Source of the DNA: Shigella phage JK42
Strand: one strand, 5' to 3'
Length of the DNA: 64,000 nt
Sequence record: MK962756
Part shown: piece by piece, positions 1 through 64,000 of the stretch
How the letters are laid out: each line of letters begins with the position of its first letter
Position numbering within the stretch: position 1 is the stretch's first letter
The notes under the pieces: model-generated
The model's input: the letters and a program-made list of their open reading frames with translations, nothing else
Told to the model about the DNA's origin: nothing
Databases searched by the model: none
Position numbers and translations under genes: made by a program

Positions 1-2214
1 TTATTTGGCCGCTTCCACGGCCTTCATGAATTTAACGATTTGAGCGACCTGTTCTTTTGAAAGAGTACCACGTCGTCCCATGTAGTCTGACACAATATGA
101 TAATTGGTTTCGAATTCAATAACCATTTTATCATCATTATCGTAAGCATTATCTTTAAGCTTATCGAAAATTTTAGCACACAATTCTAACTTCTTATTCA
201 GGTCTGTATTAGTAGCACCTGCGAATCGATTCCATCCCCAACGATTATTTACTGTTGAGAGTTTTGCAAAGTCTTTACTGATTTCTTTGTTCTTAGAGCT
301 AAAATACTTACTAAGGAAGTTAAGCTCTTCATTACGAGTAATATGATTCAAATAAGGCTGTGCTCTACGACTTGGTGATACATACTCATCATAATCCACT
401 TTATCGATTAGCGTAATATAGTCATTAATTGATTTTTCGAACAAGCATTCTACTTCACCAAGTTTACGAACTTTCTTAGCAATCTGTGGACGAACTACAG
501 TGAACTCTTTAATACCTGACAAATCAGCAATACGGGTCAAGAAATTGGAGTCATAGTTCAACCAACCTTTATCTGCGTCAAGACATTCAGCATTAGAACG
601 ATTACGAACTATAGCATAACCTTGGATTTCATCAGCTTCACTCGCTGGAATAAAGAGATCTTCTGATACCCAAACATCGTTTTCATTCTTAAAGAACCGA
701 TGAGCACTCGGGGATTTAGGACGAGGCCCATTAGAACGAGTCTTGACTTCAATCCATGGCTTAACGATTTGTAAAAGCTCTGAAGTCTTGTACATGTTAA
801 TGTTGTCGCCATCAAAGATAACTTTAAGACGTTCCAGAAGTTTCATTGCATCTTCGTCTGTAGGGTCAACGAATAGTACGCTTTTACCAAAACCGCGTGG
901 AACTTTACCGGTTAATTTAACCTCGTCTTTAGACATTTCAATTGAATTAAGAGCTCGCATTAATGGAACGCGTCCCTTAACGTCGTCAATAACAATTTCA
1001 ACGTTTTTAATGTTAATGCCAATCAGACTGTTAATTGAAATAGTTGTCGATGAGCTACCACTTTCACGAATACGACGAAGACGAGGGGATTCAACGATAT
1101 CGTATACGACACCAAGATTACACCACTCAGGCCCCATTTTAAAACGTTTGTACAACTCAGAATAAGTTAGTTGTTCTTTAGAGTATTTCAGTGATTCAAT
1201 ATTAGACCCAGCCTTTTCCATGTATTTACGAGCGGTATAACCAAGAGAATCAATTTCACGGAACACATGACGCGGGTATTTACAATCAATCCATTTCTTA
1301 GAATCTTCAGCGAACAATTTAGCATCGATTTCTGCAACGCGTTTATGGATATTTGCTACTGTACGTTTATCAAATGACAATGCTTCACGAGACGGGGCTA
1401 CATCTAGTTCACCCATAGGGAATTTAATATAAGCTGTAGTGCATCGCGTCATCATCCATGTTTGTTCTTTAATAACACTTCCGATTGGATATACAATACC
1501 ACCATAAACAGCCATGATATTACCACGTTCACCCCATGGAGCTTCCTTGGCCAAATATACATCGTCAAATTCAGGAAAGTATTTAATATCTTTAACACCA
1601 CGAACTTCTGCAATATCACCTAGAGGACGCATAACATATGCAATTTCGGATGCGAACTTTTCAAAATCTTCCGGGTTAACCGGTACAACTACTTCTACAC
1701 CCGTACGGTCATCAGGGCCCATCTTATCTACAAAGGTTGGCTTAATTTGTGGACCCGTGTCATCTTGGTAGATTACGTAACCACGAACTTCACCGTTGTG
1801 ATAAGACGTAAGGTTAAACGTATCGGTATATGCTAGTGGAGCTTTAGAGCCGAGTCCGAATCCACCAATGAAATCGTTACTCGATGTTTTAGTTGAAGCA
1901 AAATATGAGTTATAGATTCCTGGCTCTTCATCATTACCTCGAATGGTGAAATCGCTCATACCAGGACCAAAGTCTCGAACTACAAAACGTGGGTCTAAAC
2001 GACCTGGAGCCTGAACAATAAACTTATCAGTGCAACCATTAAGAATTTGTCCATCAATACAGTTTGTGATTAATTCACGTACACAAGCCAATTCTTTGTT
2101 TGTATAAAGGTCATTAGACAAAATCTTATAAACTTTGCTATTGCCTTGAATAGTGAATGCTGTGCTTTTACCACCAGAACCAATAATCGTTTCTTTAGCC
2201 GTTTCAATAATCAT
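1..2214 (-). CDS. rIIA: rIIA membrane-associated protein (GHKL-type ATPase-like N-terminus)
   Basis: 737-aa complete ORF with stop at 1..3; N-terminal sequence and length match remembered T4 rIIA (725 aa); first gene of the canonical T4 map. Confidence 0.85.
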   Translation of the reverse strand: MIIETAKETIIGSGGKSTAFTIQGNSKVYKILSNDLYTNKELACVRELITNCIDGQILNGCTDKFIVQAPGRLDPRFVVRDFGPGMSDFTIRGNDEEPGIYNSYFASTKTSSNDFIGGFGLGSKAPLAYTDTFNLTSYHNGEVRGYVIYQDDTGPQIKPTFVDKMGPDDRTGVEVVVPVNPEDFEKFASEIAYVMRPLGDIAEVRGVKDIKYFPEFDDVYLAKEAPWGERGNIMAVYGGIVYPIGSVIKEQTWMMTRCTTAYIKFPMGELDVAPSREALSFDKRTVANIHKRVAEIDAKLFAEDSKKWIDCKYPRHVFREIDSLGYTARKYMEKAGSNIESLKYSKEQLTYSELYKRFKMGPEWCNLGVVYDIVESPRLRRIRESGSSSTTISINSLIGINIKNVEIVIDDVKGRVPLMRALNSIEMSKDEVKLTGKVPRGFGKSVLFVDPTDEDAMKLLERLKVIFDGDNINMYKTSELLQIVKPWIEVKTRSNGPRPKSPSAHRFFKNENDVWVSEDLFIPASEADEIQGYAIVRNRSNAECLDADKGWLNYDSNFLTRIADLSGIKEFTVVRPQIAKKVRKLGEVECLFEKSINDYITLIDKVDYDEYVSPSRRAQPYLNHITRNEELNFLSKYFSSKNKEISKDFAKLSTVNNRWGWNRFAGATNTDLNKKLELCAKIFDKLKDNAYDNDDKMVIEFETNYHIVSDYMGRRGTLSKEQVAQIVKFMKAVEAAK

Positions 2215-2226
2215 ATTTTTCTCTCA

Positions 2227-2427
2227 TCACAAGTTACGTTTAAAAATTTCTGCCACTTCGAGAAGTTCTTCTTTAGTAGCTGTATCGGTTTGTATTTTAT
2301 ATCGAATTTCTTTAAAGCGTTCTTTAAAGGACTCTGCTGACTCGATATCAAAAAATCTTTGGATAAGCCGGAATTCCCGGAGCACTGCTTTATCAAAAAG
2401 TTCCAAGTCCACGTTATATGTTCTCAT
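2227..2427 (-). CDS. small hypothetical protein at the rIIA.1 position
   Basis: 66-aa ORF directly downstream of rIIA on the same strand; assigned by position only. Confidence 0.45.
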   Translation of the reverse strand: MRTYNVDLELFDKAVLREFRLIQRFFDIESAESFKERFKEIRYKIQTDTATKEELLEVAEIFKRNL

Positions 2428-2452
2428 AATATTCTCTTCAGTAGATTCCTAG

Positions 2453-2503
2453 GGCACTATTACTAAAGACCATATAATCTATCATCTTATGTGTAATAGT
2501 GCC
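2453..2503. repeat. 11-bp perfect inverted repeat (GGCACTATTAC ... GTAATAGTGCC) with 29-nt A/T-rich loop
   Basis: Read directly: arms at 2453-2463 and 2493-2503; lies between the glycosyltransferase stop and the rIIA.1-like start. Confidence 0.4.
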
Positions 2504-2519
2504 TCAGGCTATTCAGGAT

Positions 2520-3620
2520 TTACGCTGTGAAGATTTTATCCCACATCGCAACAACTGCATCTCGGTTATACTTCTTCCATACTGCTTCAGCACGTTTAAC
2601 TCGAGCTTCGTATGTGTCAGTGAATTCTAATACAGCTTTTGTGTAAAGCGCAACTACTTCTTTCTTAGGAGTAGATGAATCAATTTCTACACGCACAGTA
2701 TCTGGGTCGTATTCAAATGTCGCATGAGGATAATCCTTAAAAACTAACTGGATTACAGGGACACCTTTAGAGATGGCTTCAATAGAACTATTCTCTACCG
2801 TACCTGTGTCAGGACAAGTATTAATAAGTGCTTTAGCTGTTTTAAGACGTTCCATGATTTCACTGTGTGGAGCATCAATAATAACAGGATATTTAGCCGG
2901 TGGCGCCCATTTGCTTGGACAGTATCCTGCACCATTTTCGCCTAGTGCTTTAATCGCTTCAAGAGCAACATCAGTACGACGCATTTTAGTGTCATAACGT
3001 TGTGCACTAATAATCAGATCCGTCGCCGGAAGAACTTCTGGCTTTTCAGTCAAACAAATAACCGGATAATCTTCGGCTTCAAACAACGGATTTGCTCGCC
3101 AATAATCATAATCAATTTTGTCAGTCAGACCTGAAGTCATATAACAATATTTACGTTCAAATTCACGGAAGGCTTTAGTAGGAGCATAACTCTTACCACC
3201 ATTCTTATGAATTTGAATAGTCTGGTCCCAAATTTGAACAATGCCACGAGATACCGGTTCAAATGGTGTTGCCATAAAATTCTTATGAACTTTAGAGAGA
3301 CCTGCGTCTTTAATTGCCTGAACGGTTAGTTTAGTCGGTTCCATAGTAACAACAAAATCGTATTCATGAATGCCGGCTAGTTCAACAATCTTACGAGCCA
3401 TAGTATAACTCATACCTAGACTGAATTTAGTCAGATGACCAACAGGATGATGATTAACCTTCCAATCACCAAATGTGTCATTATCAAAGCCGATATAATC
3501 AATATCAGCACCGATGGACACAAGATATTTCAACACATTTAAATGTACTGCTTCAAGACCACCTTGTACACGTTCTGGGTTAAATGGGACTGCGCGAGAT
3601 GGGATAAACATAACTTTCAT
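2520..3620 (-). CDS. GT-B fold glycosyltransferase (GT4-like); candidate DNA hmC sugar transferase
   Basis: 366 aa; N-terminus MKVMFIPSRAVPFNPERVQGGLEAVHLNVLKYL and C-terminal ...TGTVENSSIEAISKGVPVI resemble retaining GT-B enzymes; inserted between rIIA.1 and gene 39 where T4 has gene 60/mobA. Confidence 0.6.
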   Translation of the reverse strand: MKVMFIPSRAVPFNPERVQGGLEAVHLNVLKYLVSIGADIDYIGFDNDTFGDWKVNHHPVGHLTKFSLGMSYTMARKIVELAGIHEYDFVVTMEPTKLTVQAIKDAGLSKVHKNFMATPFEPVSRGIVQIWDQTIQIHKNGGKSYAPTKAFREFERKYCYMTSGLTDKIDYDYWRANPLFEAEDYPVICLTEKPEVLPATDLIISAQRYDTKMRRTDVALEAIKALGENGAGYCPSKWAPPAKYPVIIDAPHSEIMERLKTAKALINTCPDTGTVENSSIEAISKGVPVIQLVFKDYPHATFEYDPDTVRVEIDSSTPKKEVVALYTKAVLEFTDTYEARVKRAEAVWKKYNRDAVVAMWDKIFTA

Positions 3621-3646
3621 AATTAAGCCTTATTAAAATTAAAATG

Positions 3647-3664
3647 AAGCTCCCGAAGGAGCTT
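3647..3664 (-). terminator. hairpin AAGCTCC-CGAA-GGAGCTT followed on the minus strand by a U-rich tract
   Basis: 7-bp stem with 4-nt loop overlapping the gene 39 stop codon; minus-strand reading gives hairpin then CAUUUUAAUUUUAAU. Confidence 0.5.
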
Positions 3665-5480
3665 AGGACATCCATTCTTTACGAAGTTCTGAATCATCAC
3701 CCATCAACATTTCAAAGAGTTCTTTCCAATTTTCAGGAAGTTTAACTACGTCGTACACAGGGTTCTGAATCATTTCACGATATTCTGACTTTTCAAGGGA
3801 GCCTAATCCCTTGATGTATCTAATACTATGCTTAGGCAGTGTATCTTTAACTTCTTCATACTCAGCTACAGTATAAAACCATTTTTGAGTTTTGCCAATT
3901 TGTGCAATAATTACAGGTGTTTTAACAAAGCGAATACGTCCTTGTTCAAACAATTCAGGCCAATTACTAAAGAAAGCAAGCAAAGCCGGATAAATACTTC
4001 CAAGGCCGTCATGATCGGCATCGGTCATAATTGCAATATTACGGTAGTTCGTATTCTCTGCCTTTTCACCAAGAATAAGACCTGTGATAGCACAGATATC
4101 AAAGAGCTCTTTGTTCTTCATCATATCAGCATATGACATACCCCAGCTATTCATCACCTTACCACGTAATGGGAATCCACCGTGTAGTTCACGGTCACGA
4201 ACATCAATGAGATAACCAATTGCAGAATCACCTTCTGTTAAGAACAATGTCGTATCTGCATCTTTACCACATTGGTTAGCTTTAATATGCTTATGAACCT
4301 TAGCTTTAGTTGCCTTTTTAGCTGCTTTAGTTTCTGCAGCCTTTTCTGCCGCCAATTTACGAGCTAATGCTGCTTCAACAATAGGCATAATCAAGGCTTC
4401 GTTTTTAAGAAGTGCCTGAGCAATTTTCTTAGCATCTAATTGGATATGATTACGAATATCACCATACGTTGACGTTAAACGTTCTTTAGTCTGAGAATCA
4501 AAACGCATGTTGCTCATGTCTCTAATAAACATCAACATTGTGAGACATTCTTTAACACGAGCTTTAGTGACTTCAATACCCTTATATTTCTTTTTAATAC
4601 CGGGCAAAAGATGTTCGCAGATATCATCCATTACACATTCAACATGATGACCACCATTTTTAGTATGGATGTTATTCACATAAGTTAAATGACGGAAGCC
4701 ATCTGGTGATGTTGTGAATGCTATAGAGACTTTATCATTTTCTTGAATGATGTTATCTTCACCAAATTGTTTAGCAAATCGTTTAAAATTACCATCAACC
4801 TTTTTACCATTAAATGTGAACTTGATATCAGGATAAACGACTGCCAATGTTTGAAGTCTGTCTAAAGTAATATCTAAATAAATTTGAGATAAATTATGCT
4901 CTTCAAATGAAGAGAAATCAGGAGTGAAGATTACTTTAGTGCCTTTACATTTAGATTTCTTAGAAGACCATGATTTGTTTTCCATTCCGTTTGAACAGTT
5001 AACAGTGATTTCATTTTCGCCATCTGACGTGATGCCTGTAAACAACGTAGAGAAGATATTAGTTAAACTACTCCCGACGCCGTTCATACCACCAGTCTTG
5101 CGTTCAGAATCATCACCAAAGTTACCACCAGCCTTTGGAATAGTCCAGGCTGCTACAGGCCCAGGAATTTGTTCACCTGTTTGGTCGGTAACTAAACCTT
5201 GAGGAATACCACGTCCGTTATCTTCCACCGAAACTTGATTATTTTTAATTTGCACATCAATTTTATTTGCAAACTTAAATGATGTACGAATAGATTCATC
5301 AACCGAGTTGTCAATAATCTCATCGATTAATTTAACCAGACCAGGAACATATTCAACTTGTTGATATTTACCAAACAAAAAACGCTCATGTGCTTCTTTA
5401 GCAGAAGAACCAATATACATACCACTACGTTTCTTAATATGTTCTACATCTGACAATACCTTAATTTCATTTTTAATCAT
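3663..5480 (-). CDS. 39: DNA topoisomerase II large (ATPase, GyrB-like) subunit, fused 39/60 form
   Basis: 605 aa, GyrB-like sequence (…KKRSGMYIGSS…); the length fits the unsplit form of gp39 and no gene-60 bypass element is present. Confidence 0.9.
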   Translation of the reverse strand: MIKNEIKVLSDVEHIKKRSGMYIGSSAKEAHERFLFGKYQQVEYVPGLVKLIDEIIDNSVDESIRTSFKFANKIDVQIKNNQVSVEDNGRGIPQGLVTDQTGEQIPGPVAAWTIPKAGGNFGDDSERKTGGMNGVGSSLTNIFSTLFTGITSDGENEITVNCSNGMENKSWSSKKSKCKGTKVIFTPDFSSFEEHNLSQIYLDITLDRLQTLAVVYPDIKFTFNGKKVDGNFKRFAKQFGEDNIIQENDKVSIAFTTSPDGFRHLTYVNNIHTKNGGHHVECVMDDICEHLLPGIKKKYKGIEVTKARVKECLTMLMFIRDMSNMRFDSQTKERLTSTYGDIRNHIQLDAKKIAQALLKNEALIMPIVEAALARKLAAEKAAETKAAKKATKAKVHKHIKANQCGKDADTTLFLTEGDSAIGYLIDVRDRELHGGFPLRGKVMNSWGMSYADMMKNKELFDICAITGLILGEKAENTNYRNIAIMTDADHDGLGSIYPALLAFFSNWPELFEQGRIRFVKTPVIIAQIGKTQKWFYTVAEYEEVKDTLPKHSIRYIKGLGSLEKSEYREMIQNPVYDVVKLPENWKELFEMLMGDDSELRKEWMS

Positions 5481-5529
5481 GTTGTCTCCTCGTTATGAAG
5501 GTATTCTATCATCCGAAATCTAAAGCAAA

Positions 5530-5545
5530 AAGGGCCGAAGCCCTT
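5530..5545 (-). terminator. hairpin AAGGGC-CGAA-GCCCTT plus U tract
   Basis: 6-bp stem with 4-nt loop overlapping the stop of the 140-aa ORF; minus strand continues UUUUGCUUU. Confidence 0.5.
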
Positions 5546-5966
5546 ATTTAAATTTAATTTTCTGAAGTGCATCAATTGCAGCCAAACGCCCTTGTTCACT
5601 TTTAACTGTAATGACCACATCACCTGATACGATCACCGAACCATCAACAAATTCTATAGAGCCTTTTTTGAAATCTACGGCTGTATCTGATTCAGGAACT
5701 TCTTCAAAGAATTTAAATTCTGCACCGTAAATTAGAATATCACCTTGCATACTAATGATTGTACGTCCAGGTCCATCGGTTTCAGCGGCAATCATTGAAA
5801 CACCGTAACCAATCATCTCTTCCACAATAAAATCTTTGGACAATAAAGTAGTATGCAGATTAGTATTAAGACGTTTACCAGTCGTATTAAGAATTCTCAA
5901 GAAATTATCTTCCTGTCCTTTGATAATACGATATTTCTTACCAACTTCAAAACCTTTAAAAGACAT
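5544..5966 (-). CDS. hypothetical protein
   Basis: 140-aa ORF between terminator hairpin and coupled small ORF; no recognised motif. Confidence 0.5.
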   Translation of the reverse strand: MSFKGFEVGKKYRIIKGQEDNFLRILNTTGKRLNTNLHTTLLSKDFIVEEMIGYGVSMIAAETDGPGRTIISMQGDILIYGAEFKFFEEVPESDTAVDFKKGSIEFVDGSVIVSGDVVITVKSEQGRLAAIDALQKIKFK

Positions 5967-5968
5967 AA

Positions 5969-6148
5969 TTAACCCTTCTTAAGTAAGTCGTAAAAACCAC
6001 CGTTCACATGTTTAGGAGCAGAAACCCGACGAGTAGACAGACGATGACATTCAGGGCAAACATCGTTTTCTCGTTCAGAAATTCTTTTAATTTTTTCATA
6101 TTCATGACCACAATCTTCAGATTGACATTTATAGTCGTATAACGGCAT
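5969..6148 (-). CDS. small zinc-ribbon protein (FmdB-like CxxC...CxxC)
   Basis: Hand translation: [59 protein letters not shown]; start overlaps upstream stop (TAATG), stop abuts next ATG; below the ORF-track length cutoff. Confidence 0.5.
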   Translation of the reverse strand: MPLYDYKCQSEDCGHEYEKIKRISERENDVCPECHRLSTRRVSAPKHVNGGFYDLLKKG

Positions 6149-6579
6149 TATTGTTCCTTAAAATGTGCTTTCAACATTTGATATAAAGACCATGCCTGGT
6201 CGTTATTTTCGATAGTAATCTTCATCACAGGAAATTCAGACAATTCATCAAGTTCACCAGAATCTTGCTCTTCGGACGCTTGATATGGATTTCCAACTTC
6301 GTCAAAGAATTCTGCTTCATTCGTGGAGAGCCAGATAAAGTTTTCATCAAGGATATCACCACCTGTTGCGTATCCAACCATGCCGGTAGATGTCACAATT
6401 TTAGTAGGACGACCAAGATGGTCAACATCTAATACTTTAAATGGTTCCATGCCAAGACGTCGTGCATAAATCCCATTATCAGTGTGGTCTTTAATAAACT
6501 CTTCTTGGGCACGTTTATCTTTAAATTGGTACCATGAGTTAACGCGGAATTTATTAGCCATTAGTAAGTTTCCTTCCAA
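6148..6579 (-). CDS. hypothetical protein
   Basis: 143-aa ORF, acidic C-terminal half. Confidence 0.5.
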
Positions 6580-6833
6580 TAAGTTGTACCATTTTCAGTG
6601 ATTTCACGGAAGATACCATAGATAGGCATTTCATCACCGAGTTTTTCGTAAACGTAAACCACTTCAGTGTAGCATAAAAATTCGGTCCAGTTTTTCTGTA
6701 CAACAACTAAATCAGGATTAAACAGAACATCTTCAAACTCATCGATGTTTGAATCAGTAGTTACGTTTTTAATGATTTGACGTTTCATAATATTCTCCTC
6801 TTGTTTTGATATGTCTATAGTATCATAGACCAT
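6561..6833 (-). CDS. hypothetical protein
   Basis: 90-aa ORF in the gene chain. Confidence 0.45.
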
Positions 6834-6845
6834 AGTTGTTGTACA

Positions 6846-7370
6846 TCATTTTAGCAAAATAAAATCAACTTGTTCTGCTAATGAACGTCTGAACATTAAT
6901 TGACAACTTCCGAGTATGAAATCAGGTGCTTCATAGACCGCGATGTAGTATCCTTTAGCTTTCAAGAGTTCAACATCCACCTGGTCATCAAACCATGCAT
7001 AAACCGCGTCAACACTTTCAAATCCAAAATAGAACCCTTGAGCCCAATCTTCACTCAATTCAAATGTGTGCTCAATTCTATAGTATCTTAAGATATTTTG
7101 TTCAAGGAGTTTGTCTTCATTTACTGTAGGACGATTAGGGACATTATAGTTGTCGCCGTGATGGTAGAAGTTACCTGAGAGTATTCCATGCTTATCAAGG
7201 AACTCCCATGTTTCTTCAGAGTTGTCAGTGCCTGACCAACCGTACGGCGAGCGAGGTTCTTTATTCCAAGAGGTTTCCCAAATTCTGACGGCTTTACCGT
7301 CTTCGATAGCAATTCCGGGTAATGATTCACGTTGAGTACAAAAACTACGTTCTACGCGGTAAACTAACAT
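6846..7370 (-). CDS. hypothetical protein
   Basis: 174-aa ORF with an early-promoter-like element just upstream (7391-7426). Confidence 0.55.
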   Translation of the reverse strand: MLVYRVERSFCTQRESLPGIAIEDGKAVRIWETSWNKEPRSPYGWSGTDNSEETWEFLDKHGILSGNFYHHGDNYNVPNRPTVNEDKLLEQNILRYYRIEHTFELSEDWAQGFYFGFESVDAVYAWFDDQVDVELLKAKGYYIAVYEAPDFILGSCQLMFRRSLAEQVDFILLK

Positions 7371-7390
7371 ATTATTCTCCTCTGGTTGAT

Positions 7391-7426
7391 ATGGTTATAA
7401 TATCAAAACCAGAGGAGAAGTAAACT
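7391..7426 (-). promoter_or_regulatory. sigma70-type early promoter (GTTTAC -35; A/T -10)
   Basis: Plus strand shows ttataatatc ... gtaaac; minus strand reads GTTTAC, ~16-17 nt, TATTATAA; sits in the intergenic gap. Confidence 0.4.
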
Positions 7427-7429
7427 ACT

Positions 7430-7849
7430 TTATGCAAAAGATGCTTGGCTATATCCTTTGATTTGGAATTCAGGAACTACCATGAACTGTCCGGCGAAAA
7501 CGATGTTATAAAGCTTAACACCATCTTCAACCCATTGGTCTGAAATAAAACCAGCGACTTGATTCGTTGTCCATGGAGACCCATCAGTTGCGGCAGCAAT
7601 AGTAAATTCATGATCTTTTACAACTAAAACTGACCTGCACAGTTTCCATTTGAATGCTTTTTCTTCTGGTTCAATGAACTGACTTGAGACGTAACCAATG
7701 TTACCATTAACATCTCGAACTTTAACTTCGTTACGTCCAAAAACCGGATCACTCACAGAAAGAACTTCAACCAACTTCCCGGCAACTTTAGAGCGAGAAG
7801 CAACAGATACATATACGTAATCACCTGTAGAGAGATTTACAATATTCAT
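7430..7849 (-). CDS. hypothetical protein, tandem paralog A
   Basis: 139 aa; shares ASRSKxAGKLVEV, FKWxLC and GFISDQWVEDGxKLYNIVF with the adjacent ORF. Confidence 0.55.
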   Translation of the reverse strand: MNIVNLSTGDYVYVSVASRSKVAGKLVEVLSVSDPVFGRNEVKVRDVNGNIGYVSSQFIEPEEKAFKWKLCRSVLVVKDHEFTIAAATDGSPWTTNQVAGFISDQWVEDGVKLYNIVFAGQFMVVPEFQIKGYSQASFA

Positions 7850-7858
7850 AATAATTCC

Positions 7859-8320
7859 TTAAGCTTTACGAGGAGACACATAGCGAGTGATTTCAGATTC
7901 TTTAACAACTCGGAAGTCACCTAAGAATACGATATTGTATAACTTTTCACCATCTTCAACCCATTGGTCGCTAATGAAGCCACACATAGTATCAGTTTTG
8001 CTTGAACCGTATTCATCGATGAAGTCAAATTCTTTATCAGTCTGGAATTCAACACCTTTACACAAGGCCCATTTGAACTGTGTAGTAGGCTCAACGATAT
8101 CGCTTGAAGCAAAGTGGGCACTTACACGAGTTTCCAAGAATTTAGGACTTACATAGGCGAACTGAGTTTCAGTTTTTCCAGAACTAGGAATGATTCGAAC
8201 TTTAACTTCTTTAATACGGCCCATGCCATTAGTACGAAGTCCTACTACTTCAACCAGCTTTCCTGCAGCTTTAGAACGAGACGCTGTCGATACACGCTTA
8301 ATTTCACCAATATTAATCAT
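7859..8320 (-). CDS. hypothetical protein, tandem paralog B
   Basis: 153 aa; paralog of 7430..7849 (same conserved blocks). Confidence 0.55.
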   Translation of the reverse strand: MINIGEIKRVSTASRSKAAGKLVEVVGLRTNGMGRIKEVKVRIIPSSGKTETQFAYVSPKFLETRVSAHFASSDIVEPTTQFKWALCKGVEFQTDKEFDFIDEYGSSKTDTMCGFISDQWVEDGEKLYNIVFLGDFRVVKESEITRYVSPRKA

Positions 8321-8351
8321 ATTTTTTTCTCTCTTTGTTTAAGTTGAATTC

Positions 8352-8380
8352 ATTATACTCCATCCATCCTTGGTTGTAAA
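8352..8380 (-). promoter_or_regulatory. early promoter TTTACA-N17-TATAAT, copy 1 of a repeated 31-bp element
   Basis: Plus strand cattatactccatccatccttggttgtaaac; minus strand gives -35 TTTACA, 17-nt spacer, -10 TATAAT. Confidence 0.5.
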
Positions 8381-8386
8381 CCGGTT

Positions 8387-9064
8387 TTATCGCTGTTTTA
8401 CACTTAACGGGTCAGGATTCTCAGGGACATCTTCAAGGCCAAGCGCATAACGCTGAGCATATTTTAACATCAAAATATCTTTAGCACAATCATGAATACT
8501 ATCATGGGCAACGAATCCTTTTAGCGTACCCATCGGTAATGGACACATACTTAATCCTCGTGTCAACGAGTAAGCTTCGATTGCCGTACGAATATCACGT
8601 TGAGCCCAGAATTTAACCGGTTCTAATTTATCAGTATCAATATCTGGTTCAAGAACACCTTCATCACGATAGAGGTCACGAATCAAATCGACCAAGATCG
8701 GGAAGTCAAAGCTCATACCACGGCACCACATCTGTGATTTCCATTGGTCAACTTTATTAGCTCGACAATAATCTAAAAAGATTTTAATGCCTTCAAGCGT
8801 AGTGACATCGTCTTCAGACGGAGCCAGGTTTTTACGCGCTTCTGCTGACTGTTCTTTCCACCATTTCATAGTGGATTTAGCGAAAACTCGCTTCCCTTTC
8901 TGAGAAGCTAAATTAAATTTAATTCGCTTACCTCGTTGAACAAGTTCTTCAAATGATTCAACAACTTCAGGGTCGGAATTATATGCAATAACCGCAAGGT
9001 CAATAACAGCCGCTTTTGATGTATTGCCGAATGTTTCAAAATCTATAATAACATCAGTGCTCAT
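8387..9064 (-). CDS. dexA: exonuclease A (DEDDh 3'-5' exonuclease)
   Basis: 225 aa; N-terminal ...IIDFETFGN... exonuclease motif; size and position after dda as in T4. Confidence 0.8.
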   Translation of the reverse strand: MSTDVIIDFETFGNTSKAAVIDLAVIAYNSDPEVVESFEELVQRGKRIKFNLASQKGKRVFAKSTMKWWKEQSAEARKNLAPSEDDVTTLEGIKIFLDYCRANKVDQWKSQMWCRGMSFDFPILVDLIRDLYRDEGVLEPDIDTDKLEPVKFWAQRDIRTAIEAYSLTRGLSMCPLPMGTLKGFVAHDSIHDCAKDILMLKYAQRYALGLEDVPENPDPLSVKQR

Positions 9065-9073
9065 AATTTTCTC

Positions 9074-10387
9074 TCAAATAAAATGGACGTCAAAACGACC
9101 ACGAGTTGTGCCGACATACAATAACTGTTTAGCTAATTCTGAATCAGCATAATGGATACACGGTGTATAAACAAAGGCCGTGTCAACAGACATACCCTGG
9201 GCCTTATGGAAGGTTGATACTGGTAGTGCCTTCACCTTAGTGAACATACGTTTAGCATCCCAGAATTCGCTCCATGGAGCTTTACCGCCTTTATTCCAGA
9301 ATTTGTATGTTTCTGCGGTCTTAGCCAAAAACAAATTGAATTTATAAAGCTCTTCTTCAGAAGAAATAACCTTTATATCTTCGCGGATGTATTCTTCATC
9401 ATCCCCATATGTTTCTACTGTAAGATTCCAGTATCGTATCATATATTCGCCTGAAACACCACGTGCTTTAACGAATGTAGACGTTTCTACAGCATCTCGA
9501 ATACGAACGAATTGCCCATTATTGAAAAGCATTTCAGTCATATTTTTGCCATCTAGCTTGTACGTCTTAGTAAACGGCTCTTGTAGAACAATGACTTCGT
9601 CTTTAATAAATGGTTTTTCTGTTTCAAGAAGTTTTCGGCGAATAATTGAATTTAACTTGTCCACCGACTTATTTGTGAATGCCATCATTCGATTTTCGAA
9701 AAGGTCTTCAGGAGTTTTAACGACGTTAAAATAGTTCATCATATACGATTTAAGGTCTGTATATCCGTGAACACCGTGTCCATCAACTACTTTATCGTAA
9801 ATCCATTTGCCATTACGAATATCAGTCGCAACATCAATAATTGGTGCATTGCTACGTTTAACTTCTGTAAGGTTGCATTGCACGAAGTCTTTGTGAGTGA
9901 AGAAAGGACTTAGATATGCAGTTGATTCGCCTGGGTCTACCGGTCGAATCTGGCATCGGTCGCCGATTCCAATTACTGTGCACCATTTAGGGATACTAGC
10001 TAACATTATTTTAAACAGAGAACGGTCGCACATTGACGCTTCATCAAATAACAGTACACGACACAAGGCTAAGTCGGGAACCTTTTTCTGTTCAAACAAT
10101 ACGTTTTCTTCGTATGTAGTTGGGTTGATTTTAAGAATGCTATGAATAGTCGATGCTTCTTGACCTGCAAGTTTGCTTAGAACCTTTTTAGCAGCATGTG
10201 TAGGGGCTGCTAAAATAATACCTGATTCTCCGGCAGAAATAAGAGCTTCAACGATGAATCTAGTAAGGGTTGTTTTACCTGTACCAGCAGGCCCATTAAT
10301 AGTTACATGATGTTTCTTTTCTTTAATAGCGTTCATAACAACGTTGAAGGCGTTTTTCTGGCCTTCAGTCAAATCATCAAATGTCAT
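9074..10387 (-). CDS. dda: Dda DNA helicase (SF1B)
   Basis: 437 aa; MTFDDLTEGQKNAFNVVMNAIKEKKHHVTINGPAGTGKTT... matches remembered T4 Dda closely, including Walker A. Confidence 0.92.
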   Translation of the reverse strand: MTFDDLTEGQKNAFNVVMNAIKEKKHHVTINGPAGTGKTTLTRFIVEALISAGESGIILAAPTHAAKKVLSKLAGQEASTIHSILKINPTTYEENVLFEQKKVPDLALCRVLLFDEASMCDRSLFKIMLASIPKWCTVIGIGDRCQIRPVDPGESTAYLSPFFTHKDFVQCNLTEVKRSNAPIIDVATDIRNGKWIYDKVVDGHGVHGYTDLKSYMMNYFNVVKTPEDLFENRMMAFTNKSVDKLNSIIRRKLLETEKPFIKDEVIVLQEPFTKTYKLDGKNMTEMLFNNGQFVRIRDAVETSTFVKARGVSGEYMIRYWNLTVETYGDDEEYIREDIKVISSEEELYKFNLFLAKTAETYKFWNKGGKAPWSEFWDAKRMFTKVKALPVSTFHKAQGMSVDTAFVYTPCIHYADSELAKQLLYVGTTRGRFDVHFI

Positions 10388-10695
10388 CGTAAAGTCCCTG
10401 CAATTGGAATACTAACAATATGGCCTGTGTCCAGAATTCGTTGATACAATCTTTGCGTCTCCGCATCTAGTTTAACGTGTTTCATTTCAAGCTTATTAAA
10501 CCAGAACTTACGCGGAGTTTCGACCATTCTTAGAACTCCCATTTTTAAATCTGTTTTATACTGTGTTTTCAAAGTATCGAAAACTTTATCTGCAATATCC
10601 TTTCTAAAAAATACTGCAGGACGATGTTCATCAAGTGGAACTGGGACAGTAAATCCTTCCATATCTCGATAAACTATTGCATATACATAAACCAT
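10384..10695 (-). CDS. hypothetical protein at the dda.1 position
   Basis: 103-aa ORF overlapping the dda start by 4 nt. Confidence 0.5.
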   Translation of the reverse strand: MVYVYAIVYRDMEGFTVPVPLDEHRPAVFFRKDIADKVFDTLKTQYKTDLKMGVLRMVETPRKFWFNKLEMKHVKLDAETQRLYQRILDTGHIVSIPIAGTLR

Positions 10696-10697
10696 AA

Positions 10698-11444
10698 TTA
10701 ACCTTTAATCAGTTGGAATAATGATGCGCTAAGTGGTAAGCCACGTTTCAATTTTAATTTACCAATGAAACCAATCTTTTCAAAACGTTGCAGACCTTGG
10801 ATAACTTTATCATATGTATCGAAAAGCGATTCAGCGTCAGTTAATTTAGTTTTAGTTTTCCAGTCAGAGCCTTTAAGAAGAACGTTGAGTTTAGTAAGTT
10901 CATGGCCTTCTGCTTGATGTGAGCCATTAATGCGTGCTTTCAAAGCAACAATTCTAAGTTTAGATTCGTTAGATAAAGGTTGATTTTTCATCATGTTCGC
11001 CATATGCTTAACACGATTTTCACGTTTTGCTCGGATTTTTAAAATAGTATCATAAACCTTTTTAATTTGGGCCCATTTCTTCTCGTCGAGATTAAGTTTC
11101 TCTACTTTACAGGCAGAAGGATTAGCGATACGTCTTGCAACAGCGTCACGTTTCTCAATAAGTTCTTCTAATGTTAAATCAGAACGAGCCGTGTTATATT
11201 TTTTCTTAACCGGGATAACATTACCTTTAATGTAGCCGATATCGTTATTAAAACGTTCTAAGGATAATTTCTCACCTTCAACAGAGTTATTGAAAGATTC
11301 ACCTGAGTAAGCGCAGACCTTTTGATCAAGAATGTTTTTAAGGTAATTAAAGTCTAAGTTAAAATCCTTAGAGCGTCTCTTCGCAGAAGCTCTGGTGTGG
11401 TCAAGACGACGATTGATTTTGTTAATTTTATTATTTGATAACAT
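10698..11444 (-). CDS. srd: Srd-like protein (by position)
   Basis: 248 aa, basic and helical; position between dda.1 and modA as in T4; no motif-level confirmation. Confidence 0.45.
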   Translation of the reverse strand: MLSNNKINKINRRLDHTRASAKRRSKDFNLDFNYLKNILDQKVCAYSGESFNNSVEGEKLSLERFNNDIGYIKGNVIPVKKKYNTARSDLTLEELIEKRDAVARRIANPSACKVEKLNLDEKKWAQIKKVYDTILKIRAKRENRVKHMANMMKNQPLSNESKLRIVALKARINGSHQAEGHELTKLNVLLKGSDWKTKTKLTDAESLFDTYDKVIQGLQRFEKIGFIGKLKLKRGLPLSASLFQLIKG

Positions 11445-11597
11445 AATATTTTCCTCTGTCTTACGGACGTTAAGGTCATTTAGCTGATAAGCTTATAATA
11501 TCATGCCCTCAGGTAGTGTACACTCTTTTTTCGTAAAATGCTTTAATTTTTTATGTGTTATAATGGTTCTGAGTTCCATCCGGTTATTCCAATTCAG

Positions 11598-12206
11598 TCA
11601 GTAACTGACAATAGACAGATTCCAGATTGTATAACGTCCATCTTGAATAATAGAATCTACACGCAGTGTAGTCCCTATAGGGAGCATAAATTCACATTCG
11701 TCGGATATAAGTCTAGCATTAGACCGTCTTGTCGCTTCAGGGAAAGCTCCATTGAACTCACAAGATGGCGCAGCCAGAATCATGTTAAGCATATGTTCAC
11801 GGAAGTTGAAAGCAAATGGTGCATCTTTGATGCAGAACATATTAAATGTTCCGTAAAAATTATACGAAGCAAAGTTACGTGCTACACCGAACACTGGGCT
11901 GAAGCTCATTACTCTGTCAAATTTAATAATACTACCAATGCCTTTATCATCAAGTGTGGCCATAGTTTTCTTAGAGATTCCACGATACATTGTCTCAGGA
12001 ACAGAAGACGTCCAATTTCTACGAACGATTGAACTTAACTCCTGTTGAATACAGTCTGGCTTGTTTTCCATACACTGCCAAAGGATGCTTTGTTCATTAT
12101 CGTTGAATTGACTATCAATTTCGTACTGCAATACATCTTGATATTCGGGGTTTTGAGCACGACGAACCATTTCTTCAATTTCACACTCGTTATACGGCAT
12201 AAACAT
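11598..12206 (-). CDS. modA: ModA-like ADP-ribosyltransferase
   Basis: 202 aa; paralogous to the next ORF; T4 gene order srd-modA-modB; contains YRG ... S-rich ... E pattern. Confidence 0.6.
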   Translation of the reverse strand: MFMPYNECEIEEMVRRAQNPEYQDVLQYEIDSQFNDNEQSILWQCMENKPDCIQQELSSIVRRNWTSSVPETMYRGISKKTMATLDDKGIGSIIKFDRVMSFSPVFGVARNFASYNFYGTFNMFCIKDAPFAFNFREHMLNMILAAPSCEFNGAFPEATRRSNARLISDECEFMLPIGTTLRVDSIIQDGRYTIWNLSIVSY

Positions 12207-12263
12207 TTAGGTTTCTCCTGTGGTTGATAAAGGTATAATATCATCATCGGAAGAGTTTGTACA

Positions 12264-12845
12264 CTAAAAATTCAACATTTTCAAATGAATGATTTTGTAT
12301 AATCGAGATAAAGGGTCATATTCTAAGTCTTCAATTTCCACAATCTCAAATCGAGAGATGCCTGAGACCATGTACTCTTGTTCAGATTCAATCATATCTA
12401 GTACATCGATACGAGTTTCTTCCATAACATGCTTAGGGTTCTTTCCGGCGAGTACAATGTTAACCATATTTTGGTAGTAATCAAAAATGAATGGAGCATT
12501 CCTGAGACTAAGAATAGTGTACGTCTGATATTCCCATCTCCCGGAGAATTGACGAGCTGTACTGAAATCAGTTGTGAACGACGTTACTCGTCCAGGAGAC
12601 CAATGGCAACCAACAGAAAGAAGTGAAAGACGTTCTACTTCTTCTGGAGTTACACCCCGGTAGAGTTCTACTGGTACTGTAGAAGTCATATGCTTACGAA
12701 CAAGATGGTCTAATTCATAGTGGAAATCCGGGTCTTCCTTAGAATCGGTGCAAGCCCAGAGAATGTTTTGTTCTTGGCGGGTGAATTTACTATCAATAAG
12801 ATTTGTTAGATATTCACGTTCTTGAAGTTCAGATTGACATGTCAT
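12264..12845 (-). CDS. modB: ModB-like ADP-ribosyltransferase
   Basis: 193 aa; shares blocks with the modA-like ORF (QNILWxC, VPxxLYRG); early promoter upstream at ~12869-12906. Confidence 0.6.
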   Translation of the reverse strand: MTCQSELQEREYLTNLIDSKFTRQEQNILWACTDSKEDPDFHYELDHLVRKHMTSTVPVELYRGVTPEEVERLSLLSVGCHWSPGRVTSFTTDFSTARQFSGRWEYQTYTILSLRNAPFIFDYYQNMVNIVLAGKNPKHVMEETRIDVLDMIESEQEYMVSGISRFEIVEIEDLEYDPLSRLYKIIHLKMLNF

Positions 12846-13061
12846 GATAGACCTCCATTTAAAGATAAGCCTATCATAACACGAGAGGAGGGAATGTAAA
12901 CTACTTTTTAAGCTTTCCTACTAAAGGACCATCAGGACCAGGTTGTTCTAACATGAATAAGGATGCTTTAAAAAGCAATGTCAGCCCTTTCACCATTCGA
13001 TACCATGTCTCAAAGTCTTTTTCCTTGATTTCTAGTAAGAATTTCTCTTTCAATTTCTCTT

Positions 13062-13250
13062 TCATTTCCAAGGGCTCCATGGTGGAGGGTCATCATAATA
13101 AGAGGCGAGGTCTTTCAGGACATCTAATGGTAAACTAAAGCCATGACGCTGTATAATACTATCTAGTTCATCAACAAGTTCACTACGATGCACTTTAGGA
13201 GCCTCAACTTCAGGCTCGTCAAACATACTCATAAGGTCCATATTATTCAC
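13062..13250 (-). CDS. hypothetical acidic small protein
   Basis: 62-aa ORF ending ...PPPWSPWK. Confidence 0.4.
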   Translation of the reverse strand: MNNMDLMSMFDEPEVEAPKVHRSELVDELDSIIQRHGFSLPLDVLKDLASYYDDPPPWSPWK

Positions 13251-13707
13251 CTAAATAAAAACTAGGCTGCTCGGAGAATGTTTCTAGCGCTACACCTTTT
13301 GTCTTAAAAAATTTCCAAATAGCTCGTTGCAAATGGGTTAAATCTGCTAATGATGTAATAAAGTATTTTTTGGCAAAATACTTGTGGTCTCGCTTTTCAA
13401 ACAAGTCTAAACGCTTTTCAGGATTCGCATAAACGGCATTTTCTGTAGATTCATACCCTAAGTCCTTTATGCCTTCTTCAAGACTAAACGGAGAATTTTT
13501 AGAATGAGTAATAGCTCCAACTCGCTCTACACGAATTTTGTAACCTTTAGGAATCTGCAATTTGCAGAATTCTTCTACGATATATTGCGGATTATTTAGA
13601 CTTTTGTTAATGAGAATAGCTATTTCTAGTGGAGTCTTATCTTCTACTGGTATATGTTTAAACGACTTGGCTTCAAGCAAATACATTTTAAATAACATAG
13701 CATCCAT
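13243..13707 (-). CDS. hypothetical protein (mrh-region position)
   Basis: 154-aa ORF; positional guess only. Confidence 0.45.
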   Translation of the reverse strand: MDAMLFKMYLLEAKSFKHIPVEDKTPLEIAILINKSLNNPQYIVEEFCKLQIPKGYKIRVERVGAITHSKNSPFSLEEGIKDLGYESTENAVYANPEKRLDLFEKRDHKYFAKKYFITSLADLTHLQRAIWKFFKTKGVALETFSEQPSFYLGE

Positions 13708-13913
13708 TATAATTTCCTCGATGGTTCACCCATATAAAGTTTTACAATACGTTCGCCTTCATCTTCGACGAGCTTTTCTTCATGTTTCTGGAATTCTTTA
13801 GCCATATTCTCTTCAAGAACATCCAGCCAATCTTCTGGACCGACACCATCGTCCCAGCTTTTAAACCATTTAACTATCTTGTTCATTCGCAGCTCCCTGA
13901 GCTTGAACCACAA
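13707..13913 (-). CDS. hypothetical protein
   Basis: 68-aa ORF, start-stop coupled with neighbours. Confidence 0.4.
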   Translation of the reverse strand: MWFKLRELRMNKIVKWFKSWDDGVGPEDWLDVLEENMAKEFQKHEEKLVEDEGERIVKLYMGEPSRKL

Positions 13914-14096
13914 TCAGAATAACTTGACCCAGAATCACCAGGCCAAGACGATACGTATGAATGATTATAACTTGAAGAGCTTGAAGCATTAACCTGTTTT
14001 GTTTTTGGACGAACAACTTCTTCCATCATTCCGTCACCGATATATTCCCAACTTTTTTCGTGTGTATCAGGAATAGGCATCATACCTTCGCCTGGT

Positions 14097-14324
14097 TTAA
14101 CAGCAAACAACTTCTTCAGTATCGTAAGCATTAATTGTTCCTCGAACAAAACGAACACCACCGTCATCCCAGCGGATTTCGGCATTAAATTTGACGTCTT
14201 CACCATCCATCATGAATGAGTGTACGACTACATCATCGTAATATCCAAGACCGTATTTCAACGAAACTTCTTGAGCAATCAAAGCACCTAATGTGTTATT
14301 AGGTTTAATCCAACGATTTAACAT
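14097..14324 (-). CDS. hypothetical protein (shortened from ORF-track 14097..14432)
   Basis: Internal ATG at 14324..14322 is preceded by GAGGAG; the longer ORF would run through the soc terminator hairpin. Confidence 0.45.
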   Translation of the reverse strand: MLNRWIKPNNTLGALIAQEVSLKYGLGYYDDVVVHSFMMDGEDVKFNAEIRWDDGGVRFVRGTINAYDTEEVVCC

Positions 14325-14398
14325 ATTGTTCTCCTCTTGAGTAAGTAAGAATATCTTAACACAGTTTTTAGTGGTTGTAAACTGTAGAAACAAAAAAA

Positions 14399-14416
14399 GG
14401 AATCCCGAAGGATTCC
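14399..14416 (-). terminator. intrinsic terminator GGAATCC-CGAA-GGATTCC plus U7
   Basis: 7-bp stem, 4-nt loop, followed on the minus strand by UUUUUUU; 9 nt downstream of the soc stop. Confidence 0.65.
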
Positions 14417-14424
14417 TTGAATTA

Positions 14425-14661
14425 TTAACCACCTATTTGTGTAGGCGTAAACATTGCAGCATTCTTAGTTTTCCAGTCAGCTGCATCAGAAACTACAGTA
14501 GAATATGCCGCCTTTTCAGAAGGAAAGGTCTGATAATGAGAATCTGCAATCCGATGTTCGTTTGAATAAATTTCAAACGGTACAGAAACTTCCATACCTT
14601 TAACTTCTTTACCTTCACCAGCCGGACGTGTAAAGGTTTTGATATTAACGTAACCACCCAT
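14425..14661 (-). CDS. soc: small outer capsid protein Soc
   Basis: 78 aa; GYVNIKTF...HYQTFPSEKAAYSTV matches remembered T4 Soc. Confidence 0.8.
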   Translation of the reverse strand: MGGYVNIKTFTRPAGEGKEVKGMEVSVPFEIYSNEHRIADSHYQTFPSEKAAYSTVVSDAADWKTKNAAMFTPTQIGG

Positions 14662-14692
14662 AATTAACTCCTTTGTTGTTTAATTACAGGTG

Positions 14693-14700
14693 TATTTATA
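14693..14700 (-). promoter_or_regulatory. late promoter motif TATAAATA
   Basis: Plus-strand tatttata, i.e. TATAAATA on the minus strand, ~32 nt upstream of the soc ATG; soc is a late gene. Confidence 0.45.
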
Positions 14701-14706
14701 ACTTAA

Positions 14707-15228
14707 TCAGTAACCATTATCCTGACGTTCAAAGTTGTGTTGGTTTTTCAAGTAGTAAAGTTTAAAGATTTCTTCAGCCGAAAGACCTAGACCTTGGAAC
14801 ATATTTAGAACGAAATGCAGAATATCAATCATTTCAAATTTAATTTCAAGCTGGTCTTCAGGAGACAGTTCATCGATACGACGATTTCGATATTCAGCAT
14901 GTTGTGCCTTCCACGGCTTCCATACACTGCTGGCGGCTTTTTCACCATTGCTCATACCGCCAAGTGAAGTCAGCAGTTCACGGAATTCATCGTCAATATA
15001 ATCTTTCTGATTCCGCAGCCAATCAACAACATCACCAGCAGTGGCCAAATCATCAGGATGTTTGTTATGTTCAGGCTTGTCATTTGCCAGACGAACCTGT
15101 AAAGATTTCTGCATATCAAGCATTACCTGCAATGGGTCTTTATCTTCGTGAATCAGAGCATTAAAATAAGCTTCTTCTGCTTTATCAACACCAGAAATAA
15201 GTTGTGAACATTCGTTAAAGTGTGCCAT
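14707..15228 (-). CDS. 56: dCTPase/dCDPase (MazG-like dCTP pyrophosphatase)
   Basis: Matches remembered T4 gp56 (MAHFNEC...DPLQVMLDMQ...IDDEFRELLTSLG...YYLKN); start taken at the second ATG, the upstream in-frame ATG is part of an AAAGGA ribosome-binding context. Confidence 0.85.
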   Translation of the reverse strand: MAHFNECSQLISGVDKAEEAYFNALIHEDKDPLQVMLDMQKSLQVRLANDKPEHNKHPDDLATAGDVVDWLRNQKDYIDDEFRELLTSLGGMSNGEKAASSVWKPWKAQHAEYRNRRIDELSPEDQLEIKFEMIDILHFVLNMFQGLGLSAEEIFKLYYLKNQHNFERQDNGY

Positions 15229-15316
15229 TATTTTTCCTTTCAATTCAGTATAAGAGAGTTAATTCTACCATTAATTTTATAAAGCGTAATAAATAATAGG
15301 TAACTAAGGAGATATT

Positions 15317-15514
15317 ATGTTTAAACTTCCATCGTTAATCAACGCTATTAAAGGCAATAAAAAGAAAACTGCTATAGCTGCAATAGTTGTAGGTGGCATT
15401 ATTTCATGGAACTTCGGGATTGCACCGTTGTTAGTTGCCCATGGTGTTATGGTTCCTTCTGTTCCTTTGGATACTGTAGTTGATTTGGCCTTTGCTATTA
15501 TAGGGCTTGTTTAA
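15317..15514 (+). CDS. small hydrophobic (membrane) protein, plus strand
   Basis: 65 aa, largely hydrophobic; strong SD TAAGGAGA 6 nt upstream of ATG; convergent with gene 61, divergent from gene 56. Confidence 0.45.
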   Translation: MFKLPSLINAIKGNKKKTAIAAIVVGGIISWNFGIAPLLVAHGVMVPSVPLDTVVDLAFAIIGLV

Positions 15515-16533
15515 ATCTTCGAATAACGAGATAATCTCATTTTAGCATGCAACCCACTTGAAATATTCTGTTTCATATATTCTAAAATTTCTTGTGGTGT
15601 TGCATTTTCTTTCATTACCATATCATTCACATCCTTTGATCTCCATGGAGCTCGGTCCCAGAACATGACACGTTCGCCTGCATCAACTAATCGCTTCATG
15701 CGAGCTATAGTATCTGGATGCCTAGGTTCATTATCCATTACCCATACCCGACGTTCTTTAAATGGTACCACATCTAAATCTATCGAGCCGCCTGTAATAG
15801 CGATTGCATTGGGTATGAATAAACTATCAATAGGGCCTTCCATTACCCAGACGTCCCCTTCCTTAACACGTTCAACACCATAAATTTTTGTTGCAGACTC
15901 AAACGCTTTAATAGTGATATATTTCTGAGGAGCATCTTTACGAAGTGCACGTCCTTGGAATGACTCGGCCTTCCCATCTTTATTAAAAATAGGAATAACT
16001 AAACGTGGTTCGGGAATCTCTTTCTTATACGTACCAGGTTGAATCTTGTTGACCAATTTGGGCCATTCTAATGTGAACCATAATCTGTTCCACGATTCTT
16101 TAGGAATACACCGAGACTTAACATATTTCACAATAGGATGCTCTTCAGGCAACTTGTCCAGACGAGAACAAGACGGCAAAGAATTTATAGTCTTTTTCTC
16201 CGGTTCTGGTTTATGTTCATGAACCTTTTCAATCTTTGGTTCCATTCTAGCTTTTTCTTTACGAACTTCCATTAGATATTCGCGATAAAGCTCTTCATCA
16301 TACTCTTTTAAGTATCCGGAAATTGTATTGTGGTATTGACAGTTATAGCAATGTACATTACCAGGAGTACCACCGTAATACCATCCGCGGGCTTTCATTG
16401 CATCTGTCTGGGAGTCGCCACAAACTGGACAACGAAACGTTAATTTAAATGTGCTTGAATTATTGATTTGTCTAAAACGAGGGAGGTGAGAAAACGCACG
16501 ATAAGCAAATTCATTATCTATCCATTCAGCCAT
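15511..16533 (-). CDS. 61: DNA primase
   Basis: 340 aa; N-terminal zinc ribbon CPVCGD...CYNCQYH; matches T4 gp61 in length and position. Confidence 0.9.
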   Translation of the reverse strand: MAEWIDNEFAYRAFSHLPRFRQINNSSTFKLTFRCPVCGDSQTDAMKARGWYYGGTPGNVHCYNCQYHNTISGYLKEYDEELYREYLMEVRKEKARMEPKIEKVHEHKPEPEKKTINSLPSCSRLDKLPEEHPIVKYVKSRCIPKESWNRLWFTLEWPKLVNKIQPGTYKKEIPEPRLVIPIFNKDGKAESFQGRALRKDAPQKYITIKAFESATKIYGVERVKEGDVWVMEGPIDSLFIPNAIAITGGSIDLDVVPFKERRVWVMDNEPRHPDTIARMKRLVDAGERVMFWDRAPWRSKDVNDMVMKENATPQEILEYMKQNISSGLHAKMRLSRYSKI

Positions 16534-16572
16534 AGTATTCTCCAGAGGCCTTAAATTAATAAGGCCATCTTA

Positions 16573-17067
16573 TCACAACTTATTAATATTTACTTTAATT
16601 CGCTTTCTTTTCTTGGAAGGAATTTGTTCGGGACCTTTATTTACAATTGCACCTGTAGTAGTTCCTGATGCAATAGCTTGAGGGCTGCCACCTGAATCGC
16701 CAGCAACCATATCCTCAAATAAAGGGAGCTCTTTAAATATTTCTTTCTGTTGTTCTTCCGTAATGTTATAGCGTGAAGCTACAGCACTCCAGGCAGACAT
16801 CATTGAGGCCATTCCATTAAGACCTGGAACAGTGCTCATCATTCGCTTCATTGAACGAACTGAAGCATGAAAAGGTGTATAAGCCGCTTTCTCTTCAGGA
16901 GTAGAAGGACGTTTAAGAACACTTCCACGTTCATCGATGATTTTGGCTTCGTATGCTTTCCATTCGGTAAAAGGTTTTTGCATTAGTCGAATAAACTTAT
17001 ATGCGTAAACAGAATCTATTGCAGTGTTAATAATACCCATAGGTACCTCCTGAGTATATTTAATCAA
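16573..17067 (-). CDS. hypothetical protein (61.1 region)
   Basis: 164-aa ORF. Confidence 0.5.
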   Translation of the reverse strand: MIKYTQEVPMGIINTAIDSVYAYKFIRLMQKPFTEWKAYEAKIIDERGSVLKRPSTPEEKAAYTPFHASVRSMKRMMSTVPGLNGMASMMSAWSAVASRYNITEEQQKEIFKELPLFEDMVAGDSGGSPQAIASGTTTGAIVNKGPEQIPSKKRKRIKVNINKL

Positions 17068-17257
17068 TTACAAAGATTGCTTTGTCACCATTTATATCTG
17101 TGACTTCATATGTAGTGCCTTCATACTGTGGAATATTCCAAATTACACCATCATTAGCTTTTACGCTAATATGGCATTGGTGTTTTGAAACAACTTCATA
17201 ATCTTCAAAACTTGTAAAAACACTAATTTTAGAACCAGTGCAAATTGCAGTAGTCAT
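17060..17257 (-). CDS. hypothetical small protein
   Basis: 65-aa ORF. Confidence 0.4.
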   Translation of the reverse strand: MTTAICTGSKISVFTSFEDYEVVSKHQCHISVKANDGVIWNIPQYEGTTYEVTDINGDKAIFVID

Positions 17258-17258
17258 T

Positions 17259-17918
17259 TTAACCTCGATTCATAAATGCATTAAATATTTGGTCATCAAC
17301 AGAAATTTCTAATTCGACTTCAATTGCTTCAGCCTTTTCTTCAGGTGGTAATTCGTATCCACACACTACAATTTTTTCATCGATATCAAAATATATAGAA
17401 GCAATACGATTAATGTTATTTTCAGTTAAGTCCAAATCAACATCAACATCTTTTTGGCCTACACTTAGAGGATAACTAATACGGGTTATTTTATTATCTT
17501 TAACAAAGAGTCCACCAACATACTCTGTACTACGTTTGAAGTTTACACGTTTCCGAATTGAAAGATATGATACATCTTTACCGTGAGCTCGGCTCATAGG
17601 ACATAATGAATAGCTAGAATAAGAGATGTCAAATCCTACACCTTCAATATGAGCCAACGTGTCATGATTAAACCAATTATAATCATATGCCAAATCCATT
17701 ATATTGTAATATGTGAAAGGCACAGGATTAACATCATATGTTGTACCTTTAAAATCTGCCCAGGCAACGATTTCGTTATCTTTAACAATTACAAAAATTA
17801 CACCAATATGGTATCCGTTATTATTTTCATTCGGCGTTATATTATAACATTGTGCATTAGGAAATTTACCATATTTAAATGGCGCATTTTTGTGCATATA
17901 ATAAATCATATTATTCAC
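17259..17918 (-). CDS. hypothetical protein
   Basis: 219-aa ORF. Confidence 0.5.
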   Translation of the reverse strand: MNNMIYYMHKNAPFKYGKFPNAQCYNITPNENNNGYHIGVIFVIVKDNEIVAWADFKGTTYDVNPVPFTYYNIMDLAYDYNWFNHDTLAHIEGVGFDISYSSYSLCPMSRAHGKDVSYLSIRKRVNFKRSTEYVGGLFVKDNKITRISYPLSVGQKDVDVDLDLTENNINRIASIYFDIDEKIVVCGYELPPEEKAEAIEVELEISVDDQIFNAFMNRG

Positions 17919-18204
17919 CTGTGATTTCGGTTACGATATCTTTGTTATCGAAATTAGGGTCACAATACAAAACATAGTTGTACTGCATGATACCGCCAGA
18001 CTTAAGTTGTTCAACAACTTTATTAACCATATTAGGACGGTCTCGTTTAGTGATGTTCATGATATCAGAGAAGATTTGTTGTTCAACATCTTCTTGATTT
18101 GCAGTCATTGACCACTCACAGAGGTCTTTATCATAACCTGCCGTAACTGGAGCCGGTGCACATGATACTGCAAGTAAGATTGCTGCCAATGATAACTTTT
18201 TCAT
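17911..18204 (-). CDS. sp: Spackle periplasmic protein (superinfection exclusion / lysis inhibition)
   Basis: 97 aa with signal peptide; GYDKDLCEWSMTA...IMNI.KRDRP...LKSGG.MQYNYVLYCD matches remembered T4 Sp. Confidence 0.75.
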   Translation of the reverse strand: MKKLSLAAILLAVSCAPAPVTAGYDKDLCEWSMTANQEDVEQQIFSDIMNITKRDRPNMVNKVVEQLKSGGIMQYNYVLYCDPNFDNKDIVTEITGE

Positions 18205-18267
18205 TTTAACTCCTTAGTTGATTTGATAGGACTACTATACTATAGTCCATCTATAATGTAAACAAGT

Positions 18268-18516
18268 TTATTCTTTTTCGCGAATAATAATTACTTGTTG
18301 AGGCTGCTGAGCCGATTTCTTTTCGGCAACGATAGACCAAATTAAAGTTCCAATCCAACCAACCATCGTCCAGTTAAAGAGTAAAGATACAAAGAAGATT
18401 GCTGTTGTGCTTTTTGTGCCACGAATAAGTGCGATTACCCAAGGCAACATGTAAATGATGATTGAACCAATACCTGCGATTAAAACTGCTACTGAACTAG
18501 CTACGAATAATTCCAT
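18268..18516 (-). CDS. small membrane protein (two predicted TM helices)
   Basis: 82 aa, two long hydrophobic segments. Confidence 0.5.
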   Translation of the reverse strand: MELFVASSVAVLIAGIGSIIIYMLPWVIALIRGTKSTTAIFFVSLLFNWTMVGWIGTLIWSIVAEKKSAQQPQQVIIIREKE

Positions 18517-18577
18517 GTTAATTTCCTCTTGATTTGTTATGTTTATAGTATCTTGTTTTAACTTTGGTGTAAACCAA

Positions 18578-18946
18578 TTAATTAAATTTGTTTAAACGTT
18601 CAATACACTGGACGTAGTTATTCGCGATTTGTTTCTGGGTAGGCTCTTTACCAGTTGTTTCAACATAGCGAATGAATGCGATTTCAGTAGCCTGTAGACA
18701 ATGTTCTTTAACGCGTTGTTCTTTTGACAATGCTACGGTATCAGAGTCACGATAACGTTGAGCATGGGCATCAGCTTGAATCATTCGATTACCTACAGTA
18801 ACCGGGTCTTCCACTTCAACTTTAGGTTGGTCGTACTGTTTAACATTCGGATTGTAAATCAATTGGCCGACGTTATTAGGGATAAAGCCATGGGCACCAC
18901 ATCCGGTTAATCCAAACACCATTGCTAAAGCGATTAATTTTTTCAT
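18578..18946 (-). CDS. putative lipoprotein
   Basis: 122 aa; signal peptide with lipobox LTGC; early promoter upstream (18978-19014). Confidence 0.55.
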   Translation of the reverse strand: MKKLIALAMVFGLTGCGAHGFIPNNVGQLIYNPNVKQYDQPKVEVEDPVTVGNRMIQADAHAQRYRDSDTVALSKEQRVKEHCLQATEIAFIRYVETTGKEPTQKQIANNYVQCIERLNKFN

Positions 18947-19017
18947 TTCAATTTCCTCTGTAGTTGATAGAAAGATAGTAACACAGTATGTGGGGCTTGT
19001 AAACAGTTATTTTAAAA

Positions 19018-19206
19018 TTATCGAAAATCTGCTTCGAAAACTTTCTCGTCATTAACAAATGCTTTAACTAATGCTTTGTTCACTTCAGCAAGTTGTACCG
19101 TAACCCACTCGATTTCTTCGCGATCACCTGATAACATGATATCTTTAGTGAACATCTCACCGCTTTTAAACCAACCGATAAAAGTAACTTTAGTTAATTT
19201 GCTCAT
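19018..19206 (-). CDS. dmd: Dmd-like antitoxin (discriminator of mRNA degradation)
   Basis: ...VTFIGWFKSGEMFTKDIM...AEVNKALVKAF... resembles remembered T4 Dmd; start taken at the internal ATG overlapping the upstream stop (ATGA). Confidence 0.55.
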   Translation of the reverse strand: MSKLTKVTFIGWFKSGEMFTKDIMLSGDREEIEWVTVQLAEVNKALVKAFVNDEKVFEADFR

Positions 19207-19520
19207 ATTTCCTCGCAAAATGCCCATTCAGCGTGATAAACTGTAGCGCCTTTAGTATCATTCATTTGAACTACATCTACCGGAGAAATTACTCGATAGA
19301 GACGTGGTTCACCTCCATAAGAGCGTGCTGCTCGTCCTGCATAAATCTTTGCTAAACCGATATCTTCAGTAAAGAATACACGATCCAAGTTTTTCTTACG
19401 TCCAGTTTCAGACAGAACTCCTGTTTCTTCAGGAGGACAAAGCATGTTTTCGATGTTAGCTGAACTACTTGAACCGTGATAAAAAATCTTAAATTCTGCT
19501 TTACAATCGATGGTTTTCAT
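19203..19520 (-). CDS. hypothetical protein
   Basis: 105-aa ORF with early promoter upstream (~19543-19583). Confidence 0.45.
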   Translation of the reverse strand: MKTIDCKAEFKIFYHGSSSSANIENMLCPPEETGVLSETGRKKNLDRVFFTEDIGLAKIYAGRAARSYGGEPRLYRVISPVDVVQMNDTKGATVYHAEWAFCEEI

Positions 19521-19575
19521 TTTGTTCTCCAGTAGTTGATAGGTCTATAATAACACAACTACTGGAGAAGTAAAC

Positions 19576-19950
19576 TTAAAAACGTAATTTAGATATATCC
19601 GCGTTGATTTCGTTTTGGTTTGCGTCGTATGCAATTAAACGAACCGCTTTAGATGGGTCATTCAATGCATAGAAATGATGGAACATTGCTCGAACGATAT
19701 CACCATTTACGAGTTCTACCTGGATAGGAGAACCTTTTTCGAGTTGGAAATGTTCATAAGCTTTGATGGTTCGTAGATAATCAAGTTTTTGATTTCCAGC
19801 TCCAACTATTTGTACGATACGTTTGCCTGTGTTTTCCATACGAGATACAATAGTTTTAGGAGCAAGAATAACGTAGGTTGCCAGCGGAGAAACTACTTCA
19901 ACAGTTGTGTTTTCGGTGATTGCAGTAAAAATTGCTTGAGACATATTCAT
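19576..19950 (-). CDS. hypothetical protein
   Basis: 124-aa ORF with early promoter upstream (~19979-20010). Confidence 0.5.
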   Translation of the reverse strand: MNMSQAIFTAITENTTVEVVSPLATYVILAPKTIVSRMENTGKRIVQIVGAGNQKLDYLRTIKAYEHFQLEKGSPIQVELVNGDIVRAMFHHFYALNDPSKAVRLIAYDANQNEINADISKLRF

Positions 19951-20015
19951 AATGTTTTCCTCTTGGTTTGTGTAAGTACATCATATCATGCCTAGAGGAA
20001 GATGTAAACCCCGAA

Positions 20016-20033
20016 AGGAGACCGAAGTCTCCT
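20016..20033. terminator. hairpin AGGAGAC-CGAA-GTCTCCT; T-tract follows on the plus strand
   Basis: 7-bp stem; plus strand continues TTTTTATT (canonical for the plus orientation); minus strand continues UUCGGGGUUU (weaker); immediately 3' of gene 41. Confidence 0.4.
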
Positions 20034-20038
20034 TTTTA

Positions 20039-21481
20039 TTAAAATTTTAACTCATTGGCTAAGCTATCTAGGTCAGCACGTGTTGCTTTGGCTTTACCTA
20101 CGCGTTCCGTACGATTCACCTCTGCCTGACGCATCTGAGCACCTGCGTTTTCATTTACTGTGTTAGGTGTGTTCATGCCTTCTTGCTCAATCTCAACCCA
20201 TTTCTGATTGCCTTTACGTACACCCATCAGGAATTTATTCCACTTATTCTTATCGCCGTATCGTGATTTGATTTGTTTGATAAGTTGTTGTTCAGCTTGT
20301 GCAAGTTCTTCGGTTTCAATTACAGCCAACATGAAATCTGCCGTTGCTGGTAAACCTGCTGATTCTGCGATATCACTCATGTTCATGTCTGAAGCATCCC
20401 ATGCTGCACGTCCTACTTGAGCTGCAGTCCATAGAACTGTTTCAGATTCTACTGCTAATGCACGAAGTTCTTCTGCGATAGCTTTAACTAATGTGTAGCT
20501 ATTTTCAGTGTAAACTCTGATACGACAAGACCCACAAATACCTAAGTAATCAACCATGATTACAGATGGCACAAAGTTCTTCTTAAGTTTTAACTCATTA
20601 AGCAATGCACGGAATGTATTAGCATTAGCTCCGCCAGTAGGATACTGTTTAACTACTAAACGTCCTAATGTTGTTTTTGAACGCCATTTTTCCATCTTGG
20701 CTTTATATTCAGCATAAGATACGTTACCATCATCGATATCATCGAGTGATACGTCAAGCATGTTTGCATCTATACGCTTAGCACAAACTTCTTCAGCCAT
20801 TTCCATGGAAATATAAAGAACATTATGCCCTGTTTGAAGATAATCTGCAGCAAGTGAACAAAGGCCTAAAGATTTACCGACGTTAACACCAGCCATTAAA
20901 ACGTTTAGTGTACCGGTTTCAGCACCACCTTTAGTGATTTTATTCAAAATGTTTAATTTGAACGGGACCTTACGTGCTTTATTTAGATAAGAAAGCCAAC
21001 GTGCTTCATAGTCTTCCATCCAGTCATGCCCAACATAACTATCGAACGAAATTGAAAGTGCTTGACGCATAATATCAGGAATAGCTCCTACGTCAGGCAT
21101 TTTCTTGTTACGTTGTTCTGGAGGTAGTTCAGCATTAGACTGAATCTCAATGATTTTGGATGTAGCATTATACATCGCTTTTTGCTGGACATATTTCTCA
21201 GTTTCTTTAACCAACCATTCGTGGTCTTCAGGAGTATCAGCCAATTTTTCAATTAGGTCTGAAGTTCCTTTATATTCGGCTTCAGTTAAAGAACTGTTAT
21301 CTAAAGCCACCTTTAACGCATTGATAGATGGCATTGCATTATATTCGTTAACGTGGCTCTTTATAATTTTAAAGACATTTTTTGCCGGTCCACGCTCAAA
21401 ATACTCAGAATCCATATAAGGCCAGACCTTAGAAAAATAAGCCTGGTCGTATACTAGATGAGACAAAATAATTTCTACCAC
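20039..21481 (-). CDS. 41: replicative DNA helicase (DnaB-like)
   Basis: 480 aa; MVEIILSHLVYDQAYFSKVWPYMDSEYFE... matches remembered T4 gp41. Confidence 0.92.
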   Translation of the reverse strand: MVEIILSHLVYDQAYFSKVWPYMDSEYFERGPAKNVFKIIKSHVNEYNAMPSINALKVALDNSSLTEAEYKGTSDLIEKLADTPEDHEWLVKETEKYVQQKAMYNATSKIIEIQSNAELPPEQRNKKMPDVGAIPDIMRQALSISFDSYVGHDWMEDYEARWLSYLNKARKVPFKLNILNKITKGGAETGTLNVLMAGVNVGKSLGLCSLAADYLQTGHNVLYISMEMAEEVCAKRIDANMLDVSLDDIDDGNVSYAEYKAKMEKWRSKTTLGRLVVKQYPTGGANANTFRALLNELKLKKNFVPSVIMVDYLGICGSCRIRVYTENSYTLVKAIAEELRALAVESETVLWTAAQVGRAAWDASDMNMSDIAESAGLPATADFMLAVIETEELAQAEQQLIKQIKSRYGDKNKWNKFLMGVRKGNQKWVEIEQEGMNTPNTVNENAGAQMRQAEVNRTERVGKAKATRADLDSLANELKF

Positions 21482-21490
21482 GATAACTCC

Positions 21491-21853
21491 TTAAAAGAAT
21501 TTAAATTTTTTCTTGGTTCGTTCATTAAAAGCTTGTTGTACTTGCATTGTAACACATTTTTCAACGTGTGGTGCAAGTTCTGCTTTTCTGTCCTGGTCAA
21601 GAACTGCAAAGTCCATTACGATTTTACCATCAACCCAGTCTAGTTTTGTAATATAGACTATATGATGGGAACCGTCTTCAAGTGTAATCAGAATCTCTTG
21701 AATGACATTTTCCATTGCTGAACGGATAATTTTAAGAGATTCATTAAACACTCGTTCTTTGCGAATGTCTTCCCCTTCCGAAGAAGGGGATTCATCAACG
21801 ATTTCTAGATTTAAATCATCGAGATTATTCATCGAAATCTTCCATTTCGTCAA
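21491..21853 (-). CDS. 40: gp40-like protein (by position)
   Basis: 120 aa between 41 and uvsX as in T4; no motif confirmation. Confidence 0.45.
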   Translation of the reverse strand: MTKWKISMNNLDDLNLEIVDESPSSEGEDIRKERVFNESLKIIRSAMENVIQEILITLEDGSHHIVYITKLDWVDGKIVMDFAVLDQDRKAELAPHVEKCVTMQVQQAFNERTKKKFKFF

Positions 21854-22997
21854 GGTCGTTTTCTATATCTGCTGCAGATGGAGCATCAGAAGTTTTAACC
21901 GGAACTTTAGTTGTTGCTTTGCAATTAATAAGGTCGTTAACAGCGTCATCAACTTCTTTAATAGAAGAGATAGCACCTAGTTTATATTTAGTTTCAATTG
22001 CATCTCGGAAAGGTTTGTGTTTAAACAAAGGTCCCCAGAATTCTACACAATCAGTAGCTTTAGCACGCCATGATTTCTCTTCACGAATCATTTCACCTGT
22101 TTCTTCGTCAAGGAATTCACGAGCATACCACCCAGCTTTAGGCTTAACTACAAAACCAATTTCAGTTGCCATTTCTAACAAGCCACTGAATGGGTCGATA
22201 CCACCATCAAAATTAACTGTGATTGGGAAAGTAGATTTCTCTTTAACTGTACGAGATTTTTCTGCTTTCAGTGTGAAATCGTACCCAGTCAATTCTGTAC
22301 CTTCTTTAACCTGACGTTTAGAGATAAAGAATACAGTGTTAGCCGAGTAAAGAATACCTGTACCACCGCCCATAATCTCTTTAGGATACAATCCGCCGAT
22401 TTCCATTGCTGTATGGTTAATTGCAACACACGGAATATCTTTAATAGTCAGATAAGGAGTCACAATGCGGAACAAAGATTTAAGTGCCTTAGCACGAGAC
22501 ATATCACCTACAACTTTCTCGTTCAACGCATCTTCGGTTTCTTTCTTAGATGCAGTATTACCGATTGAATCGATAAAGATAATAACTTTATCACCGCGTT
22601 CAATCGCGTCAAGCTGATTAGTCATATCAACTTTAAGTTGTTCGACAGATTGAATCGGAGTATGAACTACACGGTCTAAATCAACACCCATTGAACGAAA
22701 ATAAGATTCTGAAGCACCGAATTCTGAGTCATAAAACAAACAGATTGCATCTTTATATTTCTTCATATATGCTGCAACCATGGTCAGCCCAAACAATGTT
22801 TTAAAGTGTTTAGAAGGAGCAGCAAAAATAGTTAAGCCTGATTGCAACCCGGCATTCAGTGCACCACCTAGTGCAATATTCAACATCGGAATACGAGTAG
22901 GGACTTCATCACGATTATTAAACAGCTTAGACTTAGTCAAGTCTGCAGTCATTTTAGAAGTAGAAGCTTTAATCAGACGAGATTTTAAATCAGACAT
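21825..22997 (-). CDS. uvsX: UvsX recombinase (RecA-like)
   Basis: 390 aa; MSDLKSRLIKASTSK... and ...GWYAREFLDEETGEMIREEKSWRAK... match remembered T4 UvsX. Confidence 0.92.
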   Translation of the reverse strand: MSDLKSRLIKASTSKMTADLTKSKLFNNRDEVPTRIPMLNIALGGALNAGLQSGLTIFAAPSKHFKTLFGLTMVAAYMKKYKDAICLFYDSEFGASESYFRSMGVDLDRVVHTPIQSVEQLKVDMTNQLDAIERGDKVIIFIDSIGNTASKKETEDALNEKVVGDMSRAKALKSLFRIVTPYLTIKDIPCVAINHTAMEIGGLYPKEIMGGGTGILYSANTVFFISKRQVKEGTELTGYDFTLKAEKSRTVKEKSTFPITVNFDGGIDPFSGLLEMATEIGFVVKPKAGWYAREFLDEETGEMIREEKSWRAKATDCVEFWGPLFKHKPFRDAIETKYKLGAISSIKEVDDAVNDLINCKATTKVPVKTSDAPSAADIENDLDEMEDFDE

Positions 22998-23095
22998 TGT
23001 ATTTTTCCATAGGCATCATTATATTTTACTCATGTTTAAAAGATAAGATGATTATATACTAAGGGTTATACAGCATTTAAAACTTTAAATGGCTC

Positions 23096-23644
23096 TTAAC
23101 GAGCCCATTTGATAATTTCTGTAATCAAATAATTACGTTCGCTTGCATTAAATCCTATAACTTTGTTAGCACCATCATGATTAAGTAATTGATACGTTTG
23201 GATTTTGTTATGAATTGCAAACTCTTCAAAATGTGAAATGACTGTATTAAAACCGAATGAAGACAAAGTAATAAGGTCGTCTTCAAAACTTTCAGTCATT
23301 TCGTTACGTGTTAAAATAATTGTGAACACATCATGGTTTTGGCAAAGACGAACATAGTCCTGTTCATAAACGTCAAGAATCGAGTCCGCATCTTGTCGAA
23401 TACGTCCATAAACCCAGTTACTAATATATCCACGGTCTAACAGATAAATCTTAGTAGGGTCTAAATAATTCAACATCGTTTCGAAACAGCCAACTTCATT
23501 TCGAGACTTAACATCGAAACGTCCATCAACTGTTCGTTTAGGGAAATCAATCTTTACATATCTTTCACTAATTTCCATTATGTCATTAATGAAAGTTGTT
23601 TTACCAGCATTATCCGGGCCATCTACTAAAATAATTTTAGCCAT
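23096..23644 (-). CDS. P-loop nucleotide/nucleoside kinase-like protein
   Basis: 182 aa; Walker A ILVDGPDNAGKTT in the thymidylate-kinase/deoxynucleoside-kinase style; occupies the T4 beta-gt locus. Confidence 0.5.
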   Translation of the reverse strand: MAKIILVDGPDNAGKTTFINDIMEISERYVKIDFPKRTVDGRFDVKSRNEVGCFETMLNYLDPTKIYLLDRGYISNWVYGRIRQDADSILDVYEQDYVRLCQNHDVFTIILTRNEMTESFEDDLITLSSFGFNTVISHFEEFAIHNKIQTYQLLNHDGANKVIGFNASERNYLITEIIKWAR

Positions 23645-23645
23645 T

Positions 23646-24545
23646 TTATTCCTCGATTACGACATCTTCATATTTAGGTATATTATACGGCGAAGAAATT
23701 AAAGCATTAAAGTAGATGAACTCACCAAGACCTGGATGGAATACTTCTTCAGGATTTTCGAAATATTGAATTTTCGGACGTCCTTTAAGAATTTGATAGT
23801 ACTCAGTTTTAGTTGGTTTAAAAATTCGAATCAGCGCTTCTTCAGGATACTTATTTCTGTCGAAGCTATTATTTGGATCGGTTATATAAAGCGGTTGACC
23901 TAATTGAATTGCGCATTCAACAACTTGTTCAAAACGATAGCATGGGTCACTAATTCGAAATGGATGAAAAATACCATCTAGATGAATAGGAGCCAAATCA
24001 CCTACAAGACGCTGCATGATGGAAGGACGTATAACTTTCTGCGTTACGATAATCTTATTACCATCTGCACCAGCGTTAACCAGCACTTCTTTTTGACGTT
24101 CATTCAACACAGTAGTTTGAAGTGAACGATTAACCGACAACATATCGGTTTTTAAGAATTCGTCAATATAAAAACGTGGTTTATTAGGGTCTGCAGTGAT
24201 ATTGAAATTGAATTCCACATCAAAAGCGCCGTCATATCCAGTGATATCTGTGATTAGAAAATCACAATCATAATAAGCAATTAATGAATCAACCACAAAT
24301 TCATTTTCAGACCAGAAATATTTACGAGTGTTATACGCGTTATCTTTATACCATAATGGAACAAACTTAAATTCTGGAAAAAGACGTTCGCATTCTTTAA
24401 TATCAGATGCATTACGTGGATATGTAATCACATCACCCGGATTAGCACGGTGCAAATGAAGTTGGAAGTTGCCATCCTTAAGGATAGCATACTGTCCAGT
24501 TTCATAAGACCGCATACTCAAGATAGGTACGCGGAAAATAGCCAT
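23646..24545 (-). CDS. hypothetical protein (beta-gt positional replacement)
   Basis: 299-aa ORF between the kinase-like gene and gene 42; no recognisable motif. Confidence 0.5.
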   Translation of the reverse strand: MAIFRVPILSMRSYETGQYAILKDGNFQLHLHRANPGDVITYPRNASDIKECERLFPEFKFVPLWYKDNAYNTRKYFWSENEFVVDSLIAYYDCDFLITDITGYDGAFDVEFNFNITADPNKPRFYIDEFLKTDMLSVNRSLQTTVLNERQKEVLVNAGADGNKIIVTQKVIRPSIMQRLVGDLAPIHLDGIFHPFRISDPCYRFEQVVECAIQLGQPLYITDPNNSFDRNKYPEEALIRIFKPTKTEYYQILKGRPKIQYFENPEEVFHPGLGEFIYFNALISSPYNIPKYEDVVIEE

Positions 24546-25261
24546 TAGTCAAGGAATCCTTTAACATAATCAAAATCACGTTCAAACACATGGGCACTTA
24601 CCATGGTATGAGTATAATCACCAACTTCTACACCACATTCATTAGCGATATAATGAAGTAATTTTCCTTGGAGATAAAAATCCAACTGCATAACAACAGC
24701 ACAGTTCTGAGAACGCATATGACAGTGGGTATAAAGCTTACCATCACGAATATAATAAGTCACTGAGTCAGTACATGGATATTCAAGCGTTTCGTCCGAA
24801 TCAAGCAAAGCCTGATCAGAACTTTCTAGAATTTGGAACACAACTCTTCGAGAGTTAGGCTTCTCTTTAAGTTCTTTTAGAAGAGCTGGTAATTGAGCCG
24901 CAATGCGAGGACCATAGAAAGTGTTGAAGTTCGCCGGCAAAACATCTGATTTTGGTTTAGAAATAAATTTAGCGACATTAGGATATGCCTTAAACGCTTC
25001 TTCTGCGTTGGTACCACCAGAAATCATAAACTTCCAGAAGTCTTCGGCATATTCATAAGAGATGCGGTTAATACGTGGGTCGGTCATTTTGAATGATGAT
25101 GGAGTGTCAACAACTACTGTCATAGACCCAATTTCATTACAACGTCCAATACGAGAATCAGTTACGAATTCCGGGTTTTCTAAAATTTCACGATTGACTG
25201 CTTTAAATGCGGTTTGAAAATCTGCGGCTTTGATATATTTCATTGTGTTATGTTTTCCCAT
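24545..25261 (-). CDS. 42: dCMP hydroxymethylase (thymidylate-synthase fold)
   Basis: 238 aa; SRRVVFQIL...YPCTDS...YIRDGKLY...HMRSQN aligns by eye with the T4 gp42 / thymidylate synthase active-site region. Confidence 0.7.
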   Translation of the reverse strand: MGKHNTMKYIKAADFQTAFKAVNREILENPEFVTDSRIGRCNEIGSMTVVVDTPSSFKMTDPRINRISYEYAEDFWKFMISGGTNAEEAFKAYPNVAKFISKPKSDVLPANFNTFYGPRIAAQLPALLKELKEKPNSRRVVFQILESSDQALLDSDETLEYPCTDSVTYYIRDGKLYTHCHMRSQNCAVVMQLDFYLQGKLLHYIANECGVEVGDYTHTMVSAHVFERDFDYVKGFLD

Positions 25262-25302
25262 GTTTACCTCAATACAATTATTATATACTCAATTCGTAAA
25301 GC

Positions 25303-25542
25303 TTATTTGAATTTCTTGGCAATGTTGATATAACGTAAAGCTTCAGCATCGATACTTCCAAGAACACTATGAAGAAATGCATCAGCGTAGTATTCCAATT
25401 GAACAGGTTCTTTAATCACTTTAGCCGCTTTAGTTTCAAACAGGCCCATCAGGGCCTTTTTAAGAATTTGTTCATTAGTGTTCAGTTTCATAGTCAAAAT
25501 CTCTTCATTAAGTTGGTGGTTAAAAGTTTTTCTAGAAATCAT
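25303..25542 (-). CDS. hypothetical small protein
   Basis: 79-aa ORF. Confidence 0.4.
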   Translation of the reverse strand: MISRKTFNHQLNEEILTMKLNTNEQILKKALMGLFETKAAKVIKEPVQLEYYADAFLHSVLGSIDAEALRYINIAKKFK

Positions 25543-26714
25543 TCCGGGTACCTCAAAGCGTCATCAGAGTTAGTTATATCAATAATAGATATAGAGTTTT
25601 CTGCTAACCCGTTTTTAGATAATTGACGTTTATAATATCTTTCACAATATGTACACGTCGTCCCGCAGATTTCATTAGCACAATCGAAATCTGGATGTCT
25701 GAACCACCTTTTTTCTAAAAAGCCATCTAACAAAGAGGTTTCAATATTTACTGTATGTGAAAACTCAGTTTCGTTTTCAAGAGTGAAAATAGTCTCTAAA
25801 GGCTTCCACAGTTCTAACAAATTACCTTCAAACTTTTCAGAAGCGTATGCTTCAAGAACTTTCAAAATGTAGTCTGTGCTACCTGTACGTCCTGAAACTT
25901 TGAATTGAGTGATACCAATATCATTATAAAGTTTCAAATCTTGAGGACGAACAAAACGAGTTCTCAGCCAGTTAAATGGGTCTGTATCACGAGCTTTAAT
26001 GCAGTGTTGCATTGGATATCCATTTAAGGATTTAGCATCATCAGCGGTAACATCAGTACTATGGAAAATATAGCAAGAGTCACGATAGCTACAATGTGTT
26101 GTATACCCTTTACCAGCATTAGAACAGAACTCATTTACAAGAACTTCAAATATTATATTGTTCTTATTGCAAAACTCTGCTGCACGCTTCAGGAAAGAAA
26201 CTGAACGGTTCTTATGAATTCCACAGCAGACCTTTTTGATATTATATTGGTCATGCAAGTATTTGATTTGAGTTACAGCATCGACATGTAGAATTGTTGA
26301 AACTTCAATCTCAATGTCTTTATTGACTTCACGAACAATTTCCATAACAACAGGGTTAGCGATAGTAATACGCCATACGCCTATTGACCAAAGATACTGA
26401 ACATAATCCTGAATAGCTTTCTTCTTCCACTCAACTAGTTCTCTTTTTGAACCAGGATTTATCGTGTTGAGTGTATAGTTAAAGCAAATACCTAATTCGT
26501 TACAACGTTTAACGTAATCTTCTAACATCTTTTTGTCAACGTCAGGAAGCCTAAAATCAGGTCTGGCTGCTACAAAAGCCATTTCTCTTGTAGAGCCGTA
26601 TACTTCGTTTATCAAGCTATTAGGATAAGTTTTATTGAGCTCTACGATTTTATCAAGAAGAGCTAAATCAAAATTCGTTCCGATTTTAAAAGTATTCATT
26701 TTTTTGCATCTCAC
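25539..26714 (-). CDS. Cys-rich protein with C-terminal CX4CX3CX2C cluster (possible Fe-S enzyme)
   Basis: 391 aa; ...FCSNAGKGYTTHCSYRDSCYIFH... and ...DFDCANEICGTTCTYCERYY... ; the CGTTCTYC segment fits the CX3CX2C pattern with an aromatic residue before the last Cys. Confidence 0.45.
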   Translation of the reverse strand: MRCKKMNTFKIGTNFDLALLDKIVELNKTYPNSLINEVYGSTREMAFVAARPDFRLPDVDKKMLEDYVKRCNELGICFNYTLNTINPGSKRELVEWKKKAIQDYVQYLWSIGVWRITIANPVVMEIVREVNKDIEIEVSTILHVDAVTQIKYLHDQYNIKKVCCGIHKNRSVSFLKRAAEFCNKNNIIFEVLVNEFCSNAGKGYTTHCSYRDSCYIFHSTDVTADDAKSLNGYPMQHCIKARDTDPFNWLRTRFVRPQDLKLYNDIGITQFKVSGRTGSTDYILKVLEAYASEKFEGNLLELWKPLETIFTLENETEFSHTVNIETSLLDGFLEKRWFRHPDFDCANEICGTTCTYCERYYKRQLSKNGLAENSISIIDITNSDDALRYPE

Positions 26715-26755
26715 GTTAATTGATGCGATGGTTTTTGCAGGTCTTACTTAAATTA

Positions 26756-27157
26756 TTATAGATTTGGTTTATATGATTTAAATGTTTCGAATTCGCCTTT
26801 ATTCATAAGAGCTTTGAATTCATCAGGACGCATAGCTTTGTCGTCGATAATCCAATCATATACTGGTTTATGTGTTAGCAAATTATGGTACTTCAAACCA
26901 ATGTTTTCCAAGTTCTGAATCAGACTTGGGAGAATGTCAATTGCTATACGACCAGGACCTACTGACTTCATACCACGAGCAGTGTAAAGCGTTATGGTAT
27001 GCCCTGCATCATACAGGGCATTAATGGCAGACACCATTTCGACGTCTGGTTTGAAGTTCACGTAATCACGATTGTTATTCCATTCCGTGATGCAATCATC
27101 GACATCAAAACAAAGATTAAGCATGTTTTCTACACGGTGCATTAGATTCGTTCCCAT
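26756..27157 (-). CDS. HAD-superfamily phosphatase-like protein
   Basis: 133 aa; motif I-like FDVDDCIT, later T, K and IIDDK acidic motif. Confidence 0.5.
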   Translation of the reverse strand: MGTNLMHRVENMLNLCFDVDDCITEWNNNRDYVNFKPDVEMVSAINALYDAGHTITLYTARGMKSVGPGRIAIDILPSLIQNLENIGLKYHNLLTHKPVYDWIIDDKAMRPDEFKALMNKGEFETFKSYKPNL

Positions 27158-28827
27158 TGATGAGTGATATCGCCACCGATTGGACGATAGGAAACACCAG
27201 TTTCTTTATCAGTTAGTACCCATTTACCAGGATTTTTTGTAATCAGAGTAGCCGTTACAGGTTCTGCTACGTCATAACTAATAGAGCCGTCCTGAAGTAC
27301 ACGGCCCATGTTACGTAATTGCTTAGTCAGAAGTTCCATACCTTTATAATATGCGGCTACCGCTTTAAGTGGATTATTCTTGAAATAACCACCTAATGCA
27401 ATCCAGATAATTGCCACTGCCAAATGATGATACTCGTTAAACGAACTCATCTTTCCATATTTGTAAACTAATGGATTGATGTTAATAGTCACATTACAAG
27501 TTGTTTCATCAATAGTAAACTGCCCCCAGGTCGGATTAGCATTGAATTCATCATAACCTGAAACAGCATAAAGCACTTTAGCTTCATCATACAATTTTGG
27601 CCCGTAAATCTTGGTTTCGCCAAAATATCCACGAGGGTCGATAAACTTGACTTCGCCGTTATCAGTAATCATAGTATTACTGAAGTTCGGGTCACCATGA
27701 ATAACAGAGTACTGTCCCTGAGAACGGTTATGATAACGAATAAGGTGTTCTAAAGCTTGTTTCAGCATTGGCTTCAGACGTCCAATCTTAGTGTAGTTCA
27801 CATGTGTGATTTTACCAAATGAATCAATCAATGGTTGAATGCTTTCACAACGATCAATAACTTTCGTATAGAATTCTTTAGTGAAATCACGACGAACAGT
27901 TTCAGGACTTACAAAATAAGTGTCTGTGCTGAATTTCAGTGCATCTAAAATTGCATCAATAATTTGTGGACGAGCAAGACTTGATTTTGATTTAATATAT
28001 TCAAATGCCGGCTTACCTTTAATGCGTTCCATTTCAAAGTTATTTTCATTAACAGAAACTAACTGAGGAACTGAATCTGATTTCACTTTCAAATACCACG
28101 AAATCTCATCTTTCTGAAGAGCTCGACCATGTTCGGTTAATGCGAATTTAGTTACAGTTTCTTCGCCAATTTCAACTGCATTAAAACTACGATTAAGTTC
28201 ACGAACTTCATGAGCCTTTTCAAGTTTAGGCATATCACCTAAATCAATTATATTCATAAGCTCTGATTTATTGAATGCGCTGCCGTAAAGGAATTCTACG
28301 AAATCACGTCCTTTGCAGTATTCATGAATTTCCTCATCGGTAGAACCCATATAGAATTCCCAGTCTTTGAACTGATAAATTCCTACAACATTACCACCTG
28401 TTGAACCTACGTTAGTGATATTTTCACCGTCGAAATTATATCGACATTCGTCACCCTTAACATAGATTGCGTTAACATTCCAAGACCATGAACCAAAATC
28501 AGGAATAATATCACACCAGTTAACAATTACATTATGGCCGTCTAAATCTTTGTGTAATTTAGCAAGAGCATAAGCAGAACCATACGCTTCATCAACTGTA
28601 CGAATAGTCACATTGAACCCTTCTTGCTCACAATAAGCTCGAACAGTTTCAGCAAATTTTGAATGAACTACTACAATAATTTCATCTGCGCCAAGGTCAG
28701 AATAAATTGTATACAAATTGCTCAGAATAGTGTCTTGTTTATAATTAACAAGCACCTTAGGAATATGATGCGTTATTGGATACAAACGAGTTGCCAGTCC
28801 AGCACCAAGAATAACAGCTTTTTTCAT
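27142..28827 (-). CDS. bifunctional sugar-1-phosphate nucleotidyltransferase (N-term) / APH-fold anomeric sugar kinase (C-term)
   Basis: 561 aa; N-term MKKAVILGAGLATRLYPITHHIPKVLV resembles RmlA/MurU-type NTases; C-term ...VIHGDPNFSNTMITDNGEVKFIDPRGYFG is the HGDxxxxN...D kinase motif of APH/choline-kinase/AmgK-type kinases. Confidence 0.7.
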   Translation of the reverse strand: MKKAVILGAGLATRLYPITHHIPKVLVNYKQDTILSNLYTIYSDLGADEIIVVVHSKFAETVRAYCEQEGFNVTIRTVDEAYGSAYALAKLHKDLDGHNVIVNWCDIIPDFGSWSWNVNAIYVKGDECRYNFDGENITNVGSTGGNVVGIYQFKDWEFYMGSTDEEIHEYCKGRDFVEFLYGSAFNKSELMNIIDLGDMPKLEKAHEVRELNRSFNAVEIGEETVTKFALTEHGRALQKDEISWYLKVKSDSVPQLVSVNENNFEMERIKGKPAFEYIKSKSSLARPQIIDAILDALKFSTDTYFVSPETVRRDFTKEFYTKVIDRCESIQPLIDSFGKITHVNYTKIGRLKPMLKQALEHLIRYHNRSQGQYSVIHGDPNFSNTMITDNGEVKFIDPRGYFGETKIYGPKLYDEAKVLYAVSGYDEFNANPTWGQFTIDETTCNVTININPLVYKYGKMSSFNEYHHLAVAIIWIALGGYFKNNPLKAVAAYYKGMELLTKQLRNMGRVLQDGSISYDVAEPVTATLITKNPGKWVLTDKETGVSYRPIGGDITHQWERI

Positions 28828-28868
28828 GTTGAAGTCCTCATTGGTAAGTAGGAGTATTGTACACTATT

Positions 28869-29012
28869 CTAGTTAAAGCATTCATACTTTGCTTGTAGTC
28901 CAATCATAATCCATCCAATTACAAGTGTTGGAATCATTACCGGAGCCGTTAAGCTCCAGTAGATAGTCATGACAAGCATCAATAGTAAAAGTCCTATTGT
29001 TATTGCTTTCAT
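28869..29012 (-). CDS. small predicted membrane protein
   Basis: Hand translation: MKAITIGLLLLMLVMTIYWSLTAPVMIPTLVIGWIMIGLQAKYECFN (47 aa); start overlaps the SIS gene stop (ATGA); below the ORF-track cutoff. Confidence 0.3.
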   Translation of the reverse strand: MKAITIGLLLLMLVMTIYWSLTAPVMIPTLVIGWIMIGLQAKYECFN

Positions 29013-29644
29013 TGTTCGCCTCGTAACATGGCACCTAGTGCACCGCCTGGATGGAACTTAAGGAAATCATTAGAGGTAAATCCACGTTCAGACGAAAGGT
29101 TGATAGCAAACGTATCGATAAGTGCTAACAACAATGTAGTGGACATCGTCGGAGCTAAAGAGTTCTCGTCAACTTCTACCGCGATACCGGTGCAGAACGT
29201 ATAATCAAAAAGAGCTTCGTATTCTTGTGGAATGTCAGGGTTACAATGTAACAGAATCTGTTTAACCTGAGGACGAATCATACGAAGATGTTTAGCAACA
29301 CCTATCATTTCTTCAGTTTTACCAGAACGACTAATATGAATCAACACGTCATTAGGCGCAATAAATCCTGCGTCACCATGAGAATAATGCCCGGTGTTCA
29401 AATACATGCTAGGAATACCTAGTGAAGCAAAAGTCTCGGAAGCTTTAGTTGCGATATTAGCATTCTTACCAACACCTGTAATAATTACCCGGCTTTCATA
29501 ATTACTAAGTCCAGGGCGTCGAAGAGTTTCTAGAATAGCATTATAACGAGCAGGGTTTTGACTAATTACTTTAGCCATAGTGGCAAGAGATGAAGCTTGT
29601 TTTACGATTGCGTCAATAGCGATAGTAATAGGAGTAGTTTTCAT
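29009..29644 (-). CDS. SIS-domain sugar-phosphate isomerase, KdsD/GutQ-like (arabinose-5-phosphate isomerase) without CBS domains
   Basis: 211 aa; VIITGVGKNANIATKASETFASLGIPSMYLNTGHYSHGDAGFIAPNDVLIHISRSGKTEE aligns with the remembered KdsD SIS core (GMGKSGHIGKK...HGDLGMV...ISNSGES). Confidence 0.7.
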   Translation of the reverse strand: MKTTPITIAIDAIVKQASSLATMAKVISQNPARYNAILETLRRPGLSNYESRVIITGVGKNANIATKASETFASLGIPSMYLNTGHYSHGDAGFIAPNDVLIHISRSGKTEEMIGVAKHLRMIRPQVKQILLHCNPDIPQEYEALFDYTFCTGIAVEVDENSLAPTMSTTLLLALIDTFAINLSSERGFTSNDFLKFHPGGALGAMLRGEQ

Positions 29645-29684
29645 ATTTCTCTCATTTAATTAGTTGGCCGTCCTTGGCATTATA

Positions 29685-30114
29685 TCAAAAATCAAACATA
29701 TCGAACAGAGATGCTTTCTTCTCGTAATCGAGTTTAGCTGCTGATGTGAATCCTTCAAGTGGTTTAATAAATGTCTTCTCAAGGAGAACAGTGTAGTCCA
29801 TCCAATGAAGTACATCGTCTTTAATTAAATCTGTGATTTCAGTACCAGAAGGCCATGCGATACATTTATCACCGAATGGGTTTCCTTCACGTAAAGGCAG
29901 AACATATACTTTTTCACCTTCTACAACTTGTGGTGCATCAATATTACCTTTGATAGCTCGGTTATATGTCAGAATTCCACGTATATGGAACGGGCATTTA
30001 GGACCCGGGAATCCACCTACGTCGTATTTAGCAATGTTATTCGCAGAAGATACCGACGCGATGCTAATATAATTCAATTGACGGAATTCTTTTTCAAACT
30101 CTTTAAAATATTCT
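29685..30114 (-). pseudogene. detached 3' segment of gene 43 encoding the polymerase C-terminal region and clamp-binding tail
   Basis: In the polymerase frame this segment encodes ...EGFTSAAKLDYEKKASLFDMFDF, the expected gp43 C-terminus; separated from the main ORF by the duplication. Confidence 0.6.
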
Positions 30115-30502
30115 ACTTCATTGGATGGCTGATGTGAATCCTTCAAGTGGTTTAATAAATGTCTTCTCAAGGAGAACAGTGTAGTCCATCCAATGAAGTA
30201 CATCGTCTTTAATTAAATCTGTGATTTCAGTACCAGAAGGCCATGCGATACATTTATCACCGAATGGGTTTCCTTCACGTAAAGGCAGAACATATACTTT
30301 TTCACCTTCTACAACTTGTGGTGCATCAATATTACCTTTGATAGCTCGGTTATATGTCAGAATTCCACGAATATGGAACGGGCATTTAGGACCCGGGAAT
30401 CCACCTACGTCGTATTTAGCAATGTTATTCGCAGAAGATACCGACGCGATGCTAATATAATTCAATTGACGGAATTCTTTTTCAAACTCTTTAAAATATT
30501 CT
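29740..30502. repeat. 375-bp direct repeat, two copies (29740-30114 and 30128-30502), joined by a 13-bp spacer
   Basis: Read directly: copies identical except one mismatch (t/a near 29986/30374); the spacer acttcattggatg is the reverse complement of catccaatgaagt found inside the repeat; period 388 bp is not a multiple of 3. Confidence 0.9.
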
Positions 30503-32784
30503 TGTAATGATTCTTCACCTTCTTGAAGCATACGACGAATACATTCTTTAAGAGCTTTCTGTACTGCTTTAGGGGTCGAAGATTTCTGAGTCTCTAGACC
30601 CATGATTTTGAGTTTAGGCTCAGCGTATCTGGTTCCTTCCATATCCCACACGTTTAATGCATAACGTTTCTTACCAGTCCAGAATCCACCAATACCTTTA
30701 GAACCGAGCGGAGGACCAGCGATAGCTTCTCGGTCCATGAACATTAAGTGTTGTTTATTGTTCATGTATTCACACATTTCACGGAAACCTTTATCAATAG
30801 CTGGTTCCATACGTTCACGAGCGAACTTATCTAAGAAGTCTACCCAATGGTTGGTATCACGGAATTTAGATTCACCAACCTTATCAATAATTTTATCTGC
30901 AGATACGTAAATGGAGTCTGTATCACCATATAGAACGAAAGCTTCACCTTCTGTACCACAAACTTCATTCAGATATTCATTAACTTTACGTTCAATCCAC
31001 TGTAAAGCCATTTGTCCGAATGTTGTGATTGCAGTAGCATTACGCAAATCATAATAACGGAACCAAACGTTGCCAAGTGCACCATAAAGTGAGTTGATAA
31101 GCAATTTACGGTTAATTTGTGCGGTCATACCTGCAACTTCAGTACGTTGAGCTCTAAACAACATTTCATTAAGAGATTTAGCAGACAACTTTTTAATCTT
31201 TTCTTTAATCTCATCACTGAAGTCGAAACGATAATCAACATCTAATGGTTCGTCAACAGAAAGATTAGGATTATGCAATGCCTCTTTAATTATTTCGCCG
31301 TTACGTTGAGCCGCAAGCATGTAACCTTTATGTTCTTTACGTTGATTAAAGACCTTAGTGATTTCAGTTGGAACTACACCATCACGGTCTTTATAATACA
31401 TCATGCCGTTAGGAGAGCAACTGTACACATCTGAAGGACGTTCAGCGATTGCGTTAATATAATCATGCAGTGGAGCTACTTTAAACGTTCCTGCTATTGT
31501 TTCCGGGCTAATATTCACTTGGCGAATAATACTTGGATACAGAGATGTAAGGTCGAAACTCATTACATATTTGTATCGATTTGGAATAGGTTCCTTAACA
31601 AAAGCGCCAGGATAAGGTTGAACCGGGTGAGAACGACCTTGTGGAATCACCTTGTTTTGTTCTTTAAGGCTATTAAAAATAATAGCATCCCAAGTTTTAA
31701 TTGGACTGAACACAGATTGAATCTGAATTTTAGCATAATAACCCATGTCCAAGCTCAAGTTGATGAACTGACGCTTAGAATCAATTTGCAATACACGATA
31801 CACGTCGATAATGTTATAAGAAATATATCGTTGGTGATTGCTTTCACGAAGCTTAGAAATAGGGCCGTCATATTTCAGTTTACCAACGTTCAATTCAAAT
31901 TCTGAAATGTAATCCAGAGAATACGACGGTTGATTGGTAAAAGAGAATTTTTTGTAAAGGTCAATGTAATCAAGAACAGAGATACCGAACAATGTAATGA
32001 TTTCACGAGAACCATACATGTTTTCGATAACTTTAACACGAGTTTTACGATGTGGCGATAAACGTTTCGCAGTAGATTCGCCAAAAATATTCTTGATTCG
32101 GTTATACACATATGGAATATCAAATGACTCAACGTTCCATCCAGTCAAAATGACAGGAGTTTTCTGTTGCCAGAAGTTGAGATATTCCATCAACAATTCT
32201 TTTTCGTTATCGAACGGCATATAAATGATTTTATCGATAATTTCAGATGGAACTTCATCACCGCCTTGTTCTTGAAGCTTAGCAGCGATTTCAATAGACC
32301 ATTCTTCTACATTACCATATGGAGAATTCAATAGATCAAATACGTAGAACCTGTCGTCAATTGAGTCATAATGGGTGATAGCATCAATCGGATGTTTTGC
32401 TTGTGACGGCTCAGGGAACCCATCCGGAGATGTTACTTCGATGTCGAAGTTAGCCACACGAATTTTTGTATGGTCGTATTTGATTTCATAGTTATAAGTG
32501 TCAGACAAATACGCCAATTTGAAATCGTCCATGCCAAGTGCTTCAAGTCCGATATCTTCCATGCGTTTAATCCATTGGGAGGCATCACGCATATTAGCGA
32601 ACAGCTTACGAGTACACGGCTTACCGTAGATATCGAAATATTTCGTAGCCTGACTTTCTGGACAATGAGCAAACAGTGATGGTTTATATTCTACTTCACG
32701 AGTACGTTCACGGCCATTAGAATCGATGTAACGTTCAAAAATTGAATCACCAATCTGTTCAACCGTTAAGTAAAATTCTTTCAT
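30118..32784 (-). CDS. 43: DNA polymerase (family B), C-terminally truncated by the duplication frameshift
   Basis: 888 aa; MKEFYLTVEQIGDSIFERYIDSNGRERTREVEYKP... matches remembered T4/RB69 gp43; the ORF ends ...EGFTSAIQ instead of the clamp-binding tail. Confidence 0.9.
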   Translation of the reverse strand: MKEFYLTVEQIGDSIFERYIDSNGRERTREVEYKPSLFAHCPESQATKYFDIYGKPCTRKLFANMRDASQWIKRMEDIGLEALGMDDFKLAYLSDTYNYEIKYDHTKIRVANFDIEVTSPDGFPEPSQAKHPIDAITHYDSIDDRFYVFDLLNSPYGNVEEWSIEIAAKLQEQGGDEVPSEIIDKIIYMPFDNEKELLMEYLNFWQQKTPVILTGWNVESFDIPYVYNRIKNIFGESTAKRLSPHRKTRVKVIENMYGSREIITLFGISVLDYIDLYKKFSFTNQPSYSLDYISEFELNVGKLKYDGPISKLRESNHQRYISYNIIDVYRVLQIDSKRQFINLSLDMGYYAKIQIQSVFSPIKTWDAIIFNSLKEQNKVIPQGRSHPVQPYPGAFVKEPIPNRYKYVMSFDLTSLYPSIIRQVNISPETIAGTFKVAPLHDYINAIAERPSDVYSCSPNGMMYYKDRDGVVPTEITKVFNQRKEHKGYMLAAQRNGEIIKEALHNPNLSVDEPLDVDYRFDFSDEIKEKIKKLSAKSLNEMLFRAQRTEVAGMTAQINRKLLINSLYGALGNVWFRYYDLRNATAITTFGQMALQWIERKVNEYLNEVCGTEGEAFVLYGDTDSIYVSADKIIDKVGESKFRDTNHWVDFLDKFARERMEPAIDKGFREMCEYMNNKQHLMFMDREAIAGPPLGSKGIGGFWTGKKRYALNVWDMEGTRYAEPKLKIMGLETQKSSTPKAVQKALKECIRRMLQEGEESLQEYFKEFEKEFRQLNYISIASVSSANNIAKYDVGGFPGPKCPFHIRGILTYNRAIKGNIDAPQVVEGEKVYVLPLREGNPFGDKCIAWPSGTEITDLIKDDVLHWMDYTVLLEKTFIKPLEGFTSAIQ

Positions 32785-32865
32785 TTAATTTCCTTTAGAC
32801 GAGTTATTGTCTTTTGTTTGTTGATGAACTTATTATACTCCAAATGGGACCGAAGTCCCATTGCT

Positions 32866-33243
32866 TTAATTACCAATTGTATATTTTGCTTTCAAAGTCC
32901 AGTCATCTTTCTGTTTAAAAGATATAACACGGAAGTTATTAGTCAGGCCAAACAGATCTTCACGAGCAGAGTCTTCAATAACAATCAAGCCCCAGTCTTC
33001 AAGCAACTGAGCAATCGAATCACGTCGTTGGTAGTCTTCACCATCAATATCAACCTGACGTCCGTCCATACGCAACATTTCTTTAAAGTGGACGATGTAG
33101 TATTTACCTTGCTTTTGGAGGATATGACAGGACTGATAAAGAACTTTATCCTTGTTATTAGCGATGCCCATACGGGTCAAAGTCTCTTTGACTTTCAGAA
33201 AATCTTCAGGGTTCTTCAATTTAATTTCAATCATTTTTACCAT
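32866..33243 (-). CDS. regA: RegA translational repressor
   Basis: 125 aa; ...[35 protein letters not shown]...[11 protein letters not shown]... matches remembered T4 RegA. Confidence 0.9.
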
Positions 33244-33800
33244 TCCAATGCTAATTTTTTAAATTGTTTTTGTTCTTTCACATTTTTTGTAACTTCTTTG
33301 AGAAACTCATCAGTGACCATGGCCTTCAGTTCTTTAAGGACTATTGGCAACTTGTTATTTTTTTCAAGGAGCCGCTTATACTCGGTAGCATCATTCATGT
33401 TGATTGTGTAATGTTTCATCAACAGTTTGATAACTAGTAACTCTGAAGTGTCTTCAACTAGTTTAGCCCATTTAGAGAATCGACGACCACGCGGAATTGC
33501 AGCCATCATATAGTTGAAGTGCGCTTCATCACTTAATTCAGAACCGACTAAGTTCATCATGTAAACAGCTGGCATACATTCCGGGAACTGGGATAATGAG
33601 TTCTCAACCATAAATTTTGAGTAGTCGACCTGAGCAATTGACATAGATTTCTTTTCATTAATAGCATTAATGATTTTAAAGAATTCATTCTCAGGTTTTT
33701 CTTTAAACATATCAGCACATTTTTGAATCGCATCAGCGTCATTAGACTTCCATGCAATTTGGTGCTCGTTAAGCTGGACGTCATCATCGAATAAGTTCAT
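33237..33800 (-). CDS. 62: clamp loader small subunit
   Basis: 187 aa, same length as T4 gp62; position between regA and 44. Confidence 0.8.
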
Positions 33801-33801
33801 A

Positions 33802-34764
33802 TTATTTCCAAGTTAGTTCGCAGGTCAGTTGAAGAAGCATATACATAACATGTAATTCAATATTACTTGCTAATCCATGAAACTTATTATTTTCGCCTGC
33901 AATTTCATAAAGCGAAATAATACTTTTACCTGGTGCAACTTTGTCATAACACTCAGAAACTAATTTATCGATGAACCATGAATAATCTGCGGCATATTTT
34001 GGAGCTAATGCACGAAGCTGTTTGATATCTTTGTTCTTCATTGCTTCGATAACATCAGAGACTGTGCCACGGTCATTAGTTACGATAGACAAAATACCCG
34101 CATCAAGAACACCTTTAGATGAGTACTGGTCTAATTGGCCAATTGTACGACGAAAGTCCGGGAAGTTCTTTTTAACCAGAGCTGCAACAACTTTCATATC
34201 AGCGATTTCGATATTTTCGTTCTTACAGATTTCAACCATGCGATGAATCATTTTCTTCATCATTGAGATTTTATCTTCTTCGGTTGGACGTCCGAATTCG
34301 ATAACTCGACAACGACTACGTAACGGTTCGATAATTCCATCGATGTTGTTGGCAGTAATAATAATAGAACAGTTACTAGAGAATTCTTCCATGAATGTAC
34401 GAAGGTGACGTTGTGATTCGGCGAGGCCACTACGGTCAAATTCATCAATAACAATAACTTTAGGCTTGCCTTCCATTGAGACTGAACGAGCGAATGCAGT
34501 TAACGGACCACGCACAAAATCAATCTTACAATCAGAACCGTTGACGAACATCATTTCGGCATTGATATCATTACATAATGCTTTTGCTACGGTTGTTTTA
34601 CCTGTACCAGGAGATGGAGAGTGTAAAATAATATGAGGAAGTTTTCCTTTAGATACTAAAGACTTGAATGTTTCATGGTCATACGCAGGCAGAATACATT
34701 CGTCAATGGAAGAAGGACGATATTTCTGTTCTAGAATGTGTTCTTTGGAATTGATAGTAATCAT
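33802..34764 (-). CDS. 44: clamp loader AAA+ ATPase subunit
   Basis: 320 aa; Walker [11 protein letters not shown]; Walker B VIVIDEFD; position. Confidence 0.9.
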
Positions 34765-34839
34765 GTAATTTTCCTCATTATCATTAAACTGGAGGATTTC
34801 TCCTCCATAATCGTATCACAATAAACGTAAAGCTTTGAC

Positions 34840-35526
34840 TTAGAAGTCGTGAGTAGAATCGGCTTCCATCGCAATAACATAACTTACTTGAGAGCTTTCA
34901 AACTTAGCTGCAACTTTATCACCAGCTCCCCACAACATTACTTTATAGTTACCTGGCTGGATTTTCATATTAGCCATATTGATTACGAAGTTAAAGTTAT
35001 TAGAACCGTCATAATCAGTAAGAGTCAAAGAATACTTAGGACGAGTTAGTCCGGAATCTTCAACTTTATTATAGCCATTGATAACAATTTTACCATCTTT
35101 ATTTGTAATAGCAATTGTATCAATCTGAAGTCCACGTGAAACTCGAAGCAATTGTTGAAGGTCTTCAGCTTTAATTTCAGTAATCACAGAAGCCACTGGG
35201 AATTGAATTGGCTTATTAGGAAAAACAATGGTGCTCTTGTCAGCGGCAGGCCAATAAACTGTGGAACGTGTATCTGCAATTTTAATATTGCCATCAGTAT
35301 GCATTGAAATTTCGGCATCATCAGACACTAGACTCAAAATGCTTAAGAAGCTATTCAAATCATAAAGTGCTACGTCAAAATCAATTTCATCAGAGATATT
35401 TGCTTCCGCATAAGTGGTGCCATTAACTGCACGAGTCATAATAAATTTACCTTGACTCAGCAGAATGCCAGAGTTAATAGAGGCAAAGTTTTTCAGAATA
35501 GCGATAGTATCTTTAGACAGTTTCAT
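34840..35526 (-). CDS. 45: sliding clamp
   Basis: MKLSKDTIAILKNFASINSGILL... matches remembered T4 gp45; start taken at the second ATG. Confidence 0.88.
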   Translation of the reverse strand: MKLSKDTIAILKNFASINSGILLSQGKFIMTRAVNGTTYAEANISDEIDFDVALYDLNSFLSILSLVSDDAEISMHTDGNIKIADTRSTVYWPAADKSTIVFPNKPIQFPVASVITEIKAEDLQQLLRVSRGLQIDTIAITNKDGKIVINGYNKVEDSGLTRPKYSLTLTDYDGSNNFNFVINMANMKIQPGNYKVMLWGAGDKVAAKFESSQVSYVIAMEADSTHDF

Positions 35527-35568
35527 TTTATTTCCTTTCAAGACAATTCAAAGTTTATAACAAATTTA

Positions 35569-35985
35569 TTATGCAGCAACCATCTGCTTTTTAATAGCTT
35601 CAGGCAGTGATTCAATATATTCTGGAATTTTAGAAGCAACAATTTCGCCAGCTGCAATTAGTTGTTCGTCGGCATCAACACAGTAAAAATCTTCAAGGCG
35701 TTCAGAACCGTCTTTATCAAGAACGATTTTAGCACCTGCTTCGATAGAATCTTTATAGTGCTTACGCATCAAATGAATCCACATATCCGACACATCGTTA
35801 TCAATAAAACCATAAATCATAAAACGAGTTTCTTGTGGCAAAGATTGGAGTTTTTTAGCACTTGCGTCATCACAATGCAGGACCCATGCTTTACGAACAC
35901 GATTATGGTTATGCGGGTTAGCGTCAGTACGGATAGAAGTAACTTTCAGATCAGCAGCGGTAAAACCTTTAGCAGTAGTAAACAT
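35569..35985 (-). CDS. rpbA: RpbA-like RNA polymerase-binding protein (by position)
   Basis: 138-aa ORF between 45 and 46. Confidence 0.45.
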   Translation of the reverse strand: MFTTAKGFTAADLKVTSIRTDANPHNHNRVRKAWVLHCDDASAKKLQSLPQETRFMIYGFIDNDVSDMWIHLMRKHYKDSIEAGAKIVLDKDGSERLEDFYCVDADEQLIAAGEIVASKIPEYIESLPEAIKKQMVAA

Positions 35986-35997
35986 ATTATTTCTCTC

Positions 35998-36198
35998 TTA
36001 TTCGTAGAAGTCGGTAACTGTCCATGCGGAATTGCGATTAGACATTATTTTATTATACTCATCTTTAAAAGCAGATTTGAGCATTTGTTCAGTGACAATA
36101 TGTTCTTCACCTGAAAACGTATTGGTCAAAACATATTTTTTAATTTCAGGGACAACGAGAAGATGTTGTCCAGTTGAATACTCCATGTTGTTCTCCAT
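35998..36198 (-). CDS. hypothetical small protein
   Basis: 66-aa ORF. Confidence 0.4.
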   Translation of the reverse strand: MENNMEYSTGQHLLVVPEIKKYVLTNTFSGEEHIVTEQMLKSAFKDEYNKIMSNRNSAWTVTDFYE

Positions 36199-36240
36199 TT
36201 AATTTGATGTGGTCATTATAACCACATCGTGTTAAAGCGT

Positions 36241-37929
36241 TTATGAAACAGTCATTACAGTAAATCGTCCAACTTTGCTCATTTGCAAATGTTGTCCATA
36301 ACGTTGAGGGTCATGGTCCCTATGAGAAATAATGAACACGTTAGTATTTTGTAAACTTCCAAGAATGGTATCTATAGCCTTAACAGCTTCAGAATCAACT
36401 GCCCCATCAAAAACCTCATCAAGAATCAGAGTGTTGATTTTAACACCAGAGACCTTTTCAGCAATATCTCGCCATGTAAACAACAACGCGATATCAATGC
36501 GTGCTTTTTCACCTTGACTAAATGAAGCATAACTAAAATCTTCACGACCACGTGATTTTATAGATTCATTGAATTCTTCATCAATAGAAAACACGTAATC
36601 GGCTTCCATAATTTTAAGATAATGGTTAATCTGCTTGTTGAACAGAGGCACATATTTTTTAATGATAGCACCTTTAATACCAGAATCTTTTAACATATCT
36701 GTGATAATACCACGATGGTATTTTTCAAGAACGATATCCGATTTTGTTTTAATGATTTTATCAAGTTCTTTTTGAAGCAAAGCTATCTCATCGGCATGGT
36801 CGATAAATTCTGCTGAGGCTTGCTCTATTGCAGCTTTAACTTTCTTAGCTTTATCAATAGTGGCAATCATTGCTTGTTTCTTGGTACGAATATCAGATGC
36901 AAGGTCCTGCTTAGTCTTAACATTAGCTCTATATTCATCAACTAGGACACTCAGGTTATCTCTGTGACATGTAAGTTGCTCGAATGAGTGATTACATTCG
37001 TGAAGCTTATCGGTAATCTTAGAGACAATAGGGTCACCCTGGTGCAACTGTGATGCGCAAGTAGGACATGTACCGCCATCGTGATACATCTTAATAACTT
37101 TGTTGTATGAGTCGATTTTAGATTTAATCAAGAATGCTTCTTGTCCTATCTTGTTGAATGCCTCAGTAGGGTCTTCATCAAGAACGATATTAAGTAGTCG
37201 CTCATTAGCTTCTTCGATTTCTGCTTTTAATGAACGAGCTTCTTTGGCTAGGTCGTCATACATATTCTGTAGACGCGCTACATTATCACCAGATAATTTC
37301 TTTTGACGTTCGATATTCTCGTTATAAATCTTAATTTGTTGGATAACACCATCTTTCTTAGCATCGAGAACTTGTCCCTGGGAATTAAGTTCTCGAACTT
37401 GAGACTTATTGATTTTATCCATTTCAGCGAGTGTGCCGACTTCTAAAAGGTCTTCGACAAGTTTTCTACGAGCAGGGGTGCTAAGAGCCATGAAAGGGGT
37501 ATACCCTGCCGTCCCAAGCACAACGATCTGTTTAAAAGACGCGTATGACATTCCGATGCTACGTTCAAATTCTTCTTGGAAGTCACGACTGCTGGCAGAT
37601 TCATCGAGACGAACACCGTCAACGGAGATTTCGAAAATATTGGGCTTTTGGCCGCGTCTAATGAAGTATTTTTTATCATCGAATTCCATCCAAAGCTCAA
37701 CTAAGAGCTCTTTCTTGTTCGTGCTATTAATGATTTGTCCTTTCTTAACATCACGAAATGGTTTACCGAAAAGTCCGAAAGTAATGGCTTCTAACATCGT
37801 AGATTTACCACCGCCATTTTTACCAGTGATTAATGTCTTTTGGACTTTATCTAATTGGATATCAATAGGATTCCCACCTACCGACATGATGTTTTGATAA
37901 CGAACACGATTTAATTTAAATGATTTCAT
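36241..37929 (-). CDS. 46: recombination endonuclease subunit (Rad50/SbcC-like ATPase)
   Basis: 562 aa; Walker A GKNGGGKST, coiled-coil middle, CPTC zinc hook, C-terminal ABC signature region. Confidence 0.88.
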   Translation of the reverse strand: MKSFKLNRVRYQNIMSVGGNPIDIQLDKVQKTLITGKNGGGKSTMLEAITFGLFGKPFRDVKKGQIINSTNKKELLVELWMEFDDKKYFIRRGQKPNIFEISVDGVRLDESASSRDFQEEFERSIGMSYASFKQIVVLGTAGYTPFMALSTPARRKLVEDLLEVGTLAEMDKINKSQVRELNSQGQVLDAKKDGVIQQIKIYNENIERQKKLSGDNVARLQNMYDDLAKEARSLKAEIEEANERLLNIVLDEDPTEAFNKIGQEAFLIKSKIDSYNKVIKMYHDGGTCPTCASQLHQGDPIVSKITDKLHECNHSFEQLTCHRDNLSVLVDEYRANVKTKQDLASDIRTKKQAMIATIDKAKKVKAAIEQASAEFIDHADEIALLQKELDKIIKTKSDIVLEKYHRGIITDMLKDSGIKGAIIKKYVPLFNKQINHYLKIMEADYVFSIDEEFNESIKSRGREDFSYASFSQGEKARIDIALLFTWRDIAEKVSGVKINTLILDEVFDGAVDSEAVKAIDTILGSLQNTNVFIISHRDHDPQRYGQHLQMSKVGRFTVMTVS

Positions 37930-38180
37930 ATGTATTCTCTTCGAATGAAGTCCTCTACATATTTTAACATGTCATCTCTATCAGCAAAATATTCATCTAG
38001 TTCCGCATACATAACAACACCTGGTGCATACTCGCAAGTAACATACATTGTTCCAAAGAAACGAGGAGTTGATTCCTCGTAATTCTCAGTCCATTCAACG
38101 ATACCAATATAACCGTCACCAATACTAAATTCATGACGATGGATTTCATAATCAGTCTTCGCCATTATACGCATCCTCAA
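37926..38180 (-). CDS. hypothetical small protein
   Basis: 84-aa ORF. Confidence 0.4.
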   Translation of the reverse strand: MRMRIMAKTDYEIHRHEFSIGDGYIGIVEWTENYEESTPRFFGTMYVTCEYAPGVVMYAELDEYFADRDDMLKYVEDFIRREYI

Positions 38181-38409
38181 TACACGCTTCAGCCATTTTA
38201 AGAATAGAGCCGGGAGTATCGTTGTCCATTATATTAAAGCTAAATTCAATAGCCCAGTCGGTGCAGACATGAACTGCTTTAACTTCATTGCCTTCAACGC
38301 GTAATGGCTCAATCCAATACTTGATAGTGTTCTCGAATCCATCATCGTCTTTAACGTCCATTTCAACTTCAAGTCCAAGCCCAGCATTATTAAATTCATC
38401 TAAAGTCAT
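38152..38409 (-). CDS. hypothetical small acidic protein
   Basis: 85-aa ORF. Confidence 0.4.
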   Translation of the reverse strand: MTLDEFNNAGLGLEVEMDVKDDDGFENTIKYWIEPLRVEGNEVKAVHVCTDWAIEFSFNIMDNDTPGSILKMAEACIEDAYNGED

Positions 38410-39425
38410 TGTGTTGCCTCAATATAAAGTTCGTTGGAATATTTGACCAGCGCTTCTCTGTCTTCGTCTGAGATATCTGGAATCGCGTCAATATATTCTT
38501 TAATGATATCTTGAAGTGATTTAATCTCGATTTCCTGGTCATCATCAGATTCAACACTGTTATCAACTTTAGAAACCATACGAAGAGAGTGAACTACTTT
38601 TTCAAGTTCAGATTCAAACTTAGTCAACTCTGAATCAATTTCTGATACTATAACACGTACGGCTAGATTAGTATAATCAGAATAATTAATTTTGCCTTTA
38701 AACGGATAAGTGATTCGTCGATGCCATGTTGTTTCATTAGGAATAAATTCCATACGTTCAACATCAGTGTCAAATACCCAGAATCCGCGTGGGTCGTTCT
38801 CATCGCCTGCAGTAAGGGTCCATGGTGTCCCAATATATTTGACGTTAGCAGCTTCAGAGATTGTGTGGAAGTGGCCGGACCAGACTTGTTTATAGGTCTT
38901 TAAGAAATCAGGTTCAAGCCCATGAGACTTCATTCCTTTATAGAAATAAAAGCCATTCAGTTCCCAGTGCCCAACACAATACGCTGCGGAAGAAGTCTTG
39001 ATGTGCTCTAAGATTTCACCTGTATTTTCTTCACACATCCATGGAACGATATCAATCAGACATCCGTCAAAATCTACAGTAGTTGGATGTTCATAAATAG
39101 TAAAGTTTTCAAATTGAGTTAACAATTCAGAAACAGTGTTAGGTGTTATTGTATTCTTAAACGCCATGTCATGGTTTCCTATCGTGACATGAACGTGAAT
39201 GCCTGCTTTAGAAATCATATCAACGATTTCACGATTGAATTCCATTGTACGATGTGTTATTGCTTTACGGACGTCAAACCAATCACCGTACTGAATCCAA
39301 GTTTTAATCCCGTGTTTCTTAGAGTATTCAATTGCTTGACGAATACCATCACGTTGAATATCTTGAACCCATGGGTCGTCTTGTTTGACTCCGATATGGA
39401 AGTCGCCTAAGTGCAAAATTTTCAT
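38406..39425 (-). CDS. 47: recombination endonuclease subunit (Mre11/SbcD-like)
   Basis: 339 aa; MKILHLGDFHIGVK... phosphoesterase motifs GDWFD, GNHD; matches remembered T4 gp47. Confidence 0.9.
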   Translation of the reverse strand: MKILHLGDFHIGVKQDDPWVQDIQRDGIRQAIEYSKKHGIKTWIQYGDWFDVRKAITHRTMEFNREIVDMISKAGIHVHVTIGNHDMAFKNTITPNTVSELLTQFENFTIYEHPTTVDFDGCLIDIVPWMCEENTGEILEHIKTSSAAYCVGHWELNGFYFYKGMKSHGLEPDFLKTYKQVWSGHFHTISEAANVKYIGTPWTLTAGDENDPRGFWVFDTDVERMEFIPNETTWHRRITYPFKGKINYSDYTNLAVRVIVSEIDSELTKFESELEKVVHSLRMVSKVDNSVESDDDQEIEIKSLQDIIKEYIDAIPDISDEDREALVKYSNELYIEATQ

Positions 39426-39477
39426 ATTATTTCCTCATTAGTTAATTCATTTTATCATCCATTTATAAAGCAAAAAA

Positions 39478-39495
39478 GGAACTCCGAAGAGTTCC
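39478..39495 (-). terminator. intrinsic terminator GGAACTC-CGAA-GAGTTCC plus U6
   Basis: 7-bp stem; minus strand continues UUUUUUGCU. Confidence 0.55.
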
Positions 39496-39668
39496 TATCC
39501 ACATAGTACACCGTACAGAGGCTCATTTGAACTTTTAAATCGAATGGGCTTGTATGTAATAGTTCCTTCGGCTTTAGCTTTATCATAAGACTCTTTAAAA
39601 CGTCTCATTCTTTCTGCTTTGCCTTTACGGATTTTATCGAAATTTTCAGAAGTCGGGATGTTCGTCAT
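39495..39668 (-). CDS. small hypothetical protein
   Basis: Hand translation: MTNIPTSENFDKIRKGKAERMRRFKESYDKAKAEGTITYKPIRFKSSNEPLYGVLCG (57 aa); stop abuts the terminator. Confidence 0.3.
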   Translation of the reverse strand: MTNIPTSENFDKIRKGKAERMRRFKESYDKAKAEGTITYKPIRFKSSNEPLYGVLCG

Positions 39669-39707
39669 GCATAAGCACCTCTCAGAAAATACCTAAATCG
39701 ATTTCTC

Positions 39708-39914
39708 TCATCGTTTCCACCATTTCTTAACTTGAAATGAATCGACCCATACGAGTTGTTTTGGGTCTGCCTTTACAATAGGCGGACAAATTTCTGTAAT
39801 AGAACCGTCGTGATATTCCTTTTCAGAAATTTTAACGCAAAGAGGACCACTCAATTTAAGGGTGAACCCTGCGTTCAGCTTCAGACGTTTAAACTTTGTT
39901 TGAACTAGCGCCAT
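39708..39914 (-). CDS. hypothetical small protein
   Basis: ORF-track 39708..39929 shortened to an internal ATG to avoid overlap. Confidence 0.35.
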   Translation of the reverse strand: MALVQTKFKRLKLNAGFTLKLSGPLCVKISEKEYHDGSITEICPPIVKADPKQLVWVDSFQVKKWWKR

Positions 39915-40212
39915 TAATGATGTCCTCAATAGCCTGACGAGTAGTAATCCACTGGATTTTAATTAACTTGTCATTATATGGTTGTCGTAGAATATCCCGA
40001 GATTTCTTAATAGCATATTCATAAGCTTCGAAGTTGTTTTGAATTGCTGCTTCTTGAGCATGAGCATAAAGACGGTTTAGTTCAAAACGATTCTTTTTAA
40101 GAATCTTTTCAGATTTTTTACGTGCTTCAGCTTCATTTTTCTTTTGGATTTCTTGTAGCATTTTAGCTACTGCATCTTCTGCTTCTTTATTTTCAATAAT
40201 CTCGGTAGTCAT
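39889..40212 (-). CDS. hypothetical protein
   Basis: 107-aa ORF, Lys/Glu-rich. Confidence 0.45.
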   Translation of the reverse strand: MTTEIIENKEAEDAVAKMLQEIQKKNEAEARKKSEKILKKNRFELNRLYAHAQEAAIQNNFEAYEYAIKKSRDILRQPYNDKLIKIQWITTRQAIEDIINGASSNKV

Positions 40213-40213
40213 A

Positions 40214-40423
40214 TTATCTCATTAAATTAAAATAAAAACGTCCGTCCTCTTCAATACAGAACTCGTACTCAACCGGGGTCCCATTTATCGAAAATGACAC
40301 GTCATGTGGGTTCAAAGGGTCGATGTCAAAATTAATTTTAAATTCTCGACCCAACAGTTTTACCAAATAAGGGATTGCTTCGTCAAAAGGTTCTTCTAAG
40401 TAGTTAGAGATGTCAATTGTCAT
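40214..40423 (-). CDS. hypothetical small protein
   Basis: ORF-track 40214..40507 shortened to an internal ATG near the gene 55 stop. Confidence 0.35.
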
Positions 40424-40970
40424 CCTCATATAAAAAATCCAAACTAGGCGAATCGCTAACAACTTCCTTCTTTTCAGCCCCAGGAGCTTTATAAGCGGAT
40501 TCTTCATAATGCGTCATTTTATCGTAGATGTCTTGAATAAACGTTTCATCTACCAACGCTACCATATCATCGTCATGACTGTCGTAGACATTATGAACGA
40601 AGTAACTATATTTCTTTGCAACTTCCTTACGTTCTTTTTTGATACGTTGGACAAAAGCATTAAAACAAGCTCGAGTTATGTATGCATGTGGGTTATTGTA
40701 CTTAGTTTCGTCGAAATTATGAAGTCCCTTAATAGAGGCTTCAATCCCATCTGCAATCATCTCCTGCTTCCAAGACTGGGTATATCCTGAAAAGTTGAAA
40801 CGTTTGGACAGGCCTTCGGCGATAAGCATAATTGCTAAACCGATGGTATCATTCTGACGAATAATTTTGTTTGGGTCTTTATTATTTAAGAGCTCCTTTT
40901 TCCACTCGATTATAGCGGCGAGAAGCTCTTTATTATTCACATAGTTATTTTTAGGTTTTTGTTCAGTCAT
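40413..40970 (-). CDS. 55: late-transcription sigma factor
   Basis: ...[74 protein letters not shown]... matches remembered T4 gp55 nearly residue for residue; start set at the Met aligning with the T4 start. Confidence 0.88.
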
Positions 40971-41042
40971 AAGTACCTCTTGGCTCAATTCATAGGTCTA
41001 TTATATCATAATATTTAGAGACCTATCTTAAAGCACGAGATA

Positions 41043-41312
41043 CTATCGGAGCAAACAATAAGCCTGAAACACTTTTTCCATTAAACGTTTGAACTCATGG
41101 ATATCGATATAAAGCTCAGTAAGACCGGCATTATAAAGAAAATCTAAAAAGTTCTCATGTGTTTCGTTATAGTCGCCTTCGTTTAATTGAGATACATGAG
41201 TTTCCCAAAAACCAACACCTTTAACGAATGGAAAATACGTGACTTTCATGTATTCGTCAACATAAAATTCGCCCAGCTTTTCTTCAGTTATACTGATTCG
41301 AGTTAATTTCAT
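41043..41312 (-). CDS. hypothetical small protein
   Basis: 89-aa ORF. Confidence 0.4.
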   Translation of the reverse strand: MKLTRISITEEKLGEFYVDEYMKVTYFPFVKGVGFWETHVSQLNEGDYNETHENFLDFLYNAGLTELYIDIHEFKRLMEKVFQAYCLLR

Positions 41313-41536
41313 TCTAGTTCCTTTGCTGCTTCAAGAGCAGCATCCAGCGAATCAAATTGGTCAACGAAATCAATATTCAACGCATCGTCAACCGTAGCAT
41401 ATAACCACCATTGTTTGAATTCGTATTCTAGAATAAATCCAGGACCTTCAATCTGAGGAAGACCTAGACTATTTGTACCAACTTCGTAACCAGCTAGACG
41501 CAGGTCATTAATCAAAGTTTCTGTTAATACGCTCAT
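41309..41536 (-). CDS. hypothetical small acidic protein
   Basis: 75-aa ORF. Confidence 0.4.
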   Translation of the reverse strand: MSVLTETLINDLRLAGYEVGTNSLGLPQIEGPGFILEYEFKQWWLYATVDDALNIDFVDQFDSLDAALEAAKELE

Positions 41537-41913
41537 TTTACCGCCTTAACAATTTTAAGGTCAACGAATTTTTTCTTACGTTGATTTTTCATACGACGGA
41601 TAGTCTTTTCAGAGATTTCATGTTTCTGATAAGCTTTAGATTCAACACCAAATGCAGCAACGTCAAATTCAGAAAGAATATATTGTACTAGAATTTCACG
41701 AATAGAATTACGTCCAATTTTCTGGTTGTGTTTTTGCATGATTTCATAAAGACGGAATTCCCATGCGTCAAGAACTTGAGGAGTAACAATATTGCCAGAT
41801 TCCAGAAGAGCAACAACTTTATCGAAAGCGAAAGAATTAACTACGTTTTTGATTTTAGTAGACATATTATTTTCCTCGGTTATTTTATTATCCAACGAGA
41901 GAATTATACTCAT
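41533..41913 (-). CDS. hypothetical protein
   Basis: 126-aa ORF, basic C-terminus. Confidence 0.45.
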   Translation of the reverse strand: MSIILSLDNKITEENNMSTKIKNVVNSFAFDKVVALLESGNIVTPQVLDAWEFRLYEIMQKHNQKIGRNSIREILVQYILSEFDVAAFGVESKAYQKHEISEKTIRRMKNQRKKKFVDLKIVKAVK

Positions 41914-41931
41914 CTCTCAAGAGTTTGTATA

Positions 41932-42171
41932 CTATTTTTTAAGCATGAAAAGTAAGTAATTTGTATCACGTGGAGTAATATCAACACCCATATCAAAGAT
42001 GCCTTTATAGATTGGGTATTTGTTTTCGGTTGTATCGAAGCTGAAACTATTTCCATCACATCTAACAGTAATAGCATCTGTTAAAATGTCATACTCAATC
42101 CTAACAATTGAATCCCCAATTTTAACGTCGAGGTGTTTTTTGAATTTGATAAAATCTAATTCTTGGGCCAT
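41932..42171 (-). CDS. hypothetical small protein
   Basis: 79-aa ORF. Confidence 0.4.
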   Translation of the reverse strand: MAQELDFIKFKKHLDVKIGDSIVRIEYDILTDAITVRCDGNSFSFDTTENKYPIYKGIFDMGVDITPRDTNYLLFMLKK

Positions 42172-42234
42172 GATATTTTCCTCATTTTAAGACGATAGGA
42201 AGTCATGTTATTATCTTCCTATCGTTGTACATTA

Positions 42235-42447
42235 TTAACCGAACTTTTTAGCGCCTTTCCAGCCTTCGTACATAACTGCGCAAGTCAATAGCACGGCATG
42301 TTGGCATTCTTTGTATTTGTAAATCCAGAACCAGCGTAAAAAGTCTTCATCCTCAACACCGTTGAGTTTCATATTGGCAAAGAATTCGGCACGTTCTTCA
42401 CGAAGCTTTTGCGATAACATAGATTCAGGATTCATTTTGTGTTCCAC
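42235..42447 (-). CDS. hypothetical small protein
   Basis: 70-aa ORF. Confidence 0.4.
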   Translation of the reverse strand: MEHKMNPESMLSQKLREERAEFFANMKLNGVEDEDFLRWFWIYKYKECQHAVLLTCAVMYEGWKGAKKFG

Positions 42448-42566
42448 GCCCCATTTTCATCGATGAACTTAATCCAGTCATTTACAGACCATTTAGTTGT
42501 ATCACCCTTTGGATTAACATTTAAAGTATATAATCCCTGCTTAAAAAGCATTCGTTTGATATTCAT
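42432..42566 (-). CDS. hypothetical small protein
   Basis: ORF-track 42432..42659 shortened to the internal ATG at 42566, which has GAGGA upstream. Confidence 0.3.
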   Translation of the reverse strand: MNIKRMLFKQGLYTLNVNPKGDTTKWSVNDWIKFIDENGAWNTK

Positions 42567-42573
42567 AATTTCC

Positions 42574-42867
42574 TCAACTGTAACGATAACATTCGTTAGC
42601 TTTACGTTTGGCTTCAGTATGAGAAGTATTATAATCATACTCTTCTTTACTGTAAACATCTTTTTTCAACTTACGAACTTCTTTGCGGAGTTGTCGATTC
42701 ATTTCGTTCTTGACTTCAGAATCAACGCCTTTCATACGTTTCCATTTATCTGAGCGGAAGATGTTTTCAACCATGTCTTTGTGGCTAACACCGTCAGGAG
42801 CTTTACGCTTACCAAAATAGTCGTAATCGCGAACTTTCAAATCTTTACGACGATATGTTTTACCCAT
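42574..42867 (-). CDS. hypothetical basic protein
   Basis: 97-aa ORF, Lys/Arg-rich. Confidence 0.4.
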   Translation of the reverse strand: MGKTYRRKDLKVRDYDYFGKRKAPDGVSHKDMVENIFRSDKWKRMKGVDSEVKNEMNRQLRKEVRKLKKDVYSKEEYDYNTSHTEAKRKANECYRYS

Positions 42868-42874
42868 AAGTACC

Positions 42875-43123
42875 TCAGAGGTTGATTGATACGATGCGTT
42901 TGATAAAATTCACTTCACTTACTGAAAGGTCTTTAAGACCGATTGATTCTAAACGCTGAGTAAGCGTCAACATCGGGATATAATCCCAATGAGTTTTATT
43001 TGCTTGATAAGTACGAACGCCATTAGCAATTTCAACATGCAAATCGGAAATGGTAATGAATACCGGATGCTCGTCGTTAACTTTAAGGGTTAGAACAACC
43101 TTCTTTGAATCTAAACTAATCAT
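42875..43123 (-). CDS. hypothetical small protein
   Basis: 82-aa ORF. Confidence 0.4.
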   Translation of the reverse strand: MISLDSKKVVLTLKVNDEHPVFITISDLHVEIANGVRTYQANKTHWDYIPMLTLTQRLESIGLKDLSVSEVNFIKRIVSINL

Positions 43124-43302
43124 GGCTTAATTTCCTTCGCAATTGAACAGAAGATACCACGGTCACAAAGCATTTCACCAATTTCTGGATATTTGATTGA
43201 ACGGTACCAAACATCCAGGCTTGAAACTCTGGTTATCTGTACGGCATTACCATTGACAGAATAGTACTGGTCAACCTTAATTTCTTTATCTTCAATTGTC
43301 AT
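43120..43302 (-). CDS. hypothetical small protein
   Basis: 60-aa ORF. Confidence 0.4.
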   Translation of the reverse strand: MTIEDKEIKVDQYYSVNGNAVQITRVSSLDVWYRSIKYPEIGEMLCDRGIFCSIAKEIKP

Positions 43303-43453
43303 TTTATTTTCCTCTATAGTAGATGGTTTATAATCTTAACACATTTATTGAGGATGTAAACTGTTTTATGAAAATATTTTTTGATTTGAGAGGGGCACAA
43401 GGAGGTAGTGAAGTGAAGATTCCAATGGATTATATTAGAAATGAGATAAAGAA

Positions 43454-43472
43454 GACCAGGCGGCACCTGGTC
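43454..43472 (-). terminator. hairpin GACCAGG-CGGCA-CCTGGTC
   Basis: 7-bp stem overlapping the stop of the nrdH-like gene; a moderately U-rich tract follows on the minus strand. Confidence 0.4.
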
Positions 43473-43797
43473 AATCTTCTATGATATCAGAGTCATATCC
43501 TAATGAAATCAAGGACTTTTTAAACTCTGCAATATTCTTTTGTTTCTTATCATTTAAAAATATGACAGGATAACGAATATTAAGTGAAGTGAATCCTGCA
43601 CGTTTAGCAAGAGATACGATTAAAGGACGGTCATATTCAATCTTACCATTATTAGTGAGGACTTTATAAAATGTATAAGGAGCATTGAGCTCCTTTAAAA
43701 GTTTTGTAACAGTATAACATCCTGGACAACGTCCAACTTCTTCAGGGATGCCATAAATTTCAATCTTGTTCTTTAAGTTCGAGTTTTGTTCCACGAG
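43471..43797 (-). CDS. nrdH: glutaredoxin-like protein (CPGC redox motif)
   Basis: Contains IEIYGIPEEVGRCPGCYTV...; position upstream of nrdG/nrdD as for T4 nrdH; probable GTG start at ~43797 with AAGGA upstream. Confidence 0.5.
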   Translation of the reverse strand, partial: LVEQNSNLKNKIEIYGIPEEVGRCPGCYTVTKLLKELNAPYTFYKVLTNNGKIEYDRPLIVSLAKRAGFTSLNIRYPVIFLNDKKQKNIAEFKKSLISLGYDSDIIED

Positions 43798-44077
43798 AAA
43801 TAATTCCTTGGTAAGCCCAATAAGGAGGATTAACAGAATCCTCACCAGAGTTTTCTTCAGGAAAATAAACCTGGATAACGAAGCCGGATTCATCAAAGGT
43901 AAAATAAACCGTAGGCAGTTCACCTAACAAATCGGCACGAGCGTTGATTTCTTCGAGGTCTTGTTCACGTCCAGCCCAGAAGCTTGGGTTCAGACTACAT
44001 TCATAGAAATAATAGTCATTACCGAACATATCAAAACCATTCCAACTCTCTACTACATACCGCTCAAAACTAATCAT
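43760..44077 (-). CDS. hypothetical protein
   Basis: 105-aa ORF. Confidence 0.45.
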   Translation of the reverse strand: MISFERYVVESWNGFDMFGNDYYFYECSLNPSFWAGREQDLEEINARADLLGELPTVYFTFDESGFVIQVYFPEENSGEDSVNPPYWAYQGIISRGTKLELKEQD

Positions 44078-44079
44078 AA

Positions 44080-44295
44080 TTAAGCCTTTTTATCAAGAAC
44101 AGAATTCAGTTTATTAGTAATTTTGTCCAAACGTTCATTGAATTCGCTGGAGGATAAACCCTTTTCTGGAGAAATTAAACTAATCACGAAAAATACACCA
44201 GTAAAAGGAATAAGAAAAATAGCTCCAACTGCCATAAACAAAAAGAACGTTACAGTTGTAAGAAAATCAGCTAAACCTTTACGAAATTTGTACAT
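44080..44295 (-). CDS. small membrane protein
   Basis: 71 aa with a long hydrophobic segment. Confidence 0.45.
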   Translation of the reverse strand: MYKFRKGLADFLTTVTFFLFMAVGAIFLIPFTGVFFVISLISPEKGLSSSEFNERLDKITNKLNSVLDKKA

Positions 44296-44405
44296 ATTTA
44301 CCCTTAATTAACTAAGCATTGATAATCATTAAACTATATTGCGAATAAAATTCTGGACCAAAACGAAAAATCATATCATTTATAGTATCCATAATGTAAT
44401 TCAAT

Positions 44406-44876
44406 TTAATCATGTTTCCACACCCCATCGGTATTTGACCAAAGTCGCTGATTATCTGATCCTCGCCACAGCTTTTTAGTCGGAAGATTTTTCTCATACT
44501 TCCCATCAATAATAACATCAACATATTTAAGCATTTCTAGTTGTTTAATATCTTCAAACTTATATCCTGTCCACAACCAAATGCTTTTATTGGGATAAAG
44601 ATTTTTTACTGTTTGAGCAATGCAATGAATAACATCTCGGTTATCAGGATAGAGAGGGTCACCTCCGGTTATAGTTAATCCTTCTATATAATCATTATTC
44701 AAACATTCAATTAACTGTTCTAGTGTTTCACCAGTGAATGGAACACCATTTCTAGCATTCCATGTTGATTTATTATAACACCCTTCGCATTTATGCAAAC
44801 AACCCGTAACGAAAAGAACGACCCTGCATCCAGGGCCATTCACAAAATCGCAAGGATAAAATCTATCATAATTCAT
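44406..44876 (-). CDS. nrdG: anaerobic ribonucleotide reductase activating protein (radical SAM)
   Basis: 156 aa; Cys cluster CLHKCEGCYN and overall NrdG-like sequence. Confidence 0.88.
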   Translation of the reverse strand: MNYDRFYPCDFVNGPGCRVVLFVTGCLHKCEGCYNKSTWNARNGVPFTGETLEQLIECLNNDYIEGLTITGGDPLYPDNRDVIHCIAQTVKNLYPNKSIWLWTGYKFEDIKQLEMLKYVDVIIDGKYEKNLPTKKLWRGSDNQRLWSNTDGVWKHD

Positions 44877-46690
44877 TGGTGTTTAACCCTATGCATGATT
44901 TCTTTATTTTTACCGAGATTAAATCCGCGTTCGTTCGGATTTCCCAAATAACCACATGTTCTTCTTATTGTGTTCATCTTTTTAGGATCAGTTTCTCCAC
45001 AAATAGAACAAACAAATCCGTTTTCAGTAGGAGTCATTTCATGGGTACTTCCACATGTAAAACATTTATCCACTGGCATATTAACACCAAAATAATCTAA
45101 ATGTTGTGCAGCATAATCCCAGACGGCCTCAAGTCCCTTTAAATTGTTTTTCATATCTGGAAGTTCAACATAAGAAATGTGACCACCTGTCGCTATGAAA
45201 TGATATGGCGCTTCACGAGAAATCTTTTCAAACGGAGTAATATTTTCTTCTACTGAAACATGGAAACTATTAGTGTACCAACCTTTATCAGTAACATCCT
45301 TTACACTTCCATATTTTTCTGTATCAAGTTTACAGAAGCGGTAACAAAGGTTTTCAGCAGGAGTAGAATACAAACTAAAAGCAAATCCAGTTCTTTCGGA
45401 CCACTGTTTAAGATGAGCATTCATTTTAGTTAAAATTTCTTGCCCAATATCACGACCGACAAGAATATTCAATTCGTGAATACCAATGTATCCTAAAGAC
45501 ACTGAACTTCTACCGTTTTTAAATAACTCAATTATGTCGTCATCAGGTTTAAGACGAACCCCGAATGCACCTTCTTGGTAAAGAATAGGAGCAACAGTCG
45601 CTTTAACTCCTTTTAAGGAACTAATTCTACACATCAAAGCTTCAAAACACAGATCCATTCGTTCATTGAACAATTCGATAAATTTCTGTTCATTGAACTG
45701 TGTTCCAATATAAGAATCTAGCGCAATACGAGGAAGATTTAATGTTACAACACCGAGATTATTACGTCCATCAAGAATTTCATTACCAGTCGAATCTTTC
45801 CATACGCTCAAGAAACTACGGCAACCCATCGGAGAAACAGGAACTGAAGAACCGGTAATAGCTTTATTATTCTTAACCGAAATAATGTCAGGATACATTC
45901 TTTTGCTTGCACATTCTAACGCAAGTTGTTTAATATCATAGTTTGGATCATCTTTATAAAGATTAACACCTTCTTCAACAAACATAACAAGTTTAGGAAA
46001 AATAGGAGTTATTCCATCACGACCAAGACCTTTAATGCGGTTTTTAAGAATTGCCTTCTGAATCATTCGTTCAGTCCAGTCAGTTCCCGTACCAAATGTA
46101 ATTGTTACAAAAGGCGTTTGTCCGTTTGAACTAAAGAGAGTATTTACTTCGTATTCATAAGCTTGGAATGCGTCATAGACATCTTTTTCTGTTTTAGATT
46201 GAGCATAATTCAACGCATCAGCGATTTGCCATTTTTCTGCATCTTCAACATGTTTAGCGTATGTGCGTTTAACATAAGGAGAAAGAACTTTATCTACATT
46301 CGCAAATGTAGTTCCGCCATACTGGTGTGAAGCAACTTGTGCGGTAATTTGTGCCATAATTGCAGTAGCAACACCAATCGATTTAGGCGTTTCAATTTGA
46401 GCATTGCCTAATTTAAATCCGTTCTCAAGCATTCCCTTTAAATCTACTAAACAGCAATTAGTAAAAGGCAATGATATACTGTAATCTAAATCGTGAAAAT
46501 GAATTAACCCGGCATTATGAGCATTTACAATATGGCTCGGAAGAATACTACAAGCGATATGTTTAGAAACAATACCGGCCATTAAATCTCTTTTTGTTGG
46601 AAAGACACGAGAATCTTTGTTGGCATTTTCGGTATTTAATTCTTTATCTTTATTTGAAATAAAATTTAAAACATCTTTCTCTAAAGACAT
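44873..46690 (-). CDS. nrdD: anaerobic ribonucleoside-triphosphate reductase
   Basis: 605 aa; C-terminal zinc ribbon CFTCGSTHEMTPTENGFVCSICG and glycyl-radical region RTCGYLG; uninterrupted (no intron). Confidence 0.9.
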   Translation of the reverse strand: MSLEKDVLNFISNKDKELNTENANKDSRVFPTKRDLMAGIVSKHIACSILPSHIVNAHNAGLIHFHDLDYSISLPFTNCCLVDLKGMLENGFKLGNAQIETPKSIGVATAIMAQITAQVASHQYGGTTFANVDKVLSPYVKRTYAKHVEDAEKWQIADALNYAQSKTEKDVYDAFQAYEYEVNTLFSSNGQTPFVTITFGTGTDWTERMIQKAILKNRIKGLGRDGITPIFPKLVMFVEEGVNLYKDDPNYDIKQLALECASKRMYPDIISVKNNKAITGSSVPVSPMGCRSFLSVWKDSTGNEILDGRNNLGVVTLNLPRIALDSYIGTQFNEQKFIELFNERMDLCFEALMCRISSLKGVKATVAPILYQEGAFGVRLKPDDDIIELFKNGRSSVSLGYIGIHELNILVGRDIGQEILTKMNAHLKQWSERTGFAFSLYSTPAENLCYRFCKLDTEKYGSVKDVTDKGWYTNSFHVSVEENITPFEKISREAPYHFIATGGHISYVELPDMKNNLKGLEAVWDYAAQHLDYFGVNMPVDKCFTCGSTHEMTPTENGFVCSICGETDPKKMNTIRRTCGYLGNPNERGFNLGKNKEIMHRVKHQ

Positions 46691-47502
46691 AATTCTAATT
46701 TATCCTTTTGAAATTCTTCGTCTAAATATGGGTTCCAACCCATTTTAAACCTTTTGATGAAATTATCAATTCTAAATTTCGGTAAGTTTAAATCCGCAAA
46801 AATAGATGATTTACTTTTAAAATCTGGACCTAAATAATCATATAAAATTTCTGCGTATTTTAACCATAATATATAAGTACCAGATTTAATTGCTCTCGGA
46901 GTTTTCCAAGGTTTTACGCCGTACATCGGATTTCCACTTCCTTTATGCCTGATAGAAGATGAAATTCCAATTTTAATTTTAGCTTCCTTTGTGTGCGAAA
47001 ATCCATGATGTGGATTTTCTTTCCAGTATTTTTTAGAAGCTTCTGATATTTTCTTTCTGGCTAAATTAGTATGATGCTTTCCATAAAATCCATGATTTTT
47101 ACCTTTATTACGATTTCTTTTAATCATGGTTATTGATTGCTTTTCTCTAGTTTCTTTAGAAGGAGAAACACCGTACGTTGTAAATTGACCATTAGCATAT
47201 GCTAAATTAAAATACTCTTTATTCCATATATCTTTTTCTATATTCTTTTGAAATTCAGCTTCAATGCTAGTTATTTGTTCATCTCCGACTAATTGAAAAT
47301 ATAATATTTCAACTTTCGGTGTTTCTTTCAACAGAGCTTTTTGAAATTCGGAAGATGACGAAGACGAATAATAAAATTTACCATTTTTATCAATAATATT
47401 CGTTCCGTCAAAAGTGCAATTGGTTTTACTTCCAATATAATAATATGGCGGGGTTTTAGCATTAATTCTACTAATAAATGATAGTTTATATACTACATTC
47501 AT
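46681..47502 (-). mobile_element. free-standing GIY-YIG homing endonuclease (Seg-like)
   Basis: 273 aa; N-terminal VYKL...YYIGSKT GIY-YIG-type motif, basic C-terminal region; wedged between 49 and nrdD, overlapping both. Confidence 0.55.
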
Positions 47503-47972
47503 TTTAAACTCTTTCTAAGCTGCTTTTTGAATGAAGCTATTAATTGTGTTTTAGTATCAGATTCATTATATTCAAATCCTCTTTGAAGCATCTCAGCCAT
47601 CATTTCCTCTTTACCTAGTCTTGAGAACTCTTTAGTTTTGTCTGGAACAAAATTAGGATGGATATTATTATCAGAATAATCTTGTTTCAAATAAGCAAGA
47701 AGAGATTCAAGCCATTCGAGGTAGTCGACATCACGACCTTTAAGACCAGAACGGTTGAACTTATGCTTCATTTGGCCTTCTGCTGCGTTGCACAGATTAC
47801 AGAGTAACCCACGAACTCTACCTGCTTTTGGCCCGTTTAATTCGTGGTCGTGGTCAAGATGGTTACCTTGAACATCAGGGTCTAATTCACGGTGGCAAAT
47901 AGGACACTTACCATTCTGTGCATCATAAAATTTTTGTTTTTCTTCTTTATATTTTGCGCCTGATAATAACAT
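47499..47972 (-). CDS. 49: endonuclease VII (Holliday junction resolvase)
   Basis: 157 aa; MLLSGAKYKEEKQKFYDAQNGKCPIC...HLDHDHELNGPKAGRVRGLLCNLCNAAEG... matches remembered T4 gp49. Confidence 0.92.
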   Translation of the reverse strand: MLLSGAKYKEEKQKFYDAQNGKCPICHRELDPDVQGNHLDHDHELNGPKAGRVRGLLCNLCNAAEGQMKHKFNRSGLKGRDVDYLEWLESLLAYLKQDYSDNNIHPNFVPDKTKEFSRLGKEEMMAEMLQRGFEYNESDTKTQLIASFKKQLRKSLK

Positions 47973-48007
47973 GATAAACCCTTACCTTAAATAGATAAGG
48001 GTATTTA

Positions 48008-48433
48008 TTAACTTAAACGTCTTTCTAAATATTCAATGTATTCTGCGGCTGCTTGCATCAGGTTACCTTCATAGCCGTCGTTATTTTCTTGTCCGGCTAA
48101 TTTAGCTAATGCATAAGAAATTCGTTCACCTTCGAATTCACCAAGTTTACTACCTAGCACATCCGAAATATCAGCCGAATCAATTTCTTCAAGTTCATCT
48201 ATTGAATGTGATTCCCAGAAGCACCAAAGAGAAGTATCACGGTCATAGATGCAAAGTTTCTCACCAGTGTTCAACATCACTTCAATAATGCCATGGTCGC
48301 CATAACCATCTTCGGTCGTAGTACCAATTACCTTGATGATTGTATCTTTCTTTAATTCAGGAAACTTATCTTGGAGTTCTTCGTCATCTTTAACAATCTT
48401 GAACCACTTACCACGTGTGTCAGAAATATTCAT
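48008..48433 (-). CDS. hypothetical acidic protein
   Basis: 141-aa ORF. Confidence 0.5.
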   Translation of the reverse strand: MNISDTRGKWFKIVKDDEELQDKFPELKKDTIIKVIGTTTEDGYGDHGIIEVMLNTGEKLCIYDRDTSLWCFWESHSIDELEEIDSADISDVLGSKLGEFEGERISYALAKLAGQENNDGYEGNLMQAAAEYIEYLERRLS

Positions 48434-48434
48434 A

Positions 48435-48632
48435 TCAATATCCTCTATAAAAGTTGCGATGCGTGCGTTTCGCTTTGCGAAGCTGACGTTTAGTTGGTCG
48501 AACCGTAAATGGTCGTCCGGAGAAAAAATTTGGTTCAGTTTTAATCAACACATACCAATCGTGTTCGCCACTTTTTAATAAACGGTATAACAATTTAACT
48601 TGCATAATAATCTCTTCCCATTTCCAAATCAA
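48435..48632 (-). CDS. hypothetical small basic protein
   Basis: 65-aa ORF. Confidence 0.35.
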   Translation of the reverse strand: MIWKWEEIIMQVKLLYRLLKSGEHDWYVLIKTEPNFFSGRPFTVRPTKRQLRKAKRTHRNFYRGY

Positions 48633-48733
48633 TCATATCGTTTACTGTAGGTTCATCATAACACGTTTCTTCGTCGTTGTAAACTGTTTCGACGTCTGGC
48701 TCGACTGTCTCCCATCGAGCCGAATACCATGGC

Positions 48734-49090
48734 TTAACCCCGGAGTTTATTGAGCTCTTCATAATCAATCCAGGATTCTAGCCCTGACGGCAGGTCACAT
48801 TCAATGTTCCACAGAAGCTCTTCAATGGCTTGCAGGCGATTATATTCTTCAACGGTAATGGTAACCATTGGTGCAACCGGTTCTGCCTTTTTAACCATCA
48901 TGTCGTTCATCAGGACGTAAAGGTCATCACGAACGACAGTGTCGTTCCATCCCCATGATTTGGCTTCGTAAGCTAATGATGAAGGGAGCACATTTAAAAC
49001 TTCAATAATAGTTGGAGCATCAGGACCAAGTTCATTGGCACAAACTTCGTATACATCTTGGAAATCTTTAAGATTTAATGAATATGTCAT
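48734..49090 (-). CDS. hypothetical protein
   Basis: 118-aa ORF. Confidence 0.45.
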   Translation of the reverse strand: MTYSLNLKDFQDVYEVCANELGPDAPTIIEVLNVLPSSLAYEAKSWGWNDTVVRDDLYVLMNDMMVKKAEPVAPMVTITVEEYNRLQAIEELLWNIECDLPSGLESWIDYEELNKLRG

Positions 49091-49108
49091 TTAAAATTTT
49101 CTCGCAGG

Positions 49109-49405
49109 TTATTGTTCTACCCATGAACAAGAGACTTCAAAATCAGGACCACCGTATTCCCAGTGATATTCACCAACAGGAATCCAGTCACCGTGCTCGT
49201 TTTCTTCATAGTCCTCAGGCTCAAGGCCAACGAATCGCCATTGGACACCGATGATTCGATTACCCATCATTACTCGAAATTCGCCCCATGGATTATCTAT
49301 AGCATACTGAATATCGTTCTTGGCACGAGAGCACATTTCTTGATATAATAAAGCTTCTAATTCACCCTGGTCATAAGGGCCAGGGAAAGTTAAATCAATA
49401 CTCAT
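49109..49405 (-). CDS. hypothetical protein
   Basis: 98-aa ORF. Confidence 0.45.
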   Translation of the reverse strand: MSIDLTFPGPYDQGELEALLYQEMCSRAKNDIQYAIDNPWGEFRVMMGNRIIGVQWRFVGLEPEDYEENEHGDWIPVGEYHWEYGGPDFEVSCSWVEQ

Positions 49406-49665
49406 TTAAAATATTCTCGTAGTTGGTCAAATCCACCAATGTGACTTCCGTCAGGAGCAAACACCTGAGGCATAGTCAATCCAACTTGTGATTCACGTCC
49501 AAGCTTAACCAGAAGCTCAGTAATTTTCTCATCATCGAACACACCTTTTTCCGGCATAACATTAATGAATTCGAATGGTTGTTTCTTAACAGTCAGCAAT
49601 CGTTTCGCATTATCACAATAAATGCATTTATGAATAGTAGAGTCATACCCGTACACTTTAAACAT
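49402..49665 (-). CDS. nrdC: thioredoxin/glutaredoxin
   Basis: MFKVYGYDSTIHKCIYCDNAKRLLTVKKQPFEFINVMPEKGVFDDEKI... matches remembered T4 NrdC; start at the second ATG. Confidence 0.85.
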   Translation of the reverse strand: MFKVYGYDSTIHKCIYCDNAKRLLTVKKQPFEFINVMPEKGVFDDEKITELLVKLGRESQVGLTMPQVFAPDGSHIGGFDQLREYFK

Positions 49666-50071
49666 TATTTTTCCTTTCATCGATTAAATATGCAATGCCA
49701 AATACAATACATGTAATAAAACCTGTGATACAGATAGAAACCAACAATACTGTACCAAAGAACCAAATCAAGTTATCTTTGGTAGTTTGTTTGATATCCA
49801 TCTCACGAATTTCTATAGCTATCGTATCACCTTTATTCAGAAGAGTATAAAACGACGGTGATACACGCCTGTCAAAAACTCGTCCTTGCTCATCTTTATA
49901 GACTGCAATAAATTCTAATTTAGAATATTTTCCTGTAGATTGACCTGAGATTAATTCCACTACCTCCACAGGAATTACTTTAGTTTCCATGTAAGTATTC
50001 TGGCTGTTCCAAATGAATGGAATAATAGCAAAAACTAAAGCTGTGATAAAACAACGAAGGCTATATCTCAT
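49658..50071 (-). CDS. membrane protein (two TM segments)
   Basis: 137 aa; N- and C-terminal hydrophobic helices. Confidence 0.45.
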   Translation of the reverse strand: MRYSLRCFITALVFAIIPFIWNSQNTYMETKVIPVEVVELISGQSTGKYSKLEFIAVYKDEQGRVFDRRVSPSFYTLLNKGDTIAIEIREMDIKQTTKDNLIWFFGTVLLVSICITGFITCIVFGIAYLIDERKNNV

Positions 50072-50376
50072 TATAATGTTCTCTCAAATTTGTGGAAGCA
50101 TTTACGGCATTTCAATTTCAAGTTATCACTGGTCCAGTTAACCAGTTGGACTTGGATAGTTCCACATTCCGGGCATGGATGTTTTGCTGCCGATTTGGCA
50201 GCATTTTCACGTCGTTCAACCATTTTCATTATTTCGTTCCATGCTGGAGGAACAAACTCTTCTTCACCGTGGATTTTATCTCGCTGAACAAATTCAATCT
50301 TTGAACTATCATCAATAAACTTAACCAAGCCATGATTAGTGCTCATATCAATATCCTCTAAAAGACGTAGTTTCAT
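50071..50376 (-). CDS. zinc-ribbon protein
   Basis: 101 aa; C-terminal CPECG...CRKC. Confidence 0.45.
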   Translation of the reverse strand: MKLRLLEDIDMSTNHGLVKFIDDSSKIEFVQRDKIHGEEEFVPPAWNEIMKMVERRENAAKSAAKHPCPECGTIQVQLVNWTSDNLKLKCRKCFHKFERTL

Positions 50377-51326
50377 TATAACACCTCAATGGCATTTCGT
50401 AAACCATCCGCTTTCGCATTCAGAGCTTTTAACGATTTAGTTTGTTCTGCAATCTGGGCTTCGACTTCTTTCAGACGAGATTTGAGATATTCGCGTTCTT
50501 CTCTTAAGTTATCAACTTTTTCTGCTTTAGGCTCTTTAATAGGCTTAGGCTTATACTCGTTAGGGTTCTTCAACTTAATTTGAATGCGAGAACTGTATAA
50601 CATTGAACCATTATCTTCGGTTTCATCATACATTTCTACCACGTCCATGATTCTTAACATCATGCGAAGTTTATAAGACAGCGAACGAATGGTTTTATTG
50701 TGCTTCTTAATTTCTTCAGCTTTCATGGTGCCGAGATTACGTGAGTAATAATAAGGAACCTGAATATCAATTGATAATGATGCGGTACCATTACCGGTTG
50801 GTTTGAACACTGCAGTAACCCAATCTTTAGCATGAACTGTATTTGTACGATCATCGCCGCCTGTGAATAATTTACGAGAATGTTTAAAAAGCATATTCAC
50901 TTGGTTATTGAATTCACAAGCAAATTTATCAGCAAATTTAGTTTCAGGAATGGTAGTTAACCAATCAGCCAAATGAGTCTTTTTAACATCATTAACAATA
51001 GTGAATTCAACCAAATCGGTTTTAGATGTCACAGATTTAATAAAGCTCGGCTTCATAAAGTTTTTAATGTTATCGCGAGCTACAGTAGAAGATAATAAAC
51101 GAGAACGTTTGAACCATTGAAGCAGTGTCCCTAATGAATGAGAATATGCATTTTGAGTATCTTTACAGATATGATTTTCTTGGCCTATGTATGTACCAAA
51201 ATCTCGAAGAATACCACTTACTACATCTCGGTGTGGAACATCAAATCCTAGTACACCAGAAGCACGTTGGGCATGAACGTTAGCGATAAGGCCTGCAAAG
51301 TATTCAATGTAATGTGAACGTGTCAT
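50376..51326 (-). CDS. hypothetical protein with C-terminal coiled coil
   Basis: 316 aa; C-terminus ...REEREYLKSRLKEVEAQIAEQTKSLKALNAKADGLRNAIEVL; driven by repeated promoter copy 2. Confidence 0.5.
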   Translation of the reverse strand: MTRSHYIEYFAGLIANVHAQRASGVLGFDVPHRDVVSGILRDFGTYIGQENHICKDTQNAYSHSLGTLLQWFKRSRLLSSTVARDNIKNFMKPSFIKSVTSKTDLVEFTIVNDVKKTHLADWLTTIPETKFADKFACEFNNQVNMLFKHSRKLFTGGDDRTNTVHAKDWVTAVFKPTGNGTASLSIDIQVPYYYSRNLGTMKAEEIKKHNKTIRSLSYKLRMMLRIMDVVEMYDETEDNGSMLYSSRIQIKLKNPNEYKPKPIKEPKAEKVDNLREEREYLKSRLKEVEAQIAEQTKSLKALNAKADGLRNAIEVL

Positions 51327-51355
51327 AATATTTTCCTCTCGTTAAGATAAATTCA

Positions 51356-51384
51356 TTATACTCCAACCATCCTTGGTTGTAAAC
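51356..51384 (-). promoter_or_regulatory. early promoter TTTACA-N17-TATAAT, copy 2 of the repeated element
   Basis: Plus strand attatactccaaccatccttggttgtaaa; spacer contains the inverted repeat CAACCA-TCCT-TGGTTG. Confidence 0.5.
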
Positions 51385-51388
51385 TGAT

Positions 51389-52348
51389 TTATGATTTTAA
51401 CGCATTCATTGCGTTAAAAAGTTTAGAATACTGCAACTGGAGATTCGTTACAACACTTTGAGCATCACGAAGCTTAGCTTGTGCTTTGTCAAGTTCAACA
51501 GACAGTTGGTCCATAGTGGCCTTGATTTGATTGTAATGGTAATCTTCGACCGGAAGAAGGTCATTAGAAACATTTAGTTTTACTGCAGACAGTTTGCACA
51601 CATTTGGCAAACCTTTAAACATTGATTTACCCGAAGTAGAATAAGCACTTAGGACTTCGGCCTGTTCAATTGGGGTCCCAGTAAGCGATGCTTCAAACAA
51701 TGCATTTTCCTTTTTAAGATTTTGATAGTATTCAGAGTCTTTGTGCCACCACGGCGCAGGAACCTTTTTACCAATAGATACACGAGCCTGGATAGCGATA
51801 TTGCCCTTATTCTTGATAGGGTCGATAATATTAAGCTCACGAGAATAAATTGCTTTAATCTGGTGAATATTATCACCTAAAACTTCCAACGCTTGGTGGA
51901 ATACACGAGCAACGTTATCATTCTTAGGTTTATACGTGAGAGTGAACTCGTTCTCACTGATAACCATGATTTCCAACTTATCGTAAGTATATTTCAAATG
52001 TTTCATGTTAATTGCTTGAGGACGAATACGAGAAGCAATGGCCATCAGATTGTTAAGGTTATTCCGGAACTGCTTAGCGAAATATTGTCCTTCACCGCCA
52101 ATACAAAAATTACGAAGTTTCTGTTTGGCCAATAAACGGCTGAACTCGCCATTTTTAATGAACTCTTTAACGGGTGTGTTAGTAACGCATTCAAATTGAG
52201 TAAACTTACGAGAAGTAATCCCATAATATGAACAGATTTCCTCAATCTCTTCAGGAGTCTTTACAGGCATACGGATAGGATTAGGTCCTGGAGTATATGC
52301 GTTCGAGGTAAATTCTTTGATAAGTTCTCTACGTGTAATAAAAGCCAT
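51389..52348 (-). CDS. hypothetical protein with C-terminal coiled coil
   Basis: 319 aa; C-terminus ...LSVELDKAQAKLRDAQSVVTNLQLQYSKLFNAMNALKS; driven by repeated promoter copy 3. Confidence 0.5.
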   Translation of the reverse strand: MAFITRRELIKEFTSNAYTPGPNPIRMPVKTPEEIEEICSYYGITSRKFTQFECVTNTPVKEFIKNGEFSRLLAKQKLRNFCIGGEGQYFAKQFRNNLNNLMAIASRIRPQAINMKHLKYTYDKLEIMVISENEFTLTYKPKNDNVARVFHQALEVLGDNIHQIKAIYSRELNIIDPIKNKGNIAIQARVSIGKKVPAPWWHKDSEYYQNLKKENALFEASLTGTPIEQAEVLSAYSTSGKSMFKGLPNVCKLSAVKLNVSNDLLPVEDYHYNQIKATMDQLSVELDKAQAKLRDAQSVVTNLQLQYSKLFNAMNALKS

Positions 52349-52374
52349 TTTATATTCCTCATGTTGAAAAATTT

Positions 52375-52403
52375 ATTATACTCCAACCATCCTTGGTTGT
52401 ACA
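52375..52403 (-). promoter_or_regulatory. early promoter TGTACA-N17-TATAAT, copy 3 of the repeated element
   Basis: Plus strand attatactccaaccatccttggttgtaca; identical spacer palindrome. Confidence 0.45.
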
Positions 52404-53399
52404 TCATTCCTTAAGAAGTTTTACTACCTGAATAAGATTAGCTCGTTCTGTTTTATTTTTACCATTTAAGCCTGCTAATCGTGAGATTTCATCGTCAGTC
52501 TGTTGAATAGTTACATTAAGTTCGTTAATCAAAGCTTCAAAGTATTTGATTTGCTCAGCATGTTTTGATTCAAATTTCTGAACCGGAATAACGTCTTGGT
52601 TCAGTTCATCAATAAGGTCTTTAAGAGCATCTTCTTGGTTGATATCATATTCAACTTCTTTTATTTCTTCAACGAGCTCGTCTTTATATCTAACGTCTTT
52701 TAGTCCTGGAGCTGGTCCTGAAATCTCTTCTTTAAGAGTACAAACATACCCAATACGGTATCCAACGCCGTCTCGCTTGATATCAACTTCGTCGATAAAT
52801 CCACAATGTTTAAGTCCAGAGCCGATTATGTCAAAATATCCTTGACGTCGTCCTTCAAACGTTACACGAACTACTAAGACGGTTTTGCCACCGACCTTTT
52901 GAAGCTCACATTTATAAAAGTTTGTTGAACCTGAATAACATGGATGAGTTTTAAAGTTCATCTGACGATCTAGGCCCATTTGTAAACGTGCTGTTACGGC
53001 CATAAAACGTGTTTGGTTCTCGTTAAGATGAGCAACAATCCATTTCAAAGGCATTTTACCCTGTTCACGGCCGAACAAATCAGTACGTCCTAGATTACGC
53101 AGGATGTTGTTAGAGTTAATCATCGACAGAACGTTAAGTTTATTCAGCGCGCTGAAGATTCCATCAGCCATTGATTTTCCATAACCTTTACACGCTTTAA
53201 TAAGTGCTCGCGGCAGATTAGTATAGATTTCAGACGGCATATGAAAATCAAATTTACTAGTCAGTAATTGATGAACTTGGATAGCAATTTGCTCATAATT
53301 AAGTGCTCTGCGATCGTTATGGTCTTTAAACCATACTTTAATCTGTGAAGCACATAAACCGTTAATTTCATGTTTTACCGCATCAGATGTAATGCTCAT
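52404..53399 (-). CDS. hypothetical protein with C-terminal coiled coil
   Basis: 331 aa; C-terminal heptad-like region. Confidence 0.5.
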   Translation of the reverse strand: MSITSDAVKHEINGLCASQIKVWFKDHNDRRALNYEQIAIQVHQLLTSKFDFHMPSEIYTNLPRALIKACKGYGKSMADGIFSALNKLNVLSMINSNNILRNLGRTDLFGREQGKMPLKWIVAHLNENQTRFMAVTARLQMGLDRQMNFKTHPCYSGSTNFYKCELQKVGGKTVLVVRVTFEGRRQGYFDIIGSGLKHCGFIDEVDIKRDGVGYRIGYVCTLKEEISGPAPGLKDVRYKDELVEEIKEVEYDINQEDALKDLIDELNQDVIPVQKFESKHAEQIKYFEALINELNVTIQQTDDEISRLAGLNGKNKTERANLIQVVKLLKE

Positions 53400-53461
53400 A
53401 ACTATTTCCTCAGATTGAATTGGAACTCAAAACCATTATAACCCGTCCTTGGGTAAAGCGT

Positions 53462-53989
53462 TTATGCGTGAACCGTCTTTAAACGTTCTTCAAATTTCCG
53501 AAGAGTACTAATACGTTCTGCTTTCTGTTTTGTATAGTTTGCAATACGTTCTGAAGTGAGAGCGTATCGTTCGTTTACTGTTTCTTTCATGAAGTCAGGG
53601 ATTTCACGAGAAGCTTTAATTTCATCAAACTTATCGAGTACTGCCTGGTCTTCAGCAATTAAATTTTCGTACATCTCGATATCTTTCTTGATGAAGTCGA
53701 TATCTTCCTGGGTTACTTTGGATAAACGAGATGCTTTATCCTTTTTGTACTGCTCGTTAGTTTCACGAGACCAGAATAATGTACGTTTTTTGTTAGTGTT
53801 TTTGTAGACTTCCACAATTCCAACTGAATCGATGATAACAATCCAATTCCAGCGAGATTTGAAAATCTGACCTCCGTCCACGGTAATCTCGTTACCATAA
53901 GCAATGTCATTAAAGAACTTACTTTGTGCTTCAGATTTAAATTTACCGTCGTTATAATTTACCAGGTTGAAAATATCTTTAGCGTTCAT
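53462..53989 (-). CDS. hypothetical protein
   Basis: 175-aa ORF; early promoter upstream at ~54011-54045. Confidence 0.5.
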   Translation of the reverse strand: MNAKDIFNLVNYNDGKFKSEAQSKFFNDIAYGNEITVDGGQIFKSRWNWIVIIDSVGIVEVYKNTNKKRTLFWSRETNEQYKKDKASRLSKVTQEDIDFIKKDIEMYENLIAEDQAVLDKFDEIKASREIPDFMKETVNERYALTSERIANYTKQKAERISTLRKFEERLKTVHA

Positions 53990-54047
53990 GTTTTACCTCC
54001 AGTAGTTGATAGGTCTATAATAACATAACCATAGACCTTGTAAACAA

Positions 54048-54335
54048 CTAAAAGAAACTTTTTTCGGTATTTTTTCCACTGAACCAAACAGACTTCGGGA
54101 TTTTTTGTAATTTTTCAGATTTAAGTTTCTCTTCCTGTTCTTTCTTATATACACCCTTGTCGTACTGGAGCATCTCTATGGCATTCTTTTGCAAACGATC
54201 TAAGGTAATTAAGGCTTTAGTTTTTCCTTTCAAGGAAGAATCCTGGCGAACCTCCTCGCTATATTGCATTGTAGAACTAACCATACGATGAGCATAGAGT
54301 TCGACTGCGGCTTTAATTTTTTGCATAAAATCCAT
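54048..54335 (-). CDS. hypothetical small protein
   Basis: 95-aa ORF. Confidence 0.4.
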   Translation of the reverse strand: MDFMQKIKAAVELYAHRMVSSTMQYSEEVRQDSSLKGKTKALITLDRLQKNAIEMLQYDKGVYKKEQEEKLKSEKLQKIPKSVWFSGKNTEKSFF

Positions 54336-54472
54336 AACATATCCTCTTTGATTTGTACATCATTATTTTAAATATTTCTATGCCCTCAGTAGGTTCCTGG
54401 TGTCCTTCTTTGAGGTAAGCCATATGATTATTCATCTTTATGGCTTTTGTTACCTCAGAACTTCCTATAAGC

Positions 54473-55474
54473 TTATTTCAGTAAAGTTACTTCAGAGATT
54501 TCCTCCCAACCATCTTTATCAGTTGAAATAAAATCTGCTACATAAAGAGCCGTACGTAATGATACATTGCGAAGACGAGATACGTTAGCCTTCATCCAGG
54601 ACAATGCTTTATACGTTTCTGCATCCGTCAGACCACGTTTCTGCATCATGTCAGTAGATAATATTACATCTTCAACTCGAACCATAATCTCTTCATTAGA
54701 GTGTACTCCAAGGTCGAGATACACTGAACGAGATACTAAAGCTTGAAGATGTGGAGCAAGTTTCGAACCCCGTTCTAACTCTTTATCGATATCAACGTTT
54801 GTAATGAAAACGATAGTACCTTCAAACTCAAATTCTTTATCAATACCCTTATCCTCGAGATAAGATGACGCAGTGCTCCAACAAACTTTGCGTTTATCTC
54901 CGGTATCTAATGCTGCTTTAAGAAGGTTCAGGATGTCCATATCTGAGAATACGTCAACGTCATCGATTAAGAGAACGCTGTCTGCATCACGGTTGAGCCA
55001 AAGTTGTTCGTAAAGGCCAATACCAGAGATTTTACCATTAATGCTTTTGTATTTGATGAAACCATTATCATTAGCATTATTAAGTGCTTTATCCAGAGAA
55101 TACGTCTTACCAATACCAGCTGCACCTGAAATAATGAGTGAACGAATTTTGCCATCGATAATACCATTCGTCATCATGTTCATTACTTTAAAGCGTTTGT
55201 TGATACGGGTTTTCATATCTTCAGTGCTTTCAACAACTGCAACTGGTGATGTCTCAACTCCTTCCGTTACGATGTCTGATTTGAAGACCCATACTCCACG
55301 TTCAGAACCATCAATAATAACGAAAATTTTACCATCACCTAAGTGGGAACATTCAGGATTAAGCTTTGCCGGGAACCATGTCTTTGTGGCAACATAAGAA
55401 CCAGAGATTTCGTTATTACGATAGATACCTTTTTTGATTTGAACGTTGAACATTTTATTCTCCAATTTACTCAT
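54473..55474 (-). CDS. P-loop ATPase (AAA-like)
   Basis: 333 aa; Walker A GAAGIGKT, Walker B-like VLLIDDVD. Confidence 0.55.
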   Translation of the reverse strand: MSKLENKMFNVQIKKGIYRNNEISGSYVATKTWFPAKLNPECSHLGDGKIFVIIDGSERGVWVFKSDIVTEGVETSPVAVVESTEDMKTRINKRFKVMNMMTNGIIDGKIRSLIISGAAGIGKTYSLDKALNNANDNGFIKYKSINGKISGIGLYEQLWLNRDADSVLLIDDVDVFSDMDILNLLKAALDTGDKRKVCWSTASSYLEDKGIDKEFEFEGTIVFITNVDIDKELERGSKLAPHLQALVSRSVYLDLGVHSNEEIMVRVEDVILSTDMMQKRGLTDAETYKALSWMKANVSRLRNVSLRTALYVADFISTDKDGWEEISEVTLLK

Positions 55475-55552
55475 TTCGTTTCGATAGGTCTATAATAACA
55501 TATCCTAAAAGCATGTACACTACTTTTTTTAAAAATATTTTAACCCCCTAAA

Positions 55553-55568
55553 GGGACCCGAAGGTCCC
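55553..55568 (-). terminator. hairpin GGGACC-CGAA-GGTCCC
   Basis: 6-bp GC-rich stem 6 nt past the stop of 55574..55840; weak U tract. Confidence 0.4.
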
Positions 55569-55573
55569 CGCAT

Positions 55574-55840
55574 TTACTTATCGCACTTAGCAACATAATT
55601 AGGCATATCACAGAATACGGAGCGAGTAACTATTCGTCCCTTTGACCATGCTTCAGTTGCTTGTCCGGCCGTGCTATTAATATAGCTTGATTTGATATTC
55701 TCAATACCCTGAGAATGTGATGCATTTACCGAACCGTTGGAAGGCCCAGAAGACTGGTTACCACCAGCTCCTGTACCTGTGGTAGCACCAACAGAGAATG
55801 CCATCATTACTGCGAATAAACCAATTACTAATTTTTTCAT
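55574..55840 (-). CDS. secreted small protein (signal peptide)
   Basis: 88 aa; N-terminal MKKLVIGLFAVMMAFSVGA; TATAAATA late motif ~33 nt upstream. Confidence 0.5.
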   Translation of the reverse strand: MKKLVIGLFAVMMAFSVGATTGTGAGGNQSSGPSNGSVNASHSQGIENIKSSYINSTAGQATEAWSKGRIVTRSVFCDMPNYVAKCDK

Positions 55841-55871
55841 ATTTACCTCAAGTTAAGAGTTATTTATCTAC

Positions 55872-56861
55872 TTATTTATAGTAAGAATTATGATTTTCGA
55901 GATAGACTTGCTCAAGGAAATCATCCCAGAAACTCATATCTACTTTTTGTTGCATACCGTTCTTAGCGGCTTGTTCTGACGCATGTTCAACTTGGTCAAC
56001 GATATCTTCTAGGAATTCTTGTACAGTTTTAAACGTATGTTTACCAAGCTTAACATCGAGAATAAATGGAGCATCCTGAAGTGGGTAAACCAGGTCGCCG
56101 GTTTTGTAAATTTCCAATAATTGAAGTCCACCACGACATGCATGACTCAATGCTTTCCAGTCAATACCTTCGTTGGCTTCTGCCTTACGAGCACGTTCGC
56201 CATAGTTCTCTTCCAGTTTAACCAGGATGGCATTGAACTCTTTATTGGTTAACGTATCTTGGAATTTACGGTCTAACAGATTATAGAATGTTTGCTTACC
56301 TGTTTTCTCGTTTTCGGTTTCAACCCACGAAGCAAATTCACCTACGGGCAGAACATTCTTCATATGTGATAAACGAATTACTGCACCATTATCAAAGTAT
56401 TGTCCCCATTCATTAGAACGTTTAAGGGCTTGACGAAGAACAGCCAGTCGAGAACCCTTAACACCGTATTTAGAAGCTTGCTTACGGACATACCCTAAAT
56501 AAGATTTCATGTTAGTGGTATAGAAACGAGACCTGTTATCTTGAATATACTTCCATACATCAGGCAAATCAGATTTAACTACTAGACTTTGTGGAGTGTG
56601 AAGCATATCTAATGCGACGGTTTCACCATCCGCAGCTAGTTTAAAGAAATATTTGAGACTATACAACTCATGGTCCACGTCGTCTTTTGTGTTCTTAGAA
56701 GATGTGTTATTCGTGTTCTTGCTCATGTGTTCTTTAACGTTACCGGTCAAGATATCACGAGCATGAGGGACATAAATTTCTTTAAAATCGACATCAGATT
56801 CAGGAGTAGACGTTCCATAAAGGTGGCTACCAAAGTAGCCTTTCATAATTGTTTTCATCAT
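55872..56861 (-). CDS. polymerase-beta-type nucleotidyltransferase-fold protein
   Basis: 329 aa; N-terminal ...GYFGSHLYGTSTPESDVDF... fits the GS-x9-13-DxD minimal NTase motif; helical C-terminal domain. Confidence 0.5.
   Translation of the reverse strand: MMKTIMKGYFGSHLYGTSTPESDVDFKEIYVPHARDILTGNVKEHMSKNTNNTSSKNTKDDVDHELYSLKYFFKLAADGETVALDMLHTPQSLVVKSDLPDVWKYIQDNRSRFYTTNMKSYLGYVRKQASKYGVKGSRLAVLRQALKRSNEWGQYFDNGAVIRLSHMKNVLPVGEFASWVETENEKTGKQTFYNLLDRKFQDTLTNKEFNAILVKLEENYGERARKAEANEGIDWKALSHACRGGLQLLEIYKTGDLVYPLQDAPFILDVKLGKHTFKTVQEFLEDIVDQVEHASEQAAKNGMQQKVDMSFWDDFLEQVYLENHNSYYK
55873..55880 (-). promoter_or_regulatory. late promoter motif TATAAATA
   Basis: Plus-strand tatttata upstream of the secreted-protein gene. 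Confidence 0.4.
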
Positions 56862-57331
56862 TTAGCCTTATATTCAAGAGTAGGACAGACTTTTTCTTTA
56901 CGAGCTTTAAGGTATTCACCTATTAATGATTTCTTACGTTCAATAGGCTCAAGTCCATTTTTAATTCGTTCTTGGTTTTGCGCAATGAGCTCAATTTCTT
57001 TATAATATTTTCTGTCGTTATATTTGTCTAACAGCCAAGACGGACCAATTACTAACCCTGTAGCAATAAAAGCCATGACTGCTACAATTAAAATGCCTAC
57101 ACCAATTGAGGCCGGAACTAATGTCCATAGACTGCTAAAAACAAAGAATTTAGTTAAAATTTCCTGGCCAATAATTGTGACTGCTGCTAAAATCGCAAAT
57201 CCAATAATTGAAACAGCCAATACCGGGATTAACGTTTTCCAAAAATAAGCACACAACGTTTTCGGGCGATTCCATGTACTATTGAACGCGGCATAAATTT
57301 TAAAGTGCCAAGAGTTTTCATTGATAATCAT
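56858..57331 (-). CDS. membrane protein (multiple TM segments)
   Basis: 157 aa with several long hydrophobic stretches. Confidence 0.5.
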   Translation of the reverse strand: MIINENSWHFKIYAAFNSTWNRPKTLCAYFWKTLIPVLAVSIIGFAILAAVTIIGQEILTKFFVFSSLWTLVPASIGVGILIVAVMAFIATGLVIGPSWLLDKYNDRKYYKEIELIAQNQERIKNGLEPIERKKSLIGEYLKARKEKVCPTLEYKAK

Positions 57332-57340
57332 AATAATTCC

Positions 57341-57871
57341 TTATTTCAAAGTTGGGATAATAGAATCGAGATAAGCTTTAAGAGCAACTGCTTCATCTTT
57401 GTCTAATGTAATGATATGCTGACGAAGGTCATCAATTTGGCGAATAACTACGACATCACCGTCTTCATAAGAAGGATTAACGCCTAGGACTGTTGTATAG
57501 TCAGGGCGGTCCTGATTTGTAATAAAAGCATTACGGCATTTAGCCCATTGAAGTTTGGCCTTTTTGGCAGTTTCAGATTCTATGAATTCTTTCACCTTAG
57601 TGACGAATGTTTTCCAATTATTGATAGAAAGGCATTCATCTTCTGTTTCGATATTAACCCCACTATAAAGACCGTGATAAAAACGAACTTGAAGGTCTTC
57701 ATCAATGTTAATTACAGATGCATGGCCGGGCGGATTGAGTTTCAAAATCTTGTCCAGTTCCATAGGAAGAATAGTAACAGCATCATCTTCTTGTGTCAGA
57801 ACGTAAGCATAACCACGTTTTTCGATACATAAATCGCCAAACAACTCGGTTGTTTCAATTACAGTTTTCAT
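57341..57871 (-). CDS. hypothetical protein
   Basis: ORF-track 57341..57883 trimmed to the first ATG (the track start is TTG). Confidence 0.5.
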   Translation of the reverse strand: MKTVIETTELFGDLCIEKRGYAYVLTQEDDAVTILPMELDKILKLNPPGHASVINIDEDLQVRFYHGLYSGVNIETEDECLSINNWKTFVTKVKEFIESETAKKAKLQWAKCRNAFITNQDRPDYTTVLGVNPSYEDGDVVVIRQIDDLRQHIITLDKDEAVALKAYLDSIIPTLK

Positions 57872-57872
57872 A

Positions 57873-58052
57873 TTATTCACCAATTAAAGTTTCAACAAAA
57901 TTCACCAAAGCATTCTGGCAAGCGTCAACCTGATTTTCATAAAAATCTCCGTTATCATTTACCGCATGATAAGCTACATCATTCAAATCTGAATCAGCTT
58001 CACGTAAGTCACGGATAAGGTCCATCAATTTATTAGCTTGTTCACGGGTCAT
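57873..58052 (-). CDS. small hypothetical acidic protein
   Basis: Hand translation: MTREQANKLMDLIRDLREADSDLNDVAYHAVNDNGDFYENQVDACQNALVNFVETLIGE (59 aa); coupled to the upstream small ORF by ATGA. Confidence 0.3.
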   Translation of the reverse strand: MTREQANKLMDLIRDLREADSDLNDVAYHAVNDNGDFYENQVDACQNALVNFVETLIGE

Positions 58053-58159
58053 TTTACCATACTCGTTTCAATAAGATTCACTATGCCGTTTACCATGTTA
58101 TAAGTAAACATCGGATAATTGTATTGTACTACAACATAAGCGATAAGCAAAAGTTTCAT
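58049..58159 (-). CDS. small hydrophobic peptide
   Basis: Hand translation: MKLLLIAYVVVQYNYPMFTYNMVNGIVNLIETSMVK (36 aa); GGAGA 5 nt upstream; early promoter at ~58171-58210. Confidence 0.3.
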   Translation of the reverse strand: MKLLLIAYVVVQYNYPMFTYNMVNGIVNLIETSMVK

Positions 58160-58216
58160 TTTGTTCTCCGTTTGTTTTGATAGGACTACTATAACATAGT
58201 CCTACCAAGATGTAAA

Positions 58217-58450
58217 CTACCGATTGTGTTTTAAATGTTGATAAAGTTCTTCAACTTGTTTAGGGTCCAAAACAATTAAGTCATTTTCTTGACGAAGATA
58301 AATCCATCCCTTATCCCCAGGGCCATTTTTACAAAACATCACCACCATATCATCATCTTCAGCGCTTTCAGGTAAAAGTTCAAGTACACCGTCTTCAGAT
58401 TTTCCAGTATAATCGTAAAGCATAATATCCTCACATAATCTCGTTAACAT
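58217..58450 (-). CDS. hypothetical small protein
   Basis: 77-aa ORF. Confidence 0.4.
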   Translation of the reverse strand: MLTRLCEDIMLYDYTGKSEDGVLELLPESAEDDDMVVMFCKNGPGDKGWIYLRQENDLIVLDPKQVEELYQHLKHNR

Positions 58451-58679
58451 ACATTTGCAATTCGGTGTGGGCTTCGGCCATCTTTTTCATAGCTCTGTTA
58501 ATGTCGATGTCTCCATCTTCGCAACCATGAGCATTTTCCCAATCAGATACCGCATTAGCGTACTCTTCAATCAAAAACATTAACTTAGAAATTTTTTCTT
58601 TACGTGACATAACGTTCTCCTCTAGTAAGTAAGGTTTACTATAACACAACCTGAGGAGAAGTAAACTGATAGATGCCAA
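58431..58679 (-). CDS. hypothetical small protein
   Basis: 82-aa ORF; early promoter at ~58631-58669. Confidence 0.4.
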   Translation of the reverse strand: MASISLLLLRLCYSKPYLLEENVMSRKEKISKLMFLIEEYANAVSDWENAHGCEDGDIDINRAMKKMAEAHTELQMYVNEIM

Positions 58680-58680
58680 A

Positions 58681-58704
58681 AAGCCCCGACCTTTCGGAAG
58701 GGGC
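58681..58704 (-). terminator. intrinsic terminator AGCCCC-(12-nt loop)-GGGGCT plus U5
   Basis: 6-bp GC stem; minus strand continues UUUUUGG; immediately after the stop of 58704..59015. Confidence 0.55.
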
Positions 58705-59015
58705 TAGTAAATTAGATAGATGTAGGCTCTAATTTTATTTTCATGAACTCGGCAAATTGTCTGGCAGTTTTTAATGCCTTGTTCATGACATTCAAATGCA
58801 TCATCACAGGGACTATTTTTGTAATGCTTTGCCATATACTTATAGAATTTTTCAGAATTCTCGACATTTTGAATTTCAAACAAAGTATATACGTTTTTAA
58901 TCCCTGATTCCATAAAGTTATCAAAATATGGGTCAATATGCGCAGTACCAACGATAGGAGTTGTTGCTGCAAAAAACCCCAGCATCGCTATGACAGCTAT
59001 CGCTCTTAAGGCCAT
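58704..59015 (-). CDS. secreted Cys-containing small protein
   Basis: 103 aa; signal peptide MALRAIAVIAMLGFFAATTPIVGTA; four Cys in the mature part. Confidence 0.5.
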   Translation of the reverse strand: MALRAIAVIAMLGFFAATTPIVGTAHIDPYFDNFMESGIKNVYTLFEIQNVENSEKFYKYMAKHYKNSPCDDAFECHEQGIKNCQTICRVHENKIRAYIYLIY

Positions 59016-59027
59016 ATAGGCCTCCTG

Positions 59028-59240
59028 TTAATTTTGGCCAGTATTTATTTTTCGCCTTTGGACGGCCTTAACATCTGCGAGGTATTTTTCCAGCTTGCGC
59101 TTGCGTGTATAATCAGCTTTAGAACCAGTTTGACGGATATCCTCGTTTAAATGAGAAATAGAATGTCCTAATTCTCTTCGGATTTCATCTAATTGGGTTA
59201 CAGTAAGATTACGAAGTTGTCTTTCGTTTAATTGCTGCAT
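59028..59240 (-). CDS. hypothetical small basic protein
   Basis: 70-aa ORF; TATAAATA late motif at 59265-59272. Confidence 0.45.
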
Positions 59241-59264
59241 ATATACCTCTTGGTTAGATATTAG

Positions 59265-59272
59265 TATTTATA
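59265..59272 (-). promoter_or_regulatory. late promoter motif TATAAATA
   Basis: Plus-strand tatttata ~25 nt upstream of the 59240 start; overlaps the tk stop. Confidence 0.4.
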
Positions 59273-59849
59273 ACAACCCTGTCAAATCATTCCAATGCTT
59301 CCGGCATAATGACACATATCTATCGGTATCACCAATTTCAATTTGACTGCCATCTGTAATTGGAAGTCCGTCTTCCGTGACTCTAGCTACCATTGTGGCC
59401 TTTTTACCACAATGACAGACACCTTTAAGTTCAACAAGCTTATCGGCAATAGCCATTAATGCTTGAGAACCTTCAAATAGATTACCTTTAAAATCTGTTC
59501 GTAGTCCATATGCCATTACCGGCACATTGTACACGTCAACAATACGACTAAGTTGATACACCTTTTCAGTAGTTAAGAACTGAGCTTCGTCAACAAATAC
59601 ACAATGAATATCCTTTTGTGCTGCAGCCCATTTATAAAATTCAAAGATATCCATGTCTTTTGTAATTATATTGGCATCCTGACGAATACCAATACGAGAG
59701 ACTATTTCACCTTTTGAATCGCGAGTATCAATAGCCGGTTTAAGAACTAATACACCCATGCCACGTTCTTTATAGTTATGTGCAGCAGTAAGTAATGAAG
59801 CAGACTTACCAGCGTTCATAGCGGCATAGGTAAAAATTAAACTAGCCAT
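59268..59849 (-). CDS. tk: thymidine kinase
   Basis: 193 aa; Walker A AAMNAGKS, zinc ribbon CHCGKKA...CRKHW; typical type II TK. Confidence 0.9.
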   Translation of the reverse strand: MASLIFTYAAMNAGKSASLLTAAHNYKERGMGVLVLKPAIDTRDSKGEIVSRIGIRQDANIITKDMDIFEFYKWAAAQKDIHCVFVDEAQFLTTEKVYQLSRIVDVYNVPVMAYGLRTDFKGNLFEGSQALMAIADKLVELKGVCHCGKKATMVARVTEDGLPITDGSQIEIGDTDRYVSLCRKHWNDLTGLL

Positions 59850-59858
59850 AAGAGTCCC

Positions 59859-60041
59859 TTATAGTGAATTCACATAGTCAATGAGTTCTTGTTCTTTCCT
59901 GTCAAATGATTCCAACAATGCTTGATATTCTTCGTCCGTCAAAGGAGCATATTCATCGTACGCATTGGTGGCTGCTTGCTCATCCAATAGGTCATGGATA
60001 AGTTCGAACAGTTTAGTTTTCTCTTCTTTAGTCAATTTCAT
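59859..60041 (-). CDS. hypothetical small acidic protein
   Basis: 60-aa ORF. Confidence 0.4.
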   Translation of the reverse strand: MKLTKEEKTKLFELIHDLLDEQAATNAYDEYAPLTDEEYQALLESFDRKEQELIDYVNSL

Positions 60042-60265
60042 TTAGGTTCACCTTCTTTAACGAAATCTGGGTAAGGGTAAAATCCTGAGTAAAACCCTTC
60101 ACCTTTATGATTGCTACAACCTTTGTTCGAACAGTAACACCAATAATCAAAATCACAAGCCATTTCGTCATTGCATAAAGCAAAAACTACAGGCCATTCG
60201 CATTTTTCGCATTTAGCACCTGTAAGAATTTTTGTTTGACTCATAGCCATGTCACCTTTAAGCAA
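60038..60265 (-). CDS. small Cys-rich (zinc-binding?) protein
   Basis: 75 aa; CEKCEW...C...C...CYC...C cluster. Confidence 0.4.
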   Translation of the reverse strand: MLKGDMAMSQTKILTGAKCEKCEWPVVFALCNDEMACDFDYWCYCSNKGCSNHKGEGFYSGFYPYPDFVKEGEPK

Positions 60266-60468
60266 TATTCTTCTACATGTTGTTTACGGCCTTTCTTATC
60301 AATAAAGGTATATTCAACGAATGTTCCGATGTAGTCTTTATCTACATCATGTGGACTATTAATTGGACATTTAGTACGACAAATGCGTTCCCATTGACGA
60401 ATAATTACTGCCTTATTCTTTGGATCGTATGGATGTGGATAATGTATATTCATAATAACGGTTCCCAA
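60241..60468 (-). CDS. hypothetical small protein
   Basis: 75-aa ORF. Confidence 0.4.
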   Translation of the reverse strand: MGTVIMNIHYPHPYDPKNKAVIIRQWERICRTKCPINSPHDVDKDYIGTFVEYTFIDKKGRKQHVEEYCLKVTWL

Positions 60469-60947
60469 TCAACAATCACAATTTCTAGTTTAGTAGAATA
60501 CGTATCTAAAATCTCTTCGATGACATCCCAGTTTCCACCACCAATACCTGCACCAATTCTTGGCATATAAATTACAGGCTTTATTATCTTATTCTTTCCG
60601 AATTCATTTAATTCTATTATACAATTCATTAAAGCAGAGTACTCAAAATTAGGTCCCGGCTCAAACTGTGTATAAAGATTAAAGCAATAAGCTTTATGGG
60701 TCTTAAAATATTTTTCATAAACCGAATAAGTCCCGAGTTTAGACTTGTCTCCGAATTCGGTTTGAAGTTTATCGGCTTCTAAAATTTTTGGATAAGCCTT
60801 TGCTAATTGGCCTGCTACACCGGCGCCCATTGTATGAAAACAATTACACCCATGAGCAATATTATTACCTTTAGAAAACAGGGCGACAATATCGCCCTTG
60901 ATATAGTTTTTAATCACTTGCTGCAAGTCCTCTATTATAAGAGTCAA
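60450..60947 (-). CDS. macro-domain protein (ADP-ribose binding/processing)
   Basis: 165 aa; NIAHGCNCFHTMGAGVAGQL fits the macrodomain N-x6-GGGVA-type motif; later IGAGIGGG glycine-rich loop. Confidence 0.65.
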   Translation of the reverse strand: MTLIIEDLQQVIKNYIKGDIVALFSKGNNIAHGCNCFHTMGAGVAGQLAKAYPKILEADKLQTEFGDKSKLGTYSVYEKYFKTHKAYCFNLYTQFEPGPNFEYSALMNCIIELNEFGKNKIIKPVIYMPRIGAGIGGGNWDVIEEILDTYSTKLEIVIVDWEPLL

Positions 60948-61257
60948 CTAGACGGTCCACCATAGAATTGCATGCTGCCTTATCTTTAGGTTCCGCCACC
61001 GAGCATTCTAATATTTGCCATTTTTTATAGTATCTTTTAATTAAGGTAGACGCCTTGAACCTACTAGACGCCCCGTCTTTTTCTCCGTCTTTATACGCAT
61101 ATAACAATTTTTGTGAAAAATCTACTTTACACTCTTGACTTTTACCACAGTAATCAGACGCCGTTCTGTTTGTATACTCCGTTACATCAGTATATGTAGT
61201 ATTAGCAAGAGCGTTAAATGAAACCAAGCCAACTATTAAAGCCAACATTTTGGTCAT
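60910..61257 (-). CDS. secreted Cys-containing protein
   Basis: 115 aa; signal peptide MTKMLALIVGLVSFNALA. Confidence 0.45.
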   Translation of the reverse strand: MTKMLALIVGLVSFNALANTTYTDVTEYTNRTASDYCGKSQECKVDFSQKLLYAYKDGEKDGASSRFKASTLIKRYYKKWQILECSVAEPKDKAACNSMVDRLVDSYNRGLAASD

Positions 61258-61796
61258 TCTTTTATTTCCAGTAGTTTATTTGATTTAAGGTAATTAGCCT
61301 TTTCTAGGACTTCAGAAGCATATTTACTTCCGGCACTTGTCTTCCATCCCGCATTATATGAGGATATAGCTTTTCTTATATCCCCGTTATGTATATTTAA
61401 CCAATAAGAAAATTCGATATAAGCCCATCTGGCTGAATTAGACCGCTTAGATAGCATTTTCTTAATTTGGGCATCAGTCATATTATAACCAAGCTGGTTA
61501 ATTCTTGCCCTCATTGTCGGTAGATAATTTTGGAACATTCCATACGCATGGTGACCTTTCTTATCTTTAAGATTAATACCGGCAGATGATTCCTGCCATA
61601 GTATTGCGGCCATTATGTATCCAAGTCCTTTCTTATGCATATTTTCATGCGTTTTAAATTTTCCATCCTTAGAAAACTGTTCCCCAAACTGATAAGCATA
61701 ATTCAAGTTATCGAGTTGGACATTACTAAAAGTATGCTCGGAGCTATGTGCTGATAATGAAAGAGCAAATAGACCAGCGAGTAGTGCTTTTCTCAT
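61254..61796 (-). CDS. secreted lytic-transglycosylase-like protein
   Basis: 180 aa; signal peptide; ...IMAAILWQESS...AYGMFQ resembles the SLT-domain catalytic ES and GLMQ-type motifs. Confidence 0.5.
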   Translation of the reverse strand: MRKALLAGLFALSLSAHSSEHTFSNVQLDNLNYAYQFGEQFSKDGKFKTHENMHKKGLGYIMAAILWQESSAGINLKDKKGHHAYGMFQNYLPTMRARINQLGYNMTDAQIKKMLSKRSNSARWAYIEFSYWLNIHNGDIRKAISSYNAGWKTSAGSKYASEVLEKANYLKSNKLLEIKE

Positions 61797-61804
61797 GTTT
61801 ACCT

Positions 61805-62263
61805 CTAGATTTTAATCACTGCTTTAGAAGCTTTTCCTGGTAGTCGTTTGTTGTTAATAATAGCCATTCTGCATTGAAGAGTCTTCATTTTGAATGCCGG
61901 ATTTTCGCGACAAACTGTAAGTCCTAACCAAAGATTTCCATCAGTTATTTCTAAACGACCCGGGCGATATTCGACACCTTCGACAAAATCTTCATCAACA
62001 TCTGGACGTGCCGGCATTGATAAAAATTCTGCAACTTCTTTAACATGATTTTTTACTTTATGAAATAATTCAAAAACGTAATTCTCATCTATTTCTCTCT
62101 GGATGGCACGATCTAAGAGATGTTGAGAATACTTGATATGAAAGCCTGGTAGTCCAAGAGACTTTGCAGCATCTTTTATACCGGCATTTATTTTGCGGAA
62201 CTCCGTTTCAAAGATTCGACGGAGTTTATTACGGCGGATAAAAACGTCTGAATTGATAGTCAT
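61805..62263 (-). CDS. regB: RegB site-specific endoribonuclease
   Basis: 152 aa; MTINSDVFIRRNKLRR...HIKYSQHLLDRAIQREIDENYVFELFHK...RLEITDGNLWLG...QCRMAIIN..RLPGKASKAVIK matches remembered T4 RegB. Confidence 0.9.
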   Translation of the reverse strand: MTINSDVFIRRNKLRRIFETEFRKINAGIKDAAKSLGLPGFHIKYSQHLLDRAIQREIDENYVFELFHKVKNHVKEVAEFLSMPARPDVDEDFVEGVEYRPGRLEITDGNLWLGLTVCRENPAFKMKTLQCRMAIINNKRLPGKASKAVIKI

Positions 62264-62324
62264 TTTGATTTCTCCTCTAGTTGACAGGTCTATAGTAACA
62301 CAACTAGAGGAGAAGTAAACTACT

Positions 62325-62540
62325 TTATTGATAAAATGGAGTTAAAGCCCAAGATTCTTTAGATACCATATTGGCGAAATGCCTCATCTCTTCGATTTGG
62401 CGTCGACGCTGGTCAGCATAGTCTTCTTCGCCTTCTTCCTTACAATCTTCAAGGTCTTCTTCAAGATACTTTAAGTATTCACTACAAATTTTGTTGACCT
62501 TTTCTTGAAAGTCCAATAACCCAGTAATAGTAGAAGCCAT
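62325..62540 (-). CDS. hypothetical small acidic protein
   Basis: 71-aa ORF. Confidence 0.4.
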   Translation of the reverse strand: MASTITGLLDFQEKVNKICSEYLKYLEEDLEDCKEEGEEDYADQRRRQIEEMRHFANMVSKESWALTPFYQ

Positions 62541-62806
62541 TAGTATTTTTCCTCAGGTCGAAATACTGCACGACACGCCCACATGCTGGCTTCTTTTAGA
62601 TGTTGCTTAGCATACTTAAGAGCCTGCACTGCATCCATATCTTCTTTGGTTTGTTGCTCTGTTTCATTTTCTTTCAAGATATATGCTTCTTCAATCAGAG
62701 CATCAAACAACAATCCAAGACGGACTTCTGCATCTTTAATAGCGTTCACTTTACCGATTTTATCATCGGTATGCGGCTTGTAGCCTTTGATGTCTTCAAT
62801 CGACAT
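62540..62806 (-). CDS. hypothetical protein
   Basis: ORF-track 62540..62974 shortened to the internal ATG at 62806, which has GAGGA upstream. Confidence 0.4.
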   Translation of the reverse strand: MSIEDIKGYKPHTDDKIGKVNAIKDAEVRLGLLFDALIEEAYILKENETEQQTKEDMDAVQALKYAKQHLKEASMWACRAVFRPEEKY

Positions 62807-63020
62807 AAGGAATTTCCTCATCGGTGGCAAGGTCATATTCGACCAATTGGATAGGCTCATTAATACCATATCCACGTACAGTGATATCAGTTGTCGGATA
62901 GTTTCCAGTAATATCACCCATTCTAAATGATTCAATGAATGATTGCTCGCCTGAGCAACTAAACCAGGCGGCAAAACATTTTAAAACATCTTCAGACCCT
63001 TCTATAATCAATTTAGCCAT
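62796..63020 (-). CDS. hypothetical small acidic protein
   Basis: 74-aa ORF. Confidence 0.4.
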   Translation of the reverse strand: MAKLIIEGSEDVLKCFAAWFSCSGEQSFIESFRMGDITGNYPTTDITVRGYGINEPIQLVEYDLATDEEIPYVD

Positions 63021-63382
63021 TATAGACTCTCAGTAAAGGTACGAGCGATAACGTCGCGCTGCTGTTCTGGAGTCAGAGAGTTAAAGCGAACTGCATAACC
63101 GGATACACGGATGGTCAGCTGCGGATATTTTTCTGGATGCTTAACTGCATCTTCTAGAGTTTCACGACGCAGAACGTTAACGTTCAGATGTTGACCACCT
63201 TCAATTTTAACTTTAGGGTGATGTTCAATTTCAATTTCACGGGCATGCAAACCGTAGAAAATTTCCGGGTCTACAATAGCGTCTTCTTTAAAAGTCTTAG
63301 AGACAATAATCCGGGCTTGAGTACCGTCTTCAAAATAAATAGTGCCTTTGTGTGTGCCTTCAAGAATTTGATATGCTTTCAT
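63020..63382 (-). CDS. autonomous glycyl-radical cofactor (GrcA/YfiD-like)
   Basis: 120 aa; C-terminal ...[16 protein letters not shown]... is the glycyl-radical signature (RVSGY). Confidence 0.7.
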
Positions 63383-63388
63383 ATAACC

Positions 63389-63687
63389 TCAATTAGAAAA
63401 TAAATTTATCCAAGTTTTTTCTTTAATCAAAAATGGGTCGGAATTAAACGCCATTAAACTTTGAGTGATTAATCCCTTAAATGGCCCATCAATAAATTCC
63501 ATTTTGAAATGTGGAATACTAGTCATCAGTCGTGCATTAGGAGCAGTACAAAGAACCTGCTGACCTGCGAACGGACCTTTAGTCAAACGATATCGTTTAG
63601 GTTTAAAATGGTAAATCTCATAATTTTCTACAAGAGCCCTTTTATTGCATACCGGGCTATTATAACAATATTCAAAAACTTCAATAG
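63389..63687 (-). CDS. hypothetical protein
   Basis: ORF-track 63389..63760 shortened to the ATG overlapping the upstream stop (ATGATGA). Confidence 0.4.
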
Positions 63688-64000
63688 TGGTCATCATTGC
63701 ATTCCAATCACAAAAAATTGAGGACGAGCAATACCGCCGTTGCAATATTTGCTTTTGCAACAGTGTTGGACTGTTTTAATATGTACATTGTAAATCTTAT
63801 CCATATCAGGAGCTTTAATAGGCTCGTCAATTATATACAGAATACGAGAAAGCGTTAATCCACGGAATTTAGAACCTTCATTGCCAATAAAACTACGAAC
63901 AGAATCAGTAAATAAACGGAATCGAATATCGTCGCTAGAATAACGAGAAAATTCTTTTTCAATGTTGCCAGCAGAAATTTTAGCATAAGCTGAAGTATTA
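63682..64000 (-). CDS. hypothetical protein, 5'-truncated by the window edge
   Basis: Open minus-strand frame from the window end to a TGA at 63682-63684; C-terminus ...HCCKSKYCNGGIARPQFFVIGMQ. Confidence 0.4.

What the first reader, a model, noticed from the sequence alone, without database searches (positions are those of the whole stretch)
51356..52403. Near-identical 31-bp early promoter with an internal palindrome, present three times
The element (c/t)attatactcca(a/t)ccatccttggttgta(a/c)a occurs at 8351-8381, 51355-51385 and 52373-52403. On the minus strand each reads -35 TTTACA (TGTACA in copy 3), a 17-nt spacer and -10 TATAAT. The spacer contains the inverted repeat CAACCA-TCCT-TGGTTG (one mismatch in copy 1). 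This level of identity is unusual among the otherwise varied early promoters here and suggests co-regulation, possibly through an operator, of the tandem paralog pair (7430-8320) and two ~320-aa coiled-coil genes. It may also act as a recombination substrate.
Basis: seen in the sequence. Interest (0 to 1): 0.55.

Follow-up and report, generated by a model that had tools for sequence, protein, structure and literature searches.

The report
Mobile phage promoter hiding RNA hairpin
A T4-like coliphage carries three near-identical copies of an early promoter; the small palindrome inside it is conserved as a base-paired hairpin across four phage genera, looks like a binding site for the host RNA regulator CsrA, and has served as a crossover point that deleted a gene.

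Summary
The 30-nt element occurs exactly three times, against none in shuffled sequence. On the minus strand it reads TTTACA/TGTACA, a 17-nt spacer, then TATAAT. The window is a Mosigvirus (RB69 group). The copies sit upstream of a tandem MotB pair, nrdC.3 and nrdC.5. The RB69 orthologues were already predicted as early promoters in 2006.

Three things are new:
- **Conserved palindrome.** Seventeen distinct variants from four genera and six intergenic sites keep a 5-6 bp stem. Four of six pairs show changes on both sides. The asymmetric core CAAGGAnG does not vary.
- **Hairpin independent of the promoter.** It persists where the promoter is degraded or wrongly spaced. This points to a sense-strand RNA hairpin present only in read-through transcripts, not a DNA operator.
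- **CsrA-like loop.** The loop matches the host CsrA/RsmE site CANGGANG. This is my preferred reading, at about 0.35, and is untested. A RegB site (GGAGUAUAAU) next to the stem is the main rival.

Copy 1 is a chimera of two promoter copies that flank motB.1 in relatives. The crossover fell inside the hairpin core, deleted motB.1 and created the copy-1 mismatch. A fourth, degenerate copy lies at 53435-53458.

The parts
8352..8380 (-). Copy 1, upstream of the first MotB-like gene. -35 TTTACA 8380-8375, 17-nt spacer, -10 TATAAT 8357-8352. It is a chimera: the left part comes from P(motB.1) and the right part from P(motB).
   Evidence: 11/12 sigma-70 match. Chimera shown.
8361..8376 (-). Spacer hairpin of copy 1, CAACCA-AGGA-TGGATG. 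It has an A.A mismatch at the 4th pair and is predicted to be nearly unfolded (-1.2 kcal/mol).
51355..51383 (-). Copy 2, upstream of the nrdC.3-like gene. -35 TTTACA 51383-51378, -10 TATAAT 51360-51355.
   Evidence: The orthologue is annotated as a promoter in MH243438 and predicted as Pe:51019 in RB69.
51364..51379 (-). Spacer hairpin of copy 2, CAACCA-AGGA-TGGTTG (-5.3 kcal/mol). The core CAAGGATG matches CANGGANG. GGAG follows directly.
51397..51417 (-). Second stem-loop, TTAACGCA-ATGAA-TGCGTTAA, in the 3' end of the nrdC.5-like gene just upstream of copy 2. It sits where a PeSL stem-loop would, but has no U tract.
52375..52403 (-). Copy 3, upstream of the nrdC.5-like gene. -35 TGTACA 52403-52398 abuts the TGA stop of the nrdC.6-like gene, and -10 TATAAT is at 52380-52375. 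Tequatro-, Dhaka- and Gapriverviruses have no element at this junction.
   Evidence: Predicted as Pe:52042 in RB69.
52384..52399 (-). Spacer hairpin of copy 3, CAACCA-AGGA-TGGTTG.
53435..53458 (-). Degenerate fourth copy upstream of the nrdC.6-like gene. CTTTAC 53458-53453, hairpin ACCC-AAGGAC-GGGT 53454-53441, TATAAT 53440-53435. Only 12 nt separate the hexamers, so it is unlikely to act as a -35/-10 promoter.
   Evidence: 25.4 bits. Orthologues are T4 TTATACCA-AGGA-TGGTATAA and L029 TATCA-AGGA-TGATA.
7859..8320 (-). MotB-like gene 1 (153 aa), driven by copy 1.
   Evidence: Pfam PF17613, E 1e-39. PHROG 1671. RB69 annotation. tblastn.
7430..7849 (-). MotB-like gene 2 (139 aa), the tandem paralogue.
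8387..9064 (-). dexA (exonuclease A). It lies directly upstream of copy 1. In relatives, motB.1 sits between dexA and motB.
50376..51326 (-). nrdC.3-like gene (316 aa, PHROG 1435), driven by copy 2.
   Evidence: (56% identity to T4 NrdC.3).
51389..52348 (-). nrdC.5-like gene (319 aa, DUF7235), driven by copy 3.
52404..53399 (-). nrdC.6-like gene (331 aa, PHROG 2257), preceded by the degenerate fourth copy.

Best explanation
The element is a small mobile regulatory cassette of T-even-type phages that carries information at two levels.

**DNA level: an early promoter.** It is a sigma-70 early promoter (T4-type -35 TTTACA, 17 bp, TATAAT) that gives motB, nrdC.3 and nrdC.5 their own early transcription start. 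This is inferred from sequence, and agrees with earlier predictions for RB69.

**RNA level: a hairpin in read-through transcripts.** The spacer of the promoter also encodes a 5-6 bp hairpin on the sense strand, with the invariant loop and closing sequence C-A-AGGA-Y-G.
- The hairpin lies upstream of the cassette's own start site. It is therefore absent from locally started mRNAs.
- It is present in transcripts that read through from upstream early promoters. No terminators intervene.
- Selection on the hairpin is shown by covariation, and it persists where the promoter has decayed.

**Most likely binder: host CsrA (about 0.35, inferred).** The hairpin would be a high-affinity site for the host RNA-binding protein CsrA. 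It would work together with the GGA of the downstream Shine-Dalgarno sequence, 32-39 nt away, as in the glgC leader. Long read-through mRNAs and locally started mRNAs of the same gene would then be translated or stabilised differently.

The adjacent GGAGUAUAAU may in addition be a RegB/S1 cleavage site.

**Recombination.** Because the copies are near-identical direct repeats, they also act as recombination substrates. This is shown directly: a crossover inside the hairpin core between P(motB.1) and P(motB) deleted motB.1 in this phage and produced chimeric copy 1.
For: **Promoter**
- Exact T4-type hexamers with 17-nt spacing, and top-scoring sites locally.
- The RB69 orthologues were predicted as early promoters.
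- GenBank carries a promoter annotation for the orthologue of copy 2.

**Hairpin under selection**
- I collected 17 distinct variants by the motif AAGGA[TC]G followed by a downstream TAYAAW. Pairing played no part in the selection. They come from Mosig-, Tequatro-, Dhaka- and Gapriverviruses and from metagenomes.
- 92.2% of cells are paired, against 62.5% in shuffles (0 of 500 shuffles reach it).
- 4 of 6 pairs have changes on both sides.
- The covariation score is 0.696 against 0.157. Slid controls pair at 20-44%.
- Pair 6-17 takes A-U, U-A, G-C, C-G and G.U.
- Folding energy is uniform at -4.9 to -6.5 kcal/mol, apart from the chimeric copy 1 (-1.2) and one metagenomic variant of the short class (-2.5).
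- The hairpin appears in the minimum-energy and centroid folds of 6 of 7 read-through contexts of 111-121 nt.

**Independence from the promoter**
- T4 and T6 upstream of nrdC.3 have TTTAAA-18-TATAAA, and RB6 has CATAAA, yet the stem is intact and compensated (AGCCA/TGGCT).
- Upstream of T4 nrdC.4 the hairpin is shifted 4 nt relative to the -35.
- The fourth-copy class has 10-12 nt between the hexamers, yet the stem covaries across three genera.

**Read-through**
- No minus-strand terminator-like site lies between the upstream promoters and the elements.

**CsrA fit**
- The invariant columns C A A G G A n G equal 5'-CANGGANG-3' and ruACArGGAugu, with GGA in a short stem-loop or an ANGGAN hexaloop.
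- The only variable loop position (U/C) is an N of the consensus.
- T4 upstream of nrdC.4 reads ACAAGGAUGU.
- E. coli CsrB itself contains ACACC-AGGAU-GGUGU and CCUCC-AGGAU-GGAG.
- A second GGA in the Shine-Dalgarno sequence lies 32-39 nt downstream in most copies. This is within the 10-63 nt bridging range of CsrA.

**Recombination**
- On the minus strand, window 9200-8314 matches L005 505-1389, and window 8380-7301 matches L005 1881-2995. The two alignments overlap by 67 nt in the element.
- RB69, L005 and mar005p1 keep both parental promoters, with arms CAACCA/TGGTTG and CATCCA/TGGATG.
- AV115, S143_2 and L027 carry the same deletion with a different crossover point.
Against: - No transcript, start-site or binding data exist for any of these sites, here or in the literature I could search.
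- The promoter lacks the TGn extended -10 that most T4 early promoters have.
- The 17 variants represent only about six site classes in related phages, so the shuffle statistics overstate independence. The alignment is anchored on the loop.
- Quasi-palindrome correction by template switching could produce paired changes without selection.
- ANGGAN-loop hairpins are not clearly enriched across the window: 12 on the minus strand against 6.6 +/- 2.4 expected. Only 4-5 sites per genome make a CsrA-sponge role implausible.
- The motB copies lack a GGA in their Shine-Dalgarno sequence.
- The stems of 5-6 bp are longer than most SELEX ligands, which have 4 bp or fewer.
- I picked the CsrA match after also considering RegB and Shine-Dalgarno mimicry, so it is post hoc.
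- The conserved GGAG next to the stem is better explained by RegB.
Confidence: 0.5

Rival explanations
1. RegB processing module. The hairpin together with the adjacent GGAGUAUAAU forms a cleavage site for the phage endoribonuclease RegB, assisted by ribosomal protein S1, in read-through early transcripts. Cutting GG^AG one nucleotide past the stem leaves the upstream mRNA with a protective 3' hairpin. It exposes the downstream cistron to decay that depends on polynucleotide kinase and RNase E/G.
For: - GGAG immediately 3' of the stem is conserved in all long-class copies across four genera.
- It survives as (A/G/C)TGGAG(T/A)ATAAA in the motB leaders of T4, RB51 and VR25, where the hairpin has been lost. 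There it fits the consensus GG*AGRAYARAA at 10 of 11 positions. The window copies fit at 8-9 of 11 (consensus).
- RegB cuts in intergenic regions of early genes. It prefers an unpaired GGA with a constrained fourth nucleotide.
Against: - It does not explain the invariant C-G closing pair and the A of CAAGGAnG.
- It does not explain why the loop tolerates GGAC, which is not GGAG/U, in 4 of 17 variants.
- The nrdC.4-upstream class and the short class keep the hairpin but have no GGAG.
- The first position after GGAG is U, where the consensus has a purine.
Confidence: 0.2
2. DNA operator. The palindrome in the spacer is bound by a dimeric phage or host protein that represses or activates these promoters together. 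MotB autoregulation, or the unknown factor that shuts off early promoters, would be candidates.
For: - The site lies between -35 and -10, an ideal position for a repressor.
- One copy drives motB, which encodes a DNA-binding protein.
- The mechanism of early-promoter shut-off in T4 is unknown.
Against: - The centre AGGA is asymmetric and invariant, while the arms vary and covary. A dimer operator shows the reverse pattern.
- Within T4 the two sites have different arms.
- The palindrome shifts 4 nt relative to the hexamers and persists at sites with no usable promoter.
- G.T pairs are tolerated at internal stem positions (VR20, L023), which would be mismatched half-sites in duplex DNA.
Confidence: 0.1
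3. No function for the palindrome. It is inherited by duplication of the cassette and kept symmetrical by mutational mechanisms, namely quasi-palindrome correction by template switching and gene conversion between copies. Only the promoter hexamers are under selection.
For: - The copies clearly exchange sequence by recombination.
- Template-switch correction of quasi-palindromes is an established mutational process, first described in T4 (my own knowledge, not checked here).
- The sample of independent lineages is small.
Against: - The 8-nt core is invariant across four genera and six non-orthologous positions, whereas the surrounding intergenic sequence and even the promoter hexamers diverge.
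- Stem energy is held in a narrow range.
- The hairpin is kept where the promoter has decayed.
Confidence: 0.1
4. Shine-Dalgarno mimic. The loop AAGGA pairs with the 3' end of 16S rRNA. It would act as a standby or decoy site for 30S subunits, modulating translation of the downstream cistron, or termination and re-initiation after the upstream one.
For: AAGGA is the core of the Shine-Dalgarno sequence and is displayed single-stranded, 41-49 nt upstream of the start codon.
Against: - It does not explain the invariant closing C-G pair and the 5' A.
- The distance to the start codon is too long for direct initiation.
- No data support it.
Confidence: 0.1

Closest known systems
T4-type early promoters (Pe): sigma-70 promoters with GTTTAC at -35, as catalogued for T4 and predicted for RB69 by Nolan et al. 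2006 (PMC1524935)
   Same: - The same hexamers, spacing, orientation and position in front of early-region genes.
- The RB69 orthologues of all copies are in the published prediction list.
   Different: - No TGn extended -10.
- The spacer is conserved and self-complementary.
- The copies are near-identical to each other and unlike the majority class in the same genome.
PeSL cassettes (promoter-early stem-loop), Arbiol et al. 2010 (PMC2839356) and Comeau et al. 2014 (PMC4122927)
   Same: - Repeated sigma-70 early-promoter cassettes in the hyperplastic regions of T4-like genomes.
- They carry their own leader and Shine-Dalgarno sequence.
- They mediate deletions and insertions by recombination between copies. 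Here that is the motB.1 deletion, copy 3 being present only in Mosigviruses, and degraded or mis-spaced copies in the nrdC region.
   Different: - In PeSLs the stem-loop lies upstream of the -35, is G/C-rich and acts as a terminator. Here the conserved hairpin lies inside the spacer, has no U tract, and has an invariant AAGGAY loop.
- Only 3-5 copies per genome, against more than 60.
CsrA/RsmE binding hairpins (CsrB/CsrC repeats, the glgC leader hairpin, the SELEX consensus RUACARGGAUGU)
   Same: - GGA presented in the loop of a short hairpin.
- The core CANGGANG.
- A variable N after GGA.
- A second GGA at the Shine-Dalgarno sequence within bridging distance.
- CsrB hairpins with almost the same stems.
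   Different: - Encoded by a virulent phage and embedded in a promoter.
- Present only in read-through mRNA isoforms.
- Binding is untested.
- The stems are somewhat longer than typical SELEX ligands.
RegB/S1 cleavage sites of T4 early mRNAs (GG*AGRAYARAA)
   Same: An intergenic GGAG followed by an A/U-rich stretch in early transcripts. The remnant copies in the motB leaders match at 10 of 11 positions.
   Different: The window copies match at only 8-9 of 11 positions. The site coincides with the -10 hexamer and is preceded by a conserved hairpin, which is not part of the RegB consensus.

Membership tests
T4-type sigma-70 early promoter | -35 hexamer of the GTTTAC/TTGACA type, a 16-18 bp spacer, and a -10 TAtAAT with A-11 and T-7 | tested here: met
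   TTTACA (TGTACA in copy 3), 17 bp, TATAAT. Scores are 11/12, 10/12 and 11/12.
T4-type sigma-70 early promoter | TGn extended -10 and an A/T-rich UP-like region, typical of most T4 early promoters | tested here: not met
   GAG precedes the TATAAT, so there is no TG. The upstream regions are moderately A-rich only. This feature is not obligatory.
T4-type sigma-70 early promoter | Correct orientation immediately 5' of an early-region gene, with its own Shine-Dalgarno sequence | tested here: met
   The hairpin lies 44-49 nt upstream of the ATG of motB, nrdC.3 and nrdC.5, so the -10 hexamer is about 30 nt from the start codon.
T4-type sigma-70 early promoter | Primary transcript 5' ends immediately after infection, without phage protein synthesis | not testable with these tools
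   No start-site data for T4 or RB69-group phages were found in the held literature.
PeSL regulatory cassette | Repeated early-promoter cassette in intergenic spaces of the hyperplastic regions | tested here: met
   3-5 copies per genome in the motB and nrdC regions of Mosigviruses.
PeSL regulatory cassette | Stable stem-loop just upstream of the -35 that acts as a terminator or attenuator | tested here: not met
   Only copy 2 has an upstream stem-loop (51397-51417), and it lacks a U tract. Copies 1 and 3 have none. The conserved hairpin is inside the spacer instead.
PeSL regulatory cassette | Recombination between copies causes indels of the intervening ORFs | tested here: met
   Chimeric copy 1 marks the 558-bp motB.1 deletion. 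There are at least two different crossover points among isolates.
CsrA/RsmE binding site | GGA in the loop of a short hairpin | tested here: met
   Predicted in the minimum-energy and centroid folds of 6 of 7 contexts. The stem is supported by covariation.
CsrA/RsmE binding site | Sequence consensus CANGGANG / RUACARGGAUGU | tested here: met
   The invariant columns are C A A G G A n G in 17 of 17 variants. The full ACA..UGU is present only in the T4 nrdC.4-upstream class.
CsrA/RsmE binding site | Second GGA site 10-63 nt away, usually overlapping the Shine-Dalgarno sequence | tested here: inconclusive
   A Shine-Dalgarno GGA lies 32-39 nt downstream in the window's nrdC copies and in most of their relatives, but is absent in the motB copies and upstream of T4 nrdC.3. 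Shine-Dalgarno sequences often contain GGA anyway.
CsrA/RsmE binding site | Specific binding by CsrA and CsrA-dependent regulation | not testable with these tools
   This needs a gel shift, CLIP or reporter assays. No paper linking CsrA to T4 mRNAs was found.
RegB/S1 cleavage site | Single-stranded GG*AGRAYARAA in an early intergenic region | tested here: inconclusive
   GGAGUAUAAU(G/A) matches at 8-9 of 11 positions, and the remnants in the motB leaders of T4 and RB51 at 10 of 11. Cleavage cannot be tested here.
Palindromic DNA operator | Conserved half-site sequences, symmetric about a centre of unimportant sequence, at a fixed position in the promoter | tested here: not met
   The arms covary, the centre is invariant and asymmetric, the position shifts by 4 nt, and different arms occur within one genome.

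The most novel reading that the evidence does not exclude
A virulent phage has written a host-regulator binding site into the spacer of its own promoters. The same 30 bp acts as a sigma-70 promoter in DNA and as a CsrA (or other GGA-loop-binding protein) operator in RNA. Each downstream gene is then made from two mRNA isoforms. A locally started isoform lacks the operator. A read-through isoform carries it and is tuned to the host's Csr (carbon and growth-state) status. The whole dual-coded unit moves and recombines as a cassette.
Probability: 0.3. Interest if true: 0.75.

Novelty: new variant of a known kind. Interest (0 to 1): 0.58.

Why it matters
- **A possible host link for T4 early genes.** T4 early gene control is a classic system, yet the shut-off of early expression and the roles of the hyperplastic-region genes remain poorly understood. 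A conserved, covarying RNA hairpin hidden inside a promoter is a concrete, testable element. It links early phage mRNAs to a host post-transcriptional regulator (CsrA) or to RegB.
- **Dual coding.** It illustrates one sequence carrying a DNA signal and an RNA signal at once. It also shows a simple way to give two mRNA isoforms of one gene different fates.
- **Recombination in action.** The chimeric copy 1 is a clean natural example of promoter-cassette recombination deleting a gene. It extends the PeSL concept to the RB69 group, and it shows that a crossover can damage the embedded RNA element.

Tried and rejected
- **IMG/VR searches.** A DNA pattern search and a search with the 319-aa protein gave only 4 and 2 loci, too few for comparison. 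I used the GenBank phage collection and one metagenome scan instead.
- **Tandem duplication of gene plus promoter.** Rejected, because the three ~320-aa proteins are not detectable paralogues.
- **Rfam.** No family matched in 50000-54200. The best hit was isrA at 16.7 bits against a threshold of 51, which is noise.
- **Genome-wide excess of ANGGAN-loop hairpins.** Only weak: 12 against 6.6 +/- 2.4 on the minus strand and 7 against 3.4 +/- 1.8 on the plus strand. The hit at 61670 lies inside an ORF.
- **Covariance model R1.** It found only the four members already known in the window.
- **Published start-site maps for T4.** None was found in the held library. The Miller 2003 review (PMC150520) is not held. 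The T4 GenBank records in the collection carry no promoter features.
- **A CsrA-T4 link in the literature.** I found only that CsrB is stabilised during T4 infection and that csrA knock-down gives broad, probably pleiotropic, phage resistance. Neither bears directly on these sites.
- **Intrinsic terminator.** Rejected, because no U tract follows the hairpin.
- **Other roles considered.** RNase III site, homing-endonuclease target and mini-ORF (AUG GUU GGA GUA UAA). Rejected on length, lack of conservation of the reading frame, or lack of any supporting feature.
Full report
**1. Observation**

The degenerate 30-mer occurs exactly three times, at 8351-8380, 51354-51383 and 52374-52403 on the + strand. 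None of 100 dinucleotide-preserving shuffles gave a match.

Read on the minus strand, each copy is TTTACA (TGTACA in copy 3), a 17-nt spacer, then TATAAT. The spacer contains CAACCA-AGGA-TGGTTG, with one mismatch in copy 1.

These are the best sigma-70 matches in their regions. They differ from the majority early-promoter type of the window, TTTACt tctcc...tgtTATTATagacctatcaac.

**2. Context**

The window is 99.6% identical to Mosigvirus mar005P1-like phages, which belong to the RB69 group of T4-like phages. All genes concerned are on the minus strand.

| Copy | Position | Downstream gene(s) | Evidence |
|---|---|---|---|
| 1 | between dexA (8387-9064) and the MotB pair | two tandem MotB-family genes (7859-8320, 7430-7849) | Pfam PF17613; RB69 annotation; 43% identical to each other |
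| 2 | upstream of 50376-51326 | nrdC.3-like gene | 56% identity to T4 NrdC.3 |
| 3 | upstream of 51389-52348 | nrdC.5-like gene | DUF7235 |

The ~320-aa proteins are not detectable paralogues of one another.

A fourth, degenerate copy precedes the nrdC.6-like gene: gCTTTACccaaggacgggtTATAAT at 53458-53435. Only 12 nt separate its hexamers. A covariance model built from the family finds these four sites and nothing else in the 64 kb.

**3. Promoter status**

By sequence these are T4-type early promoters.
- The RB69 orthologues are already in the published list of predicted early promoters, as Pe:51019, Pe:52042, Pe:8947 and Pe:8387 (Nolan et al. 2006, Additional file 3). I mapped them.
- GenBank MH243438 annotates the orthologue of copy 2 as a promoter.
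- They lack the TGn motif that most T4 early promoters carry.
- I found no experimental start-site data, so activity is inferred.

**4. The palindrome is conserved and covaries**

BLAST of the 39-nt element finds it in 242 phage records. Mosigviruses have 2-4 places each. Dhakaviruses (JS98, IME08, Bp7) and Gapriverviruses (VR20) have one place each, upstream of their nrdC.4-like gene. T4 and other Tequatroviruses carry more diverged versions.

I collected every site in the fetched loci that has AAGGA[TC]G followed by TAYAAW. Pairing was not a criterion. Together with one metagenome scan, this gave 17 distinct variants:

| Source | Hairpin |
|---|---|
| Mosigvirus copies 2 and 3 | CAACCA-AGGA-TGGTTG |
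| IME08, L005 | CATCCA-AGGA-TGGATG |
| JS98, Bp7, RB69 P(motB) | CATCC-AAGGAC-GGATG |
| VR20 | CTTCCA-AGGA-TGGAGG |
| L023 | CAGCCA-AGGA-TGGTTG |
| T4 upstream of nrdC.3 | AGCCA-AGGA-TGGCT |
| T4 upstream of nrdC.4 | CCACA-AGGA-TGTGG |
| T4 upstream of nrdC.7 | TTATACCA-AGGA-TGGTATAA |
| L029, short class | TATCA-AGGA-TGATA |
| Mosigvirus copy 4 | ACCC-AAGGAC-GGGT |

On the loop-anchored alignment A1, pair counting gave the following:
- 92.2% of cells form a pair, against 62.5 +/- 3.6% in shuffles (0 of 500 reach it).
- 4 of 6 pairs have changes on both sides.
- The covariation score is 0.696 against 0.157.
- Partners slid by 1-3 columns pair at 20-44%.

The invariant columns are C A A G G A n G.

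Caveats: the variants come from about six site classes in related phages, so they are not independent. The structure was also derived from these sequences.

**5. DNA operator or RNA hairpin?**

Five observations argue against a dimer-binding operator and for a nucleic-acid hairpin on the sense strand.
- The centre is asymmetric and invariant while the arms covary. An operator shows the reverse.
- Within the single T4 genome the arms differ (AGCCA/TGGCT, CCACA/TGTGG, TTATACCA/TGGTATAA).
- The hairpin is shifted 4 nt relative to the -35 upstream of T4 nrdC.4.
- Internal G.T pairs (VR20, L023) are wobble pairs only on the sense strand.
- The hairpin outlives the promoter. Tequatroviruses have TTTAAA-18-TATAAA upstream of nrdC.3, and RB6 has CATAAA, so the critical T at -7 is missing. 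Yet the stem is intact and compensated. The fourth-copy class has 10-12 nt between its hexamers in three genera, yet its stem covaries.

Supporting results:
- RNA folding of 111-121 nt read-through contexts places the hairpin in both the minimum-energy and centroid structures in 6 of 7 cases. The exception is the chimeric copy 1.
- Stem energies lie between -4.9 and -6.5 kcal/mol for the natural variants, except one metagenomic variant of the short class at -2.5.
- The hairpin is upstream of its own promoter's start site, so it can only exist in transcripts that start further upstream.
- No minus-strand terminator-like site lies between the upstream early promoters and the elements. Those promoters are at 54044 and 55519 for the nrdC cluster, and at 11522 for copy 1.

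**6. What might read the hairpin?**

*CsrA (preferred).* The invariant CAAGGAnG in a hairpin loop matches the binding site of the host protein CsrA and its homologue RsmE.
- The SELEX consensus is RUACARGGAUGU, with GGA in a hairpin loop. RsmE binds an ANGGAN hexaloop.
- The Rsm motif is 5'-CANGGANG-3'.
- CLIP-seq in E. coli finds AuGGAug in a short stem-loop.
- The single variable loop position (U or C) is an N of that consensus.
- T4 upstream of nrdC.4 reads ACAAGGAUGU.
- E. coli CsrB itself contains ACACC-AGGAU-GGUGU, CCUCC-AGGAU-GGAG and GUCAAGGAUGAG.
- In most copies the downstream Shine-Dalgarno sequence supplies a second GGA 32-39 nt away. This is within the 10-63 nt range over which a CsrA dimer bridges two sites, as in the glgC leader.

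I therefore favour CsrA binding to read-through mRNAs, at a probability of about 0.35. Locally started mRNAs of the same genes would escape.

*RegB (main rival, or an additional function).* The GGAG directly after the stem, followed by UAUAAU, resembles the RegB/S1 consensus GG*AGRAYARAA at 8-9 of 11 positions. The remnant in the motB leaders of T4 and RB51 matches at 10 of 11. RegB does not explain the invariant C-G closing pair, the GGAC variants, or the hairpins that lack GGAG.

*Weaker alternatives.* Shine-Dalgarno mimicry, and purely mutational maintenance of the palindrome.

None of these can be tested with the tools available.

**7. Recombination**

RB69, the IMG/VR contig L005 and mar005p1 OZ035759 have this order: dexA, P(motB.1) with arms CAACCA/TGGTTG, motB.1, a small ORF, P(motB) with arms CATCCA/TGGATG, then motB.

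In the window, dexA is followed directly by one element whose left arm is CAACCA and whose right arm is TGGATG.
- blastn aligns window(-) 9200-8314 to L005 505-1389 at 97.6% identity.
- It aligns window(-) 8380-7301 to L005 1881-2995 at 88% identity.
- The two alignments overlap by 67 nt in the element.

Copy 1 is therefore the junction of a 558-bp deletion. The crossover fell inside the shared CCAAGGATGG.

AV115, S143_2 and metagenome contig L027 have the same deletion but a crossover to the right of the -10, which leaves the palindrome intact. So recombination here is recurrent, or was followed by conversion.

Further signs of cassette mobility:
- Copy 3, with its leader, is present only in Mosigviruses. 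Tequatro-, Dhaka- and Gapriverviruses have no promoter at that junction.
- HY03 has the nrdC.4 promoter fused to nrdC.3.
- ACG-C40 has lost nrdC.3, nrdC.4 and most of nrdC.5.
- In T4, RB51, JS98 and VR25, P(motB) has been replaced by a different promoter, leaving only the GGAG(T/A)ATAAA tail.

This behaviour matches the PeSL cassettes of Arbiol et al. 2010 and Comeau et al. 2014. Those authors also noted degraded, mis-spaced copies at about 43-51 kb in the phage PST, which they compared with T4.

**8. Comparison with known systems, and novelty**

As a promoter, the element is a known kind and was already predicted in RB69. As a recombining cassette, it works like a PeSL. It fails the PeSL defining feature of a terminator stem-loop upstream of the -35. 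Its conserved hairpin is inside the spacer and has a sequence-specific loop.

I found no description of this spacer hairpin, nor of any CsrA-T4 mRNA link. I rate it a new variant of a known kind.

**9. Verdict**

- Promoter: likely.
- Recombination substrate: shown.
- DNA operator: unlikely.

The most interesting result is a covarying hairpin with a CsrA-like loop, dual-coded within an early promoter and present only in read-through mRNA isoforms. Experiments are needed to establish promoter activity, the binding partner and the effect on expression.

Noticed in passing
window 58216-58185, 54044-54010 and 18262-18230 (minus strand); also L002, L031, L032, L033: A second hairpin class in early promoters: an inverted repeat that brackets the -10 hexamer. 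Window examples are AGGACTATgtTATAGTAGTCCT, AGGTCTATggttatgtTATTATAGACCT and GGACTAtagTATAGTAGTCC. The orthologous P(motB) of other genera covary: T4 GGGACC..TATAAT..GGTCCC, VR25 GGGGCC..GGTCCC, and RB51 and JS98 GAGAGCC..TATAAT..GGCTCT(C). This suggests that embedded hairpins are a more general feature of T-even early promoters.
   Followed up: partly
window, minus strand: promoters at 54044, 19574, 12263 and 7424 (-35 start coordinates): The majority class of early promoters shares a conserved block downstream of the -10 (TATTATagacctATCAAC), which covers the predicted start site. I did not examine its meaning.
   Followed up: no
window 61645-61680 (minus strand): An 8-bp hairpin, AGTTTTCT-AAGGAT-GGAAAATT, with the same AAGGAU loop lies inside a 180-aa ORF (61254-61796). 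It is probably chance, and the covariance model does not pick it up.
   Followed up: partly
L020 (ACG-C40) 2130-2541; L017 (HY03) 1320-2401: The nrdC.3-nrdC.5 block is highly plastic among Tequatroviruses. ACG-C40 keeps only the start of nrdC.5 and the last ~45 codons of nrdC.3. HY03 lacks nrdC.4, and its nrdC.3 carries the nrdC.4 promoter and N-terminus (MTRKH).
   Followed up: partly
L003 (T4 NC_000866) 8997-9110: The T4 reference annotation ends nrdC.6 at a TGA about 70 nt before nrdC.5. Another frame continues to the conserved C-terminus (..KLIKIVDLLKS*) that is annotated in RB6 and T6 and present in the window's 331-aa protein. This suggests a frameshift or a sequence difference in the T4 record.
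   Followed up: no
window 50375-50403 (minus strand): A good sigma-70 match (TTTACG-17-TATAAT, with TG) lies in the 3' end of the nrdC.3-like gene. Its -10 overlaps the ATG of the next gene (TATAATG). A transcript from it would start inside that gene, so any function is unclear.
   Followed up: no
L003 6915-7975 and window 51389-51417: The C-termini of the proteins just upstream of these promoters end in similar repeats: T4 NrdC.5 ..NALNALN* and window ..NAMNALKS*. These are encoded by short direct or inverted DNA repeats (AATGCACTAAATGCACT, TTAACGCAATGAATGCGTTAA) that abut the promoter. They may be part of the mobile cassette.
   Followed up: no

What the first reader, a model, noticed from the sequence alone, without database searches (positions are those of the whole stretch)
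54473..56861. P-loop ATPase, secreted protein and pol-beta-type nucleotidyltransferase cluster
A 333-aa Walker A/B ATPase (GAAGIGKT, LLIDDVD) lies next to a 329-aa protein whose N-terminus (GSHLYGTSTPESDVDF) fits the minimal nucleotidyltransferase fold shared by poly(A) polymerase, CCA-adding enzymes and cGAS/DncV-like enzymes. A small secreted protein with its own late-promoter motif sits between them. Phage NTase-fold proteins may act in RNA modification or in interference with host nucleotide signalling.
Basis: partly seen in the sequence, partly recalled or inferred. Interest (0 to 1): 0.5.

Follow-up and report, generated by a model that had tools for sequence, protein, structure and literature searches.

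The report
Known T4 RNA-repair nucleotidyltransferase neighbourhood
This stretch of a T4-like phage holds three separately controlled genes already catalogued in T4-type phages (an RlaP-family enzyme that most likely adds missing nucleotides to broken transfer RNAs, a stand-alone AAA+ ATPase of unknown role, and a sporadic small secreted protein), so it is an ordinary, known region rather than a new system.

Summary
The three ORFs are real. The window is a Tequatrovirus, about 99% identical to Shigella phage JK45. The ORFs are the orthologues of T4 nrdC.10 (AAA+ ATPase, 77% identity) and nrdC.11 (nucleotidyltransferase, 80% identity), with an 88-aa signal-peptide ORF between them.

NrdC.11 passes Pfam RlaP (PF10127), and its G-S / D-x-D / D motif set is conserved in homologues. 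A 2025 preprint showed that bacterial RlaP enzymes add 1-2 nucleotides to RNA 3'-OH ends, and it names T4 NrdC.11 as a member. Full-length NrdC.11-type relatives in bacterial chromosomes sit beside RtcB, Pnkp, Hen1, Ro60 and RNA ligases, often next to a canonical RlaP. RNA repair is therefore the best-supported role. Nothing supports interference with nucleotide signalling.

The three genes are not a module:
- A terminator and a promoter separate nrdC.11 from nrdC.10, here and in T4.
- Each of the two large genes occurs widely without the other.
- The small ORF is present in only about 100 phage records and sits at a known type of shuffling site (PeSL).

NrdC.10 belongs to a large phage AAA+ family with no assigned function. 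Verdict: already known, modest interest.

The parts
55872..56861 (-). nrdC.11 orthologue: 'long-type' RlaP-family nucleotidyltransferase (328/329 aa). N-terminal Pol-beta NTase domain, C-terminal helical domain with a small beta insert.
   Evidence: Pfam PF10127 RlaP at 49.5 bits (cutoff 23); phrog_388 at E 4e-126. 80% identical to T4 NrdC.11. In 76 homologues: G10 in 73, S11 in 74, D22 and D24 in 75, D60 and D62 in all 76. AF2 model pLDDT 87.5. hhalign to canonical RlaP gives probability 89.6 and E 1.9e-6.
55574..55840 (-). 88-aa accessory ORF with a Sec-type signal peptide. The mature part is about 68 aa, rich in Ser/Gly/Asn, with two C-terminal Cys.
   Evidence: phrog_2243, unknown function. 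Found in only 102 phage records, all Escherichia/Shigella T-even types. Absent from T4 and from a relative whose NTase is 98% identical. Hydropathy of the N-terminus.
54473..55453 (-). nrdC.10 orthologue: AAA+ ATPase (326 aa from Met8; the ORF extends to 55474). It has an N-terminal five-strand beta domain, then the AAA+ core and lid.
   Evidence: phrog_1250 at E 5e-161; weak AAA_22 and AAA_16 hits. AF2 pLDDT 95. G110/G113/G115/K116, D164/D165, N219, R242 and R300 are invariant in 94 homologues. Foldseek finds only generic AAA+ matches.
55873..55880 (-). TATAAATA, the T4 late-promoter consensus. It overlaps the nrdC.11 stop codon, 32 nt upstream of the small ORF's ATG.
   Evidence: Conserved in L092, absent in L150; T4 has TATAAATG at the same place.
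55550..55569 (-). Hairpin GGGGACC-TTCG-GGTCCC followed by Ts: a terminator-like stem-loop directly after the small ORF's stop codon.
   Evidence: The equivalent hairpin GGGAGCC-TTCG-GGCTCCC plus a T run follows nrdC.11 in T4.
55492..55519 (-). Promoter-like element for nrdC.10 (TGTACA-16-TATTAT, containing a TGCTT Mot-box-like motif). Together with the hairpin it forms a composite terminator/promoter of the PeSL/PmSL type.
   Evidence: Promoter scan; sequence. T4 has TTTACA-N17-TACTAT at the same place. PeSL/PmSL consensus from PMC4122927.
56858..57331 (-). Upstream 157-aa membrane-protein gene whose stop codon overlaps the nrdC.11 start (ATGA). This is context; T4 has mobD here instead.
   Evidence: Two hydrophobic segments. 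A homologue lies near the NTase in 49 fetched loci. T4 mobD.

Best explanation
The region is the nrdC.10-nrdC.11 segment of the nrdC-tk hyperplastic region of a T-even phage. It holds three independently transcribed genes, not one system.

(1) NrdC.11 is a divergent 'long' member of the RlaP family of Pol-beta nucleotidyltransferases. Inferred mechanism:
- A host anticodon nuclease such as RloC breaks a tRNA and removes a nucleotide.
- The phage polynucleotide kinase/phosphatase heals the ends.
- NrdC.11 uses its G-S / D22-x-D24 / D62 metal site to add one or two untemplated nucleotides to the 3'-OH of the 5' fragment.
- RNA ligase 1 seals the break, which restores at least a fraction of functional tRNA.

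(2) NrdC.10 is a catalytically competent, probably oligomeric AAA+ ATPase. It belongs to a large phage-specific family of unknown function and is not mechanistically tied to NrdC.11.

(3) The 88-aa ORF is an optional secreted protein. It is inserted just upstream of a composite terminator/promoter (PeSL/PmSL-like) element that separates the two conserved genes, and it is probably expressed late from its own TATAAATA.

Shown here: gene identities, family membership, conserved catalytic residues, transcription-signal sequences, distributions and genomic contexts. Inferred: the substrate, the order of the repair steps and the biological target.
For: Identity:
- The region is about 99% identical to JK45 and many other Tequatrovirus genomes.
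- The gene order nrdC ... nrdC.10, nrdC.11 ... rI, tk matches T4.

RlaP membership:
- Pfam RlaP scores 49.5 bits against a cutoff of 23.
- The preprint places T4 NrdC.11 in PF10127 cluster 5. It shows that bacterial RlaP enzymes add 1-2 NMP to RNA 3'-OH, prefer nicked-tRNA mimics, and partly restore aminoacylation of a tRNA lacking one anticodon-loop nucleotide.
- The catalytic motifs are essentially invariant.
- They align with those of canonical RlaP: G-S, D-x-D, and window D62 to canonical D82.
- D22/D24 and D60/D62 lie at the starts of strands 23-30 and 61-67 of a confident model.

Context of this subfamily in bacteria:
- Of 80 loci, 23 have RtcB, Pnkp, Ro60, Hen1 or an Rnl1-type ligase within 6 kb.
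- 19 loci have a tandem second RlaP.
- The top neighbour clusters are RtcB (9 loci), Pnkp (7), Ro60 (6), Hen1 (5) and Rnl1-type ligase (4).
- Example L234: Hen1, Pnkp, NrdC.11-type, canonical RlaP, RNA ligase.

Repair partners in the phage:
- The near-identical JK45 genome encodes polynucleotide kinase and RNA ligase 1.
- Their 5'-P/3'-OH chemistry is compatible with an RlaP product.
- T4 repair enzymes alone give mostly wobble-less junctions on RloC products.
- nrdC.11 is dispensable in the laboratory, as expected for a counter-defence gene.

Not a module:
- A hairpin and a promoter lie between nrdC.11 and nrdC.10, here and in T4.
- Only 1 of 80 ATPase-anchored viral loci has the NTase nearby.
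- 43 of 79 NTase-anchored viral loci and all 80 cellular NTase loci lack the ATPase.
- Where both genes are present, the spacer varies from near zero to about 2.3 kb.
- The small ORF is in 102 records, against 1311 for NrdC.10 and 1520 for NrdC.11.
Against: - No biochemistry exists for any NrdC.11-type protein. The characterised enzymes are short canonical RlaPs.
- Only the N-terminal ~126 columns align between the two types. The Pfam match covers only profile positions 23-148 of 249. The C-terminal substrate-binding half is therefore different.
- In bacteria the long and short forms often occur together, so they may not do the same job.
- In this phage the NTase is about 80 kb from pnk and rnlA. 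The link to repair rests on family membership and on bacterial contexts.
- Only 23 of the 80 bacterial loci show a repair gene nearby.
- Two ATPase loci (L030, L079) have Pnk-domain genes directly upstream, one with Rnl1. A link between NrdC.10 and RNA repair cannot be fully excluded.
Confidence: 0.6

Rival explanations
1. NrdC.11 acts on RNA 3' ends, but not for repair of anticodon-nuclease damage. It might tail host or phage RNAs, mend tRNA acceptor ends, or mark RNAs for decay or stabilisation during host takeover.
For: RlaP enzymes label rRNA, full-length tRNA and cleaved tRNA in total E. coli RNA, with little NTP specificity. In the phage, the gene is not next to pnk or rnlA. Its C-terminal domain differs from canonical RlaP.
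Against: The recurrent bacterial neighbours of the NrdC.11 type are RNA-repair and RNA-quality-control genes: RtcB, Pnkp/Hen1, Ro60 and Rnl1-type ligase. RlaP prefers the 3' end at the nick of a cleaved-tRNA mimic over the acceptor end.
Confidence: 0.15
2. The ATPase and the NTase (with or without the small protein) work together as one module, for example an AAA+ factor that delivers or remodels the RNA substrate for the NTase.
For: The two genes are adjacent on the same strand, in the order NTase then ATPase, in 36 of 79 NTase-anchored viral loci, including the Acinetobacter phages. In two distant contigs the ATPase lies directly after Pnk-domain genes, one of them with Rnl1.
Against: A terminator and a promoter sit between the genes in this phage and in T4. 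Only 1 of 80 ATPase-anchored loci has the NTase. None of the 80 cellular NTase loci has the ATPase. Genus counts diverge: Klebsiella 286 versus 149, Vibrio 59 versus 121. Outside the T-evens, the ATPase's recurrent neighbour is a UvsW-like helicase, in 56 of 78 loci. The adjacency is confined to Straboviridae, which have conserved synteny.
Confidence: 0.1
3. NrdC.11 nucleotidylylates something other than RNA, such as a protein or a small molecule, like the aminoglycoside/lincosamide NTases, MNT antitoxins, DrrA or GlnE that share its two-domain architecture.
For: The structural neighbours include KNTase/ANT(4'), LinB, AadA, MNT-HEPN, DrrA and GlnE. The C-terminal bundle gives HEPN-like matches. 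The C-terminal half does not align with canonical RlaP.
Confidence: 0.08
4. NrdC.11 interferes with host nucleotide-based immune signalling. It could do so by making or capping signal molecules for CBASS-type systems, or by producing oligo(deoxy)adenylate mimics of the Hailong HalB product.
Against: There is no PADLOC or Pfam hit to CD-NTase or defence families. No cGAS/DncV-type structure is among the listed best matches. The HalB similarity is at the level of the fold. Family membership and bacterial contexts point to RNA repair.
Confidence: 0.04

Closest known systems
T4 NrdC.11 and NrdC.10 (NP_049709, NP_049708)
   Same: These are the orthologues: 80% and 77% identity, the same order and strand, the same genomic region between nrdC and tk, and the same hairpin-plus-promoter spacer.
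   Different: This phage has an extra 88-aa ORF in the spacer. It has a membrane-protein gene instead of the mobD homing endonuclease upstream. It has a Mot-box/TATTAT promoter instead of T4's TTTACA-N17-TACTAT.
RlaP (PF10127) nucleotidyltransferases PfRlaP/PaRlaP of Pseudomonas (bioRxiv 10.64898/2025.12.29.696909)
   Same: The same Pfam family. The G-S, D-x-D and third Asp all align. Both have an N-terminal NTase domain plus a C-terminal helical domain. Relatives of both types lie in RtcB and Pnkp/Hen1 repair operons.
   Different: NrdC.11 is about 65 residues longer. It has a loop insert (KNTxDDVD) before the third Asp and a beta insert at about residues 176-200. Its C-terminal half does not align with canonical RlaP. 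In bacteria it often co-occurs with a canonical RlaP rather than replacing it. It has no biochemistry of its own.
Two-domain Pol-beta NTases with a helical (HEPN-like) C-domain: 3c18, kanamycin NTase ANT(4'), LinB, AadA
   Same: The overall architecture. These are among the best structural matches in the PDB.
Hailong HalB nucleotidyltransferase (PDB 9dbh)
   Different: 16% identity. HalB is a host defence component that makes oligodeoxyadenylate. There is no HalA-like partner here and no PADLOC hit.
AAA+ ATPases of the clamp-loader/initiator and RuvB-like groups (RFC, Cdc6/ORC1, DnaC-like, RuvB)
   Same: NrdC.10 has Walker A/B, sensor 1 Asn, an Arg in an SRS motif that a weak sub-threshold stretch aligns with the RFC SRC motif, a lid domain and a sensor-2 Arg.
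   Different: Only fold-level similarity (TM about 0.4; profile E about 0.01). It has a distinct N-terminal beta domain. T4-type phages already have their own clamp loader and helicase loader (established knowledge). The 'clamp loader' annotation seen in some records is not justified.
PeSL/PmSL composite terminator-promoter cassettes of T4-type phages (PMC2839356, PMC4122927)
   Same: A stem-loop followed by an early (T4) or Mot-box/TATTAT (this phage) promoter. The element lies in a hyperplastic region and is flanked by ORFs that differ between close relatives.
   Different: This particular site is not mentioned in the PeSL text that I searched. Recombination at it is inferred from comparing relatives.

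Membership tests
RlaP (Pfam PF10127) | Scores above the family's curated Pfam threshold | tested here: met
   49.5 bits against a cutoff of 23, E 5.9e-13. Only profile positions 23-148 of 249 are matched. All listed homologues carry precomputed PF10127.
RlaP (Pfam PF10127) | Pol-beta NTase catalytic set: G-S, D-x-D and a third strictly conserved Asp | tested here: met
   In 76 homologues: G10 in 73, S11 in 74, D22 and D24 in 75, D60 and D62 in all 76. hhalign aligns these with G-S, D43-x-D45 and D82 of canonical RlaP. The residues lie at the starts of strands 23-30 and 61-67 in the model.
RlaP (Pfam PF10127) | C-terminal helical domain homologous to that of PfRlaP, forming the RNA-binding cleft | tested here: inconclusive
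   The model has a helical C-terminal domain. hhalign aligns only the first 126 columns with canonical RlaP. The PfRlaP structure did not appear among the hits in the PDB copies searched. afdb50 was unavailable.
RlaP (Pfam PF10127) | Genomic association with RNA ligases or RNA-repair genes (the basis of the family's name) | tested here: met
   Not met inside the window: pnk and rnlA lie about 80 kb away in JK45. Met for the NrdC.11 subfamily in bacteria: 23 of 80 loci have RtcB, Pnkp, Hen1, Ro60 or an Rnl1-type ligase within 6 kb. Met loosely in some phages: L007, L155, L161, L163, L164.
RlaP (Pfam PF10127) | Adds 1-2 NMP to RNA 3'-OH, with Mn2+ preferred | not testable with these tools
   Biochemistry exists only for PfRlaP and PaRlaP.
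cGAS/DncV-like nucleotidyltransferases (CD-NTases) | Sequence or structural match to the CD-NTase core | tested here: not met
CCA-adding enzyme / poly(A) polymerase (PF01743) | Match to the PolyA_pol head domain | tested here: not met
   No Pfam hit. No such structure among the listed best matches.
AAA+ ATPases | Walker A, Walker B, sensor 1, arginine finger, alpha-helical lid with sensor 2 | tested here: met
   G110xxG113xG115K116[T/S], D164-D165, N219, R242 and R300 are invariant in 94 sequences. The model (pLDDT 95) shows the alpha-beta-alpha core plus a helical lid. 166 PDB matches with E of 1e-3 or better; all of the listed top 50 are AAA+ proteins. Pfam AAA-type hits fall below the curated thresholds.
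Clamp loader (RFC / T4 gp44 type), as annotated in some records | Specific similarity to clamp-loader subunits beyond the generic AAA+ fold | tested here: not met
   Profile against PDB: RFC4 at E 0.012, on a par with Cdc6, ORC1, mS29 and DnaC-like proteins. phrog_168 at E 2.6e-4 only. Foldseek ranks RuvB, NSF, proteasome and dynein equally.
PeSL/PmSL composite terminator-promoter element | Stem-loop followed by an early promoter (TTTACW-N17-TAYWAT) or by a TGCTT Mot box with a TATTAT -10, in a hyperplastic region next to variable ORFs | tested here: met
   T4 spacer: hairpin plus TTTACA-N17-TACTAT. Window: hairpin plus TGCTT ... TATTAT. The ORF content differs between relatives that are 98-99% identical. 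Consensus from PMC4122927. Function was not tested.
T4 late promoter | TATAAATA at -10, upstream of a late-expressed gene | tested here: inconclusive
   An exact motif lies 32 nt before the ATG. It is not conserved in L150. No transcript data are available.

The most novel reading that the evidence does not exclude
NrdC.11 may not be a repair enzyme at all. It could be a counter-defence signal mimic. Like its closest solved structural neighbour, the Hailong enzyme HalB, it would make short oligo(deoxy)adenylates (bacterial RlaP accepts dATP) that keep a host effector silenced or jam nucleotide-sensing immunity. The large NrdC.10 AAA+ family would then be a second, independent orphan.

A milder and likelier version: the 'long' RlaP type is a functionally distinct partner of canonical RlaP, and it is the missing third enzyme that lets the T4 Pnk-Rnl1 pathway reverse wobble-nucleotide excision by RloC. 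I put that version at about 0.3.
Probability: 0.04. Interest if true: 0.75.

Novelty: already known. Interest (0 to 1): 0.28.

Why it matters
T4 is where RNA repair was discovered. RloC-type nucleases were proposed to defeat T4's Pnk/Rnl1 repair by removing the wobble nucleotide. If NrdC.11 restores that nucleotide, the T-even phages already carry the counter-measure, and a simple deletion-plus-RloC experiment would show it. This idea is already in the literature for the RlaP family.

What this analysis adds is modest:
- The NrdC.11 type is a distinct long subfamily. It sits in bacterial RtcB and Pnkp/Hen1 operons, often in tandem with a canonical RlaP.
- The neighbouring AAA+ ATPase belongs to a very large phage family with no assigned function and is not its partner.
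- Many database records mislabel both proteins as thioredoxin.

Tried and rejected
- **PDB sequence searches.** Single-sequence and profile searches for the NTase gave only chance hits. The PfRlaP structure did not turn up in the PDB copies searched.
- **First big-database search.** It returned only sequences at least 99% identical, which were useless for an alignment. I fixed this by querying with profiles of distant homologues.
- **afdb50 fold search.** Unavailable.
- **Other libraries.** NCBIfam and PADLOC gave nothing significant for any of the four proteins. Rfam gave no hit in the whole window.
- **Three-gene module.** Considered and rejected on transcription signals and distributions.
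- **ATPase as an RNA-repair factor.** Two of 80 loci have Pnk-domain genes directly upstream. By my own rough estimate that is about what chance allows in large phage genomes. The systematic census found a UvsW-like helicase as the recurrent neighbour instead.
- **The helicase link.** It merges into one clade at 50% identity, so I do not treat it as independent evidence of function.
- **Paralogy.** BLAST found none among the neighbouring ~320-aa proteins.
- **Triad geometry.** Model coordinates could not be read.
Full report
**What is there.** The three ORFs exist as described, all on the minus strand. The window is a Tequatrovirus. The 3.4-kb region is 98-99% identical to Shigella phage JK45, APCEc01, the O157 typing phages and about 140 other genomes. 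The gene order (nrdC, a run of nrdC.x genes, then rI, tk, vs, regB) is that of T4.

The 333-aa ORF is the orthologue of T4 nrdC.10 (77% identity), and the 329-aa ORF is the orthologue of T4 nrdC.11 (80% identity). The ATPase most likely starts at Met8, giving 326 aa. Only that ATG has a GGAG at the right distance, and the PHROG profile, RefSeq and T4 all begin there.

The quoted motifs are present. An exact TATAAATA lies at 55873-55880(-), overlaps the nrdC.11 stop codon and ends 32 nt before the small ORF's ATG. The window has only three exact copies, against 7.6 expected, all on the coding strand.

**The nucleotidyltransferase: family.** It passes Pfam RlaP (PF10127) at 49.5 bits against a cutoff of 23, and matches phrog_388 'nucleotidyltransferase'. 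A December 2025 preprint (PMC12776372) characterised two Pseudomonas RlaPs:
- They label only RNA, not DNA or protein.
- They add one or two NMP to a 3'-OH and prefer Mn2+.
- They prefer the 3' end at the nick of a cleaved-tRNA mimic.
- They partly restore aminoacylation of a tRNA that lacks one anticodon-loop nucleotide.

The preprint names T4 NrdC.11 as a member (cluster 5) of unknown function.

**The nucleotidyltransferase: catalytic residues and fold.** I built an alignment of 76 diverse homologues. G10 is present in 73, S11 in 74, D22 and D24 in 75, and D60 and D62 in all 76. The AlphaFold model (pLDDT 87.5) puts D22/D24 and D60/D62 at the starts of two strands of the NTase sheet. A profile-profile comparison with 12 canonical RlaPs aligns G-S, D-x-D and D62 with canonical D82 (probability 89.6%, E 1.9e-6).

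**A distinct 'long' RlaP type with RNA-repair context.** Only the N-terminal ~126 columns align with canonical RlaP. The Pfam match covers only profile positions 23-148 of 249. A scan of one genome per bacterial and archaeal species found 144 relatives, many of them full-length at 30-50% identity and several on megabase contigs.

Clustering all ORFs within 6 kb of 80 of these loci gave these top neighbour families: RtcB (9 loci), Pnkp (7), Ro60/TROVE (6), an SF2 helicase (5), Hen1 (5) and T4-type RNA ligase 1 (4). In total 23 loci have at least one repair gene, and 19 have a second RlaP-cluster ORF in the locus. Where examined (12 loci), that second copy is a canonical RlaP immediately downstream. 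One Chlamydiales contig (L234) reads Hen1, Pnkp, NrdC.11-type, canonical RlaP, RNA ligase.

This ties the NrdC.11 subfamily itself, not only the wider Pfam family, to RNA repair. It also suggests the long and short forms are not redundant. In phages the two forms are separate: canonical RlaP is in 80 records, mostly jumbo phages, while the NrdC.11 type is in 1520 records.

**Likely mechanism (inferred).** The near-identical JK45 genome encodes polynucleotide kinase and RNA ligase 1. Their 5'-P/3'-OH chemistry accepts an RlaP product directly. RloC excises the wobble nucleotide, and T4 repair enzymes alone yield mostly junctions that lack it. NrdC.11 adding a nucleotide between the healing and sealing steps would close that gap. 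The same prediction was made for RlaP in jumbo phages. nrdC.11 can be deleted from T4 in the laboratory, as expected for a host-specific counter-defence gene. I put about 0.9 on RlaP-family membership and about 0.6 on this repair role.

**The ATPase.** The model is very confident (pLDDT 95). It shows a five-strand N-terminal beta domain (residues 1-64), a linker helix, an AAA+ core and a helical lid. Walker A, Walker B, sensor 1 N219, R242 (in an SRS motif that a weak sub-threshold stretch aligns with the RFC SRC motif) and R300 are invariant in 94 homologues. Foldseek finds only generic AAA+ similarity (TM about 0.4) spread over RuvB, RFC, ORC/Cdc6, NSF, sigma-54 activators and BrxL. The 'clamp loader' label in some records is not justified.

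The family is large and has no assigned function: 1439 representatives of 50%-identity clusters at E of 1e-30 or better, and 5370 at 1e-3 or better. Members are 250-420 aa, with a variable N-terminal domain.

**Are the genes a unit? No.**
- **Transcription signals.** In T4, nrdC.11 is followed by a hairpin with a T run, then TTTACA-N17-TACTAT, then GGAG-ATG of nrdC.10. In this window the same layout holds, with a TGCTT Mot-box/TATTAT promoter.
- **ATPase-anchored loci.** Of 80 viral loci, only one has an NrdC.11 relative in its flanks.
- **NTase-anchored loci.** Of 79 viral loci, 36 have the ATPase, always downstream on the same strand, with a spacer from near zero to about 2.3 kb. The other 43 have none. 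None of the 80 cellular NTase loci has it.
- **Distant phages.** Loci from distant Vibrio, Ackermannviridae and jumbo phages carry the ATPase alone.

Outside the T-evens, the ATPase's only recurrent neighbour is a UvsW-like SF2 helicase of about 485 aa, within 3 kb downstream in 56 of 78 loci. Those loci merge into one clade at 50% identity. Two contigs place Pnk-domain genes directly upstream of the ATPase, and one of them also has Rnl1 a little further upstream. That is too few to carry weight.

**The small ORF and the spacer.** The 88-aa protein has a Sec-type signal peptide, belongs to phrog_2243 (unknown function) and occurs in only 102 phage records. T4 lacks it. A relative whose NTase is 98% identical also lacks it, and has a different 72-aa ORF between two copies of the promoter segment. 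A third phage has the small ORF without TATAAATA, and has no nrdC.10.

The stem-loop plus promoter matches the published PeSL/PmSL composite elements that mediate modular shuffling in T4-type hyperplastic regions. The small ORF is thus an optional cassette at a shuffling site.

**Verdict.** It is wrong that the genes form a cluster in the functional sense, and it has no support for interference with nucleotide signalling. The genes are already known and annotated, and the NTase's family assignment is published. Interest is modest.

Noticed in passing
Database records matching window 54473-56861: Many GenBank and UniRef entries label the NrdC.10 and NrdC.11 orthologues 'thioredoxin', apparently carried over from the gene names nrdC.10 and nrdC.11. 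Neither protein has any thioredoxin similarity. Some Acinetobacter phage records call NrdC.10 a 'processivity clamp loader' on weak grounds.
   Followed up: partly
L171-L250 (bacterial genome loci), e.g. L234:1975-8833, L248:6001-7771: In bacterial chromosomes the long NrdC.11-type NTase is often immediately followed by a canonical short RlaP (12 of 33 loci examined; 19 of 80 loci have two RlaP-cluster ORFs). The pair is often embedded in RtcB, Pnkp/Hen1 or Ro60 operons. Two RlaP types side by side suggests a division of labour that the preprint text I read does not address.
   Followed up: partly
L012-L091 (viral contigs anchored on the ATPase): In 56 of 78 environmental phage loci the NrdC.10-family ATPase is followed within 3 kb, on the same strand, by a ~485-aa SF2 helicase (ResIII/DEAD/Helicase_C; two carry the UvsW N-terminal domain). 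These loci form 12 sub-clusters at 70% identity but a single clade at 50%.
   Followed up: partly
L030:7066-10849 and L079:9068-10789: In two large phage contigs the NrdC.10-like ATPase lies directly after a Pnk-type kinase (AAA_33) or a PNKP-type HAD phosphatase gene, and L030 also has a T4-type RNA ligase 1 about 1 kb further upstream. In L030 a UvsW-like helicase with an intein (Hint / Intein_splicing domains) follows two genes downstream.
   Followed up: partly
window 56858-56861: The stop codon of the upstream 157-aa membrane-protein gene overlaps the nrdC.11 start (ATGA), which suggests translational coupling. T4 has the mobD homing endonuclease at this position instead.
   Followed up: no
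window 14693-14700, 55873-55880, 59265-59272 (all minus strand): Exact TATAAATA is under-represented in this early-gene region (3 copies against 7.6 expected). All three copies are on the coding strand. The third lies at the 3' end of tk, just upstream of the next small ORF (59028-59240) and the annotated lysis-inhibition gene.
   Followed up: no
window 14392-14416, 20014-20032, 39472-39495, 55550-55569 (minus strand): There are four TTCG-loop GC-rich hairpins with T runs. Three of them (14392, 20014, 55550) are followed within about 30-50 nt by promoter-like sequence and a Shine-Dalgarno/ATG, so they resemble PeSL-type composite elements; at 39472 an SD/ATG follows but the promoter-like part is less clear.
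   Followed up: no
L093:10985-11390: A relative whose NTase is 98% identical carries, in place of the 88-aa ORF, a 72-aa ORF (MKTKMLEMIREAGDKGLMVNTRD...). It is bracketed by two copies of the segment ATGTTATTATAGACCTATC. A homologue of this ORF replaces nrdC.10 in L150. This looks like cassette exchange at this site.
   Followed up: partly
Phage record OL964745.1 (T4, 159,752 bp): This T4 record retains only the last ~39 codons of nrdC.11. That is consistent with the engineered genome-reduced T4 in which nrdC.11-mobD.3 was removable (PMC9825161).
   Followed up: no
window 57341-57883 (minus strand): A 180-aa protein with strong matches to the Pfam T4 y05I-like putative transcription factor N- and C-terminal domains (E 4e-41 and 1e-19) lies two genes upstream of nrdC.11.
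   Followed up: no
window 50376-53399 (minus strand): Three consecutive proteins of about 320 aa (one is DUF7235) all end in predicted coiled-coil-like, Lys/Glu/Leu-rich tails. BLAST finds no similarity between them.
   Followed up: partly

What the first reader, a model, noticed from the sequence alone, without database searches (positions are those of the whole stretch)
60450..60947. Macro-domain protein downstream of tk in a genome encoding ModA/ModB-like ADP-ribosyltransferases
The 165-aa ORF has a macrodomain-like ADP-ribose-binding motif (NIAHGCNCFHTMGAGVAGQL and a later IGAGIGGG loop). With the ModA/ModB-like ADP-ribosyltransferase pair at 11598-12845, the phage may encode both writers and an eraser or reader of ADP-ribosylation. 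Alternatively it could counter host ADP-ribosylating defences.
Basis: partly seen in the sequence, partly recalled or inferred. Interest (0 to 1): 0.5.

Follow-up and report, generated by a model that had tools for sequence, protein, structure and literature searches.

The report
T4 tk.4/AdfM macrodomain, anti-DarT2 factor
This is the well-conserved tk.4 macrodomain gene of T4-like phages; its T4 counterpart was recently shown to protect the phage from the bacterial DarTG2 defence, which ADP-ribosylates DNA, so the finding is real but already known.

Summary

The window is a Mosigvirus-like T4 relative. The gene is the syntenic ortholog of T4 tk.4: 85% identity, no gaps, dN/dS about 0.07. tk.4 has been annotated as an A1pp/macro 'phosphatase' since at least 2006.

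A 2025 preprint (HIDEN-SEQ) found tk.4 to be the only significant T4 hit in its DarTG2 screen. A tk.4 knockout became DarTG2-sensitive, and the gene was renamed adfM. The writer/eraser pairing with ModA/ModB is not supported: Tk.4-like genes occur in about 2,800 phage records, Mod-like genes in about 1,080.

One mechanistic point: Tk.4 is not DarG-like in detail. DarG's catalytic Lys80 is an invariant Gln84 here. The same Gln is found in SCO6735, a proven Lys-independent thymidine-ADP-ribose DNA hydrolase, and in its close relative Bt_1257. No biochemistry exists for the Tk.4 type.

Verdict: already known, low interest.

The parts
60450..60917 (-). tk.4 / adfM coding sequence (155 aa, GTG start, TGA stop at 60450-60452): a single-domain macrodomain protein
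   Evidence: ORF. 85% identity, no gaps, to T4 Tk.4 over 155 aa. JK36 annotates the same 468-nt CDS as 'macro domain-containing protein'. Pfam Macro 28.4 bits. AF2 pLDDT 96.1.
60918..60947 (-).
   Evidence: No Shine-Dalgarno before the TTG. Homologs align from residue 11. T4 starts at the position of the GTG.
60928..60932 (-). Shine-Dalgarno GAGGA, 10 nt upstream of the GTG start
   Evidence: Read from the sequence. T4 has the same GAGGA 11 nt upstream of its ATG.
60910..60917 (-). GTGATTAA: the tk.4 start codon overlaps the end of vs (vs stop TAA at 60910-60912)
   Evidence: ORF coordinates and sequence. T4 has an ATGA overlap at the same junction.
60813..60854 (-). Motif H22-G-C-N25-C-F-H-T-M-G-A-G-V-A35: conserved Asn plus the first Gly-rich (phosphate-binding) loop
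   Evidence: G23, N25, C26, G33 and A35 are invariant in 97 homologs; H22 in 95/97. N25 aligns with PhiKZ AdfM N23 and with SCO6735 N27 and the DarG Asn.
60666..60680 (-). N80-L-Y-T-Q84 strand; Q84 occupies the position of DarG Lys80, TARG1 Lys84 and SCO6735 Gln85
   Evidence: N80, Y82 and Q84 are invariant in 97/97. hhalign places NLYTQ on DarG NFPTK. MAFFT puts Q84 in one column with the Gln of BT1257 and SCO6735 and the Lys of DarG and PhiKZ.
60528..60563 (-). P119-R-I-G-A-G-I-G-G-G-N-W130: second Gly-rich loop (substrate/diphosphate binding)
   Evidence: P119, I121, G122 and G124 are invariant. It aligns with SCO6735 PRIGCGLAGG (Gly126/Gly128) and DarG PPLGAGNGGL.
60450..60453 (-). ATGA overlap: tk.4 stop (TGA) and tk.3 start (ATG), suggesting translational coupling
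   Evidence: Sequence. JK36 CDS boundaries.

Best explanation
The gene is the ortholog of T4 tk.4, renamed adfM (anti-DarT factor, macrodomain). It encodes a small stand-alone macrodomain of the ALC1-like class (TARG1, DarG, SCO6735, Poa1p). It sits in the early-gene cluster regB, vs.1, vs, tk.4, tk.3, tk.

Its most likely job is to protect replicating phage DNA from the host DarTG2 toxin-antitoxin defence. DarT2 puts ADP-ribose on N3 of thymidine in single-stranded TNTC motifs and so blocks replication. The macrodomain binds the ADP-ribose in its Gly-loop cleft and hydrolyses the ribose-thymine bond, releasing ADP-ribose and intact DNA.

Unlike DarG and TARG1, it has no catalytic lysine. An invariant Gln84, held by the invariant Asn25, would position the distal ribose for water-mediated cleavage, as proposed for Streptomyces SCO6735.

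What is shown and what is inferred:
- Shown here: domain identity, orthology, class placement and residue equivalences.
- Shown by others for T4: loss of tk.4 sensitises the phage to DarTG2.
- Inferred: transfer of that phenotype to this phage, direct DNA de-ADP-ribosylation, and the Gln-type mechanism.
For: Orthology: 85% identity and 95% similarity, no gaps, to T4 Tk.4. The position between vs and tk.3 is the same. dN/dS is 0.067.

Genetics in T4: tk.4 was the single significant hit in a transposon screen on a DarTG2 host, and a clean knockout became DarTG2-sensitive (bioRxiv 10.1101/2025.11.20.689424). Earlier work showed that T4 lacking adfA and adfN is still DarTG2-resistant, which predicted a further factor (PMC11825919).

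Class placement:
- Family profile against PDB: BT1257 4.6e-18, TARG1 1.6e-16, SCO6735 5e-15, Mtb DarG 1.5e-13, Poa1p 2.4e-13; the next hit is 1.8e-4.
- hhalign to DarG-type sequences: probability 98.85%, E 4e-17.
- PADLOC DarG model: 1.6e-9.

Mechanism: Q84 is invariant in 97/97 homologs. It aligns with SCO6735 Gln85 and DarG Lys80. SCO6735 cleaves DarT-made thymidine-ADPr faster than DarG and rescues DarT toxicity. Its Q85A/E mutants are dead and N27S is nearly dead (PMC9411070).

Precedent: a phage macrodomain of another lineage, PhiKZ gp104, removes DarT2 ADP-ribose from DNA in vitro (PMC13309987).
Against: - No biochemical assay exists for any Tk.4-type protein. The T4 result is a preprint and its mechanism is stated only as 'seems likely'.
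- This phage is a Mosigvirus, not T4, and its protein differs at 23 of 155 residues.
- Tk.4 lacks the 5-residue 'mobile loop' insertion with Lys89/Lys94, which contributes to DNA activity in SCO6735.
- It falls far below the DarG equivalog cut-off: 32.7 against 250 bits.
- By sequence and fold it is about as close to Poa1p, an ADP-ribose-1''-phosphatase, as to DarG.
- T-even DNA carries glucosyl-hmC, so the TNTC target differs from that in the published in vitro assays.
Confidence: 0.72

Rival explanations
1. Eraser or reader for the phage's own ADP-ribosyltransferases (Alt, ModA, ModB). The macrodomain would remove or sense ADP-ribose, or ADP-ribose-linked RNA, that the phage enzymes place on host proteins, forming a writer/eraser circuit.
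For: ModA/ModB-like genes are in the same window. SCO6735 and TARG1 also cleave Glu/Asp-linked protein ADP-ribose, so a protein substrate is chemically possible for this class.
Against: - Alt, ModA and ModB modify arginine (PMC8120803). Arg-ADPr cleavage is the job of ARH/DraG-type enzymes and has not been described for ALC1-like macrodomains (established knowledge).
- Tk.4-like genes are in 2,798 phage records and Mod-like genes in 1,078; many Tk.4 carriers belong to phage groups that did not appear among the Mod hits.
- The genes are about 48 kb apart.
- In T4, tk.4 insertions lost read counts specifically in the presence of DarTG2.
Confidence: 0.06
2. Small-molecule ADP-ribose-derivative hydrolase. 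This is the historical 'A1pp phosphatase' annotation: ADP-ribose-1''-phosphate phosphatase or O-acetyl-ADP-ribose deacetylase. Alternatively it degrades an NAD-derived immune signal or toxin. Any DarTG2 effect would be indirect or a second activity.
For: - A shared H-x-C-N-C motif, with Thr29 at the position of Poa1p Ser30 (alignment).
- T4 and RefSeq annotate 'phosphatase'.
- A comparative-genomics survey argued that phage macrodomains mostly target soluble ADPr derivatives (PMC9503650).
Against: - The only phenotype on record is specific to DarTG2, a DNA-modifying system.
- No source of ADPr-1''-phosphate is known in T4 infection (inference).
Confidence: 0.14
3. Non-catalytic protection. The macrodomain binds ADP-ribosylated DNA or DarT2 itself and shields or sequesters it without hydrolysis.
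For: The catalytic Lys of DarG/TARG1 is absent. Some macrodomains are pure readers (established knowledge). The other T-even factor, AdfA, is described as a direct DarT inhibitor.
Against: - Gln at this position is compatible with fast catalysis in SCO6735.
- The strict invariance of N25, Q84 and the Gly loops across 97 homologs down to 37% identity is the pattern of an active site.
- There is no extra domain that could bind DarT2, unlike DarG's C-terminal domain.
Confidence: 0.05

Closest known systems
Phage T4 Tk.4 = AdfM (NP_049723; bioRxiv 10.1101/2025.11.20.689424)
   Same: Ortholog: 155 aa, 85% identity without gaps, same neighbours (vs upstream, tk.3 downstream), and the same invariant residues.
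   Different: GTG instead of ATG start. 23 substitutions, for example Gly127 where T4 has Lys; Gly is the family consensus. The host phage is Mosigvirus-like rather than Tequatrovirus T4. The anti-DarTG2 phenotype has not been tested in this phage.
Streptomyces coelicolor SCO6735 / Bacteroides Bt_1257 (Gln-type ALC1-like macrodomains; PDB 5E3B, 2FG1)
   Different: Only 24-32% identity. Tk.4 lacks the 5-residue longer 'mobile loop' with its lysines. It has family-specific invariants: C26, D49, Y82 and the HGCNCFHTMGAG motif. It is a phage gene, not a cellular DNA-damage-inducible gene.
DarG antitoxin macrodomain (T. aquaticus 5M31/5M3E, M. tuberculosis 5M3I; NCBIfam NF048014)
   Different: The catalytic Lys80 (FPTK) is Gln here. 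There is no C-terminal DarT-binding domain and no adjacent darT. The score is 32.7 bits against a 250-bit equivalog cut-off.
PhiKZ gp104 'AdfM' (Cell Rep 2026, PMC13309987)
   Same: A stand-alone phage macrodomain that counters DarTG2. It carries the same name, and the conserved Asn (N23) equals N25 here.
   Different: A different lineage. gp104 is a close DarG homolog (E 9e-25 to Mtb DarG; PADLOC DarG 132.9 bits; FPTK lysine present). Tk.4 shares only a 23-residue BLASTP match with it. gp104 has in vitro biochemistry; Tk.4 does not.
Human TARG1/OARD1 and yeast Poa1p
   Same: Same ALC1-like class. Foldseek E 3e-10 and 9e-10. TARG1 also reverses thymidine-ADPr.
   Different: The TARG1 Lys84/Asp125 dyad corresponds to Gln84/Gly126 here. 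The Lys84 equivalence comes from the alignments and PMC9411070. The Asp125 equivalence was read by eye against a TARG1 sequence recalled from memory. Poa1p is known as an ADPr-1''-phosphatase.

Membership tests
Macro domain superfamily (Pfam PF01661) | Profile score above the curated gathering threshold over the whole domain | tested here: met
   28.4 bits against a cut-off of 22, profile positions 2-117 of 118.
Macro domain superfamily (Pfam PF01661) | Three-layer alpha/beta/alpha macro fold | tested here: met
Macro domain superfamily (Pfam PF01661) | Conserved Asn and two Gly-rich ADP-ribose-binding loops | tested here: met
   N25, G31/G33 and G122/G124 are invariant or nearly invariant.
Macro domain superfamily (Pfam PF01661) | Binds ADP-ribose | not testable with these tools
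   Needs ITC, thermal shift or a co-crystal.
T4 Tk.4 / AdfM orthologous group | Full-length high identity to T4 Tk.4 | tested here: met
   132/155 identical, no gaps.
T4 Tk.4 / AdfM orthologous group | Conserved position between vs and tk.3 in the regB-tk cluster | tested here: met
   T4 annotation, JK36 annotation, PHROG hits of the neighbours.
T4 Tk.4 / AdfM orthologous group | Needed for growth on a DarTG2 host | not testable with these tools
   Shown for T4 only, in a preprint.
DarG antitoxin (NCBIfam NF048014 equivalog) | Score above the equivalog cut-off | tested here: not met
   32.7 bits against 250.
DarG antitoxin (NCBIfam NF048014 equivalog) | Catalytic lysine (Taq Lys80, FPTK motif) | tested here: not met
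   Gln84, invariant in 97/97 homologs.
DarG antitoxin (NCBIfam NF048014 equivalog) | C-terminal DarT-binding domain and an adjacent darT gene | tested here: not met
   The protein is 155 aa with a single domain and matches only positions 4-146 of the 338-position model. Its neighbours are vs and tk.3.
SCO6735/Bt_1257 Gln-type subclass of ALC1-like macrodomains | Gln at the TARG1/DarG lysine position, positioned by the conserved Asn | tested here: met
   Q84 and N25 fall in the same alignment columns as Q85 and N27. The roles of these residues are from PMC9411070.
SCO6735/Bt_1257 Gln-type subclass of ALC1-like macrodomains | Five-residue longer 'mobile loop' after the Gln, with Lys89/Lys94 | tested here: not met
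   Tk.4 has the short loop QFEPGPNFEY. BT1257 and SCO6735 carry the 5-residue insertion.
SCO6735/Bt_1257 Gln-type subclass of ALC1-like macrodomains | Hydrolyses thymidine-linked ADP-ribose on ssDNA | not testable with these tools
   Needs a gel-shift assay on a DarT-modified oligonucleotide.
Poa1p-like ADP-ribose-1''-phosphatase | Poa1p residues probed by mutation (His23, Ser30) are conserved | tested here: inconclusive
   His22 is present in 95/97. Position 29 is Thr in 64/97 and variable otherwise. The PDB titles show only that H23A and S30A mutants were made.
PhiKZ-type AdfM (gp104) | Close DarG-like sequence with the FPTK lysine | tested here: not met
   BLASTP aligns only 23 residues, E 6e-4. 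gp104 scores 132.9 bits on PADLOC DarG against 35.7 here.

The most novel reading that the evidence does not exclude
Besides countering DarT2, the Tk.4-type macrodomain also trims ADP-ribose, or ADP-ribose-linked RNA, placed by the phage's own Alt/ModA/ModB enzymes. SCO6735 and TARG1 accept both DNA and protein substrates. T-even phages would then have a true writer/eraser circuit. A more modest version: Tk.4 defines a third, lysine-independent and short-loop lineage of thymidine-ADPr hydrolases, recruited by phages independently of the DarG-like PhiKZ AdfM.
Probability: 0.07. Interest if true: 0.55.

Novelty: already known. Interest (0 to 1): 0.2.

Why it matters
It adds little that is new. 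The macrodomain nature of tk.4 has been in the literature and in GenBank annotations for about 20 years. Its anti-DarTG2 role was reported for T4 in 2025.

The useful residue is mechanistic. The widespread Tk.4 family (about 2,800 phage genomes) has an invariant Gln where DarG and TARG1 have their catalytic Lys. The two phage proteins now both called 'AdfM' (T4 Tk.4 and PhiKZ gp104) therefore belong to different macrodomain lineages and probably use different chemistry. That matters for anyone predicting phage resistance to DarTG2, designing DarG-type inhibitors, or transferring the PhiKZ biochemistry to T4-like therapeutic phages.

Tried and rejected
- The 165-aa TTG start was rejected in favour of GTG 60917.
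- DarG membership was rejected on score, the catalytic Lys, domain architecture and gene context.
- The pairwise phmmer alignment to BT1257 put the NLYTQ strand out of register because the loops differ in length. MAFFT and hhalign resolved this.
- An hmmsearch of all six-frame ORFs found no second macrodomain in the window. The only other hit was E 0.0023 and is not credible.
- The sigma-70 promoter scan of 59000-63500 was below chance (12 found, 16 expected), so no promoter was assigned.
- A MotA-box pattern search found no candidate directly upstream of tk.4, only one inside it.
- Literature searches for Poa1p mechanism and for 'tk.4' plus 'bacteriophage T4' gave only the old domain annotation and a strain polymorphism.
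- I did not scan bacterial genomes for Tk.4-type genes next to darT. I judged this unnecessary for the verdict.

Full report
**Observation**

The window has an open reading frame on the minus strand at 60450..60947.

It is a macrodomain by every test applied:
- Pfam Macro PF01661: 28.4 bits against a gathering score of 22, covering positions 2-117 of the 118-position profile.
- PHROG 335: E 2.7e-66.
- Sequence hits to solved macrodomains: BT1257, Poa1p, SCO6735, DarG, TARG1.
- An AlphaFold2 model built on 97 homologs: mean pLDDT 96.1, pTM 0.91.

Two details need correcting.

The start codon is almost certainly GTG at 60917, giving 155 aa:
- T4 Tk.4 begins with ATG at the aligned position.
- Both phages have GAGGA 10-11 nt upstream.
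- The 99.5%-identical phage JK36 annotates a 468-nt CDS with exactly these ends.
- Most homologs align only from residue 11 of the long ORF.

The gene is also on the minus strand. In the direction of transcription the order is regB, vs.1, vs, tk.4, tk.3, two small ORFs, tk. The macrodomain gene therefore precedes tk.

**What the window is**

The 3.3 kb around the gene is 99.0-99.6% identical to Escherichia phage APCEc01, Shigella phages JK36 and JK45, and vB_Eco_mar005P1. JK36 is classified as Straboviridae, Tevenvirinae, Mosigvirus.

These records already annotate the gene as 'macro domain-containing protein', 'Poa1p_like family protein with Macro domain' or 'phosphatase'. In T4 the gene is tk.4 (NP_049723, 'phosphatase; contains A1pp phosphatase motif') and lies between vs and tk.3.

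The window protein is 85% identical and 95% similar to T4 Tk.4 over all 155 residues, with no gap. Nucleotide identity is 81% and dN/dS is about 0.07, so the gene is under strong purifying selection.

The gene is tightly packed with its neighbours:
- Its GTG overlaps the end of vs (GTGATTAA).
- Its TGA overlaps the ATG of tk.3 (ATGA).

The A1pp match of tk.4 orthologs was already reported in 2006 (PMC1524935).

**What is known about function**

A full-text search found a November 2025 preprint (HIDEN-SEQ, 10.1101/2025.11.20.689424). In a transposon library of T4 grown on a DarTG2-expressing host, tk.4 was the single significant hit. A clean tk.4 knockout became sensitive to DarTG2. The authors renamed the gene adfM (anti-DarT factor, macrodomain). 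They suggest, without biochemistry, that it removes ADP-ribose from DNA.

This fits earlier work showing that T4 lacking both AdfA (61.2) and AdfN (30.3) is still DarTG2-resistant (PMC11825919).

Independently, a 2026 Cell Reports paper used the same name for PhiKZ gp104. It showed in vitro that gp104 removes DarT2-made ADP-ribose from an oligonucleotide, and that N23A weakens the activity (PMC13309987).

**Where the protein sits among macrodomains**

A profile of 97 homologs, reaching down to 37% identity, was searched against all PDB sequences:

| PDB hit | E-value |
|---|---|
| BT1257 | 4.6e-18 |
| TARG1 | 1.6e-16 |
| SCO6735 | 5e-15 |
| M. tuberculosis DarG | 1.5e-13 |
| Poa1p | 2.4e-13 |
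| T. aquaticus DarG | 1.4e-11 |
| coronavirus nsp3 macrodomains (next hit) | 1.8e-4 |

It is not a DarG:
- It scores 32.7 bits on the NCBIfam DarG equivalog model, whose cut-off is 250.
- It matches only the macrodomain part of that model.
- It has no C-terminal DarT-binding domain.
- It has no darT neighbour.

PhiKZ gp104, in contrast, is a close DarG relative: E 9e-25 to Mtb DarG and 132.9 bits on PADLOC DarG, against 35.7 for Tk.4. It shares only a 23-residue BLASTP match with Tk.4. The two 'AdfM' proteins are thus different lineages of the same class.

**Active site**

In the 97-sequence alignment the invariant positions are G23, N25, C26, G33, A35, D49, G62, N80, Y82, Q84, P119, I121, G122 and G124.

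A profile-profile alignment to DarG-type sequences (probability 98.85%, E 4e-17) places the Tk.4 strand N-L-Y-T-Q84 on DarG N-F-P-T-K. That lysine is Lys80, the catalytic residue of T. aquaticus DarG and the equivalent of TARG1 Lys84 (PMC9411070).

A MAFFT alignment puts Q84 in one column with the Lys of three DarG-type sequences and with the Gln of BT1257 and SCO6735. At first sight this argues against a DarG-like activity.

The SCO6735 paper resolves the point (PMC9411070):
- SCO6735 is 54% identical to Bt_1257 and has Gln85 at this position.
- It cleaves DarT-made thymidine-ADP-ribose on ssDNA faster than DarG or TARG1.
- It rescues E. coli from DarT.
- It is inactivated by Q85A/E and nearly inactivated by N27S.
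- The authors propose a water-mediated mechanism in which Gln85, locked by Asn27, positions the distal ribose.

Tk.4 has the same pair (N25, Q84) and the same Gly126/Gly128-type loop (G122, G124).

It differs in two ways. It lacks the five-residue longer 'mobile loop' with lysines that characterises the SCO6735/Bt_1257 subclass. It also has its own invariant residues (C26, D49, Y82).

The most likely mechanism is therefore lysine-independent, Gln-assisted hydrolysis of thymidine-linked ADP-ribose on phage DNA. This step is inferred, not shown.

The ModA/ModB-like pair at 11598-12206 and 12264-12845 is real; both hit phrog_832 at about 1e-37. Nothing ties the macrodomain to it:
- tblastn finds Tk.4-like genes in 2,798 phage records. 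These include Pseudomonas, Vibrio, Acinetobacter and Aeromonas phages and rV5-like, Vi01-like and other groups.
- Mod-like genes are in 1,078 records, mostly T4-like phages of enterobacteria.
- Alt, ModA and ModB modify arginine (PMC8120803). The characterised activities of this macrodomain class are on Glu/Asp esters and thymidine.
- In T4, tk.4 insertions lost read counts specifically in the presence of DarTG2.

The writer/eraser reading is therefore unlikely (about 6%). The alternative reading, counter-defence against host ADP-ribosylation, is supported.

**Remaining rivals**

- A small-molecule ADPr-derivative hydrolase, the old 'phosphatase' label. This rests on similarity to Poa1p and on a comparative-genomics argument about phage macrodomains (PMC9503650).
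- A non-catalytic binder.

I give these about 14% and 5%.

**Verdict**

The gene is an already known member of an already characterised phage family.

The one point worth carrying forward is that the Tk.4-type AdfM is a Gln-type enzyme of a different lineage from DarG and PhiKZ gp104. No biochemical data exist for it. This is an easy experiment: the purified protein on DarT2-modified oligonucleotides, with Q84A, Q84K and N25A variants.

Noticed in passing
window 17262-17909 (-): Homolog of T4 gp61.2 (AdfA, the anti-DarT1 factor): 65% identity over 216 aligned positions, E 1e-87. The window therefore carries two anti-DarT genes. No NCBIfam match.
   Followed up: partly
window 60880-60898 (-), inside the 5' end of tk.4: A strong hairpin (AGGGCGAT-ATT-GTCGCCCT, 8 pairs) followed by GTTTTCT, about 20 nt after the tk.4 start and just after the vs stop. 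The same hairpin is present in T4. Some GenBank records annotate a terminator here. It could be an attenuator or RNA-stability element between vs and tk.4.
   Followed up: partly
window 60611-60636 (-), inside tk.4: A MotA-box-like middle-promoter pattern (TGCTTTA-N13-TAGAAT), oriented to drive tk.3-tk. The pattern is enriched across the window: 40 matches against 15 expected.
   Followed up: no
window 60910-61257 (-) and 61254-61796 (-): The products of vs ('valyl-tRNA synthetase modifier') and vs.1 both start with signal-peptide-like N-termini (MTKMLALIVGLVSFNALA and MRKALLAGLFALSLSAHS). This is odd for a cytoplasmic tRNA-synthetase modifier. vs.1 is mis-annotated as 'endoribonuclease' in JK36 but as an SLT transglycosylase elsewhere.
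   Followed up: no
window 60038-60265 (-): A small Cys-rich ORF between tk.3 and tk (…CEKCEW…CNDEMACDFDYWCYCSNKGCSNH…). It looks zinc-binding and has no assigned function.
   Followed up: no
literature (PMC13309987 versus 10.1101/2025.11.20.689424): The name AdfM is used for two phage macrodomains of different lineages. PhiKZ gp104 is DarG-like with the catalytic Lys. T4 Tk.4 is Gln-type. Transferring annotation between them would be misleading.
   Followed up: yes
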